64,000 nucleotides of DNA from Oikopleura dioica (lineage: Eukaryota; Animalia; Chordata). Where the stretch lies: contig OU015568.1 of NCBI GenBank assembly GCA_907165135.1, forward strand, positions 11,532,001 to 11,596,000, read 5' to 3'. The translations under genes and the position numbers were made by a program. Shown in pieces: positions 1 through 64,000 of this stretch (its first letter is position 1; each line of letters starts with the position of its first letter). The notes under the pieces are model-generated. The model had not been told where the DNA came from. It saw nothing but the letters and a program-made list of their open reading frames with translations, and searched no databases.

Positions 1-2667
1 ATTTAGAAGGACTTTTAATACGCGATGGAAATTTGGAAGTTTCGACTGACTCTCTTTTCTTATCAAGAAACCTTTTAATTTCGAATATCGTAAAAGGCGA
101 ACTTGGAGCCGCATAAAATCGAGAGAAAACTGAGCAATTAGACCATACAGGGCAGGTTCCATCTCGGATTCAGAACGATCTAAATACTAATCCGCGCGGG
201 GATTACCCTAAACGTAATGCGCCGATTGGCGTGAAATCCCCTGCCTATCTTTCGTAATTTCGCTGGCTTTGGAACGTGGCACTTATTTCGGTCCAGTTTT
301 TTCGACGAGAGATGATCGCTTCCGCCTCACTCATTATAAAACAGTTACTTCGGATGTTTACGTGAGAAACACTTTTGCCGCAAAATGGAAGCGACACAGC
401 AGATTCATCCGGAATCGGGAAATCGCCAACCCAGATTTTTCACTTCCTTTCTATCCTTCCCAGATTTTCATTTTAGAAGTTTTTCAAGATGGCTTTCTTT
501 TTTAAAAAAGAAGCTGGGCTGGGCAATCTGTGTAGAAAGCCTGAGTCAGGTTCTGACGATCCGAAATGAAAAGCCGGAAAGCGTCATTGCTACGACGAAG
601 CCACAATTTGTCTCTTTTATATTGGGGAAGCCGCTTTGCGGCTTCTTTTTTTTTTAAAGCCGCTACGCAGCTTTTCTTTTTGGGTCTTCAGAATCTGACT
701 CATGTTTCCTACTCAGGTTGCTGAGCCCAGAAACGAAGAAAATAGATTAAATATTCAACTAAACAGTTAAATAACGCTTCGACTGTAGAGTTTCGAGAAG
801 TAAGGATGCTTTTGGTTATGAGCTGGATTCATTCTCCGCCGCAAATGCTCTGTCTAACGGGGTACTTGACGCTAGAAGCTCGCAGATTTACATTTTTTCT
901 GTTCAATTTCGCGGGTGCTCGAAAAATTCTAGCTCCGAAAAGCACCATAATGAACGGCAAGAAGCATAATTTCCTTCTTCTGTCGCACTTCTTCGCACTA
1001 GCGGGTGGAAAATGGAAGCACGATTAAAATGGAAGTTGGTGCTTTCAGATGATTATTTTTGGCGAAATATATAGTTCGTTTGATCCCATTACGTCCACTC
1101 GTTTCTGTTTGGAGCTTTAGATAAGCTCAGCGGAGAAAAGGAAATATTTTAAAAGAGCTTATTAGAATACACGTTCTAAAAATATAACCCCGTTTATGGA
1201 CCTTTTTGAACGTCAGAAACGCTCTTCACAAAGATCATTTCAACTCGGCGAGTCCGAATTCTAGTCCGAAAAAGTTCGTGGGAGCTGGGAAGGAGTCATA
1301 TGTATTCTAGCATAAGCACTGTATCGCCTCCACCGCAACAGATCGGAGACCGACTTGAGCCCGTTTCCGTGACATGCATACCGCTACTCACCGGTGAATG
1401 CTGATCAGTTAAGGGTTAACTGACGAGGGCACTTAAATCAACCCGGATAGAGAACGTAATCCTGAGTGATATATTCAAATTTATTTTAATCAACTCAGAG
1501 TTTTTTCTTATTCGTCTTACCAACGCAAAACTACTTCCTGCTTTTCATCACTGATTGAATCACTGATGATTAATTAAAACAAGAAAAGAGTAAGAGAGAG
1601 AATTGGTCCACTTGAAGATGAGCTTTAGAAATTTAGAGGTGTTAGAAACAACTTTAATCTCAAGTACAAGTAATTACTGTAAGTAACTCTTCTATTCTCA
1701 GTAAAATATGGAAGTTCCAAATAAGGATGCTGACACAAATTGGCCAGCCATTACCAAGTGTTACGTTTACGAAGCAAATAAAATTATATAACCTTATTAT
1801 TCTCTACAGTTTTATATCAAATTATGAGAAGAAATTTAGTAGAAATTATATAATCGCTGACTGCCAGAGGGATGAAATGCTCTGCCCCGAGTCTCGTGCA
1901 AGTCCTAATCATGCCTTATTTGCGTGTTCAAGGCGAAAGTCGCCTGAAGTGCGTTTACATAACCTTTCTGCAAGGTCTACCTAGCTGACCATTACATAAT
2001 TCTCACGCAACCCTGGAAACTAAAAGACCGATTTACCGAATTTCTAGAGCACCTATTTTCATTTTTAAAATTCCAAAGCCAAGTTCAGTTGCGTTTTCAA
2101 CTTTGACAAAAAGAGGTAGCCAAGACAACGGATTTTTGCTTTATAAGTTTTTTACAATCACGCGGCGGGTTCGTGTAACTGACCAAATGCTCGCGATAAA
2201 ATCGAGAAGAAGCAGTCGCAGCCCGTCACATTACCGGAAAAATTTAAATAGAGAAGAGTACTAACCGAAAAAAATCGAACTTTCGAAAGAAACTCGCGAG
2301 CTTCAGAATTTCACGAGCTTCAGCAACAAACGCCTTCCATAGCCACTTTACCTACACCCTTCTCTAGACCAATTTATGTTGTGCTTCGTCCAAATCAAAA
2401 TCGTAGAGATCAAAAGACTGCCTTCAAAAACCTCCGAAAGAACAACCCAAAAGCCTCATTGTGACAACCTTATTGAGCCTATATTCACTTCCCTCACTTT
2501 GTTCGATACGTAATAGACCCTTGAATTTTATACGTACCCACGTCGCTGCCCACATCGAACAAGAGAGGAAACGCTTTTCATGTTCCACTTTGTCAATCTA
2601 CAGTCAAAAAACTTTTTAAAAATGTCAACTTACCACGTAAATTTAGAGTTTTTGTTGTTCGTTCAAA

Positions 2668-4007
<1,340 letters not shown>

Positions 4008-4145
4008 AGCTCCTTTTTGCCTAGCAAAGCTAATTTATGAAAAAACAGTCTGTGCTACCACAAGTGCTCAAGGAAAGCATTTACTCTGTCTATGTTGATA
4101 TGTTATGTGTCCAAATCTGTTCAAAACCTTCAAAATTCCATACGG

Positions 4146-4202
4146 AATAAACGTTCAAGTTTAAAACCTACCCAGCCTTGTCTTTCTTTTTATTGTTTCT
4201 AG
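4146..4202 (+). promoter_or_regulatory. GAPDH polyadenylation signal followed by a pyrimidine tract and TTTCTAG acceptor: candidate intercistronic / SL trans-splice site
   Basis: AATAAA at 4146-4151, T-rich tract at 4181-4200, AG at 4201-4202, next ATG at 4211. There is little room for a separate promoter and no matching upstream donor was found. Confidence 0.5.
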
Positions 4203-4210
4203 GTTCGAAA

Positions 4211-6784
4211 ATGTTAAACGAACTGAAAGGAAGTCCTCATTAAACCTACGTAATTTCTTCTGAATGAATCGCGGTAGACATTAAATTCTTTGAGAAAGTT
4301 GCTGATGTTCGTTCTGTAGTCCCCCACCCTCTTTCTCTCTCCTACGATTGGTTGACGAAAGGAAAGCCCCAGCACTCGAGGCTGACTCACGGATATTTGA
4401 AGATAATTTCGACGTTTCTTTTCAATCCAAAGGTCACTCCTACAAGGACGCGTTTTTGAGACCAAAAATTCCAAAGAAATAGAGAGATGGACGAAAGAAG
4501 CGTTTACTCGATCTATTTTTCGAAGAAAGCCCAAAAAGAAGCAATAAATTTTCTAGTTGGAGAATTGGAAAGAAATAAATGGAAGACATCTTTTTACGAC
4601 GGAGAAAGCAGAATTTTGTTGATACATCCGACGCTAGAGGGACTCTATCTTTCGGCGGAGCGATACTTTTTGTACAAGAAATGCAACAGTGTTCCTCCCT
4701 TTCAGCCTTTCAACTCTGACATAAAGGAAGGGATCCTATAAGTGAAAATACATGGTTTGATGTTACGGTAATAAACTGAAATCATCATTTAATGATCCCA
4801 ACTATAGGATCAATTCATCCACATCGAAAATGGCATTGATTTTTTCACAGCAGCAGAACAATTGCTGTTGATAAAGAAGGACTTGGAGAATCTCCGAGCT
4901 GGGGACAAAGATTCAATTGTTCCTGGTCATCCTGAAGCAACTCTCTACCCGGGGAAGAGTATTTTGCGGAGATTTATATCAGCTGAACTGATTGGTGAGC
5001 ATTATCCTCTTCATGATCGGGAAGATTTGGATAAGCTTAGAGCTTCTTGGCTTCGAAACAAGGAGAGGATTTGAAATTAATGCTATTGAATAGCTTTAGT
5101 TGAAGTATGATGATTAGATTTTCAATCCGACTAAGTTAAACTTGATCAACCAGCCACTGAAGATGCTGGATGAATATTTCGGAGTAGAACTTGGGCTATA
5201 TTTTTCGTTTGTTGAGACGTACGCACGCGCACTCGTTGTTTTAGTTCTCGTCATTTTCGCAAACATGGTATTAAATTTGAACCCGATGCTGACTTCCGTC
5301 CTTGTGATTGCCTGGTCTTTCGGGTTTATTCTTGTCTGGAGACGCGGTGAAATGGACCGGGCTTATAAGAAAGGAATTCTGAACACTGTCGAACGTGGAT
5401 GGGAGGAAGCGCGTCCAGAGCATTTCGGAAAGCTTTCCAGAAACGAGATTACCGGAAAACAAGAGCCGCATTACGGGACGGGTTAGAAACATGTTTGCAT
5501 TTTTATCAAAGGTGTGGCTCCAAAAGAGCGCTCCGGCATTTTCAACTACAACGCGCGAACTTTAGATCACTAAAAAGCATTTGAAAAAATGCCTTTTTGA
5601 AAAAATTTATATGTTTTGAAACCAATTAAAAGATCCATTCAAGCAGAAGATGAGAATAATCGCTTCATACAGTGCAACTGCCCTCTGTTGCTATGCGTCG
5701 TATCTGATCATGGAATACTATTATTCTTGGGAAAAATATGCGTACGCTGAATTTGGAATCGACTCTTACACGGCCATGGTTCCCGGAATTATCTACACGA
5801 TTATCGTTATCATCACTTCCCAAAAATACCGCCAATTCGCCCGGAAATTGACAAACTTCGAAAACCACCGAACGGAATCCGCCTTTCAGAAAAACCTTCT
5901 CGCCAAGTTACTCGTGTTCGAATTCATCAACAACTTCCTCGTCCTGTACCTCCTCGCGTTCATTTACGAAGATCTGGAAATGCTCAGGAGTACCGTGATA
6001 ACTACGATGACAATTTCTCAAGTTTTCGTTGAAATTTTCGAAGGCGTGGTACCATTCATGGTATATAAGAAGCGGACTAAGGAAGGGCTTTTGTGAATGC
6101 GCTGGAATGTTTTTAGTTACAATAAGTGTTAAGTACACACTCGTATTAAAACTCTTAGTTGATTGATAAAAGAAGATAAGCCTGGAAAGAATTTGAATAA
6201 GAACTTTTCGAACCTGTGCGAGCAAGCGACGTACGAAGCGAACCGAGACGAGTACGAAGGGCACTTTGATGAGTACCTCGAGATTTGGATTCAATTCGGC
6301 TACGTAGTCCTCTTCACTTCTATTTACGAGTACGCGCCGCTCTGTGCTCTCGTCGCCACGATTATCGAAATTAGAAATGACGCGCACAAGTTTTTGAATC
6401 TATTCAAGAGGCCGGAATCTAGAATCGCCGGTGAGTTCAGCCTGTTTAGAATTTCAACCTGGAGAACAACAAAGCCTTCCAAATGCTCGAATTTCAATAC
6501 CCATTTTCATTTCAGAGTCAATTGGCTTCTGGGACGACGCATTCTCGCTGCTTGCATTCCTCGCGATTCCAACCCAGATCGGTCTCGGAAAGATGATGGG
6601 CCTCACAACCTGGAAAAAGGCAGCGATTGCCGAGCACTTGGTCATCTTCCTCGCAGTCTTCGTTAACAGGCTCCGGCCATGTCCAGCAGAAACGCAAAAA
6701 CAAATAGACCGCGACGAGTATTTTAGAACTCATCGTCACGAGAGCCATTTACTGAAAAAAGTTCAGGAAAATAAACACGATTGA
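4211..6784 (+). CDS. ANO10: Anoctamin, ANO10/TMEM16K-like lipid scramblase or channel (N-terminal exons uncertain)
   Basis: Exons ~4487-4726, 4808-5062, 5118-5481, 5633-6081, ~6173/6181-6430, 6516-6784, plus probable 4211-4229 and 4278-4432. Peptides LENLRAGDKDSIVPGHPEATLYPGKSILRRF, YFGVELGLYFSF, ENHRTESAFQKNLLAKLLVFEFINNF and FDEYLEIWIQFGYVVLF are colinear with vertebrate ANO10 as I recall it. Confidence 0.9.
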
Positions 6785-7021
6785 AGAAGTTTTTAGATTC
6801 ACTTTTCCGTAACTTTGAGCGCGGAATGCTGAGTAAGGAGTCCGAAACGGGCACGTAAGTGGACATAGGGTGTCGGAATTCAGCCCTCGTTCGCAGGCAT
6901 GGGTCGCGCACCGCTTGTTGGAATTTCAGTCCCAGCAGTTTTCAGAAACTCTTGGAAATTCAAAATGTTGCTCTTAGATGATCCTTTTCTACGGGGAATA
7001 GAAGTTACTGGGCTCTAAGTA

Positions 7022-7180
7022 CAGTGGTGAATCCTCGATTGGGAAGGACGCGCTGAATCCTCGATTGGGAAGCGGCAGCGCATATAGCAAGCCAATCTCT
7101 AGAGAAGAGCGGTGCGGACCGAATCCTCGATTGGGAAGCGGCAAGTCAAAGTGACCTTCCCAATCGAGGATTCACCACTG
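7022..7180. mobile_element. 159-bp Tc1/mariner-type MITE
   Basis: Perfect 26-bp TIRs CAGTGGTGAATCCTCGATTGGGAAGG (7022-7047 / 7155-7180), TA on both flanks (7020-7021, 7181-7182), and internal direct copies of GAATCCTCGATTGGGAAG at 7055 and 7121. Confidence 0.85.
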
Positions 7181-9719
7181 TAATCTGATAAGCGAATTAC
7201 GGGCGAGTTATTACTTCTGGGCATTTGGGAAACAACGATTGATGAAAATCAAAACGCTCGTCTTGATGTGGCGATATTTTGAGCGGCGCAGGCTTCTAAA
7301 AACATGTTGCTACCAAAAACTTGTTGTTGCTCGTAGTTTATTTGGGACACAGTGTAACACTTTGCTCGAAAATCCCATTTGTAACATTTATTCGCAATTC
7401 CACGATAATCTAATATTTAGGGGAAACGTTGACGAGAGAGCTTACAGGGAAATTTCTCAACTCCAAAATCAACATCACTTTTTTTTGCTTTGGCACATCA
7501 TCTCCTGGCATGTTTTTTCTACGAACATCCCTTTGAAAGGTGTGGTGCGCTTATGAAGCGCGTCAATTTTTAGTGTAAAATTCGATTCCGCCACTCTCTT
7601 TTAACGAGTGCTCATTGTTTTCAATTCAATGCTACCGTTCGGCGAAGTTGCATTGCCTCTACCTACGTGGTCCCTCTTTCATTTATATTCTCTGATGTTA
7701 CAAAGAAGTAAAAATGTTCGATTACGTATTCGTGTAATTCGCGGATTAGGAAGAGAAACACAAGTCCGGCGAAAAATTCTCTATATGTTCTATTGCTGAA
7801 ATTCTATCATTTTCACAACGGGTTATCTTAAGTACCATGTCAAGCTAATCCTATAATGATGATGCTTAGAGGGAAAATTATCAACTTTCGTCTTGAGATT
7901 AGCAGAAACCCAGGGTAACTTCCTCTCTCAGTAGGATCGCTTCTCCATGAATAGCAATATTCACGGAAATTCTAGTTTCGAGGAAATTTTGGACTAAATG
8001 AACTTTTTTGTTGAAAGACACGGCAAAAGTGCAAAACGGCTACGTAGCGCGATGCAGGCCTTCGTGAATCCACAATCCGCTTCCCAGAATCACCCAAATA
8101 CTGATAAAGCTACACAGGCAGGAGATATGATCAGCTTTCTTTGTAACACGTGTAGATCTTCTAAAGACGCGTTCGACGAGATCAGTCTCTAAAATCCCAC
8201 CATGTTAGTGCTGATAATATCAGTTGGCGATATTCAACTTGGGCTGGTATATTCCGATAACCCAAATATTATGGCATTTATGTTAATGGCTTAACGCTCT
8301 ACCGCATCACCAATACAACCATCAATAAACTCCGAATTGCCGTATCTACTCGATATCTAAGAATAATCACTTCCTTCTCGCTACACCTTTTTGATAAAAA
8401 AAATGGTCGATAAAAGTCTCTTTCGAGTACCACAGTACTAACCGCAATACTACTACCTAGAACACGTCACTTTCAGAAAGCACCGTATAATTATCCTGCC
8501 AAGTTCAAGAGGACCCCCTTGTCAAATTTTTACAGTTCTTTTTTCGTGAAAAGGAAATTATACCCGAGTAAGTTTCTTTCAAAAAAGTTTGTTGTAATCA
8601 CAACCGATCTCCGCGAGCCATCTAAATATCGTCGCAAGCATAAGGGAAGTGGAGGTATTCTAAGTTTAGAACTAACCACACTTCTTGTTTCCGGACATTC
8701 CCGTAGGTGAGGGAACACGCCATGTTTCCGCCACTACAGCGTAGTCACTAAAGATTGGCAAAACTCCGCACTAACGTGAAAGCAGACCACAAAACGTAGC
8801 ATTAATTTTGTGTTCCTCAACGTGATCGATTATAAAACTGACATAAATTGAAAAATAAACGATTAAGACATCTACAAGAAATGGAGTTTTTTAAAGTGGA
8901 ACACAAATAAAAGACATTTTCTAGCCATTTTCTGCAGAAAATGACATTTTCTGACTTGTTTTCGAGGCCAAGATATTAAAGCAAAGTCTTTGCGATCGTA
9001 TAATTAGCTCTTCTGTAATAAAAACAGCGTCTAATTAACGCCAGTAATTAAATTTGCAAAATCGAACGGCTCTCTATTTTGCGCTCAAACCGGAATTCTA
9101 AATTTGACGCTATCAACCCAAGTCCGGAATTCACCAATTACAGATTTCGTTAATTAGACAAGCTTTCTTCATCTCGTAATTTTGGGAGGGGGACAATATT
9201 CATTTAAAAAACGTAGCATGCGATGCATGTGTGTGGCAGGGTAGATGTTACAAGTCCCAACACGCTTAAATTTCTCCCTGTTTGCACAAAAATATGGGCT
9301 AATGCTCTTTCCTCAGTTCACACGTTTGTGGCAATGGATGGGATTTCATTTGCACACAAATAGGGAAACATTTGTGAAACACAACAATCTGGTAGAGAAG
9401 CGCCTGCTTGCTTGTTTATACAGCACAAGAAGAATAGGACAAGGCCAACTGATAAGGAAATCAAGAGATAGCCAAGTTTTTCAAGGGCTTCCTCGTCATT
9501 TTTTGGGAAGGACAGGTTTTTTATTATAACTCAAGTTTGATAACTTCTGAGTCAGACTTTTCGACCATGAAATCCTCCGTTGTAAATAATCATATCAGCA
9601 TATATCTTGCTCTGACTCTATCAGAAAAATTACGCGGAAATATCGAGTTTCCCTTTTCATCAAAATTAGCTTGACATTAAAAATAAATTAATCTTTGTAA
9701 GAAAGTTGACCCTCTACGT

Positions 9720-11604
9720 CAGTCTTTGTTGACTCCGGTGATTATCTGCCGGACAGGGGATTCTTCAAGTACTTAGTGTTAGGCTCATTTTTCGATAAAA
9801 TTTTCAAGTTGCGTCATGCGTTTGGGGCGAGTCTAAGTTTATCGCGACCTTGAAGGTTATCACTGGCCTCTGCGGAATTCCGGGATAACGGATAAAGTCG
9901 CAGCTTATCGAGCTGAGAAATCATTAACGACTCCTGCAAAATATACACAACGCATAATGTCCAAGGCATTTTCGCTTTCGATGAAGCTACTTGAAAGCTA
10001 TCTTGTTTCATAAACATTTTTTTTCGCTTATTCGTCTTTTGATAAATACGTAAGGAAATATGATAGCCTAAGTAGCGCGTTATACTTCTTGTTTTGCATA
10101 ATTTTTTATGTTCCCATTGTACCCCGAATAAAATTCTGTGCTTTTATGTCTTTATTTCTAAAAAGATGTTTGCATAATTAATAAACACGGGAACATATTC
10201 GACTTGCAGTCGCTCGTTTTCAGACCGAAATGGGTGACCAAAAGACGTGTTTAATTGCGTGCACTGGTCAGCACCTTGTACCGCTTGGGTGTTCCTCTCG
10301 TTGAAGCTATTTTTACATATCTTGCGATGATCAGACCAGCTCTAGAACCAACGTGATCACAGGGGAGCGCACACCCTTACCGCAAAAAAATGCGTTTTAG
10401 AAAAAATTCAAAAATTGAATATGCAAATTTTTCTCAGAAAAAAGGACCTTCTGTATTTGATCTTCAGATGAGAGATTTAAGATCTTTCGAAATAATTTTT
10501 CGCGCAAAGTATTCAATACTTGATGATTTTCTTTATCTTTCGTGCATCCTCCGGTAGCGTTATCTGGTAGCAGGTTTAATCTGCGCTCGGCCAATTCTAT
10601 TTCCCGGGATGATCCTCAGCTTCTCGTACTGAGACGTGGAGATGTATATCTGTTTGTGAGTGTAAACTCTCGAGTACTAGTTACCCCACGAATCACCCGC
10701 TGATAAATGATAACCGCCTTTGGTATACAAGCGATTACTTCTCCTCACTCTTTCATTTTGTGTGATTTTATCAGCTGCTTTTTGGAAACGCCAGCCCATC
10801 CAGAAATCCGCCTGCTTCGAAACCACGTGTATTTTTCCACGCAGAAATTTTAAAGCCGGCCCATTTTCGCTGCTAGGAACATGACAACGTAACAGCGAGG
10901 CTAAACAGCAACCCTAAATTCCCTAAAAAACACTGCATGTTTTGCCAATGCTCATTCCTTCCCCCTTTTTTCTGGCAGGGAGCAATTACGCTGGCATTGT
11001 TTCGAATTCTCCAGCGGATGAGACGATTCCAAAATTGCCGGTCTAATTGTTGTTCATGTTTTATTTTAACCCAGATAAAGACTTAGGGTGCTAAAGTGGG
11101 ACATCCTTAATACTACTTTAGCTACAAAACCTGCATGATTCATGACAGTTATCTTACAGGTGATGCTTTGTTTCACTCTACATTTATCACGAAAAACAGA
11201 TAATGATAAAGTAGAAAATAATATTTTAGAAAGACTTTTTCCTTTGACGAATTCCGATCACTTTAGAACTGTAAATATAGCAGATAATCTAATTCTCGAG
11301 ATCAGTGCGCAGTGCCATGTCATCAGTTAGAAAAGAGCAGGTTGTTTTCTCTTGCGTCGGCTAATCGGTTTTATGCACGGGCGAAGAAGGTCTGAGTGCA
11401 TCGCCTTGATGCACTTACTTCACGGGGTCACTGTTTTCGTAAAGCTAAATAGCTTAGACAGGCCGATGATGCTTTTCGTAAAGGGATTCCATCATTCCTG
11501 TATAAACCAACGTGCTTCTCCGTCATCCCCTCATTTGCCAATCGCGCTCTAAGCAGACGAAGTAACGCTCCACACTCTCGGCCAAAGACGCCCAAACTGC
11601 TCAT
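9720..11604 (-). CDS. Unidentified multi-exon gene, head-to-head with the SNX gene; 3' end unresolved
   Basis: ATG at 11604 (MSSLGVFGRECGALLRLLRARLANEGMTEKH...), followed by several short splice-bounded open segments (e.g. ~11268-11241, ~10580-10446). VFG...GLY spacing is faintly RhoGAP-like, but I could not confirm the domain. Confidence 0.3.
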
Positions 11605-14600
11605 TTTCTATCTGCGGCCGGCGAAAAACATATTTTGACGTGCTTCCTCATTTCAGAACTTTAATTGAACCTTTTGAGTTTTCTTCCCGCTATATTTCAA
11701 AACATAGACATCGAAATTACAGACTTTTGGTAGATAAAGAAACAACAAATCTTCAATTGAAGTCAGACCAAGAACTTCTAGCGGAATAGCGCTTTTTAGG
11801 ATTAGAATAGTAAACCAAAGATTGAGCCTCAAAAGAGCGATATGAATGGTAAAAATGGACAATCGGTAAAAATCGTGGAAGCAATTTCGGAGCGCCTTGA
11901 AGTCAAGTACTCAATAAAAACAACAACGACACATGATGATTTTCAAGGTAAAAGTTGCGGGAAAATCTCGGGCACTTGGGCAGTAAATGAAGTTCAACGC
12001 TATCGTGTCTTTTTTTTAAAGTTCATACTTTTTTGTGAACGAAAACGACTGGTATTGGATAGGATCTTCTCTAATCATAATTATGCAAATCAGAAGTCTC
12101 TCTTTTTTGAAAAGGGTTTATCTTTAGGAAACACTTTCACGGTGATGCGCACGCATGGTGAATTTGAATGGCTTTTCAGCTCACTAGCGGAGAACCCCAA
12201 GTACTGGGGATTTATCATACCGGTATGCTCTCGCTTTCCGGAAATCGTAATTGAATTTATTTCAAGGGCAAGCCTGAGAAATGTGATATGTCTGAAATAA
12301 GGGCGCGATTTGGGCGACTTGTTGAATTTGAAGAAATGCACAGGAAAGAGTGGCCATTGTAAAAGTTCAACGCTTTGAAATTCAAAGTTTGAATCATAAT
12401 TTTTTTGAAGTTGCTTGGCAAGATTGTCTGCGTAAATTAATTCTTTTTTACCCAGTAGCGTATGTTAAACCCGGTCGTGCACGTTAACCCCCAGCTGCGC
12501 CCTCGACATCGAGATTAAACGAAAAAATGTGATCGGGTTTATTCTTGCATTAGAACTACCACTGCTCTATTAGAGACAGAACTAATGACGTTTTGGGCAA
12601 TGGGCATTGATCGTAGCAAAGTGAATTAGCTTCTGGGCGCTTTGTGACACCTAATTGTGAGGGTAAAACGCGTTGAACCGTTTTTGGTAACTCTGCGGCA
12701 AGCCATGACGAATTCGTTCGTGAGAAGGACGAAGTCACCGCTCAGTACTTAGGGAAGGGGGATCATGCGCCCAAGGAAATTTCTTTCTAAGCCATTTATT
12801 TCTGAAGATTTTCGCTCTCTCCTTTATTCCCTAGGATATGAAGGTGAAACGGTTTCACCGCTAGAAATTCAAAGGATACTAAGTTTCGGCTAAAAAGGAA
12901 AGTTAAACTTAGCTCGGCTTCCATAAGCACTCGTGTCGGCTTTTCCCGACATTCTCCCTGAATAGCTGAATTCAAGCGCACAGTCGTTCGCCACGAACTC
13001 TTCTTGAAACGAATAGGTACGTGTCAAACCGTAATAACCGCCCCGTTCCTGTCGAGCGGCAGCTTTCATTTCAAGTTCAGTGGAGCATCCAACACTCAGC
13101 GCTGATGGCGATTTGCAATTATTTTTGACGTTTCCAGGTTTGATTTCAGCGATCGCGTCAACACGCTTAACAAGCACGTTTTAGGTCAATTAGAAGTTCC
13201 CCAGCAGAAGAGTTCTATTTATTTTGAAAATTTAACACGAATTCAAATAGAGCTCTTTTTAGTCTTCAGGAAAGCTTTTGAATTTCTTCAAAGCAATTTA
13301 CAAAACTGACGATTCTTCTCTTCTATCAATCGAAGGTTTGTGTTAGTATACTGCCCTCAACATGAGCAGAATTCGGTGAATGTTGGACTTGAGCTTCTCA
13401 GTCCTCTAATGAGCCGCCGAACGTGTCGTAATTCAACGCGAATTTCACTGCGTTTGAGAATTTTACATGGAAAATGGCATCTTCAAAGATGATGCGAGAA
13501 CACATGTTTAGGGATTTGTAATTTGTGGTTAGTTTTCATGAATCAGTACCCTATTTCTTGGAATGATCGTAAAGTTTTGTCTCGTCGTCGTTAATATGAA
13601 ATGGATAATAATTATTAAAATTTATTAAATAGAAAAATAAGTGCTGTGGTCATGGGTACATGGAGCAATAGAAACTTTTGTTGCATTTTAAAAATGGAAT
13701 TATGAAGAGAAAAAACATTTTAAGGAATTCATATTTTGAGAGTAACTGAAACAAAAAGTAACAGGGCTTAAATGCAAGTTCAGACCGAAAGATGGCGCAA
13801 AGTACCACCTGATTGCAGCGAGATATCGCGGTAGGAGCCATCTGATTTTTGGCCTTATCTGATCTAAAAGTTTACTGTTTGAACTCAGCTGGCCCTTAGA
13901 TGCATAGTAAAATGCTGGACATTAGTTTAGAGCACCAAGAAGCTCATCGTTTACATTAAACTAGCCATAGACAAGTTTTTACTAACAAGCGTTTTGATTG
14001 TACATGACTACGATTCATGTCGTTACGGCACCGTTTGCTCGAAACAGATTATCCCTTTTATCTTCAAATATACTTTAGATAGCGACTTCTTCTTCGAAAC
14101 GAATAAAAACTTCGTGCTCGATTATCTGCCGAAACTTCAGGGATGAAGGGGCTTTAACACTCATAAAGATAACTCCAGATTTTTCCATTGCCGTCGTAAA
14201 AACTCCCTAAAATTGAGTCATTTGCAACGAAAACGTTGAGTATACATATCTTCTTGGAATTTCTTATACATTTTTCGATCGATTAAATTCAGCGTAGACT
14301 GTGATGTATAATCTCGTGTATAGGAAAGATGTAAACCTGACTAGTGTCTCCGGCGCTAATATATTACTCTGATGCAATAGCTAATCAGATGCTCTAAATA
14401 ACATGGTTCCGATACTTGACCAGGTCGAGTTTCCCTGACAAAGACATGCTCCGCTGCATACAAGGAGACAAGCACTTTTCGTCATCACTTATCTTTTCTA
14501 TCAATCCCCGGTCCCGACAATCCTTCACTTTTTCGTTCTAAAGTCAAACTGATAGCTAACCACCAAGTTTCATGTTCAAACATCATTTTTCGACAAAACC

Positions 14601-17600
14601 GCATTTACAAAAATAACAAATTTAGAACACTTCCTATAAAAAGTGTATTTTTCTAATTACGAAATTTTTCATGTAAACTCACTGCTCAAATGACTGTATC
14701 AATGAAACAGGTAGTCGGAGCCCCTTACCATCAGGACACTTTGGTGGCAGTGGAAGAAGTGCTCTCGAAGCAGGCAGAAGTGGCATCGGACGTCTTTCGG
14801 ATTGTGATGAGCTCGAACACGCTCAGGAACAACGAGCGACTCTCGGTGATATCCCGGGAACACAATTTTCAACACTTCCTCACCCGATTCGGAAGGGATC
14901 AGTACTTGAAGCGTACACTTCATAACCGGCGCTTTTTGATACCGAGCGCTTACTAAGGGGATAGAAGAGACGGTCCTTAGTTATGAAAATTGAAAAATTA
15001 ACTTTTTTACTTACAGGCAAAGAGACGGGGGTTGATTACAAAATAATAATTTTCTGTTTATTTTGAAATGCGTGTTTCTTTCTGAATCTTTTGCAACTTG
15101 CAAGGGGCACTGAGAATAATTTAATAAACACGCCAAATATCTGAGTTGAAAAGAAAAAACGACACGTTACAAAGACTGTAAATATAGCAGATAATCTAAT
15201 TCTCGAGATCAGTGCGCAGTGCCATGTCATCAGTTAGAAAAGAGCAGGTTGTTTTCTCTTGCGTCGGCTAATCGGTTTTATGCACGGGCGAAGAAGGTCT
15301 GAGTGCATCGCCTTGATGCACTTACTTCACGGGGTCACTGTTTTCGTAAAGCTAAATAGCTTAGACAGGCCGATGATGCTTTTCGTAAAGGGATTCCATC
15401 ATTCCTGTATAAACCAACGTGCTTCTCCGTCATCCCCTCATTTGCCAATCGCGCTCTAAGCAGACGAAGTAACGCTCCACACTCTCGGCCAAAGACGCCC
15501 AAACTGCTCATTTTCTATCTGCGGCCGGCGAAAAACATATTTTGACGTGCTTCCTCATTTCAGAACTTTAATTGAACCTTTTGAGTTTTCTTCCCGCTAT
15601 ATTTCAAAACATAGACATCGAAATTACAGACTTTTGGTAGATAAAGAAACAACAAATCTTCAATTGAAGTCAGACCAAGAACTTCTAGCGGAATAGCGCT
15701 TTTTAGGATTAGAATAGTAAACCAAAGATTGAGCCTCAAAAGAGCGATATGAATGGTAAAAATGGACAATCGGTAAAAATCGTGGAAGCAATTTCGGAGC
15801 GCCTTGAAGTCAAGTACTCAATAAAAACAACAACGACACATGATGATTTTCAAGGTAAAAGTTGCGGGAAAATCTCGGGCACTTGGGCAGTAAATGAAGT
15901 TCAACGCTATCGTGTCTTTTTTTAAAGTTCATACTTTTTTGTGAACGAAAACGACTGGTATTGGATAGGATCTTCTCTAATCATAATTATGCAAATCAGA
16001 AGTCTCTCTTTTTTGAAAAGGGTTTATCTTTAGGAAACACTTTCACGGTGATGCGCACGCATGGTGAATTTGAATGGCTTTTCAGCTCACTAGCGGAGAA
16101 CCCCAAGTACTGGGGATTTATCATACCGGTATGCTCTCGCTTTCCGGAAATCGTAATTGAATTTATTTCAAGGGCAAGCCTGAGAAATGTGATATGTCTG
16201 AAATAAGGGCGCGATTTGGGCGACTTGTTGAATTTGAAGAAATGCACAGGAAAGAGTGGCCATTGTAAAAGTTCAACGCTTTGAAATTCAAAGTTTGAAT
16301 CATAATTTTTTTGAAGTTGCTTGGCAAGATTGTCTGCGTAAATTAATTCTTTTTTACCCAGTAGCGTATGTTAAACCCGGTCGTGCACGTTAACCCCCAG
16401 CTGCGCCCTCGACATCGAGATTAAACGAAAAAATGTGATCGGGTTTATTCTTGCATTAGAACTACCACTGCTCTATTAGAGACAGAACTAATGACGTTTT
16501 GGGCAATGGGCATTGATCGTAGCAAAGTGAATTAGCTTCTGGGCGCTTTGTGACACCTAATTGTGAGGGTAAAACGCGTTGAACCGTTTTTGGTAACTCT
16601 GCGGCAAGCCATGACGAATTCGTTCGTGAGAAGGACGAAGTCACCGCTCAGTACTTAGGGAAGGGGGGATCATGCGCCCAAGGAAATTTCTTTCTAAGCC
16701 ATTTATTTCTGAAGATTTTCGCTCTCTCCTTTATTCCCTAGGATATGAAGGTGAAACGGTTTCACCGCTAGAAATTCAAAGGATACTAAGTTTCGGCTAA
16801 AAAGGAAAGTTAAACTTAGCTCGGCTTCCATAAGCACTCGTGTCGGCTTTTCCCGACATTCTCCCTGAATAGCTGAATTCAAGCGCACAGTCGTTCGCCA
16901 CGAACTCTTCTTGAAACGAATAGGTACGTGTCAAACCGTAATAACCGCCCCGTTCCTGTCGAGCGGCAGCTTTCATTTCAAGTTCAGTGGAGCATCCAAC
17001 ACTCAGCGCTGATGGCGATTTGCAATTATTTTTGACGTTTCCAGGTTTGATTTCAGCGATCGCGTCAACACGCTTAACAAGCACGTTTTAGGTCAATTAG
17101 AAGTTCCCCAGCAGAAGAGTTCTATTTATTTTGAAAATTTAACACGAATTCAAATAGAGCTCTTTTTAGTCTTCAGGAAAGCTTTTGAATTTCTTCAAAG
17201 CAATTTACAAAACTGACGATTCTTCTCTTCTATCAATCGAAGGTTTGTGTTAGTATACTGCCCTCAACATGAGCAGAATTCGGTGAATGTTGGACTTGAG
17301 CTTCTCAGTCCTCTAATGAGCCGCCGAACGTGTCGTAATTCAACGCGAATTTCACTGCGTTTGAGAATTTTACATGGAAAATGGCATCTTCAAAGATGAT
17401 GCGAGAACACATGTTTAGGGATTTGTAATTTGTGGTTAGTTTTCATGAATCAGTACCCTATTTCTTGGAATGATCGTAAAGTTTTGTCTCGTCGTCGTTA
17501 ATATGAAATGGATAATAATTATTAAAATTTATTAAATAGAAAAATAAGTGCTGTGGTCATGGGTACATGGAGCAATAGAAACTTTTGTTGCATTTTAAAA

Positions 17601-19084
17601 ATGGAATTATGAAGAGAAAAAAAACATTTTAAGGAATTCATATTTTGAGAGTAACTGAAACAAAAAGTAACAGGGCTTAAATGCAAGTTCAGACCGAAAG
17701 ATGGCGCAAAGTACCACCTGATTGCAGCGAGATATCGCGGTAGGAGCCATCTGATTTTTGGCCTTATCTGATCTAAAAGTTTACTGTTTGAACTCAGCTG
17801 GCCCTTAGATGCATAGTAAAATGCTGGACATTAGTTTAGAGCACCAAGAAGCTCATCGTTTACATTAAACTAGCCATAGACAAGTTTTTACTAACAAGCG
17901 TTTTGATTGTACATGACTACGATTCATGTCGTTACGGCACCGTTTGCTCGAAACAGATTATCCCTTTTATCTTCAAATATACTTTAGATAGCGACTTCTT
18001 CTTCGAAACGAATAAAAACTTCGTGCTCGATTATCTGCCGAAACTTCAGGGATGAAGGGGCTTTAACACTCATAAAGATAACTCCAGATTTTTCCATTGC
18101 CGTCGTAAAAACTCCCTAAAATTGAGTCATTTGCAACGAAAACGTTGAGTATACATATCTTCTTGGAATTTCTTATACATTTTTCGATCGATTAAATTCA
18201 GCGTAGACTGTGATGTATAATCTCGTGTATAGGAAAGATGTAAACCTGACTAGTGTCTCCGGCGCTAATATATTACTCTGATGCAATAGCTAATCAGATG
18301 CTCTAAATAACATGGTTCCGATACTTGACCAGGTCGAGTTTCCCTGACAAAGACATGCTCCGCTGCATACAAGGAGACAAGCACTTTTCGTCATCACTTA
18401 TCTTTTCTATCAATCCCCGGTCCCGACAATCCTTCACTTTTTCGTTCTAAAGTCAAACTGATAGCTAACCACCAAGTTTCATGTTCAAACATCATTTTTC
18501 GACAAAACCGCATTTACAAAAAATAACAAATTTAGAACACTTCCTATAAAAAGTGTATTTTTCTAATTACGAAATTTTTCATGTAAACTCACTGCTCAAA
18601 TGACTGTATCAATGAAACAGGTAGTCGGAGCCCCTTACCATCAGGACACTTTGGTGGCAGTGGAAGAAGTGCTCTCGAAGCAGGCAGAAGTGGCATCGGA
18701 CGTCTTTCGGATTGTGATGAGCTCGAACACGCTCAGGAACAACGAGCGACTCTCGGTGATATCCCGGGAACACAATTTTCAACACTTCCTCACCCGATTC
18801 GGAAGGGATCAGTACTTGAAGCGTACACTTCATAACCGGCGCTTTTTGATACCGAGCGCTTACTAAGGGGATAGAAGAGACGGTCCTTAGTTATGAAAAT
18901 TGAAAAATTAACTTTTTTACTTACAGGCAAAGAGACGGGGGTTGATTACAAAATAATAATTTTCTGTTTATTTTGAAATGCGTGTTTCTTTCTGAATCTT
19001 TTGCAACTTGCAAGGGGCACTGAGAATAATTTAATAAACACGCCAAATATCTGAGTTGAAAAGAAAAAACGACACGTTACAAAG
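11268..19084. repeat. Head-to-tail tandem duplication of a ~3.9-kb unit (11268-15174 and 15175-19084)
   Basis: Eight ORF pairs translate identically at offsets of 3906-3910. Junction ...gttacaaag|actgtaaatatag at 15174/15175. The differences I found are four homopolymer length changes. Confidence 0.97.
11842..15174 (+). pseudogene. 5' part (PX domain and start of BAR) of the SNX5/6-like gene in duplicate copy 1; truncated by the duplication unless spliced into copy 2 exons
   Basis: Same exons as the copy starting at 15749: 11842-11947, 12128-12222 (TFTVMRTHGEFEWLFSSLAENPKYWGFIIP), SHDEFVREKDEVTAQYL, AEFKRTVVRHELFLKRI, VEHPTLSADGDLQLFL. Confidence 0.7.
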
Positions 19085-22000
19085 AAAATATATTTTTGCA
19101 AAACACGGCGTTTCGTAAGCGAAAGGAAATTTTCTTCAGTTGGCAGTTAATTTAGCCGACGAACTTGGCGATAAGGAAAAGAAGTAATTATTATTGTCGT
19201 TTACGAAAACGTGCCATCTTTGCGTATATTACAAGGGCTCGCGGTACTATCAATCTAAAGCCATCCTGGATTTGTGCTTTCAATTCGGCCAGTACTTTCT
19301 TTATCTAAGTCTTTCTTCTAAGACAGGTTTGTGATAAAACGCGTTGCCAAAGGAGTCCTTGTTCTCCACGTGCTCACTTTTTTTACAAAATTCTTCCTGT
19401 CAATTAAATTTTTGCCGCGCTCAAGTGCCAATTTGATTTGAACTCATCCCTAGAAAGAACGTCATTTGGAATTCTTGAAGGCAAGTTCATCCCCTTTTTT
19501 GAAAATCATTTGATGCGTGCGCTAGAATAATCCCTATCGTGCTAAAAATTGATTATTTAAACAGTCACCGCAAAGAAAAGACGTAGAAACTCGTAATCGT
19601 TTTTACAAGAAAAGCTTTGTACAGAGATGTAATTCTTTATAGAAGGAAACTGATTTTGCGTCAAAGTTGCTTGAAGCTTGAAGCTTGAAGCTCTAGGGCA
19701 AAGACTTGTTAACTAATGTGACTTTTTAGAAAATTGAGACCGATCAAATGAACGAGCTCCAGCAGCAGCTTGCCGATGCACTTAAGGTAAACACTAGCTT
19801 TCTTATGAACGCTTTTTCAAAAATTGCTGGGCCTAATTAGTGACGAAGTAAATGCTTTTAGGTACAAGAATCAGAGACAATCGCATGCAAAGATCTGCTG
19901 ATCCGACGCGCCCGGTAATTCTAAAAATCAAATTTTTAAAGGTCCTAGTGCACTCGCGGTATCGTGCTCGAACCTGTGTCACAGAGGGTAATTTTGTTGG
20001 GCCTTGCACTGATAAGACGTTTTGGTTCTTATGAAAACGACGACGGCCCGCGCAGCGAGAGCCCATAGTCCAAAAAACACAACGACACAGAATGATAAGC
20101 CAAGATCGCGAAAGTATGACCACAACATTGATATACTCAGTATTTGATAGGATAAAAGCGCCTCTCAAGCTTTCTAGTGTACTAGAACTTGAATGATCCC
20201 CGTCTACTAGCCAATAAAGTGCCAACTGCTATCAACAGGTTAAATTGCTTCATAGAAATTTTCGTCAAATCATTTTTCTTGAAATTCTAGCCATTATCCT
20301 CTGAGCCACTCAGGGATCTAAATTTTTGCCGAAAATCAATTGCGATTGCGATGCGATTGCGACGCAAAATACTCCGGAAATTGCGATGCGATTGCGATTT
20401 TTGTCGCAAATTGCGAATTTTTCGCGAATTGCGATTTTGTCGCTATTTGCGAAATTTCAGCGAAAAAAGTAACTTTTCATAGAATTTAAGAAAATTTTTT
20501 GAGGTCAGGCTTTCAATTAAGCATTAAGAACACAGAACATAGGCTCTGAGTCAAAGAAAACTGATGTCAGAATAACAAGGGAGCACTCTGACAAGACCGA
20601 AATTCGCAAAAAAATCGCAATTTGCGAATTATTAGCGAAAACTGAGTTGCGATTGCGATGCGATTGCGATTAGATCAAAAAAGTTTTTGCGATTGCGAAT
20701 TTTCTGCGAAATTTCGCATCGCAATCGCAAAATATTCGCAAATTGCGATTTTCGCGAAAAAATTTAGATCCCTGGAGCCACTTGTTTTAGCCGCCGAGCT
20801 TGAAATTTCTTGCGCTTTTGGTGCATACCAAAGAGGCTAAATTAAAAATTTCAGAGCAGCAGCGAACTGTGCGAAATGTAAACGTGAGCTCGATAAAGCC
20901 ACATCACAAGGGAAGAATGTGCAGGTACATCACGTGAAGCCCAGCGCGGCGGTTCACATACACAGTAGCACAGCAGGTCTATTCTTTTCTAAGTTCAAGA
21001 AAAAATTTTCTGCGACTTTGAACACAAATATCACGGCATGTAACACAGTGTCAGTCCTCAAGTGAGAAGAATGTTCACTAGAATGTGTAAAAATTGACCT
21101 TCAGCCGCTTGAACAATTTCGGCTAAAATGTCACACTACGTTTTTTCACCAAATAGCTTATTTAACCAAAGTGTTTAGAATAATTTACTTGTTTTCTGGA
21201 GAACCTCTCTCACCTTTTCAAATCTTTTGAAAACTGTCCCTTTTTGAACTTTGAAAAGTTTCAAATTTGGTTGTGATAAAAATCGCAACGTAACACTCTA
21301 TCAGGTAAACTTAACTTTGATTTCAGCAAGTGGCTGAAGTGTCCCGCGAAACAAACGAACTGCTGGACCTTCTATCAGCGGAAGGCAAGGAACGGATACC
21401 GAGAAGATACCCTTACGTACTCCGAACGAGTTCAACTTTAGTGACATCACCCGTCACAACCCGAGATAATATTTAAATTTCGGATTTTTGAGGAATCGGC
21501 ACGACTTTTCTTTTGGCTTAAAATATCTTACTCCGTCAGCGGTATTTTCCTATAAGAGTGATATAGAAATAACAGGTCATTTAAAAGCTATTTAGACCGT
21601 GAGTTTTCAGCTCTTAAACGCGGCATTTAGCGTCATCAGCGGTGCGAAACGAAACGTGGATGTTGAGCGCGTTCTTACAAGGTTCACATGAATTTTCAAC
21701 CTCAAAGCTCTCATTATTACAGTTCTGATCAATGCTGTTTTTTCTCATGCGAGATTATAAATTCACGGCCAAATTCTTTTTCTTAGAAGCCAATCCCTTA
21801 GAATAAAGACGAAAATAGTCGAAATAAACGTCAAATTAATTTTTTACACAAATTTTTTGAACAAATTTAATTTTCAAAATCAAATAAGTTTAAGTAGCAA
21901 AGGTTTCGTTACATCAACAAAATTCGCACGATGCTCACTAGTTCCAGAGTCCGAGAGTATAAACGTGTTTAACTAACGGAAGTACGAGGCGATGCCGTAT

Positions 22001-22209
22001 CAGGCAGGTTCTCACGTAAAACACCTCTCGTTGATCCGCGAAAGGATGAAATTAGCAGCTTCGCGGATCGACGCCAGCTCGACCTGCTCTCGGCAATCGC
22101 TAGTCTTCAACAGAGCCAGCTCAAACAAACCCAAGTAACTGCCATTTTAGACGACTTAAAAGACATCTACGTAAAAACACAGATACCACTCAGAAGAACT
22201 CTTCTTTGA
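15749..22209 (+). CDS. SNX5/6: Sorting nexin of the SNX5/SNX6/SNX32 (PX-BAR) group, complete copy
   Basis: Exon peptides run in order along SNX6 as I recall it: VKIVEAISERLEVKYSIKT, FTVMRTHGEFEWLFSSLAENPKYWGFIIP, AEFKRTVVRHELFLKRI, DSDFFFETNKNFVLDY, KIETDQMNELQQQLADALK (~19730-19786), ESETIACKDLLIRRAR (19862-19914), CKRELDKATSQGKNVQ (20855-), SFADRRQLDLL (~22060-). A few small exons and the exact stop are uncertain. Confidence 0.85.
20311..20774. mobile_element. 464-bp hAT-family MITE in an SNX intron
   Basis: TIR CAGGGATCTAAATTTTT is perfect for 17 bp and imperfect to ~27 bp. Exact 8-bp TSD GAGCCACT (20303-20310, 20775-20782). Subterminal TTGCGA/TCGCAA repeat arrays. Confidence 0.92.
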
Positions 22210-23299
22210 GTGCGCTCAAAAATTATATTTTTCGAGCACTAGAAGAAACGTGGTTCTCATCGATAAGATCTGAACTTCATGGAAAATTAAACATTTCGTT
22301 CGTTGATGATTAAAATTAGTAAAATCAAAATTATCGGAAAAGAAATCTAATTTAACTGTTTTGCCATTATTCTATTCTCAAAGATTAAAGAAAAAAATCT
22401 TTAAAAAATGACAAATCTGTTGGAAATCCGATTTATTTTGCCAATCCTTTTCATATTTCAATAATTTTAAAGCAACGTTTAAAATCGAATCAAGTCATAA
22501 TCTCCCGCAGCTGCTAATTAGAATTATTCCCTTTTAGGCAAAGATCGTGCAACTGGAGCAATGCGTGTTGGAATTACGTTCTATAGCTTGAAGTACTTGC
22601 GGCGTGCTTATCCTCGCAAAGTTAACGCAAAGGTCGTGTCGGTTTTCGCGATTCCGCCCTGGTTCAAGAGCATCACTCAGATTCCCTTTTAACGTGCTCT
22701 TTCTTTCACCCACTTGTTTACACGCACTGCCACGTACCTGTATAAATAAACGACTCTCTTTGAACGTTGATTCTTCTTATGTTCTTTTTCTGGGACTCTT
22801 TGCTGAGTCCTTAATTCAATAGCTAACCCTCAACCCTTCCCTCAGCGCCTTAAATTTAAATTTTCTTTCTTTCCTCGTTCTTCGAAATGCAAATCGTTTT
22901 TCCTTGAGCCACGTTACTAACCGTAAAAATGCTGAAAACGAAAAGTGCCCATCCAAAGTGCGGCTAGAGAGAAATCTTATCGAAGTTCGATAAACCGGCC
23001 AATCTTTTAGAGGACGACTAGTTGAAGCGCTAAATTAAACTCAATCAGCGGTCATTTGTGGATTTATCATCGATTGATCATACAATATCCGAAAAGGAAA
23101 CGCTGCGTGAGTTCGATAATTTTTCTCAATTGCGCGATTTTCTAAATTCTAAAAGCAAGAAAGCTTTGAAGTGAAGAAATAATCGTGAAGTTACTAAGAG
23201 CGGGTAAAAATTCAGGAAATCTTCAAAGAATGGGATCGCGGTAAAGCTTGACGGCGAAAATCCCCAATTGAGCCTATTAAGAAAACTTAGTCTTCGTTG

Positions 23300-26200
23300 A
23301 ACCTTCTTGACTCGTATTCGCTTAGATTCTGTTTTTGTTATTGAAAGACAGTTTGCTTCATTTTGGTGACAGGTGGCTAGTGGTTGGGTATTACGAGGTA
23401 GGGGGCCACTTTTCAGCCAATTTAGAGACAAATTCTTGAGGTAAACCCGGACGGCATATTTCTTGGTGCTGTTACAGGGGAAATCTACCCGTTATCCCCC
23501 ACATCGAATTCTGCTCCATCAACAAATCCCTTTTCATTCCAAATGTACCTTAGAACCATAGATTGGTGAAAAGATAAAGATCTGTTTGAACAAGTAAGGG
23601 CAGCTCAGTGCAAATCCGGGATACACGATTTTAAATTCACTCATCTTACCCCCGACTCCGTCCCTAAAAGATCGTATCGTAATTGTTCTAAAATGATTGT
23701 CGAAAATCCTGTCACGTTTGCAACTTGCTGTCGAGTTGCAAACTGTTCAGGATTTGCTCTAGTACTCTTCGGCATGTTGTTACAATAATCCGGAATTACG
23801 GCGAAAATCTTCGCCTTCGTTTTTTTCGTGAGACTTTTGACAGACTCTAACGCTCTAAGAATGTTTTCTTGACAGGATGATTTGAACCTACTCGATCATG
23901 TTTATAAGCAAACGCTGGCCCTAGAATGTACTTTTCTGACTAGATACCCTTAATTTGTTTAGACCTTGTCTCGGGGGTTGTCTTATATTCGGGTTTAGCT
24001 GTAGTGACTAAAAAGCGGTAGTCCCAAAAGCTCGTTCAAACATCTGAGCAGATGAATTTATTAAAATCTTGCTTGATCAAGGTAGCGCCGCTAAGATTTC
24101 TTATGAAGAAACAAATTGGATATATTTGCGAGTAGATTTTCGAGTAACGTGGGGTTGGCCCGTCCGCCAGCAAGAAACGCTTGGACGTCTATTTCGAATT
24201 CTCACAAGAAGATTTTGGGCGGAGTATGTTTGGCCTCTTTATGGCACCTTGCTCTCACGCTTGTTTCCCAGGGATCATCGCCGATGAATAAAGGTACCCT
24301 AAGCCCTTTCCAAAGCAGCCTCAGCAGATTTCGTGTAAGTTTTATCGTTGTATAATCACCTGGTTTTATACGTAACTAGATTTTCGGAAAGTTCTGTATC
24401 TTCTTTGCATAAGGCGTCAAAAAGCTGCTAAATTGTCTTGCTAATGCATTCAAAGACGAAATAAGCTTCAGAAAACATCATGACTCATGAGTCAAAGACT
24501 TTCGATGAAGCACTTCGAGGATAACGATATGGACGAGTTTTCTTATGATGTCAAGAGGGAGTATATCTGTGTTATCAGAAACGCGATGTGTCCGACTATG
24601 TACACATGTGAATGTCACGTTGAATTCGCCGACTATTTCGCGAGATAAAATTATCGCTAAGCAGCCACGAGACAGATCTCACCCCTCACGTTGTGAAATA
24701 GTTTATTTGCAAAATACTTCAAATCGCAAATATACAGAATGATTCGTAAATGAAGATAAGCTACAGGTTTAACATAAACAGGGCTTATTTTAGTTGCAGT
24801 CAAGCTGAAGGTAAGTTATGTACAGTAAAAAATTGAGCAACAAAAATACGGCGTAAGAAGCACATCCTTTTTCCTACTAAAGAACTGAGCATCAAAGAAG
24901 CTAATAAACAATGCCCGGTGAAGGCTCCCGGTAAATTGATGCACTTAGCTGCCTGCCTAAATTGCTTTTATGCTCTTGCGGATTTGGTGTATCTTTTGCC
25001 GATTGAGCACCCCGTGGATTTAGACAATTAAAAGTGCAGCTGTCGGAGGAAGAGCCAAAGCACCCAATCCCCATTTTGGCTGGAGAAACCGCCACGTTAA
25101 GTTTTCGAAACGTTTTCTTTTACCATTGATAAGTTATCAGCCCTCCCGCCGTGCGCGAACTTGTTGCGGTAGAATTGTTGTCGAGGGAGCATGTCGATCC
25201 ATCTACTTAGTTTCTTGAGGTCAACTAGAAAACGTGTGGGAATCGAATTTAACACTCGCTTTGGTAGTGCTAAATTGGCCCGATTTCTTGTCCGGAGAGG
25301 ACATCTGTTGTAGCAAAGAAGTTGACATTCTCACCGAAGAGCCCCTCTCTTTCTCTTCTTTTCAGCACAAGAAAGATGTCCGTATGTGTGCGGAAGCTCA
25401 TATAAGAGCGATTCGTCCGCGAGTACTCAGTAGCAAATGTGCACACGTGTGAGTATGTTCTCGCTGAACCGCAGAAACGCTGCCCCAGCGACTCTAAACA
25501 CAATGCGGAACACTCTTCACTTTCAAGAATTTTTCGCTGTTTTCGCGCGGCTCCTTTCTCAGTCAAGTACTCGCCAGTACCTGCGTTCCCAGATCAATAA
25601 CGAACAATGAGTCGAAAAGCGGCAATTCTTTTCCGCTAGAAAATTGCAAATCTCACGTTTTCAGCACACTGTATTTATTAACCGTACCGCTTCGCAATAT
25701 ATTTATTGTTTTAAGGTTGTAAGATCTGCAAGGGAAATTAGATACGTTCTTGCTCAAAACAAAATTGCAAAGTGACAATAACATTTCGTTCGCAGATTGG
25801 ATTGGAGAGCTTCTTGTCCCGTTGGTTCACGCCAGAGTGGCTTGCTTGTCGCAAATAAGTCACTATTATGTTCTCGAGCAAAGGCCACTAACGATTCGTT
25901 TCATAAATATTCTCATGCCTCTTTGTCAAGTTCATAGAATAGCGTTATGTCTTTCCAACTTGTTTTCGTCAAAACAAACGGAAATTGAAATTTACTTATC
26001 TGAGTATTTCTTCCAACAGCAGATGTTATAGCGAATTATACAGAATGAAAAATTGCACCATGTAAGAATATGCTTAGAAATCGATAAACAACGAAATGAC
26101 TTTACAAGACAAATTGCCGATAAATCCGCATTTGCCTTTTACGAAAGAATAATCGCGCGCGAATAACGTGAAAATTGGATTTCCTCGTGGCCGATTGTTA

Positions 26201-28287
26201 GGAATAAATAAAGCTGACGAATAGGTACACCCTTCGTATTGATCAAAAGCAGATCCTTTCGCCGAAAAACGGTCGATACTAAAAGTGATGCGATCGCAGT
26301 TTGTAGCAAAGGGGCGACCTGGAGCCGCGCTTCCGGTGCAAAATTTCCGCAACACGGAAATGAATATTCTAAACGATGAAATTTCAGTAAGTTTTAAAAG
26401 TTGACAAGCGCGCCAACTGAGCAGAGTCAAGGGCCACCAATCTTGGGATGTTCGCGAAACATAAAATCCACGTTCAGGCAGCTTGCTCATTTTCGAAGAT
26501 GATACAATACCCTCTTATCGATTTCACTGTCCCTCTTACGAATGATACAGATCCCCTCCATCTGACAGATATTTGAGGGTTCATACGTATGTTGATTTGA
26601 TGAACCGTGTCAACAACGATTCGACTATCGTATGATGGCTGATCGCTCTTTGTTGACGCCATTCAGAATAGATTTAAAGTCGTGCCACTGCCTAAAACTG
26701 GTCACCTATCATCCGAGGCAAGAAAAGACAAATAGAACCGCGTGGCAAAGCCGAAATTACATGTGCTGATGTGTAATTCAGAATAACAATCTGCAATCGG
26801 CTTTACAACCTTCAAGCCACCTGAACGGTCTCTGTTGTGATAAAAAAGAAAAAGGTCGTTTTCTTTTCTCTTCATTACTTCTAAACGTGGTTTGTTGTGG
26901 TATCATTAGCTCGGCCTAGTACCTGCTGTTTTGGATTAACGTTTTTCGTAACGGTGTTATGGATCAACCAGTGTAATATTATTCGATCGTTGTCCAATTG
27001 TGTGGACTTCTAACACAAAAAATGGGTTATGAAAGAGTTGAAGAAATAAACAAAAAAGACCATTGACGAATCATAAATTATTTTCAAGCAGTATTTTGCT
27101 TAAAGGAGACTACTTTTATACACTTTTTTTCGCGGAGAAAAAAGTTGAGCCTTATTTCTAAACCTAATCCCATAATTCTTTGTATGTATTTGCTTAAAGC
27201 ATGTCAGCGCGTTCGTTTTATGTTTACCGGATTATGGTTTTCATCAAGGCGCTTAATTTTCTCTTATTAAAATAACGACCGCTTCACGTAATAAATGTTA
27301 GATTATGTCTGACTTAGGTAGTTTCGGAGACACGTGTCGGACAACGTTACGAGATGACATGAGGGGGTTAATTTCCCTCATTGTTGACAAGCGGTATTAT
27401 TCTATACTATCACTCGGCGCAGGACTTTTTTCAACAACCGGTTGTGGCGAATTCCGCCGAGAAAGCATGTGAAACTCGTCGAATCAATAGTAAGCTTGAA
27501 GGTTTGAAAGTGGAGATTAACCGAGTGAACACGCCTTTTAATGATGATGAAAGCGAATTTTCAGGGATTTAACGCGGCTCAAGTGCGGATTTTATAATAA
27601 ACTTGGAAGCATACCACTTTATAGAGGCACTTCTACGGCAGTCACATAAAGAATGACGAATTGAAAACAACTGAGCATCACCTAACAAAACGTCAAGAAC
27701 TTGAAAAAACTAGACCTGGAGTACCTCCACGAAGTAGTGTTTTAACAGGCCCTCAATAGGTGGATTTCCATAAATGAGCTCCTGTCCAGAAAATAATAAG
27801 TGTCTCCAGCCGCATGTGTCACCTCGCCAGATAGATTGTGTCAAGCGCCAGAAGATCGGCGACTTAATCACGAAACACTTACGTAAACTTTTGGCGGCCA
27901 AAAATGAACTGAAACGGACATTTGGGGTTCTAAAATCACTCGATGGATACGTAGTATCAGACAAGGGCTCACACCAGAAAGTGCTCGTAACTTGCTGCAT
28001 ATTTTATTCAATCCAAAGTGGCATGCGTATTGGTACATACTCCTTGACGGTTTCTGCGACTTTCCATGGATATTCTAACCCTTATTCAGCGTCTGAATAC
28101 TTTTTCCTGATCTTTGAGAGAAAAAGTTTCATTGATAATTTCGATTTCATAAAACTACCTTACTTTTGAATTTCTGCAAGCTCCAGTTGTTTTATGAGCA
28201 AGTATCAGCGGGCCTAGTGGTAACTCTTTGAAAGATAAACATTTTAAGAAGTGTTAATCGTCCGAAAATAAGTGTTATCATTTTCAT
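23300..28287 (-). CDS. Probable multi-exon secreted protein with PAN/apple-like cysteine modules; boundaries approximate
   Basis: ORF 25270-25566 contains EECSALCLESLGQRFCGSARTYSHVCTFATEYSRT...TDIF (C-x3-C...C...C spacing of PAN/apple). Similar Cys segments in the 26074-26490 and 24901-25095 ORFs. Splice-bounded exons on the minus strand. Candidate hydrophobic start MKMITLIF at 28287. Confidence 0.4.
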
Positions 28288-28746
28288 AATTCATTTTATA
28301 GAATGATCTGAATAGAAAGATTCTTTGATAATCGATAAACAAAAAAGAGTTTTAGAAATAAGTTTGCAAAGTTGATTCTGAATCCAAAAGTGCATATGAA
28401 GATAGGCGAGGGTCAGTGCGTTTCCCGCGTGGAATCGTCGTGCTCGTGGATATTGGTGCTTAGTTGTTCTTTGGCACGAGGTGGCGGTGCTATCAACTAA
28501 CCTCCGACCCGTTGCGCGGTGAGCTCGGCGGCGCCCCCGCGATCTTGGTCCGTGGCCGCCCGGTGCGCGGCGCCGCGGAATAGCGCCGATCCATTTATAA
28601 GGATCCCGGCTGCGGCTTTAAGGTCATTCTTACCCGACGTCCCAGACAGTCAGAGAGTTGCCTCAACAACCGTCGACCATCTACCATCAACTTTAAACGG
28701 ATTCCTCCTTTTTTGGAAAAACAGAGCCTAAACACACACACACAAC

Positions 28747-29946
28747 ATGCGAGTTTTATCCACAATCCTTGCTGCCGCCCAAGCAGTTCCTGAATTCGCT
28801 ATGCTTGAGCGAGATGAAAACTACCCAAGAAAACATCCTATCAACAAGCTCGCTACGTACGTATTTATAAAACTATAAAACTAGATAGTTAGATGAGTAT
28901 CTTTTGAATTCTAAGATTCAATTAATACACTTGCCTTTTAAAACAGCGTTTTTAAAAGTTCCCTTTAGATCTAACAAGCTCGCCAACCGACTTGCAGTCT
29001 TTTCAAAAGGAGGTAACGCAGACAACGTAGATGAAGTCACATCCGGAGACTACGATAAGGTCATGAACCACAACAACAAATACTTTACTGTAAGTCAATC
29101 AATTTTGATACAGGATCTCAAGCTCGCCTTCAGAAACTCCGAGATCAATTGATGGAAGACAAAGACGGTGATGGAGAACCAGACTGCGGACTGATGGAGA
29201 AAGTTAAAAAGCCAAAGAACCCCGACCGAGTAAGTTTGCTAGAGAACTTTGAGCAAAATAGAACATTATTCATAAAATTTCGAATATATTAATCAAAAAT
29301 CTTTAGCGACGAAGAAGCACTGGCTACGGAAGCCTTGCTCTTACCCAGGACGATTACGAAAACCTTTGCGATGATCTTGAGGGCGAAGATGAAGACCTTC
29401 AGTGTGTCAAGGTAGATTTGCCCTCGTAGGTGCAGTAATTACTGAGTAATCTAGAACGAGAATGGATCTATCCAAAAGATGGACGCCGAAGACAGCGATG
29501 CCAGTAACTTGGGCCGAAGCCGAAAGTCCTTCGATCTCGACCCCGCAAAATTCCTCAAGAACGCACGAAAAGTCCACACTTCAGTCAAACGATTCACCAC
29601 CACATTCCTCTGGCAGTGTGAGAACAACGAGGGCACCCGAAACGACAAGCGACTGAAACGGTAAATTAACTGCTCACCAAGACTGTTTGTCTGATCGCGA
29701 TTTTTAGAAACCTCTTGAGCCTCAGTCGCCGAGTTCGAGATGGAATTCGATCTGGTTACACCACCGCTGAAGAAGCCGAGAAGATCAAGTGGAAGCGACT
29801 CTTCCCCAACACCCCCAAGGGCGGCCCCAACGGCGAAGGGTAAGTCACGTGCCTTAAAAATCAAGATTTAACGATTTCCTTTTAGCTGGCAAAAATTCTT
29901 CATGAGCAAAGCTACACCCAAAGTCCGTGGATCCAAGGATGAATAA
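28747..29946 (+). CDS. Secreted protein of unknown function with a polybasic (RRRR) site; 7 exons
   Basis: Signal-peptide-like MRVLSTILAAAQA. GT-AG phase-compatible exons 28747-28856, 28969-29089, 29134-29229, 29307-29412, ~29456-29659, ~29708-29839, 29886-29946. The stop overlaps AATAAA. TATA-like TTTATAA in a GC-rich upstream region at ~28594. Confidence 0.8.
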
Positions 29947-32900
29947 ACATTCTTGCACGGCACAAGGACAACAAAAAAGCCTTTGTAGATATGAAGTACT
30001 CGATTTTTCCACACTACAGGCGGCGTCTGTTCTAACGACTCTCGTCGCTTCGTAGTAGTTTCCATGCCAAAACGCCCTAATGTGAATATTGCCAACAGTT
30101 CCGACCAATTTTGAAACGAATTTTTCCTTAAAATTCTCAACTTCTTGCAACTCAACTTGTACATAGTATTTAATTTTATGATTTTACGATTTTGCTACAA
30201 TTAAACTTTCGAGAAACTTCGCGCAGAATTATGCTTGGCTAACATTAGTCCTGTGACTGAGCGGAGCCTCGAATAAAGGACTAGTCGGATGCCGATTAGA
30301 CCGCTAAACTTTTGTACACTCAAGTAACTCTAATTTTGGAATAATTATTAGAGAGAAGAACTTTTATATTTCTGAGGAACTTTTTCGAGATAGAGGAGAT
30401 ATTCCTTCCTCGTGCGGAAGCATATTTAATATATTCGAATAAGAATAACTTTTGAGAGACTATTCTTATATAGTAGAATGCTTTTGCGGGTTTCTTGCCC
30501 CACCATTCTTTGCCTATATTTCGCCATTTTACTTATGTTAGCTTTACCACTAAGACTGCCCAGTTACTGGGCGATAAGCTCCAAGGGTAAACGTCCTCGA
30601 TGAATGAACAATGTGAAGGTAAGGGGTTAATCAATCCTACTGTATCGGTGCACCAACCAACCTGCCGATACTTTCGACTCGAAATTGATCGAATTGTAAT
30701 TTGTCTCCAAGTCGAAACATTTTTTGACTGGCCTCGAACTTCGAGCTCGAGCCGGGCCCGAAATCAATATTTCAACTCGGCTTTGGTTCGAATAAGAGTG
30801 CCAAAAATGTTACAGTAAATTGACCCCTGAGCAAGACCGGACTCTCGACCCATAAACCACCATCTTTGTTGGGTCGACGATCAACTCCGACGATTGCGTA
30901 ACAATTTTAAACATAATCAAAATTTTACGAAGAGATTTGGATTCGATTGAATCGGGCTGAAAAGGGATGAAACCGCCCAAATCCAAACCTGCCATTGAGT
31001 CTGGCGCTTTGATTGAGTCGGCTTCGATTTCGAAAAGACCCGCACCACAACTACAAACAAACAACAACCACAAACACACAATTGCTGGCGCAACAACGAA
31101 ACAAACGATTTATAAAACAAAACTACCTTTTGCTGCATTTAAAAACTTACTATACTAAACGAGAAATTGTCGTTCAAGTCAATCTCATCCCAAGCCTGTT
31201 TGATTTCAATTCCGAAGTCCAAATGCCGACACATGATGTTCTGTGTTTTTACAAATTTATATATAAATAAAACATTTACTGTGAATTATAAAAATCAAAA
31301 TCGCGTCTTCCTCTTTCTTTGAATCATAAAATTGAGCATCAGAAGGTACCTTTATTGACAAAAAAGGGATGAACAAGTTGTCCGCAGAATTTTCTGATTT
31401 TTATCTAAGCTACGATGGAAGCAACGTGCTAACGATGTTTAGGAAGGGCAAATTGCCACTAAGCCCTCCTAAAGATACAATCTGAACCATCCCCAAACAG
31501 CTTTCTTCTTCCAATTCGACGTTACAACTAATTTATTTCCAAGCGCGATAATCGCAACGATAAGAACGATTTAGAAATTGAGAAACGTAGGCCACGTATA
31601 TTTTCAATTTATACTCGAGCATAACATGCGGATACATGCTTTGAAAATATGACGGCGACAAAGGGCGGATATTTTAAGGAAACACAACGTTGTTTTACAA
31701 TAGCTAAACAGTTGACTGGGGCAATCACTGTCTTTCTGCATTGCAATTTCTTCAGCGGAAGAATAATCTTTCAAGAAAAATATTTAAACTTTCCAAGCAT
31801 ACGGGTAGAGATAACCACTCATCAATAACTAAGTCAGCTGGCCAGCCGAAACTGTTACTAGCATATTGACAGCGAGAGATCTAAAGCATTCTTAGAAAGC
31901 CAGAAAATTACATAAAGTGGTCACTTAAATGTTTCAAGATTGATTCTACTAAACCGCATTCTAAAGGAAAAGGATCGGACCTGCTGATCTCAAGTTACGA
32001 TTACGAATGTCGATCTGACAGTGTGTGACGGATCGTTCTACGCAGGCCGGATCTCGTCGCGTCACAAAGTGCTCCTGAGGTTTTTCTCTTTTTAGAGGCA
32101 ATGAAGAAAAACGGGAAGAGATGTTATGAATGTTGATAGCAGCTAATGAAGAGCATCTAACCGCGGAACTTGAATAAAAGCGCTTCTCATGTAAAAAAGC
32201 GTCGATCAATCAAAAACTGCTCCTTCAAATCCAGCCAGCTAAAAATACTGTACTTGAATACCACGTTTTAAATTCGGAGAGATTTCTGCAGAAGAATTTT
32301 TTCGGTTTACAACGCAAATTTTTCTTCAAATATTTTTAGAGCGTCATTTAGATGCGGTTGATTTGAATGTAGACTTTTACAAATGTTGCTGTCACTTAGG
32401 TAAACCGAAGTTGCGTTTTGAAGTAGACTAGCAATAAAGTGAACATCCGATTGCAATAGAGTTTAGAATATGGGTTCGGTGGCGTTGCTTCCTTGCCTAG
32501 GCCGGAAAGCTCAATATGGTTCCAGCGCTTTGAGCCCGACGCCTATCGTTTCCGCTTATCGACACCAGTGTATCAGTGATAACGGTGCACAAGCCACTTA
32601 CATGCATGTTCCAAGCACTTCTAAAGGCCTCAAGGTTATTCTATATCTAGGACACAAGGAACCGTATAGCATCCTAGTGCTTCTAAAGAACGGTCAATAT
32701 TTAGCCAAAATCAAATCGCTTCTTTTTTGGATGATCTTTTCAAAACAACCATAAAAGCATTTCTGATATATTTTTAGCGAAGCTTCTAAACTTATTGCTT
32801 CTTGGATAGAAAAATTGAGATCTGCTTGGAATCTGCAGACTGCTGCCCAAGTTCGCTTGACTTGCAGGAGATGGTGGTTAGCTTCTCGGTCGATAACCAA

Positions 32901-33938
32901 CGCGGAATGAAAACAACCGTTATAAAGGGATGAGCTAAGAGATAAGACACGCGGAATGATATCAGGCCGCGCAATGTGAGTTGGACTCCCCATATTTCTG
33001 AGATAGTTTGCGACTCCTGGTCAATTTTGGGTTCCATATCAATCGTTTTAAAATAGAAGTAGAGCCTATGAACTAAATTTATTGCGTCCATCTCAGCAAA
33101 TAAGATCTTTTGTCAGTAGGGATCTCCTTTCCGAGGCGATTATGTTCGGTGACGATATGATGACTGGAGCATTGAGGGTTGAAAGGAGATCGTTTTCTAC
33201 GAATTAATCTGCTCCCTCATCGCATTATCCAGCGGGTCATTTGCTTAGATAGGAAGTTCTTGAATTTAACCCGCTCTCTCTAAGAGTTCGATACGTGCTA
33301 TTTTTACTGCTAGTTATTTTAGTTTAACGCATTAGAAAATAAATCCTACTTTGTTATTGTTGTAAAGTGGTCCCACGATGGCACGAACGCGTGATATGTT
33401 GTAATATTTACAAAATTAGAGCCTCGCGACATGAACAATGTTTAATTATGGCATCACAATCAAATCCTTTCTAATCTACTCTGGAATCGACTGCCTCATT
33501 CTCTAAGCAACCGGAAAGAATGTTGGATAGGCTCTCAATCGTTGGTCTTGTTTTTTGAATAAGCAAGGTACCATTATTGCTTTCATATTTTTAATTCAAA
33601 AAGTCAAGAGAGACCAGTCACTTCGTGCATGCTCTGTACTTTTCTAAAGTCAAAGTTCAATTTCTTAAACTTTTCATCTGCACTCTTTGAATTAACCAGA
33701 GTTCATGTGTGCTTAAAACTATTGAGAGTACTGTATCATTTTATATGCTAGAGAAATAAACAAAAGTATAATTATAAAGATCAGTTTATTGGTTCTATTT
33801 ACTCGAATCTAGTTCAAAATGAAAGAACATCTCGGTCATTACAGTCATTCGTTCAGTGAAATAATTGCAAGTGTTTTCTTATTCTTCGCCTTGATTCCGG
33901 AGGTCTTCTCTGCGTGTTGCTCTCCCTTTTTCATTTGT

Positions 33939-34763
33939 TTACCACAGAGTCACAAAGTTTCCATTTCCATCGAATATGATTTTCTTTTGTAAAAACTTGT
34001 CCAGCTGGAAAACAAATTTTCCCTGGAGATTCGGAAAGTGCTTTCTGATAGTATCTGCTAGAAAGCTTTCCAAGTCTTCGAAGAGAAGTAGATCAGCGTT
34101 TTCAGAATAGCTTGAAAACAACTTCCGCATTTCGTCTTTTTCATCGCAAGCGGCCAAATACAGCGTGATCAAAAAGCTCAATAAGGATGGAAACTTCTTC
34201 TCGATCAAATCGCAGAATCTTGAATCGTCGATTCGCCGAGATCGAAGTAGATTGCGGTGAAAATCCTCGCCAATTTCATAAATGTGCGAGTGGTGGTTAC
34301 GGAAGAATCGGATGAAGCTGACGAGTGTTGAATCATATTTCTCCAGCGAAAAGTCGTACATTTGCCACATTGAATGTTTGTCCCAGGCTGGAGTTTGGTG
34401 TCGACCCATTTGAGTAGAGCAAAATGTGATCTTCTTGACAAGTTTCTCATCGGAAAGAAGCATCTTAACGATTTGGAATCGCTTCGCTCGCGGGTGCTCG
34501 TACTCTTCGTTGATTTCAATATTCACCAACTCTGCGTGTAAGTTGTGGAGACATTTCATCTTGAGCATCGGGACGAGTTTGTTGTTGAAAGCGCATTTAC
34601 TGTCTCTTGAAAGCAGCTCTTCGATGATGTCCACCCGAGAAAATGTATTTGAATCTGTGCTATGCAAACTGAAGACGTCGAACGAGACAGTTTTCGTGTC
34701 TTTGGTAAGTCTCTTTGGGACTACTTTCGCTGACTTCTCTTCAACAGATGCGTTTTTCTTCAT
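33939..34763 (-). CDS. Intronless 274-aa protein with a KEN (IRE1/RNase L-type) ribonuclease-like domain, paralogue 1
   Basis: Single ORF; probable start MKKNASVEEK at 34763. Contains KYDSTLVSFIRFFRNHHSHIYE...FCDLIEKKFPSLLSFLITLY. R-X4-H codons at 34301-34284. AATAAA at ~33785-33790. Confidence 0.8.
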   Translation of the reverse strand: MKKNASVEEKSAKVVPKRLTKDTKTVSFDVFSLHSTDSNTFSRVDIIEELLSRDSKCAFNNKLVPMLKMKCLHNLHAELVNIEINEEYEHPRAKRFQIVKMLLSDEKLVKKITFCSTQMGRHQTPAWDKHSMWQMYDFSLEKYDSTLVSFIRFFRNHHSHIYEIGEDFHRNLLRSRRIDDSRFCDLIEKKFPSLLSFLITLYLAACDEKDEMRKLFSSYSENADLLLFEDLESFLADTIRKHFPNLQGKFVFQLDKFLQKKIIFDGNGNFVTLW

Positions 34764-35300
34764 TGTTTGAAAAAATATTTTGTTCTGCTTTTTAGTAAAC
34801 TCAAAATTTGGAATGACAAAAATCGACATTCATCGAGCGACGCGCTCTGAAAAAAGGGAAAAGGAGCCCGCGGGGCGCTCGAGTAATGGATTTGTAGGGG
34901 TGAGTAAGAGCGATCGAATATGTCGAAGAAAACGACAATTTAGATATTCTTTGACTGCAAAGAAAGGATAAATAATTCGATTTTATTGAAAAAATCAGTT
35001 TATTAGATGAGTAATCAAAAGTTTTACAGTTCAGCTTGCAAATTTACGAAGGTACGAATATCTGTGTTGCAACACTAGTAATTTCTTGTTCGTAACTTCT
35101 TCTTATAGAGATCGTGTGGTCAGATTCGCATTTCTTTCAGTTTACCAATAAGCGGTATAAGTTTGTGTGAATTGTAATTCGTTCAAACTTCCATATCTTG
35201 ATGTTATCGTATCCATATTCATATCCAAGGTCGTTTCCTGGCCAGTTTCATTATCCGTGGTCGTTTTCAGATCATATGTTTCAAGCTCAATAAAATCGGG

Positions 35301-36122
35301 CTATCGAAGAGTCAAAAAATTTCCTTTTTTGTCGTAAATGATTTTCCGATGCAGGTATTGATCCAGCTGTCGTAAAAACTTTCCTTGAAAATTAGGAAAA
35401 TTTTTGGTAATCGTCTCGGAGAGAAAACTTTCAAGATCTTCGAGCAAGAGTAAATCCGCGTTTTCAGAGTACATTGAAGACAGTCGGCGCATTTCATCTT
35501 TTTCGTCACAAGCAGCCAAATAGAGAGTGATGAGGAAATTCATCATTGAGGGAAAATTTGTCTCGACGAATTTACAGAATCTTGATCGGTCAAGTCGATG
35601 GGAACGTATCATGTCAGCTTGAAAATCAGCAGTTGTTTGGTAGAAGTGTTGGTCATGGTTTCGAAGAAAACGGAGGAAGTCGAAAAGTGTGCTTTTATAT
35701 TTTTCTGTTATCGCAAAGTTGTAGTTATTCCAGACAGGATGCATATTCCAAGCAGTAATGGATCTCTTCGGAATCTGTTGCATAGAGCAACCGAGTGTTA
35801 TTTTCTTTACAAAAATTTCTTCTGAAAGCAGCATTTTAAGTACGCGAAAGCGTTTTGCTCTTTCATCAGTGTATTCTTCTTCGATGTCAATGTTGTCCAA
35901 CTCGGCGTGAAAGTTTCTTAGGCACTCCATTTTGATAACCGGCACCATTCTACAAGAGGAATCGGGGGAACTTAGTAGAGTCTCGACAATATCAGGAGAG
36001 TTGAAGGTATTCAGGTCATTGCTGTGTAAGCTAAACACATCGAATGCGGTCGTCTTCGTATCTTTAGTAAGCCTTGTCACTGGTTTCTCTTTGAATTTTT
36101 CTTTTGGAACTTTTTTCGGCAT
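35301..36122 (-). CDS. Intronless 273-aa protein with a KEN ribonuclease-like domain, paralogue 2
   Basis: Single ORF; probable start MPKKVPKEK at 36122. Contains KYKSTLFDFLRFLRNHDQHFYQ...FCKFVETNFPSMMNFLITLY. R-X4-H codons at 35663-35646. Colinear with paralogue 1 over its full length, including an identical FLITLYLAACDEKDEMR. Confidence 0.8.
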   Translation of the reverse strand: MPKKVPKEKFKEKPVTRLTKDTKTTAFDVFSLHSNDLNTFNSPDIVETLLSSPDSSCRMVPVIKMECLRNFHAELDNIDIEEEYTDERAKRFRVLKMLLSEEIFVKKITLGCSMQQIPKRSITAWNMHPVWNNYNFAITEKYKSTLFDFLRFLRNHDQHFYQTTADFQADMIRSHRLDRSRFCKFVETNFPSMMNFLITLYLAACDEKDEMRRLSSMYSENADLLLLEDLESFLSETITKNFPNFQGKFLRQLDQYLHRKIIYDKKGNFLTLR

Positions 36123-36516
36123 TTCGAAATTTTGTGCGCTTGAATATTCGGGGTTATATTCTTTTTGTTTCCAAAATTTTGTGATGATGAAGTCGAGCAG
36201 AGAGCGTTTATATTGATAAAAGGGAAAGAGAGCCCACGTCTTGCTCGTCATCGTTTTTATGGAGGGCTGTCTGAGCTTTGCGCCTAATCAAGCTCTCACC
36301 ATAATGACAAAGCAATTCAAATACAGAAGCAGTAAAGTCAGCCTGCGAAAGGAAAGAATTTCTGTCTTTGCTACATACATTCAATTTGAAAGGAAAGCGT
36401 GATGACTTTGATGTTTGGATAGACACAAGTTTATTGACATTTCATACGAATAAAGATCGATCTGACTGAATCGACTTCTGATGCAGCGATGACTGTGAAC
36501 ATTCAACTAGAAAATG

Positions 36517-39500
36517 CTAGAAGTTTTTCATGTATTCTGCGAAGGATGAAAACTTTTTCTTCTTGATTTTTGCTTGAACGCCGATTGATCTCAGTTTAGT
36601 TTCCTTTCCCGTCTTTTGGTAGCCTATTTCAGGTACATCTGAATTCAGGCGTGAGCAGTTCTTTTTTTTAATCTTTACCTTTCTTAAAGTGAGATGGATA
36701 CTCCCGGTACTTCTCGATCAGCTCGCGTACTGATGGTTCTCTTGAAAATGGTCTGAAAGAGGATAAAAATAATGTCTCTTCGATTAAATTACTGGATCTC
36801 GTTGCATCCTCCACAGCAAAAGTTGTTACTCTTGAGTTTGGCCAAGTTACCGACCATGCTTATTTCCAAACTGCGAAAATTATTGCTAAACAGCTAATTA
36901 AGCCGCTTTTTTATAAATAACTTCTAATCGATGTTTATTTGCGTCATACTTTTTCTCTCTGCGCACATCTTCTACGCTTCGCGACAAGTTCTGCAGTTGA
37001 AAATTCATTTCCTTTTTATTGATAATATGTTATTGCGTCTTTTTTCTTTTCCGAATACCTTCATCTTATTGAGGATTTGCTTAGAAAAGACCGACTCGGA
37101 GTACAACTTGTCGGAATTAATTGGCGGTGGTGTTGATACTAAACTTTCCGATCGGGACAAGCTGTCAATTGTGCCGCGAAGAAGGTCTATCATCAGCTTG
37201 AAAATAGATCCATAAGTAAGTTAACTTAGCATTCAGTCGCTAAAGCAAATGCTTTCAAGCTTCAATTTTTAACCGTAACAATTTCTTGATCCTTGATTTC
37301 AATTTTTCGCTTTTTGCGAGTTCAATAATTTTTCTGATCGAAATTATGATCGAAAGTTTCTGTATGAACTCTGGCTCAAATTGATGAATCTTGTCGTGGT
37401 ATGCAGTCAACATGTCGTTCTTTGCGATCATGATCTCTTTCTCAAGCTTTTCGATGTCGGAAAATGTATCTGACTGAGGACTAGTTGGAGTTGTGTAAGT
37501 TGAAGTTGCAGAATCGATGGAGTTCATGTGACTTGATACTTTTTCAGAAGTCTAATTAGTTTCTGACGGGTATATTGCTGAGGCACCTTCGGGTGTCAGA
37601 TATTCAGCGAATCTGTCATTAGGATATTGCCAATTTGATAAAAGAAAATTAGAATTCCGTTACTGTTATTCGGGGGTCTTTATCTTCTTATTTCTCTTCT
37701 GTTCCATTTTCTTCTGAAATTTCTCCTCAAATGTTTCATTTTCCGTAATTGGTAGTGGACCATCTTTCCTCAAAGAATTCTTCCAGATATCCTGCGGATT
37801 CAAGACGTCTTTCGGAGCCATGCTGCCTCTTCGCGAACTTCCCAAAATCTCGGATTTGCGTCTCTCACTCAACTATCAACTGTTAAAGCTGGTGTTGCTC
37901 TAGCTGTTCTCAGTACCTTCTGAGTGCTCTGAATCTCAAGCTTGAGCGTTTTTATGCCCGTCGAGCTTTTCGAAAGAAGCGTTTTTTTCGCCGTCGGGCT
38001 CAGCATCATGCCAGTGGCGGAAATTTCATATTCACATGCACCTGCTACCTTGAAACGCTGCTATAATTGCTAGTAATGTTTTATGCAGTGACTATTCGCG
38101 TGCCAAGATCAGATGATCCGAAGATCAGCTAATTCTGATGATAGATTTTTTCGATTTTAAAGATTATTATCTGTATTGAAAATTATGGAAAAGAATAAAT
38201 AAGTAAAAGGGCTTGCAGTAATATTCGAAGAAAAATTAAATAATTCAAATATGGGGTCGCCTTCGCTGACTTGAAATTGGCAATCGTTTATCATCATCCG
38301 TGCACCAGAAATTGTCGAAATTATTTTCCGGATAACGAGGCTCCCACTGGCTGCCATCGAGGGATGGAGAGGGAGGCTGGCGGAGCAGATCAGAATCATT
38401 CAGTCGGTTGAACTTGGCTCGTTCGATCAAATCTTTCAAGGGTTGAAAACAGTCTAAAATATCGAAATTTTTCAAAAGAATAAATTTCATTCTGAATCAA
38501 TAATAATAGTTTCAGCTGAACCCTCTCCGAAATTTATCTTTTCGTTGATCCTCTTTCCTTGCGTGTCCACTGGAATATTTCCAACAAATCGCTGCTTCTT
38601 TTTCTGCGCCATTTCGTTTTCCTCTGTGTCGGAATCTTCTCTTTTTGGCGTCTGACTTGCTCCTCCGAAAAGCAGTTCTTCGCCCGTAACGTCGTTCTTT
38701 GAGTAGCTCGGCTTTGGAGAAACCGAGCGAGATCGTGACTTGGAACTTGCTCTGTAGATTTTGGACGTTTGACACATTGTCTCGTCGTCGTCACTTATCA
38801 TCGATTTCAAGTCGGCTTTGCTCCTAGTTTTATATTTTCAAATAACGAGGAAACAAATTTGAAAGTACCTTGACTGCCGAGCTGGTTTAGGACTAGCAGC
38901 GTGTTTGCGTTTCTTTGAGTTTTCCTGCACATTCTTGAGCCAGTTTCCTAGCCGACTGTCCATTCCATTCGCAGTTGCTGGCGACGGGTTCATCAAATGT
39001 TGAGTATCAGTTTGGTTCCCAGTTTTGTGGAGCAAGGAAATTTGCGTCATGTCATCGTCTTCGGACGAGTCGATTAATTCGATGTCATCTAGCGGCGAGT
39101 ACAAAATATTCAGTGGAGCCGACTTTTCTGGAGTAACTTTGGAGGACTTTTTGATGAAGTGTTGGGAGATGTCTTGAGTTTTCTCTTTGGAAGATTGGCG
39201 AGAACGACTTGCAGAGGGCTTATTAATCGAATTTCAGGTCATACTAATTATCTTTCTAGCATCTTCTGCCCAAATGTTCCACCCTGCTTTCTAGTAGAAG
39301 CCCTTCCTAGAATAGACTGATCTTCTGTCCGCCTGTGAACGAGATTTCTTCGGAACAGGTAATGTTTCTTTGGGCTTTAGATTGAGCAGTTTCGACGCTA
39401 CCATCTGATTTCCATTTGAACTTGTACTGATATTTCTGCTGGGTTTTTCATCCGTTTTCAGGATTTTCTTCGAACGAGATGAAATTTTCGCGCTGGAGAG

Positions 39501-39945
39501 AACTTCTTCTTCAGAATTTGACCTATTGGACGCATGGTTTATTGATCCTCTTGCGCGCTTCTTTTTGCTTGGGGAGATTATTTGCAGCTCTTCAAGGTCT
39601 GGATCTGAGACATTCTGGGCTTTCAGCTCGTCCTGGGCTTTCGTCAGCTCTTTTCGTAAATTGAAGATTATTTCGTCTTTCTGGGCCAGTTGTTCTTTCA
39701 ATTTACGGATTTTCTTGGCTAGAAAACGCAATTAGCAAATTATTAAAATTTAAAACAATACCAGATTTTGATTGGAAGCATTTTATTTTATCAACAAATT
39801 CGTTCAATTCTAAGTCTCCCTCTAAATCGTCACTGTCATCATCTTCCGTCATCATATTCTCTCTTTTTGAATTCAGTCTTGCTCCTCTGTTACCGTATTT
39901 ATCCAGTCTCTAATTCAATAAATTATTGCGCTCAGGGAATACCAT
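36517..39945 (-). CDS. Multi-exon, low-complexity S/K/D/E-rich protein with an N-terminal coiled coil; unknown family
   Basis: Run of same-strand charged ORFs (39291-39731, 38838-39104, 38487-38810, 38245-38490, 37666-37872, 37255-37527) separated by short introns, e.g. a 43-nt GT-AG intron before AKKIRKLKEQL. The last exon ends at TAG 36519-36517, with AATAAA at 36435-36430. Confidence 0.7.
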
Positions 39946-40035
39946 GGAGTTGAGCTCTAAGTGGAGATTCGAGAATCTGAGAGTCGAAATAATGATTGGG
40001 CTTTATTCGACGCTCATTTCTGGGCGCGCCTAATT

Positions 40036-41047
40036 CGAGTAGGCTTCACTTGGACAAGAGCTTCACTTGGACAGAGCTTCATTTGGACAGAAGCTTCACT
40101 TGGACAAGATTTTTAAAAGGTCCTCTTTACGAATTTTACGTACGATTCTTAGGAAGAAAGTAACGCTTTTTATAAAATTTGCAAGTTTCTTCCATAAACA
40201 TCTGATAAAATAAATTTATTGGTGATAAAATGGTATTTTTCACTTTTTAGATAAAGAAAAACATCTTATAGGGTTAATTATTAATGAAATTTCGCCATAA
40301 TAATTTATTATTAGTTGCGTTATTCATATATAGTCGTTTTTGAAATTCGTAAAAATCTTGTCCAAGTGAAGCTTCTGTCCAAATGAAGCTCTGTCCAAGT
40401 GAAGCTCGGATACACGACGTTTAGCACAAAGCGACGTTTGGAACAAACGACGTTTGGAACAAAGCGACGTCTGGAACACTGTTCTAAACGTCGTTTTATT
40501 CCAGGCGTCGTTTTATTCTAAATGTCGCTTTTCAGTCTGAAACGCGTGGGCGCCCAGAACGAATTAGATTGAAATGAGAACAAGTTATTTGCCTGAGTTT
40601 TCCTCAAAATATTAATTTGATAAACAGTATAAATTCGATATAATATCAATAATGATTATCTTATGATATATTTTACCGAATAAATATATTATTTAACATA
40701 TATGTATGTGATTTAAATATGTAACTTATTCAAAAACCCGAAAAAATCTGATAAGAATAACCTCAAATGAGTTTGAATGATATTAACATGACTCAGAAGA
40801 GTAAAAACCTCGTCGGTTTGTGTAAAACGTCGGTTTTCAAACTGATTCTAGTCCAAATCAAATTTTTGAGAGCGCCTACGCAATTCTTAGCGAAAAGCGA
40901 CGTTTAGAATAAAACGACGCCTGGAATAAAACGACGTTCAGAATATTGTTCTAATCGTCGCTTTGTGCTAAACGTACTTGTTCCAAACGTCGGTTTGTGC
41001 TAAACGTCGTGTATCCGTGAAGCTCTTGTCCAAGTGAAGCCTACCCG
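40036..41047. mobile_element. Foldback/MITE with ~78-bp TIRs built from AGCTTCA(C/T)TTGGACA repeats; its right TIR is interrupted by a younger element
   Basis: Removing 40408-41016 plus one 9-bp duplication restores a right arm that is the reverse complement of 40036-40113 with one mismatch. Flanking direct repeat CCTAATT (40029-40035, 41048-41054). Confidence 0.85.
40408..41016. mobile_element. 609-bp Mutator-like non-autonomous element
   Basis: ~125-bp imperfect TIRs starting GGATACACGACGTTTAGCACAAA. Exact 9-bp TSD GTGAAGCTC (40399-40407, 41017-41025). Confidence 0.9.
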
Positions 41048-41215
41048 CCTAATTCAGCGGCTAATTCAGCCTGGCCAATCAGAGGACAGTATTCACCCGC
41101 AGTGCGCCGTGCACTTGATTCTGCCTTCTCGCCAAAAAGTCCTCCACTTTTCTCTCTCCCTTGGAGACAACACTGAGGATGTTCATGAAAAACAAGCCTT
41201 TTTCAAGGCTAGAAA

Positions 41216-41735
41216 CCCCTACACGGGAGGTGTACAATTTTTGTCGATTTCGGGATATAATCGCCAGTCAAATGAAACTGGTGAATCGGAATGACCTGAA
41301 AACTCAAAGAAGTATATCATATACTGTATATGCACACGCCTTACTCACCTATCCGCAAAATTTCAGCCTAATAAGCCACGCGAGCACTGTGCGAGTACCG
41401 TTTCTCTCACCTCAAATCGAGGAAAGAAAAAATTGACTCTATCCTTTGGAGATCTCTGAGCTTTTTTAAGTTTATCTATATGTTTTCAAGTACGTAAAAT
41501 TCGAATATCATACTTTGAGAGTCATATAAATCATATTATACGATGAAAATTTTTCAAAATAATTATTTTCAAATTCATGAAAATAGCAAATTCTAGCGGT
41601 ATATCTTTAGTCATCGAAAACTCTAAAAGTGCAGTTTAAAAGAAAATGTATGTTGATGTCTAATCTGAAATTTTCAGAAGATTATCTCAAGAGAAAGGCC
41701 AAATCGACAACAATTGTACAGCTCCCGTATAGGGG
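41216..41735. mobile_element. piggyBac-like MITE, degenerate on the left
   Basis: ~35-bp IR CCCCTA(C/T)ACGGGAG(G/C)TGTACAATT..TGTCGATTT. Right flank is TTAA (41736-41739); left flank is GAAA rather than TTAA. Confidence 0.5.
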
Positions 41736-42945
41736 TTAATGAAATATAATTAACCTTTTTAAAGGCTGAAAATGTTATGTCAGCCGACGTAATTGTCGAT
41801 CATCCAATGGATTTTCAGATTTTTTTTACATCTACTTCCTTCCGATTCAATCCTTTTCTCTTCACTCATACTTTTTGAGTCGACAAGGAAAGGATGATAT
41901 TATATAAAATTATTAAAAAGACTACAAATCGTCATTAACTTACAGAGAACATCCAATAGTCTATTGGCAATAGAATGAATTAAGAGACTCATGAATTGCA
42001 GAGATAGGGAGACAATCAAATTAATAAAATTTGATTGATCATATAACTTTATTTATTGACTTCTCCACAGTTAATTCAGGCTTCACCAACTTCAAATTCG
42101 GCTTCAACAACTTCGATCGTAGCTTGTCAGACGTCAATCCTTGTTGCTCAAACGTTAATCCTGACATCTTCGCCGTCAATCCCGGATTCTTTACGCTGAG
42201 CGGCTTTTTTAAAGGTGCAAAAACCTAAGTCAGCGTCTAGCGAGCTTGAATAAAAAGCCGCTAAGCCGCTTTTTTAAAGTGTAAAAACCTGAGTCAGGGT
42301 CTAAAGGGAGTACTTCGATTTTGACCCTCGCGAAAGGCCAAGAATTCGGTCTCAATAACTAAGTTCATGAAATCACCGACATTCGACTTTTTTACTTAAT
42401 TAAATCAGCTTAATTCCGACAAGGACGAGCATCAGACCACTTTTGGAGAAATATGGCGTTTCATGAAAGAGAGTAGCATTTTGAATGTTGATTGCAGCTC
42501 GATTACAGCTTTAAAATACAGATTTATGAAAAAAATCTCTATTTATATTGATTTTTAGCGATTATTTAGTATTCTCCGTCCATAATTATTGAAACTATTT
42601 AATTTAATCAAAAATATAAAATTTGAAAGATTTTTCTTCCAGGCAGAAAAAATCTTCCTCACGGACTCAGCGCGCTCTCACTACCACAATCTCACCACAC
42701 CGCACCACACTCAGTGCGCGGGCTTTACTCGCTTTTGAGAATCTCTTCTCACAGCTCAACTATATTAGGGAGAGGGCGCGTGGGCGCTTCAAAACTCACA
42801 ATCGAGGAAAAATATTGAAAATCGATCGACTGCGACTCTTCTTCACTCGAGGAAAAGAAAAAGGAGAAAACAGAGTCGCCGAGAAACCGATTTTTTTCAC
42901 CGTCAAACGCAGAGAAAATCAAGAAACGGTGAAAGCAGCGTGAAA

Positions 42946-45900
42946 ATGATGGATTTAAAACCACTAGATTTGTCGGAAATCGCGACGGTTGAAGAACTAC
43001 AGCGACGTAGAGAAGATATTACCAATAAGGTAATGTTGTAAAGACTGCGCTCGGCAACCTGTGTAGAATATCTGAGTCAGGGATCAGTTTTGATATAAAA
43101 ATAAGAATGAGGGGCGAAGCGGCTTATCTCAAAATGACATTTTGATTTATCTTTTAAACTGATTCAGGATCCCGACTCAGGCTTTTGTACAGGTTCGAGA
43201 ACCAAACAGAAACGTATTGAAACTTTCAAACGGGAGTATTAAAAATACTTCTTTCTTTGCGTACCCCGTCATTACTTCCCAGATCCCGCTGATTCTTATT
43301 TCTGAGTCGCTTTGTTTCAAAGTCAAATTGGGTCTATCAACATTTGCTTTAGTATGACGGTTTTATGGACGCTCTCAAAAAACGCCGCTCGCACTTGCAA
43401 CAAGCTCTCAAATTCGGATACTGGCAAAAAGACGCCGCTGAATTGAAAAAGCTGCTCGAGGATCATCTCGCATTGGCAAGGGCCGAGCATGTTGGCCAAA
43501 CAGCGGCTGGTTTCGCTGCGCTGGGCGACTTGGAAACGGACAAAAAAGCGAATAAGGCCGGTCTTGATCGACTCATTGAATCTGGCAAGGGAATGATCGA
43601 AGAAGATCATTTTGCGAAAAGCGAAATTCAACGAACGATTGATGGCCTTCTCGATCTCATGACTCGACTTGAACAGGCGCTTGTCGAGAAGCGAATGAAG
43701 TTAGAATTGCAGCAGCGTATCGATGAGTTCCGAAGTCAACTTAGAAATATGTCGGTTTGGATTGCAGAAAAGCTACCCGCCGCGGAGAGCGATAACTATG
43801 GCTCGACGCTGGAGGAAGTCGTTGCGCTGCAGGCCTCGCTCGTCCGGCTCGATAATGAAGTTAATGGTAAGTTTCTCAAAGGTCAACTCACTGCGTGAGG
43901 CAGAAAGAGTTAATTACCCCCACTTATCTTTTTAATTGTCACATTCCTTATTCTTAATTGTAATTTTAGCCTCCGAATCAATTCTTACCAAACTGCACGA
44001 AGAATCCAAGGAGCTGGAAATCGAAGCCGAGTTTCAAGAAATCCGAAGCGAGTGGAGCACTCTCCGCGAAAAACTTTCTGAACGACGCGAGAAACTGCTT
44101 AAATCTCTCGCAAAGCATAAGTTTTTGGAAGAATGCGAGCATCTGACAAAGTTCATCGTCATTCGACGGGATCAAGTCGACTCCGTGGAGATTTCTACGT
44201 CTATTACAGAGTGCGAGCAGTTTTTGCGGAATAACAATCGAGCTTCCCAGGAAGTTAAGGCGAATCAAATCAGAATTGATGCTCTCCAATCGCAGCTAGA
44301 ATCGATCGACTCTGACGAGTGCAAAGAATCATTCGATGCCGTTGAGAAAAAATGGCAGGATCTTCTTGAATCCCTCGAGCGACAAGCCAAAATGCTCCGA
44401 AAAGAGCTTCGAAATCTCAAGTTCGAGGATCAAGTCCGAAGCTACTCGAAATGGGCAACCGAGACGATCGAATCTGTCAAATCTGTCAATCACCCTAAGG
44501 ACGAAAATGAGCTCGACAGCATCTTGGAAATTTTTGAATCGCAAAAGGAAGATGCTGAGTCGCGACGAGCGCTGTACGAGTTTTTGATTGCCGAAGCAGC
44601 AGAAATTGGCGATGAGTCGAAAGAGCAAGAGCTAAAAGAACTCAACGCTGAATTAGTTGGCGTTATTGCGGAGAAAAAGGAGCTCTATTCTGATGCAAGG
44701 GATTACTTCAAATTCACAAATGACGGCGAGGGCGAACTCGTGTGGATCAATAAAGCTAAAGAGCAATGGCAAACTCTTTCTTCCCAGAAACTTGACTCGA
44801 TTGCCGAAGCGGAAAAGGCACTAGCTGAGCAAAAACGTAATAAAACATCTCTTTATTCAATTGATTATCAATAGTTTAGTCCTCACTTCTGAACTGGAGG
44901 CTCGTGAGCCACGAGTAAAGCAGCTTTTGGCTTTGAAAATAAAATTCGAAGAAGAAAAGGCTGATAATCTAAAGGAGCAGGTTTATATCGGCACATATCG
45001 TTTGTATCAAGATTTTTCACAGACCTATTTTTATCAAAGTTTCCCTTCCTGGTAAAAATCCCTTGGCCTTTTTTGATAGACAGCACTGACTTCTTTGAAC
45101 CTTTTGTTATTCGAATAATACGATCACGTGATTATTTATTAAAAAGGTCAAATTCTAGTTCTGAGATTTCCAAAATTTCTCTAAAAAATGCCCGAAGTTC
45201 GATTTTTTGGGAATGAGACCCTAACCAAGTTCGTGATGACTAGGTTCGTGGGACTAGGTTCGTGATGAGTTCTGCCAGAGAATTGAAATCGGGCTATATT
45301 TTAGGGCAGTAAGGGAAATGGGTTGATGACTAGGTTCGTGGAACTAGGTTCGTGAGTTTTTATAAAGTAAAGATTTAACAAGGAAAGGGTTCGTGGGACG
45401 AGGTTCTCTGAGTTTTTGAACAAGCAAAATGTAGGATTTTATATCCCAAATGAGCCTAGTCTTCACGAACCTAGTCGCACGAACCTAGTCATCAACCCAT
45501 TTCCTTTACTGACCGAAAATGGTGAAGATACAAAAAACACATGTAAAAATCCAAATTTCACGAACCTAGTCTCACGAACCTAGTCTTCACGAACCAAGTC
45601 TTCACGAACCAAGTCTTCACGAACCTAGTCCCACGAACCTAGTCACACGAACCATTTTTTCCAACATGGCACCCACGAACCTAGTCCAACGAACCTAGTC
45701 CTCACGATCCTGGTCATCGGTCTCGATTTTTTTTTCGGAAATCTCCGGAATTGTGCGATTCGAAACTTTTTCGGATCACTCCGAAATCTCCGGAATTGTG
45801 CGTTCTGGAATTGTGCGTAAGGACTGTAAATCAAAACATAAAGTGAGCTTATTGGCTTATAAAATTATTTACTCGACCCCCCCTCTGAGCGTAATTTTAT

Positions 45901-48900
45901 AGATTTTTAGAATTTTTAATTATATAATATAATTAAGCCTGCTAACGACAGCGTGCTAGCAAAATTTATAATTAATAAATTAATAATAATAATAATTAAT
46001 AATAATTGACAATATTACAGTCGATAAAAATATGCTAAGAGGGGGGTCGAGTAAATAGTTTTATAAGTCAATGATAGATGAAAATGACTTTTGCGGAGCA
46101 AACTCGGGACCTCAATATTTTTTGTGCTCATCTTGTAGCGCAGGTTCTGAGGAGTCGAATGGTACGATTTTTATGGTCCAAAGCTTTGAAAAATATCCGA
46201 TTCTAGCGCTTCAAGAACCTGAAAATGACAAGTTTTGACGCCCTGTATCTCCAAAAATCTTCGGAAAAAGTATGGAGATATGGGTATCATTCGAAAGCCC
46301 AGCCAAAATTCTGGTTGCGCAGTTGGTGCGCAAGAGAAAACGACGAAAAAAAATTTTTACTAAAAAATGCACGCTTAAAAATATATTCTTTTGCTTCGAA
46401 TTTTCGGCTGCAAAACGAGTGCGCAACCACAGTTTGAGCTGGGCTTTCGAATGATACCATAATCTCCATAATTTTTTCGAAAATTTTCGGAGATAGAGGG
46501 CGTCAAAGGATTTTTTCTTTAGGGGAGCCTATGACGTCATTTATGATGACTCAGACCCTCAAAACTATATGAATCGACTCCTCAGGAGTCGCTCTTTCAG
46601 ATGAGCACAAGAAACATGGGGGGTAGAATTTTGTTCCGAAAAACTCATTTTCATGTATCCAATAAGCTCACTTTATGTTTTGATTTATTTGACATTTCGA
46701 TTTTTCTTTCCTCGTAATAATCCCTTCCTGGTAAAATAACCTTCCTGGTTATACTTTTTTTTTACCAGGAAGGGATTTTTACCAGGAAAAGAATTTTACC
46801 AGGACGGGATTTTTACCAGGAAGGGACACCCTATTTTTATAAACACCTTGTCCTAATTGACAAGTGCACATTTAAATCAAGCTTTTGAATTCACAGATCC
46901 GCGTTTTACTTATATCCTGAAAATAAGGCTCAACTGACTACCGAATTGGAAGACCTGGCAACTATTCAAGGTCAGCAACAAGAAAAAATCGAACAATCGC
47001 TCAAGCTCCACAAGTTCAACGCTGATGCGGACGAGTTGGACGAGTTTATCGACCAGAAGTATGCGACTTTGGCTGAGTGCAATGCTGCTGATCTTCAATA
47101 TTTACCAGCTAAGGAGCAGAAACTAACTGCAGTGAGAAATGACATTGCTGCCAACCAAAAGCGGCTCAAAGATCTTCAAAGCGATACAGAAGAGTTACCC
47201 GCTTATGCTCAAGTCGAATCCAAGCTTGAGGAAGTCGTCGAACATTGGGACAAGCTGCAAGCTGAGGTCAACCGACTTCATCTTGTGCAACAAGAAGCAG
47301 AACAAGCGGCTGCATTTAAACGATCCTGTGATGAGATCGAGAGTTGGATCGATAATAACGAGCCCAAGATTATGTCTACTGAGACTGGGAAAGACATTGA
47401 GGTAATTTGATAAACTAAAAAGGCTCATTTCCTAATCTAGTGGCTGTTTATATCTATTTTTAGTCATCAAAAGAGCTTCTCGATACGCAAAAAGCCCTGG
47501 CTGATGATTTCGCCTCTCGAGACGATAAGATCAAGGCCCTGGAGGCACAGGTCCAACAGCTCAAAGATAAGGACAACTTCAAGGCAGAAGAGCTCGAACA
47601 TCTCATCGAAACAACTCGAAAGCGATACGACGAGCTCGCACCACATGTAGCCAAAGGAGATGAGCGACTGAAAAAAGCGCTACAGGACTTTGAATTGCTT
47701 AGAAACATCAACGAACAACGAGATATTGCCGCCGAGCAGAAAACGCTCCTCGGCTCTGATTTTAAACCAAAGGACATTATTTCCGCTGAAGCTGCCTTGA
47801 GCAAAACTCGCAACCAAAAATCCGACGTCGCTTCTGCTGATCAGAAAATCGAAGAACTATCCGTGGAGGCAGAAAAGTCTGAGAACGACGATATCAAAAG
47901 CGAAGCAGAAAAACTCAAAGCTGAACGAGAATCTCTCAAAAATGCGATTGATGCCAAGGATGAAGAGCTCAAAAACGCTCTTCAAGCGTTTACATACCTT
48001 TCTGATGCTGCAGAAGCTGACGACTGGATTAAAGAAAAAATGCTTGCTGCAAAAGCTGATCAAATCGGAGCGGATGAAGATGAGGCCGATGCAATGTTGA
48101 AAAAACACACGACTCTTTGTGATGATATCCGAGCCTTTGAAAAGAAAATCGGCGCTCTAAAAGAAGCTAAAGATGCTTGTCCTGCTCAACAGATCGACCT
48201 TGAGCCTGATCGCCAGGAAATGAAAGTAATCAAATCTTTCAAAGCTCAAATCCCACGAGAGCTTACAGTAGAAGAGGGAGACATCGTTAAGATCCTCTCG
48301 AATCCAGGCGGTGAATGGGTAAAAGTTTCAAAGGGCTCCTCAAGCGGCTACATTCCCAGCGAATGCCTTGTCTACATCGACGAAGATGGCAAATCAAAGG
48401 AGTTTATTGACCTGACCGAGCAGCAGGAAAATCTCGAGGCCAGCTTCCAAAAGCTCAATGAAAAGGCGGATGAACGAAAAGATGCACTTGAAAAACAGAA
48501 TAAGAAATTCGAACTCGACCGCGAAGCTGAGGATCTACGACTCTGGATTGCTGAACAGGAGCAAGCGCTTAAACAAGCTCAAGAAGATGGAGAGGATCCA
48601 GAAGCCCTCCGGCAGAAATTTGAGCAATTCCAAAAGAATCAGAAACAAGCCGAAAAGGCTCTCCACGGTCTCAAAGACAAAGCCGAAACTATTGGCATCA
48701 AGGAATCGCCCTCTCTCGACGCAATGAATGAAAAATGGAAAGATTTGGAAGCTCTTGCTGATGACACCGAAAGTCAAATTGGCGGTGCTAATCGACTCAA
48801 GCAGTTCTTGGGTGAAGCTGGTCAAATCGCGGCTTGGATTCAACGTAAAAATGTTCCAAGCGAAGTTCCAGATACTCTCGCAAGGACGAATGCAATGATT

Positions 48901-51900
48901 CGCCGCCACGATGCTCTTGAAGCTGATATGAATGCCATCCAAGATCGCGTTGATCTTCTGACCGACCAAGTCCCGAAGCTCACCGAAGAGCTGCCTGAAT
49001 CCCGTGACGAAATCGAGCGAACCATGGATTCCATTAAAATCGAATGGGAATCACTTAAATCTAAGCAAAGCGCGCACAGAGATGCTCTTACTGAGCGGCA
49101 AAAATTCTTGGACTTCATGAGCAAGGCAAAAGCACACGAAAACTGGCTTGGAAATATGAGTAATCAGCTTGAAAAACTCAAAATTTCCGATGATCTCGCG
49201 ATAATAGAAGCTCAAATTATGCAACATTCTGAGCACAAGAAAATTATCGGCGAAAAGAGCGAAGATTGTGAGAAAATCATCATTCGTGGCAGTGAAGTTA
49301 CCGACTCAAAAGAAAAGGTCGGAGAAAAATCGAACGAGCTTCGAGAGAAAACGAAAGAGCTTGATGATCTCTGGGAAAAAGTCCGAAAGGTTCTTGAAGA
49401 AGCCGCGAAGCTCGCTCGATTCCAGCGTGATTGCCAACGATTTGAAAACTGGATGGAAATTAGAGAAAATGCCCTTTCATCTGATGATGAGGATCAAAAT
49501 GTCGAGATTCTTGCAAAGAAAACTGATGATTTTCATCGCGGAATTAAGCAGCAAGAAGCGAAGATCAATAATATCATCGAGAATTGCGAAAAACTTACGG
49601 AAGAAGGGCACTCACAGGCTGAAAAGATTCAAAGCAACAAAGACAAGCTTCTTGATCGATGGGAAGGACTCAAAGCGAAGCTTACAGAGCGACATAAAGA
49701 AATTGCTGAAGTTGAAACGCTGCAAGAATTCTGGAAGAACGCTGACGAATTCTCTGAGTGGCTCGACGAGAAGATCATTATTGCTGAGCAGCCAATCAAT
49801 GATACGAATCTGAACGAAGGTCTGCAAAAGCACAACGCTTTCAAAGCTGAAATCGAGGCTAACATGGATAGACTTCAGTCAATCCTTACCACTGGTGAAG
49901 CCATTGCTGATAAGAACAAAGAACAAGCGGAAATCATCGAAAAGCGATCAGAAGAATTGAAAGTTAAGTCAGAAAAGCTTCACAAGCTATCTGATGACAA
50001 GTCAAAAGCATACAATGAAGCTGTCAAAATTCGCCAATTTATCGCTGCTTGCAATGCTCTTGAGTTTTGGATCGTTGAGACAAAGACCAGACTTGACACT
50101 GCCGAAGCAAAAGACCTCTCTTCCGCTTTGAGAAACATCAAGAAGATCTCTCAAATCCAAGTTGATATCGCAAACAAACGAGAGACGCGAGACTCTCTTC
50201 TTGATGAGTTCGAAAAGCTGCAAATCAACGAGAAAGCGACTGCTACGAAGAATAAGCTAATTGAAGACTTTGACTCCGTGCAGCTTCAAGTTGAAGCCAA
50301 GCGAGATGAACTCGACAACGCATTGAAACTCTTCAGATTTATCACGGACGCTGATGAAGAAGTTGATTGGTGCAAAGAGAAACTCGTCGTCGTCGAGCAC
50401 GAAGCTCCTTCAAGTGATCTTACCCAATCTCGCGCTACAAGTCTGAAGCATAAGCATTTGGAATACGAATACGAAACAAGATCAGCTAAGATTGACAAGA
50501 TCCTCGCCACGGGCGATGAGCTCGGTGATGACGCCGCTGACAAGGCTCAGGAATTGAAGGAAGCTCAAAGAACACTCGCAGAGGCTCTCAAAGTCAAGGG
50601 GAAAGAACTCGATGACGTTCTTAAAGATCTTCTTTTCCATTCAAATGTGAATGAGGAAATCTCCTGGGCGAATAACAAAGCTAGAATGTTGTCAACAATT
50701 GATCCAGAAACGCAAAACCTCGAGGGAATCCGAAATAAACTCGGTAAAGTTCAAAACCTCAAAATTGACGTTGAAGCTCACGAAGCGAACGCGAAAAAGC
50801 TCAGGGACGGAAAAGAAAATGATCCTCATCTTATGAAACTTACCATCGCTTTTGTCGAGCTGGTGACAACCTATACGGAGACTTTACAAAAACTGCAGGA
50901 TCGCGAGGCATTTTTGGCATTTACAAGAAAGTGTCAGTACTGCTCTGATTGGATAAGCGACCGTCAGCGACGACTTGCTGCTGAAAACATCAATGCGACT
51001 GACATGTCTCTTCTCAACGCTCTTTTGATCAAGCAAGATAACCTCGAAGACTCACTGAAATCTTTTGAATCCGAGGGAATCAACGCCACTGGTGTTCTTT
51101 TGTTAAACTCGAGGAGTCCAACCATCCAGATCTTGAGCACGCTGAGCTCAAATGGGAAGAGCTAAAGCTTGACTGGGAGGAGCTCAAGAGGCTTACCAGA
51201 AATAGAAGAGACACACTTGAACAGCAGAAATCGATGCTCAGAGCCTTTGATGAGCTGTGCATCGAATTTGCGAAGCGTGCTGGGGCCTTCAACTCTTGGT
51301 TCGAAAATGTCGAAGAAAATTTGACTGATCCAATCACATCAGGAAGCGTCCAGGTAAATAGAAAATTTTGAGTTTTGATTTTATCATTATCTTCATAGGA
51401 AGTCGAAAAACGATTCCTCGATCACGACAAGGATGTCCGCGAAGTCAAAAGCGAGGAAGCCTCACTTGTCAAGCTTCGACTTCTTGACGAAAAAATCCGA
51501 ACAGAGGCAAAGATCGAGGATAACCCATACACTTGGTATCAGATGGGCGAGCTTGAGAGCATTTGGGACATGACGGGAACGAGATTGACCGAGCGCATGA
51601 AAGATTTGGAAGATGAAAAAACCCGGCAAGTTCGATTCGACGAGATGCGAAAACAGTTCGCCGACTTCGCAAATAGATTCGCTGAGTTCATCAATTCCAT
51701 TCGCAATAAACTCCACAGTAACGCTCATGAAACTCTCGAGGAGCAGCTTCACAATGTTATTGATCAAGAAAACGCAATCAGAGCTGGCAAACGGGACCTA
51801 GACCTGATTGAAAAGCTCAACGCCACAATGGAGCAAGAACTGATCTTCGACAACGAGTACACTAAACACTCGGCTCTTGGACTCTCGCAAAGCTGGGACG

Positions 51901-52473
51901 GAGTCATTCAGATGTGCCAGCGGATGCAGCGCTCGCTCAAGCAGCAGATTGAAGCTCGATCAAAGACTGGAATCTCTGAAGAGCGAATTCAGGAATGGCG
52001 TGAGTGTTTCGAGCATTTCGACGTCGATAACACTGGTCTTCTCGACTTTATTGGAATGAAATCGCTCTTCCGCTCATTGGGTATTGATTTGGCGCTCAAG
52101 GATGGAGACCAAGAGTCTGATGATTTCCTTGAAATACTCGCGCAGATGAATCTCAGGTAAGATCCCAATAAATTACATATTTCTGATAACTTTGTTTAGC
52201 TGTGAATCTGCAGTTTCCAAGGACGAATTTATCTCATACATGATCACTCGTGAGACAACCCAGGTTCGCGGGAAAGAGGACATCTTCGTTGCTTTCAAGG
52301 CGATTGCTGATCCTGAGAAGCCTTACATCACCGAAAAGGAACTTCGATCTAACCTTACTTCCGAGCAAGCAAAGTACTGTCTTCGTATTATGCCGCTTTA
52401 CAAAGGCGCTGATGCTCCTATGAATGAAAACACACTCGACTACCACAAATTCGTCAACGAATACTTCAAATAA
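42946..52473 (+). CDS. SPTAN1: Alpha-spectrin, ~2320 aa, 8 exons, with one apparent 1-nt frameshift at ~51098-51101
   Basis: N-terminus MMDLKPLDLSEIATVEELQRRREDI, serial spectrin repeats with conserved W, SH3 insert (~48217-48378), FAKRAGAFNSWFENVEENLTDP, and C-terminal EF hands. Exons 42946-43029, 43353-43866, 43970-44836, 44880-44980, 46928-47401, 47464-51353, 51399-52156, 52200-52473, all GT-AG. Confidence 0.95.
45215..45724. mobile_element. Foldback element with ACTAGGTTCGTG / CACGAACCTAGT subterminal arrays
   Basis: GAGACC...GGTCTC termini. Left arrays read ACTAGGTTCGTG and right arrays the reverse complement. No clean TSD found. Confidence 0.65.
45829..46685. mobile_element. 857-bp TA-flanked TIR element containing two internal foldbacks
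   Basis: Perfect 27-bp TIR AATCAAAACATAAAGTGAGCTTATTGG (45829-45855 / 46659-46685) with TA on both sides. Internal IRs at ~45857-45903/46021-46068 and ~46234-46322/46420-46507. Confidence 0.75.
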
Positions 52474-52502
52474 ATTTTCTTCTATCTCTTGTGTTGACGT
52501 TG

Positions 52503-52866
52503 AAGAATTTTCAATGTTTCTGTTGATTGCGAGCTTTCGAAGAGAATGCTCTTTTTCATCCGGCTAGTACAGTAGGTTAGAGAAGCTACAGTAACATAGG
52601 ACTCATCTAATTCAATTTACGAAAACTCTCTATCTAAGGTGAATTCGATCTAAGGCTCCAGATACGCAATTTATCTCTGTTCTAGACTTCCACTTTCTCT
52701 TCTTTTCTAAACTTTCTCTTTTCTTACCAAATTTCCACACTTACCGATCACTCGCGATTTTCGCCAGTCACGGTGAGTCCTATGATACTGTAGCTTCTCT
52801 GACCTTTTGAACTAGCCTCATTCCCTTCGAAAGCTCGCAATAAACAAAATTATTGAAAATTATTTC
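52503..52866. repeat. ~100-bp imperfect inverted repeat (foldback) just after the spectrin stop
   Basis: 52503-52605 pairs with 52774-52866 (shared ATTGCGAGCTTTCGAAG and AGAGAAGCTACAGTA.CATAGGACTCA). Confidence 0.75.
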
Positions 52867-53160
52867 TGTTCGAAAATTCCATTTTCTCTTCAAATTTGCA
52901 CGTTCTTATGACAAATTGTATCATCTAACCCCCTTTCTCTTCTTTATTCAATTTCCTATCAAGACTTCCTTCATATCTTGATTTTAGTGCACTAATTTTA
53001 ATAAATCATTTATTAAAAATGTAAAATTCAGGCACTCACTTGTCGGTTCTTTCCTTGAATAGATTATTTGGCGACATTATTGAGACTTTTTATTGATATT
53101 TGGTCAGACCTTTGAATTTCAGATTCAAATAAGGGCAATCGAATTCGGACTGTAATAGCG

Positions 53161-55871
53161 ATGGCAGAAAATAATGGTCACGAGGATATGGAATATCTTT
53201 TTGAAGATACTTCCCTTGAAGACTTTCAAGTTCAGTTGGACAGAAGATGGGTAACGCGTTCCTCAATGAAAGTTGTTTTTGAGAACAAATACGTAATCAG
53301 CTTTTTTTTTATTCTTACAAACATTAATAAGGGTGGTGCCATTCACGGCCACGGAGCGCAGCGTTTGCATCGAATCATGAACTTGACCGAGACGAAGATC
53401 GAAATCGACAAGGCAAGAGAGCGACACAGGCTTGCAACTCATAGAGATGCAATCATTATTGGGGAGAAGACTTCTGTCGAGCGAGCACTTTTCCTTTTGC
53501 ATGTGTGTGCGAACATTCTTTATTCTTATGTCTCCTCGCATTTATCGCTGGAAGATGCTGTGATGCAATGGCGAGCAAATGCAGTGAAGAATTCAGTGAG
53601 AATGGACAAGAATCAGAACTTCGAATCTGGGTACCACTCAAAACAGAGAACCGTCGAAGCCGACTTATCTATTTGTACCGCATCTGAGTTGAGTCACTTT
53701 CCGATTGATGAGACCTGTCCAGTTGTCGATCAAAACGACTTCCAAAGCCGCATCGAAAGACTGAGATTGAATGATCATCCGCGCACAAGTGATTCCGCTT
53801 CAGCTATATACGAAGCTCGACGAGACCAGCGACGGAAATTGATTGAATCATCCACAGATGAACCAAGTTTTATTGAGCCGCCTGTCAGTGAATCTCCTGT
53901 TGTTCAATCGACAGTTCTTGAAGAACGTTTTAATCAGCCAGTTGAACAGTTAGTTGATACAATCTTGTGTCAGATTCAAAGATATTTTCCATACGGAATT
54001 CTTCTTGGTGATCTTCAGAACCTTCTGGCACAGCCAAATCATTATAACGAAGAATTCTCCCTAAACTCCTTACGGCAATAAACTCTCTTGGCGACCTCGT
54101 AAAAGATACTGGCCTCTTAGAAACCCTGAAAACAAACAAAGAGTAAGTTTTACTGTATTGAATTTTCGATAATTTCCATGCTTAGTTACGTCCATATTAC
54201 TGAAGGAGGCCTCTTTCATGTTAGGTTCTCGAAACTCCAAGGAGAAGATGACTTCGAAGCAAAATTGATTAACGACAGTGCCGCAGCAGATGCTCCCTTC
54301 AATGCTAATGACAAAATTTCAATGGCTATCGAGGAGTACGCGATAAGAATGGTCGCTGTTTTCAAGGAGAACTACCGTCAGAAATCATTCAGGGTCGGAG
54401 AGTTTACTGATCATTTGAATGCTGACGATTACGCGGTGTCAATAATCAGGTTGGTCTATCCAAGCTAGTTCATCTTTGAGAATATTTTCAGTTTTCTACA
54501 TGACTATCTGGAGTACTTCTACCATCTCCGTCTCCAAGAAAATCTTAATGAATATCCTGAATTCTCCGTTCTTCAAAACAAGAGATCGGCTTTCAATATT
54601 CATTGCCTGAATACGATCAACTATTTTCAATTAAAAAATGATGGAAGCACTCTATGGAGGATCATCGCCAGAGAGGCTTCACTAGATTTTTGCTCTACCG
54701 AAGAAGCCTCATCAATGTACGCCGATTACTTCAAGCGTTCTGGTGGATCAATAGAGCTGCGAGACAACAATCTACTTCAAATCATGCGACTAAAAGAAAA
54801 TGAACAGCTGGTCTCGCCGAATGATTTCGCCGATTGGTACAAAGAATTTGCCTTTGGGATATTCAAGGACAGTATCCAAACAATGACGGCCGACGACGGG
54901 GAAGAATTTCGCTACTTCAATGATGTGAAACTAAAGAACTTACAATCGTGTGTCGGAGCTACCGTAGAAGTCGTAGATGAAGAAGTTTCAGCGATGAAAA
55001 ACGATTTAGAGCAGGAAATCAAAGCGTTTGTCGAGGAAAATGATTTCAAAGTTGCAAAAGGACAAGATGGCTTCAAAGCAGCTGGACTGTTTCCTTATCT
55101 TGTCGAAGGCCGAGAGCACCTTTTGAAACCAGGACAGCTTCTTATCTACAATGGATCGTATAGGGAGCGCTGCATGGTGATAACTGTCGGTGAAGATGAC
55201 AAGAATAATGTCCTGAATCAAGATCGCTCCTACTTTGCTCGGCATTCACCATCATCTCTGCAAGAGAAGCGTTGCAGAACAGCAAGAAGGAGTAGAGAAA
55301 GAGATGAGTTTTCTGCATGCAAAAGTGTTAAAGTGTACTATCTTGATTACGGGCATCCTGATACGGTAGCTTTCATAGATCAAATAATTTCAATGATTTC
55401 ATTTTTTCAGGTTCCGGTATCTGACTTGTACTTTGCCTCCCGTCAGTTCCTCAAATGGCCCCTCTTATCTGTCTCAGTTACGCTGTACAACTACAAGCTA
55501 GATCAGGAAACGTACAGTGATCACCACAAACTGTGCAATGAATGTGGAAAACATGGGCTTGCATGTTACGCATATGATTTTTGGGAACGTAGACTTGCGT
55601 CTGAGGAAACTTATCGTATGCGATTACTCAAGAATTCTCAGCCTGACGAGTGGAGTCAAGGTGGTACCCCGCCTTTGGTAATTCATTTCTTTATTAATTT
55701 TAATTGAAAGAGGGAGTTAAGGTCGTCCTTCAGAAATCAACCAAAAAATACGAGTTACTCAGAAAGAGCCTCGATGTCCTTACAGCTTGGGTGAATACTC
55801 GTGCAACCTTTGGCGACAACCATGTTGTTACCATGGAAAAGCATGAAAAACTTTCGAATTCTTCCGATTAA
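53161..55871 (+). CDS. RNA-binding protein with KH, LOTUS/OST-HTH-like and extended Tudor domains; apparent 1-nt frameshift at ~54059-54061; last exon frame uncertain
   Basis: After removing the in-frame intron 53251-53331: DRRWGGAIHGHGAQRLHRIMNLTETKIEI (KH). LVDTILCQIQRYFPYGILLGDL...NSLGDLVKD (LOTUS-like). PGQLLIY...VKVYYLDYGHPDT|VPVSDLYFASRQFLKWP (Tudor, intron 55366-55410). TTTCAG acceptor at 53117-53122 upstream of the ATG. Confidence 0.75.
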
Positions 55872-56052
55872 TGATGCCTTCACGAAACCAAGAAGAAATC
55901 TTCTCGGGTATTTTTGAGTCCCGAAAAGTACTTTTCTGAGTTGATTCAATCAAAATTCTGCCTTTTCTATTTGTTCATTTTTCAACTTGCTTTTTACTGC
56001 TCCTATTTTTCAATTTTCAAGCTTGTCAACTTTAAAAGCATTTTATGAAATA

Positions 56053-56396
56053 CAGTGAAAACCCAAAATTTGGCCGCTTTTTAAAAAATAAAAATATTTT
56101 CCATCAGAATAAGGCTCTAATGATGCTATTCTCGATTTAGCATTCTGATTTTTCATAATTAGCTTTTTTAAAGTATCTTAATTATTAAAAATGACTAAAA
56201 TCAAATAAGAATGTCTTCAAACAAGCAAAAATTTGAATAAAATTCATCAAAAATGTGAAAATCAGGCCGATTTTCGAAAATTTCAAAACTTCGCTTTTTG
56301 AAGGAAGAACCTGGCTACCCGGGAAAAAAACCCAAAATTTGACCGCTTTTTTCGAAGATTTGTGTCTTAAAACCGGCCAATTTTTGGGTTTTTACT
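56053..56396. mobile_element. Degenerate Tc1/mariner-type MITE
   Basis: TA|CAGTGAAAACCCAAAATTTGGCCG on the left; a reverse-complement match with ~3 mismatches ends at 56396, followed by TA. Confidence 0.55.
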
Positions 56397-56467
56397 TAAA
56401 AAAAAAACGCTGTTTACCGGCGGTATATTTTTATTAAATGATTAAAAATTTTAAAAATCTTTAAAAT

Positions 56468-57153
56468 TAGGGTCAGGCGATATCACGTGACGACCGCGGA
56501 ACACGCTCAAACTTTTTTGGGTAGTAGCCTGGGGGTACTGATCACAAAAATGATAGCGGCCCTCGCTTAACCCATCAACACCTTGAACATCTTAACCAGT
56601 TTTCTGATCTTCTCGTTTTTGACCATTTTCAAGGAAAAACCGCATTTTTTCTTGATAAAACGTATAAAACGAAGGAATTTTTATGTTAATGACTTTTTAT
56701 AAGTCTAATAATAAAAACTATATAAAAATATTTTAAGAATTTTCTACAATTTTAACGCTCAACTCAGTAAAGAGATTAAACTGGCGAGTAGTGGCCGTCT
56801 CAGCCCCGTTCCTTGATTTCTTAATTTAAGGGGCTTGACGGCCCTTCGGGCTGTCTCAGCCCCGTTCCTTGATTTCTTAATTTAAGGGGCTTGACGGCCC
56901 TTCGGGCCGTCTCAGCCCCGTTCCTTGATTTCTAAATAATATTTCATTTGTTTTATACGTATAAAATCGAGAAAAAAGCGTTTTTTATCGAAAATGGTCA
57001 AAAACGGGAAAATCAGTAAACGGGTTAAAATGGTAAAGGCGTTGATGGGTTAAGTGAGGGCCGCTATGTTTTTTGTGATCAGTACGCCCCAGGCTATTAC
57101 CCAAAAATGTTTGAGCGTGTTCCGCGGTCGTCACGTGATATCGCCTGACCCTA
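56468..57153. mobile_element. 686-bp hAT-like MITE with long imperfect TIRs
   Basis: TAGGGTCAGGCGATATCACGTGACGACCGCGGAACACGCTCAAAC...; inverted similarity extends over more than 160 bp. Flanks CTTTAAAAT / CTTTAAAT, i.e. an 8-bp TSD differing by one A in a homopolymer. Confidence 0.85.
56793..56933. repeat. 56-bp tandem repeat, 2.5 copies, hairpin-rich
   Basis: Units start at 56793, 56849 and 56905: GGCCGTCTCAGCCCCGTTCCTTGATTTCTTAATTTAAGGGGCTTGACGGCCCTTCG. Confidence 0.9.
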
Positions 57154-57286
57154 CTTTAAATCATTAAAAGCCAGTGACTGGATGTTTTAATTAAAAAAAT
57201 TGCTTTTATTTTGAGTAAATATGAAAATTTAGAACAGCATATAAAAATATATTCAGGACGCAGTGCAGTTATAAAAATGCATTAAT

Positions 57287-60200
57287 CTAATCTTCTTGTT
57301 CCTCCGACATTTGTCGAGCTTCGGCACGCTCACCCTCATTGACGTCTTCTTTGTTAATCCTAGCGAGAGTCTCGCATTTGTGTAGTGCTTGTATTCGGAA
57401 ATCGTCCTCTTCGGCGAAGGGATTTTCTTTTGCAGAAAGCTTTTCCAGTCTAAAAAATAAAATCTCATCAATAGTAGGCTCATGAAACGCAACCGTTTCC
57501 GCTTCAAGATTAACATAAATATTGAATTTCATTGCATTATATTACGTTTTGCGACGAATATCACTTGAGAGCATGGATGATAAGCAGCCGGAGAAAAAGA
57601 CCAGGAGCAAGAAAAAGAAGAAAACAACTAAAGGTTAGGAAAAAAATTCATTTTATCAACAAGTTTTATAAATTACTAGAGTTGGTCCCAGCTCAGGATG
57701 CACTTGACACTAGCCTTGACATTGAACTTACAATGCCTGCTGAAGTCTCGCCAGATGTAGTCTCGGATACTAAGAAAAAAAGCAAAAGCCGAAAGAAGAA
57801 AAAACGAGCGACAGAAGCAAAATCGAATACTGGGGTAGAACAAACAGCTGAAGAATCTAAAATAAGCGGGGAGACAAAAAATGAGGCTCTACTAACTCCA
57901 CTAGATAATTCTGTTTCTGCACCCATCAACAATAAAAGCGGTGAATATGCAAATACTGGAGAAAAACAAGATGAAATTATAAATGATGAAGATGACAAAT
58001 TATTTCCACCGGAAGCGGAGCCATTGGAAAGAAGCAAAAGCCGTAAGAAAAAGAAAAGGGTGAACGCTATTGTCGATATAAACGTGCAAAATGAAACGCC
58101 TGCCGAAATAATTCCAGATCAACCTGACCTCCAAGACAATGATCCCAAACTGAACATTTCAAACACCGTTGCTCTAAAAGCTGATGATTTTGATGTCAAA
58201 GTCAACACCAAACAAGAGCCGAGAGAAAAACCTGACATTGTTCCAGAAAAGAAAGAAGCTGTCAATCAGAATGAAGGACCCAAATTACTTGAAGCATTAA
58301 CGACGAAAAGTGCAGAAAATTCTACAACTGAACAAGAAGCGACTCCTTCAGAAAAGGCAAAATCAAAAAGCAGGAAGAAAAAGAAAAAATCAAAGCCGCT
58401 TACGGAAGTAAAGTCTGAAATTTTTGTTGACGAACCGAATACAGAAGAAAGCAGTTCTGAGAAAAATCAGCCCGCTGAAGAAAGTATTTCGACAGAAGCT
58501 AACAAAAAGATCTCTACGGCAGAAGAAGAAGAGAAAATGGACAAAATACCATCCGAAAAGGTAAAAACTGAAAGTCCTGTAGGGCAACCTGCTCAAGAAG
58601 AAAGCAAAGAAGAGGAAAATCAAAATGAGCCCGTTGCGTCTGAAGCTTCGCTTGAAAACGTAGTCGAGGCAAAGAAACAAGATGAAGTACCAGAAGCTGA
58701 TTCAGAGGCGCCTTCAATCGAGAAAATAAATGACAAAGATGACGTATCTGTTCATCTTGAGAAGTTGGAAAAGAGCGAATCAGGTGAGAAGGAAAAAGCT
58801 GAAATTTCCACCGAAGAATCTTCAGCAAGTGAGGAAACAAAAATTGATGTGCCACTAACTCAACCAGAAAAAGGTGTTTCCGATTCGATTGAGAGCGATA
58901 AGGGCCAACCTAAAATTGAAAGGAGTACTGAAGAAGATGTTGTGTCTACTGAAGAAAGTCAAGAAAAGCAAGAATTAAAAATAGAGACTGTTTCAGAAGA
59001 GAAAAACAACACTTCTGAGAATTTTTCTTCAAATATTTCTACAATTGATAGTCAAAGTGAAGAAGAACCTAAATTACTTGACCCACATGCTACAAACCCT
59101 CTTCAAAAATCTGAGGAGCAACAGAAAGTGGCTCCTGAAGCGAAGACAAAATCAAAAAGTAGAAAGAAGAAGAAAAAATCGAAGACACAAATAGACAAGA
59201 TTTCAGTAGAGTCTGAAATTCTTGCAGACCCACAAGATCGAGAGGAAAATCTACCAGAGGAACATCAAAAAGAAAACGTTGACGAGGATATTTTGGGAGA
59301 ATCTTCTGAAAATAAATCTCTAGATAAACAAGATCTGCCTATTCCATCAGCAGATGATATTAAAGAAGAAGCTGTGGGGAACCGAACGATTATTTCAATA
59401 GAATCCTCCGAGGAGTCCTCTCCGGAAAAAACTCCAGAAGTTCCTTCAAAGTCACTTGTATCGACCGACGACATCAAGGAGGAAGCTGTGGAAGACCAAG
59501 TGACTGTTTCAGCAGAATTTTTGGAGGAGGACGCTCCGTCAAAAATACAAGAAGTTCCTCCCGAAGCGCTGCCATCGGCTAAGAATATCAAAGACGAAGC
59601 TTTGGAGGATCGATCCACTCAGCCGGTAGAATCTTTCGAGGAGAATTCTTCAGAAACAGAAGAACTTTCTCCTACGTCACTGCCGTCAGCTGACAATATC
59701 AAGGGAGAAGCGGTGGAGGAAAAACCAACTGATTCAACGGTATCTTCCGTTGAGAATTCTCCCCCAAAAGAAGAAGGTCCTATTAAATCTCTTCCATCCG
59801 CTGATGATGTAAAAGAGGAAGCCGTCGAGGATCGGGCATCTGTTTCGAAAGAATCTTCGGAGAACAACTTTCCCGAAAAAATAAAAGAGGTTTCTGCTAA
59901 GTTCCTCTCATCTGGTGTTGATTTCAACGCTGAAGCTGCAGAGGAAAAAGTAGCACTTTCGGCGGAATCTCTGGAGGAAAATTCTGCCGAAAATTCAGCG
60001 AAGGTTCCTCTCAAGTCACTCTCATCGGGAGAAGATATTAAAGAGGAGGCTGTGGAAAATAGATCGATGACTTCAGGAGAATCTTTTGAGGAAAATTCGC
60101 ATACAGAAACACAAGAGGTTCCTCCTAAGACTCTTCTAACAGCTGACGATATCAAAGAGAATGCGGTAGAAGATCAGGCCACTGCTTCGACAGATTCCAA

Positions 60201-62828
60201 GGAGAATAACTCTCCCGCAAATACAAAAGAGGTTTCCTCTAAGTCTCTACCATCAGTTGATGATATAAAGGGTGAAGCTACAGACGAGAAAACAACTGAT
60301 TCGGTAGAATCCTCTGAGAATAACTCTCTCGAGAAATCAACAGATGTTCCTCTCAAGTCCCCTCCTTTGTGTGACCAGATTCTAGAGGAAACTGTTGAGG
60401 ACAAAGCAACTATTTCAGAAGACTCGTCGGAGGAGACTCCTCCACCAAAAACACCAGAATTGCCTCTTAATTCCTATCCATCAGCTGATAATATCAAGGA
60501 TGAAGCTGTAGAAGAGGAAACTAATTTCTCAGCAGAATCTTTCGAGCAAAATTCTTCTGAAAAGACACAAGAAATTTTCCCTAAGACCTCTGCATCGACT
60601 GAAGAGATTAAAAAGGAAGCTGTGGAGGCGAGTGTTTTGGCAGAATCTTCAGAGAAAATTTCTACAGAAATAGCACTTGAAGTTTCCCCTTCAGCCAATA
60701 ATATCAATGCTGAAACTGTAGAGGTGAAAGCTGTTTCAAAAGAATCTTTGGAAACGAGTTGCTCTGAAAAATCAGCAGAGGTTCTTCCTAAACCTCTTCC
60801 TTCAGATGATGATATCAAGGATGAACCTGCAGAGGATTCAGCAACTGTTTTGGCGGAATCTTTGGAGGAGAACTCTCCCGCAAAAATACCAGAAGTTCAT
60901 TCTGAGTCCCCTCCAACAGATGATGACATCAAGTGGCAAGTTGCAGAGGAAAAAGAAACTGGTTCAACAGAATCTTCGGAGAAAGAATCTCCCGAAAAGT
61001 CGCTTCTTTCGGTCGATATCACCAAAGAAGAAGCTTTAGAGGACCATGACGAGAAAGAAATGACTGAAGCGCCCGCTCAAGAACCTTCAATAAGTGAGAA
61101 GACAAAAGTTGAAGTCACATCCTCTCTACAAGAAAATACTGTTTCTGAACCGGTAGAAAAGGAGAGCAGTGAATCTCACGGCGAAAAAGTCTCTGCGAAG
61201 GCTGATGACACATCTCTTTTGGAGGAACAAAGCAATGGTGGAACAGAGACGAGCGAAGGCACAAACGCAAATGACGAAAATCATCCCGTGGTCGGTAGTA
61301 ACCAAAAGGGCCATGAAGGCAACTCTCAAGGACCAGATAAATCAATTCAAGAAGAGCCATCACGTACAGGTGGCTCATAAATCATCATTACTCAATTTAA
61401 GTTTTAAATTCAAGAATCAGAAGAAAAGAATACTTCTTTTAAAAAGGAGGAAGAGTCTGAAGAATCTACTGAATTGGAACTCACTCATATTCCTCGAGTT
61501 GACCTCGAAAACAATATCAACAGAATAATTAAAGAACTAGACGATGAGATGCTCAAGAACATTAGGTACAAGAACACATTATATCGAAAAAAGGACCGAG
61601 ATATTTTAAAATATTAAGTGACAAAAAGGATGCCGTTCTGATTCCCCCTGATACTGAATTATCCGAAAATCTCCTGGAGGATATTGAAGAAGCTCCAATA
61701 AAGCAAACGTAAGGTGGATAATTCTGAATTTCAACTAAATTTCGATTAAGATTTTGTGAAAAACTATTCGGCTGTTTCCGCCGAACGAAAGCCCACGTAA
61801 AATCAGTTCAATCGAATAATTAAAAAAAAATAAATCCTGTAAAAGTTCCATTTATAAATATAATTAAAAAAGAAAATCGTACCTTTTACACGAGTCAAGG
61901 TAATCGAGCTCCGTCAATGCCGGTATTTCATTTGCTCGGACGTTCAAATTGACGAGATTGCTTATTTTTGATAAGAAATTGAGGCTGCTGAGTTGATTCT
62001 CCCGCACGTGCAGTGTTTCTAGCGCCGGCAATTCAGGTAATTCGACGGTTTTGAGTCGATTCTTCGCCGCGTATAGCTTTTTCAACTTCGGGAACGAGTG
62101 TAATCCCTGAAAATTTGCTTAAAAAAAGGTAACGAAGATTCTGTCACCTCAAAACTCTCCAAATTGTTGTCTCTTAGCGAGAGACTCTCCAAGTTTTCCA
62201 TCGAAGGAAGAGTTGAAAGCTTCGTGTTGTTCGTGTTTAAATTCAAAGCTGAAAATCGAAAGATACTCTTTATATGATTTGCCTTACTTTTGAGCATTGG
62301 AAAGTTACAATTCGTTAAATCGATCAATTTGTTGAAAGATAGATCCAGTAATTGAAGATACGAAAAGCTAAAAAATATTGGGAGGAGAGAATCCAGGATT
62401 CTTACCTTGGCAAGTTCAAAGTCGATAAATTATTTCTGTTGCAATCGAGGGAGAGTAAGAATTTCATTTGTGATAGTGCGCTCAGATCGTCAAGCTTGTT
62501 CGAGGAAAGTGTAGCGTACCGAATGTGGGAGTAATCGCTCAATACTGCAATGTCGTTTAAGTCACTCTTTAACACGATTATAAATAAGAACATTTTCATA
62601 TTTCACCTTTGACGCGTCTAGCTTGACGTATGCATACGCTGATCCATCACCAGTTCGTTCTAACCGAGACAAGCATTTGGTGATTGTTTCTTAAGTGTTT
62701 TTCATTCGCTCTTGTTTTATTTTCTACGACGTACCTTTTGTCAAGGGCACTCCCTTTTCTTCGACAGCATTTTCTTCGCCTTCTCCAGGCTGAATATCTC
62801 CCTCGTGATTTTCTTCAACATCCGACAT
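57287..62828 (-). CDS. LRRC23: Leucine-rich repeat-containing protein 23 (motile cilia/flagella), with a 4433-nt last intron (61882-57450)
   Basis: Acidic N-terminus, CLSRLERTGDGSAYAYVKLDASK|SDLNDIAVLSDYSHIRY, serial LRRs, and a final exon LEKLSAKENPFAEEDDFRIQALHKCETLARINKE...ERAEA, colinear with LRRC23 as I recall it. The phase-2 join AG|A across the large GT-AG intron is in frame. Confidence 0.9.
57573..61712 (+). CDS. ~1331-aa E/S/K-rich repeat protein nested antisense in the LRRC23 intron
   Basis: Exons 57573-57633, 57680-61369, 61415-61565, 61619-61712. Three GT-AG introns (46, 45 and 53 nt), all phase-compatible. A 3.7-kb open exon is very unlikely by chance in AT-rich DNA. Confidence 0.88.
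59332..61043 (+). repeat. ~15-16 diverged copies of a ~114-bp (38-aa) coding repeat
   Basis: Consensus approximately KSLPSADDIKEEAVE.......ES.EENS.EK..EVP., read directly from the ORF. Confidence 0.9.
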
Positions 62829-63089
62829 TGTGTTCTTTCTCGTTTTCTTTTGTCACTTTTAATTTTTCCAAAACAGTCTGAAAAGAACTGACGCTAGAAA
62901 AATCGCGCGGGTGGCTTTTTTTGAGCAAACACGATGTGCTCCTTTGTTATGAAAAGCTTGAACAGTAAATTCCAGTAGTTTTCATTATTCGAAGATGATC
63001 ATCGAAAATGCGGAAAGAAATTTAAAAACGATTCAGTGCCTTTTTGCAGAACTAGTACTAAAATTGAAAAACTGAGGGGAAATTTAATA

Positions 63090-63102
63090 GTTGCTAGGTA
63101 AC
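63090..63102. promoter_or_regulatory. Candidate RFX X-box upstream of LRRC23
   Basis: GTTGCTAGGTAAC, ~260 bp upstream of the LRRC23 ATG; resembles the GTTGCY-N-RGYAAC X-box of ciliary genes. Confidence 0.5.
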
Positions 63103-63409
63103 AAAAAGAATCTTATTTCAACCATAACCAGTGCCAGAGCTTTTTTTCGCGGTTATTTTTAAAGTTTCTCGTTATAAAATTTCTCTTTGATGCAGAAAAT
63201 GAGTTTGCCAGACTCTCATTATGTTGTTTTTTAAGTTCTAGAGATTCTCAACGGAACGTACAAATTCAAACTCTAATGCCAGGAGATAGTTATTTCGGAA
63301 ATTCAACCCATTTGCCGATAGATGATCCTAAAATACGATCCCTTTTCCACAGGCGCTTAGGCATATCAATGATCCTGGCGCAATTAGGGATAAAACTATT
63401 CCAACGGAC

Positions 63410-64000
63410 TGACGTCACCAGACCGAATTGATTTATCCGAAATAATTTATCCCTCTTTGCCGAGAAAGAAATTATCCGATAAAATTTCATCTGTTTTGTT
63501 GCTGACAACTAACCTAAACGAAGAACTCGTGCTGACGATCTCGAACTCCAATTTCAAGCCCTTCATCCGCCATTTAATTCAGTGGGCTCGCCATCATATG
63601 ATCTCAAAGCGAAATCGAAGCCTCATTCCATGAGCTCACCCAACCTGGACTCTGAATTTCCGTTGAGCTTATTCCCACGCGAATAATATCCAATATAATA
63701 ATTTTCTCGTCAATCTTGTTTCTCTGTGACATTTCCATTGACTGTGGCTCATAATTTAGAAACTAAAGCCATTATTTCCCGCTTTTAGGCTTCAAATTAT
63801 GTATCACGTTTTGCGAGCACGCGGTTGGTGCTGCGACGTCATCAAGAGTGGGTGTAGATTCCTCGGAAAGGTAGGCGAATACGTGACGTCAGGACTAAAC
63901 GTCATGGTGGTGCAATGCTATCGCCTCCACCAAGAGCAGCCGGCGGCGGTGCTGCGTCTCTGACGTGAAAATGACGTTCGCCCAGAGCTCAGGACGTCAC
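63410..64000. promoter_or_regulatory. Cluster of CRE/ATF-like motifs
   Basis: Perfect TGACGTCA at 63410-63417 and 63884-63891, plus GACGTCA/TGACGT half-sites at ~63835, 63961, 63972 and 63993. Confidence 0.4.

What the first reader, a model, noticed from the sequence alone, without database searches (positions are those of the whole stretch)
33939..36122. Tandem pair of kinase-less KEN (IRE1/RNase L-type) ribonuclease-like genes
Seen: two colinear single-exon ORFs (274 and 273 aa), both containing KY.ST...F.RF.RNHxxH.Y......F...(I/V)E..FPS(L/M)..FL. Established: the KEN nuclease of IRE1 (recalled as SVRDLLRAMRNKKHHYRE...YFTSRFPHLL) and RNase L (VGDLLKFIRNLGEHIDE...YFQKTFPDLV) has this layout and belongs to the HEPN superfamily with an R-X4-H catalytic motif. 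In those proteins KEN sits behind a (pseudo)kinase that controls dimerisation. Here RNHHSH and RNHDQH are retained despite substantial divergence between the paralogues, only ~130 aa precede the domain, and I see no kinase motifs, no ankyrin repeats and no transmembrane segment. Inference: a stand-alone, differently regulated HEPN/KEN endoribonuclease family, possibly antiviral, anti-transposon or stress-related. HEPN active sites form at dimer interfaces, so the two neighbours could heterodimerise.
Basis: partly seen in the sequence, partly recalled or inferred. Interest (0 to 1): 0.85.

Follow-up and report, generated by a model that had tools for sequence, protein, structure and literature searches.

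The report
Two kinase-less KEN ribonuclease genes

Summary
Two minus-strand ORFs, g1 (33939-34763, 274 aa) and g2 (35301-36122, 273 aa), are 57% identical paralogues. Their synonymous sites are saturated and amino-acid change is constrained.

Three lines of evidence support KEN homology:
- All ten close family members hit Pfam Ribonuc_2-5A.
- A 26%-identical relative of the same length, UniProt E4Y442 of Oikopleura dioica, hits it at 42.7 bits and matches yeast Ire1 in the PDB at E 4e-5.
- In an exhaustive fold search, the AlphaFold model (pLDDT 75) ranks the yeast Ire1 KEN domain first (Z 9.0, 133 residues) and RNase L second (Z 6.7). The next match scores 4.6.

The Ire1 catalytic residues Tyr, Arg-Asn and His (R-N-x3-H) are invariant in the close family.

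There is no kinase. The KEN fold starts at about residue 57. The upstream same-strand gene ends with a conserved stop and its own AATAAA. No kinase-bearing protein appeared among 1.84 billion representatives.

This is not new. Anantharaman et al. [quoted passage not shown] This scan also noted other stand-alone KEN genes elsewhere in this genome.

Two details are possibly new: a conserved C-terminal tail of about 55 aa with weak EF-hand-like similarity, and a conserved N-terminal peptide. Activity, targets and heterodimerisation were not tested.

The parts
33939..34763 (-). g1: intronless CDS, 274 aa, stand-alone KEN protein (stop codon included)
   Evidence: ORF. It is the window's own protein P0003. 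Pfam PF06479 scores 21.7 bits, E 2.3e-4, just under the 23.3-bit gathering score. The orthologue on L004 is 72% identical.
35301..36122 (-). g2: intronless CDS, 273 aa, stand-alone KEN protein (stop codon included)
   Evidence: ORF. Pfam PF06479 scores 24.3-24.5 bits against a gathering score of 23.3. AlphaFold model m10ceec1f8a59. Contigs of an oligo-dT metatranscriptome cover 35404-36121 colinearly, with no joint.
35472..35954 (-). KEN (kinase-extension nuclease, HEPN-type) domain of g2, residues about 57-217
   Evidence: VIA-align: yeast Ire1 3fbv_A residues 979-1115, Z 9.0, rmsd 3.6 A over 133 residues. RNase L 4o1o_A scores Z 6.7. The next match scores 4.6.
34110..34592 (-). KEN domain of g1, residues about 58-218, placed by alignment to g2
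   Evidence: Family alignment and the Pfam hit on residues 156-236 of the 296-aa ORF.
35646..35663 (-). g2 catalytic motif R154-N155-H-D-Q-H159 (R-x4-H); the partner Tyr142 is encoded at 35697-35699
   Evidence: Invariant columns. The family profile aligns these residues to the yeast Ire1 stretch KYHSSKLMDLLRALRNKYHH. In that stretch Y1043, R1056, N1057 and H1061 are the catalytic residues (PMC3149027).
34284..34301 (-). g1 catalytic motif R155-N156-H-H-S-H160
35304..35471 (-). C-terminal tail of g2 (residues 218-273) beyond the KEN fold: two helices plus a beta hairpin, with weak EF-hand-like similarity
   Evidence: Model pLDDT is 75-92 here. The family profile hits the EF-hand C-lobe of myosin regulatory light chains at E 0.009-0.03. 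Pfam EF-hand_like matches several members at sub-threshold scores, best 19.9 bits against a cut-off of 21. No fold-search support.
36021..36074 (-). Conserved N-terminal peptide of g2 (RLTKDTKTxxFDVFSLHS, residues 17-34), predicted disordered
   Evidence: Invariant or near-invariant columns L18, K23, T24, F27, D28, V29, S31, L32, H33, S34. pLDDT is about 50. The motif is absent from the E4Y442 branch.
34999..35004 (-). AATAAA polyadenylation signal about 300 nt after the g2 stop codon (a second one lies at 34982-34987)
   Evidence: Read from the sequence.
33785..33790 (-). AATAAA polyadenylation signal about 150 nt after the g1 stop codon
   Evidence: Read from the sequence.
36430..36519 (-). 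3' end of the upstream same-strand neighbour gene: conserved stop codon TAG at 36517-36519 and AATAAA at 36430-36435. This bounds g2 on its 5' side.
   Evidence: tblastx shows the last exon (...KKKFSSFAEYMKNF*) conserved in L002. Sequence. The 36122-36517 spacer does not align between the two lineages.

Best explanation
g1 and g2 are two old, intronless, independently terminated paralogues of the larvacean stand-alone KEN family. Each encodes a soluble, basic protein of about 32 kDa with three parts: a lysine-rich N-terminus of about 55 residues predicted to be disordered, a complete IRE1/RNase L-type KEN (HEPN) domain, and a helical tail of about 55 residues. Shown here: homology and fold, retention of the Tyr / Arg-Asn / His catalytic set, absence of a kinase, and purifying selection. 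Inferred: they are metal-independent endoribonucleases that cut single-stranded RNA and leave 2',3'-cyclic phosphate ends. Like every KEN enzyme, they would be active only as dimers or higher oligomers. Because the kinase that drives dimerisation in IRE1 and RNase L is missing, self-association must be intrinsic or supplied by the family-specific N- and C-terminal extensions or by a partner. The biological role is unknown. My split is about 45% conflict- or stress-related RNA decay (the published prediction), about 35% a conserved cellular RNA-processing or decay role, and the rest something else.
For: Pfam PF06479 is the top family for all 10 close members. g2 is above the gathering score. 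The A1 family profile finds O. dioica E4Y442 (P0010) at E 7.6e-39 among 1.84 billion representatives. P0010 itself scores 42.7 bits, E 7e-11, on PF06479 and E 4e-5 against yeast Ire1 in the PDB, with Y...RNxxxH aligned. In the fold search of 48,161 chains, Ire1 KEN scores Z 9.0 and RNase L Z 6.7, the only two matches above Z 5. The poorer first model gave the same two top hits. The Foldseek top ranks are almost all IRE1 or RNase L. The nearest ESM Atlas cluster is a 187-aa 'Ribonuclease 2-5A domain-containing protein' cluster, mostly chordate. The catalytic roles of Y1043, R1056, N1057 and H1061 come from PMC3149027, and the equivalent residues are invariant here. No kinase. The E4Y442 gene model has three exons and is also kinase-less. 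Purifying selection: pN 0.25-0.28 against saturated pS. The prior description and the activity prediction are in PMC3710099.
Against: No enzymatic or dimerisation data exist for any member. g1 alone falls just under the Pfam gathering score (21.7 against 23.3 bits). The model is of medium confidence (pLDDT 75, 18-sequence alignment), and the Foldseek E-values are weak (0.2-3). The Ire1 substrate-binding residue R1039 aligns with Asp in P0010. The acidic residue before the motif (D in g2) is S in g1 and Q in P0010. Expression evidence is thin: g2 only, from contigs of one environmental poly(A) library, and nothing for g1. Three RNA runs carrying the species label gave no reads at 95% likeness, probably because they come from a divergent lineage.
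Confidence: 0.8

Rival explanations
1. The proteins keep the KEN fold but act as non-catalytic RNA-binding or regulatory subunits. For example, they might modulate the kinase-bearing KEN enzymes encoded elsewhere in this genome by forming mixed dimers.
For: KEN enzymes work through dimer or oligomer interfaces, and this genome is noted to hold several kinase-KEN genes (unchecked notes). The HLE arginine of Ire1 is not conserved. HEPN families do include inactive members that serve as RNA receptors (PMC3710099).
Against: All four catalytic residues are invariant in ten close members whose synonymous sites are saturated. That is hard to explain without catalysis.
Confidence: 0.13
2. The two ORFs are 3' exons of a larger gene whose upstream exons encode a kinase, so the 'kinase-less' appearance is an annotation artefact.
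For: Larvacean genes have small, sometimes non-canonical introns. Acceptor-like pyrimidine-AG sites lie upstream of both ATGs. No full-length transcript from this lineage could be laid on the region.
Against: The upstream same-strand gene ends in a stop codon conserved across lineages, followed by AATAAA. The spacer to g2 is not conserved. An in-frame TGA sits immediately upstream of the g1 ORF. g2 has its own AATAAA before g1. All relatives begin at the equivalent Met. No upstream exon piece matches a kinase in Pfam. No kinase-bearing protein scored E<=0.001 with the family profile.
Confidence: 0.03
3. The pair works as an obligate g1/g2 heterodimer.
For: They are tandem and on the same strand. 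Both keep active-site residues. The duplication is old and both copies are retained.
Against: On L002 the g2 orthologue has no g1-type gene within 4 kb downstream. On L004 the g1 orthologue has no g2-type gene within 2.8 kb upstream. Adjacency is therefore not conserved. Other subtypes exist (the P0007 and P0008 types).
Confidence: 0.15

Closest known systems
Stand-alone KEN proteins of Oikopleura dioica ('solo RNase L in Oikopleura', Anantharaman et al. 2013, PMC3710099), e.g. UniProt E4Y442_OIKDI / CBY30440.1
   Same: Same architecture and length (278 against 273/274 aa). KEN-only, with R-N-x3-H retained and a C-terminal extension. Found by the family profile at E 7.6e-39.
   Different: Only 26% identical to g2. 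E4Y442 has two small introns, whereas g1 and g2 have none. The N-terminal RLTKDTKT..FDVFSLHS peptide and the EF-hand-like wording of the tail are specific to the g1/g2 branch. g1/g2-type sequences were otherwise found only on unnamed marine metagenome contigs.
IRE1 (yeast Ire1, human ERN1/ERN2)
   Same: KEN fold (Z 9.0 over 133 residues), catalytic Tyr, Arg, Asn and His, and the FP(S/N)L motif after the active-site helix.
   Different: No lumenal sensor, transmembrane segment or kinase. About 18% identity. The helix-loop-element arginine is not conserved. There is an extra tail of about 55 aa after the KEN domain.
RNase L
   Same: KEN fold (Z 6.7 over 118 residues). Soluble cytosolic-type protein.
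   Different: No ankyrin repeats or pseudokinase, so no 2-5A sensing module. No RNase L chain matched by sequence at E<=10, whereas 16 IRE1 sequences did. By these measures the family sits nearer IRE1 than RNase L, despite the 'solo RNase L' label in the 2013 table.
Kinase-less KEN expansion in monocot plants (PMC3710099)
   Same: An independent case of the KEN domain freed from its kinase and multiplied.
   Different: Separate origin according to the paper. Not examined here.

Membership tests
KEN domain (Pfam PF06479 Ribonuc_2-5A), HEPN superfamily | Profile match at or above the curated gathering score | tested here: met
   g2 scores 24.3-24.5 bits against 23.3. g1 scores 21.7 bits, just under. 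All 10 close members match at E<=1, best 6.9e-6. Branch relatives P0010 and P0012 score 42.7 and 32.7 bits.
KEN domain (Pfam PF06479 Ribonuc_2-5A), HEPN superfamily | All-helical KEN fold superposable on solved IRE1/RNase L KEN domains | tested here: met
   Predicted model only. 3fbv_A scores Z 9.0, rmsd 3.6 A, 133 residues. 4o1o_A scores Z 6.7. The next best match scores 4.6.
KEN domain (Pfam PF06479 Ribonuc_2-5A), HEPN superfamily | R-x4-6-H motif with a polar residue after R, plus the upstream catalytic Tyr | tested here: met
   Y142, R154, N155 and H159 (g2 numbering) are invariant. They align to Ire1 Y1043, R1056, N1057 and H1061.
KEN domain (Pfam PF06479 Ribonuc_2-5A), HEPN superfamily | Metal-independent endoRNase activity that depends on dimerisation | not testable with these tools
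   Needs biochemistry. Multimer modelling was not available.
IRE1 orthologues | Lumenal sensor, transmembrane segment and active kinase N-terminal to the KEN domain | tested here: not met
   No hydrophobic segment and no kinase motifs. No Pfam kinase hit. Only about 55 residues precede the KEN fold.
RNase L | Ankyrin repeats and pseudokinase N-terminal to the KEN domain (2-5A sensing) | tested here: not met
   No ankyrin or Pkinase hits. Protein length is 273/274 aa.
Oikopleura stand-alone KEN expansion (PMC3710099) | KEN domain without a kinase, in a larvacean, with detectable homology to the O. dioica solo KEN proteins | tested here: met
   The profile hits E4Y442 at E 7.6e-39. The scan's figures for this genome (934 windows of 64 kb, on 17 pieces) and a GA..AG intron fit an Oikopleura-type genome, but the species itself is not disclosed.
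EF-hand pair (for the C-terminal tail) | Significant profile match, and a 12-residue Ca2+-binding loop with Gly at position 6 and Glu/Asp at position 12 | tested here: inconclusive
   Myosin RLC C-lobe hits at E 0.009-0.03. PF09279 scores at most 19.9 bits against a cut-off of 21. Read by eye, the loop-equivalent SENADLLLLEDL lacks Gly6 and the position-12 acid, and the second loop ends the protein, so canonical Ca2+ binding is unlikely. No fold-search support.

The most novel reading that the evidence does not exclude
In this branch the kinase has been functionally replaced by family-specific add-ons: the conserved, disordered N-terminal peptide and the EF-hand-like C-terminal tail. These would gate KEN dimerisation through a partner protein, a ligand or g1/g2 pairing. 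That would be a mode of switching on a KEN ribonuclease not known from IRE1 or RNase L.
Probability: 0.12. Interest if true: 0.6.

Novelty: new member of a known kind. Interest (0 to 1): 0.33.

Why it matters
IRE1 and RNase L are the only studied KEN ribonucleases, and in both the nuclease is switched on by a kinase-type domain. Natural kinase-free KEN proteins ask how the nuclease is kept in check without that switch, and what RNA it cuts. This pair provides two well-defined, compact, intronless examples. They have intact active sites, mapped domain limits and candidate regulatory extensions, so they are ready for expression and assay. The concept itself has been in the literature since 2013, so the value is as material for experiments rather than as a discovery.

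Tried and rejected
- HSF-type winged-helix reading of the tail. A single-sequence PDB search gave HSF2 DNA-binding domains at E 0.2. The match disappeared with both family profiles, which prefer EF-hand lobes, and the E4Y442 branch lacks the FVRQL-like wording. Rejected.
- First AlphaFold model (10 sequences, pLDDT 60). Foldseek found nothing significant. The model was superseded by the 18-sequence one.
- RNA runs carrying the species label (X7-X9). No reads at 95% likeness, apart from a 32-nt pile-up at 38713-38744 with loose ends on both sides. They probably come from a divergent lineage, so they say nothing about expression.
- The second word-index search, with alignment A2, added no new members.
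- ESM Atlas feature search on the tail alone: no usable hit.
- Rfam over the whole window: nothing.
- Repeat search around the pair: no direct or inverted repeats of 25 nt or more. The duplication therefore left no nucleotide-level trace.
- dN/dS could not be computed because synonymous sites are saturated.
Full report
**What is there.**
- g1 runs 34763->33939 and is 274 aa from MKKNAS. An ATG further upstream, at 34829, extends the ORF to 296 aa, and an in-frame TGA sits directly before that ATG.
- g2 runs 36122->35301 and is 273 aa from MPKKVP. Its longest ORF reaches 36251.
- The two proteins are 57% identical, E 2e-104. A tblastn of the window finds no third copy.
- Nei-Gojobori counts give pS 0.78-0.88, which is saturated, against pN 0.25-0.28. 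This holds for g1/g2 and for each against a related contig gene. The duplicates are therefore old and under purifying selection.
- Both proteins are basic (pI 8.5) and about 32 kDa. Neither has a transmembrane-grade hydrophobic stretch or any kinase motif.

**Is it a KEN domain?** Yes, on three independent lines.
- *Profiles.* Pfam Ribonuc_2-5A (PF06479) is the top family for both proteins. g2 scores 24.3 bits against a gathering score of 23.3, and g1 scores 21.7. All ten close family members match it.
- *A transitive link.* A profile of the close family was searched against 1.84 billion representative proteins. It found only 11 proteins at E<=0.001. One is P0010 (E 7.6e-39), a 278-aa protein of the same architecture but only 26% identical to g2. 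P0010 scores 42.7 bits (E 7e-11) on PF06479 over profile positions 39-125 of 127. It also matches yeast Ire1 chains in the PDB at E 4e-5.
- *Fold.* The second AlphaFold model was built on an 18-sequence alignment and has mean pLDDT 75 and pTM 0.71. It was aligned to all 48,161 PDB cluster representatives. Yeast Ire1 residues 979-1115, which is the KEN domain, came first with Z 9.0 and rmsd 3.6 A over 133 residues (model residues 57-217). RNase L came second with Z 6.7, and nothing else exceeded 4.6. The poorer first model had already given the same two top hits. Foldseek's top ranks are almost all IRE1 or RNase L chains, though with weak E-values of 0.2-3. The nearest ESM Atlas cluster is a 187-aa, mostly chordate 'Ribonuclease 2-5A domain-containing protein' cluster.

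**Active site.** Korennykh et al. (PMC3149027) define the roles of the yeast Ire1 residues. H1061 and Y1043 form the acid/base pair, and R1056 and N1057 hold the scissile phosphate. The HMMER alignments place the family's Y...R-N-x3-H on exactly these residues. In g2 they are Y142, R154, N155 and H159. In g1 they are Y143, R155, N156 and H160. All are invariant in the ten close members.
- More distant fragments (P0015, P0017) have R-D-x3-H.
- Not everything is kept. The RNA-binding arginine R1039 of the Ire1 helix-loop element aligns with Asp in P0010. The acidic residue three helical positions before the motif varies: D in g2, S in g1, Q in P0010.

**Is it truly kinase-less?** The KEN fold begins at about residue 57.
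- Upstream of g2 on the same strand lies a multi-exon gene. Its last exon ends ...KKKFSSFAEYMKNF-stop at 36517-36519 and is followed by AATAAA at 36430-36435.
- That exon and its stop codon are conserved upstream of the g2 orthologue on a related metagenome contig, L002. The 395-nt spacer to the g2 ATG does not align between the two.
- None of the upstream exon pieces matches a kinase or any other Pfam family at a meaningful level.
- g2 has AATAAA signals at 34999-35004 and 34982-34987, about 220-240 nt before the g1 ATG. g1 has one at 33785-33790. Each gene therefore looks like its own unit.
- All relatives start at the equivalent Met. The annotated O. dioica gene for P0010 has three exons and is also kinase-less.
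- No kinase-bearing protein reached E<=0.001 with the family profile.
- Transcript evidence is limited. Contigs of one environmental oligo-dT metatranscriptome cover g2 from 35404 to 36121 at 96-99.5% identity without any joint. The same library shows a spliced contig of a neighbouring gene, so it does contain processed RNA of this organism. Of the nine listed differences in g2, five are synonymous and none is a stop. g1 was not seen in that library. Three bulk RNA runs carrying the species label gave nothing at 95% likeness, most likely because they come from a divergent lineage.

**Is it new?** No.
- Anantharaman, Makarova, Burroughs, Koonin and Aravind (2013; PMC3710099) list 'solo RNase L in Oikopleura' in their HEPN table. 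[quoted passage not shown] They infer that these are catalytically active defensive endoRNases.
- P0010 is CBY30440.1, UniProt E4Y442_OIKDI, and is already named 'KEN domain-containing protein'.
- In the paper library, no other paper mentioning Oikopleura also named a KEN domain, RNase L or IRE1 among the 15 top-ranked of 267 hits.
- The species of the window is not disclosed. The scan's own figures for this genome (934 windows of 64 kb, on 17 pieces), a GA..AG-type intron and the family membership all fit an Oikopleura-type genome.
- Earlier notes of this scan list further stand-alone KEN genes and kinase-KEN fusions elsewhere in the same genome. I did not check these.
- One nuance to the published label: by sequence the family matches 16 IRE1 chains and no RNase L chain, and by fold it is nearer Ire1 (Z 9.0 against 6.7). 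These measures do not support 'solo RNase L' as a statement of origin.

**What may be new in detail.**
- *The C-terminal tail.* The last 55 residues or so lie beyond the KEN fold. The model shows two helices and a hairpin there, with pLDDT 75-92. The family profile hits the EF-hand C-lobe of myosin regulatory light chains at E 0.009-0.03. Pfam EF-hand_like matches several members just under its cut-off. Read by eye, the loop-equivalents lack the canonical Gly6 and the acid at position 12, and the second loop ends the protein. The fold searches give no support. I rate an EF-hand-like tail at about 40%, and Ca2+ binding as unlikely. An HSF-like match seen with the single sequence did not survive the profile searches.
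- *The N-terminal peptide.* The motif RLTKDTKTxxFDVFSLHS (residues 17-34) is nearly invariant in the close branch yet is predicted to be disordered. That pattern is typical of a binding motif.
- *Family structure.* g1 groups with P0004-P0006 and related contigs (support 94/100). g2, P0001, P0002 and P0007 are unresolved, and P0008 forms a further group. P0002 is the syntenic orthologue of g2.
- *Rate of change.* g2 and P0002 are 58% identical, while the neighbour's exons are 58-81% identical. The KEN gene is therefore not evolving conspicuously faster than its neighbour, which gives no sign of an arms race.
- *Adjacency.* The tandem arrangement is not seen on the two related contigs long enough to tell. 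This gives the heterodimer idea no support.

**Mechanism.**
- *Shown:* a complete KEN fold, an intact catalytic set, no kinase, and purifying selection.
- *Inferred from IRE1/RNase L biochemistry:* metal-independent cleavage of RNA that leaves 2',3'-cyclic phosphate, with activity requiring two or more KEN domains side by side.
- *Open:* what brings the domains together without a kinase, what restrains the enzyme, and which RNAs are cut.

**Verdict.** Its kind is already known. It is of moderate interest, as uncharacterised material for experiments.

Noticed in passing
L002:1-103 and L002:3160-3262 (related metagenome contig; corresponds to window 38045-38124): A perfect 103-nt inverted repeat flanks the 3-kb block that holds the upstream neighbour gene and the g2 orthologue. 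That block is inverted relative to the next gene block when compared with the window, where the sequence occurs once and no inverted repeat exists. This is either a real inversion between lineages or an assembly fold-back. A JGI contig (L003) shares the same start.
   Followed up: partly
window 36517-38124 (minus strand): The upstream neighbour is a multi-exon gene conserved at about 70% nucleotide identity with L002. It has no Pfam match and ends ...KKKFSSFAEYMKNF. Its function is unknown.
   Followed up: partly
window 38433-38527: A metatranscriptome contig skips 95 nt whose ends read CT..TC on the plus strand, which is GA..AG on the coding (minus) strand. This is a non-canonical intron of the type common in Oikopleura.
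   Followed up: no
window 38713-38744: In three RNA runs carrying the species label, 32-40 reads match only this 32-nt piece. They show a fixed A>C at 38730 and consistent unrelated sequence on both sides. This may be a conserved exon fragment of a divergent lineage or a related locus. It is unexplained.
   Followed up: no
window 43365-44874 (plus strand): Long ORFs there have a heptad-rich, spectrin-repeat-like look by eye. No tool was run on them.
   Followed up: no
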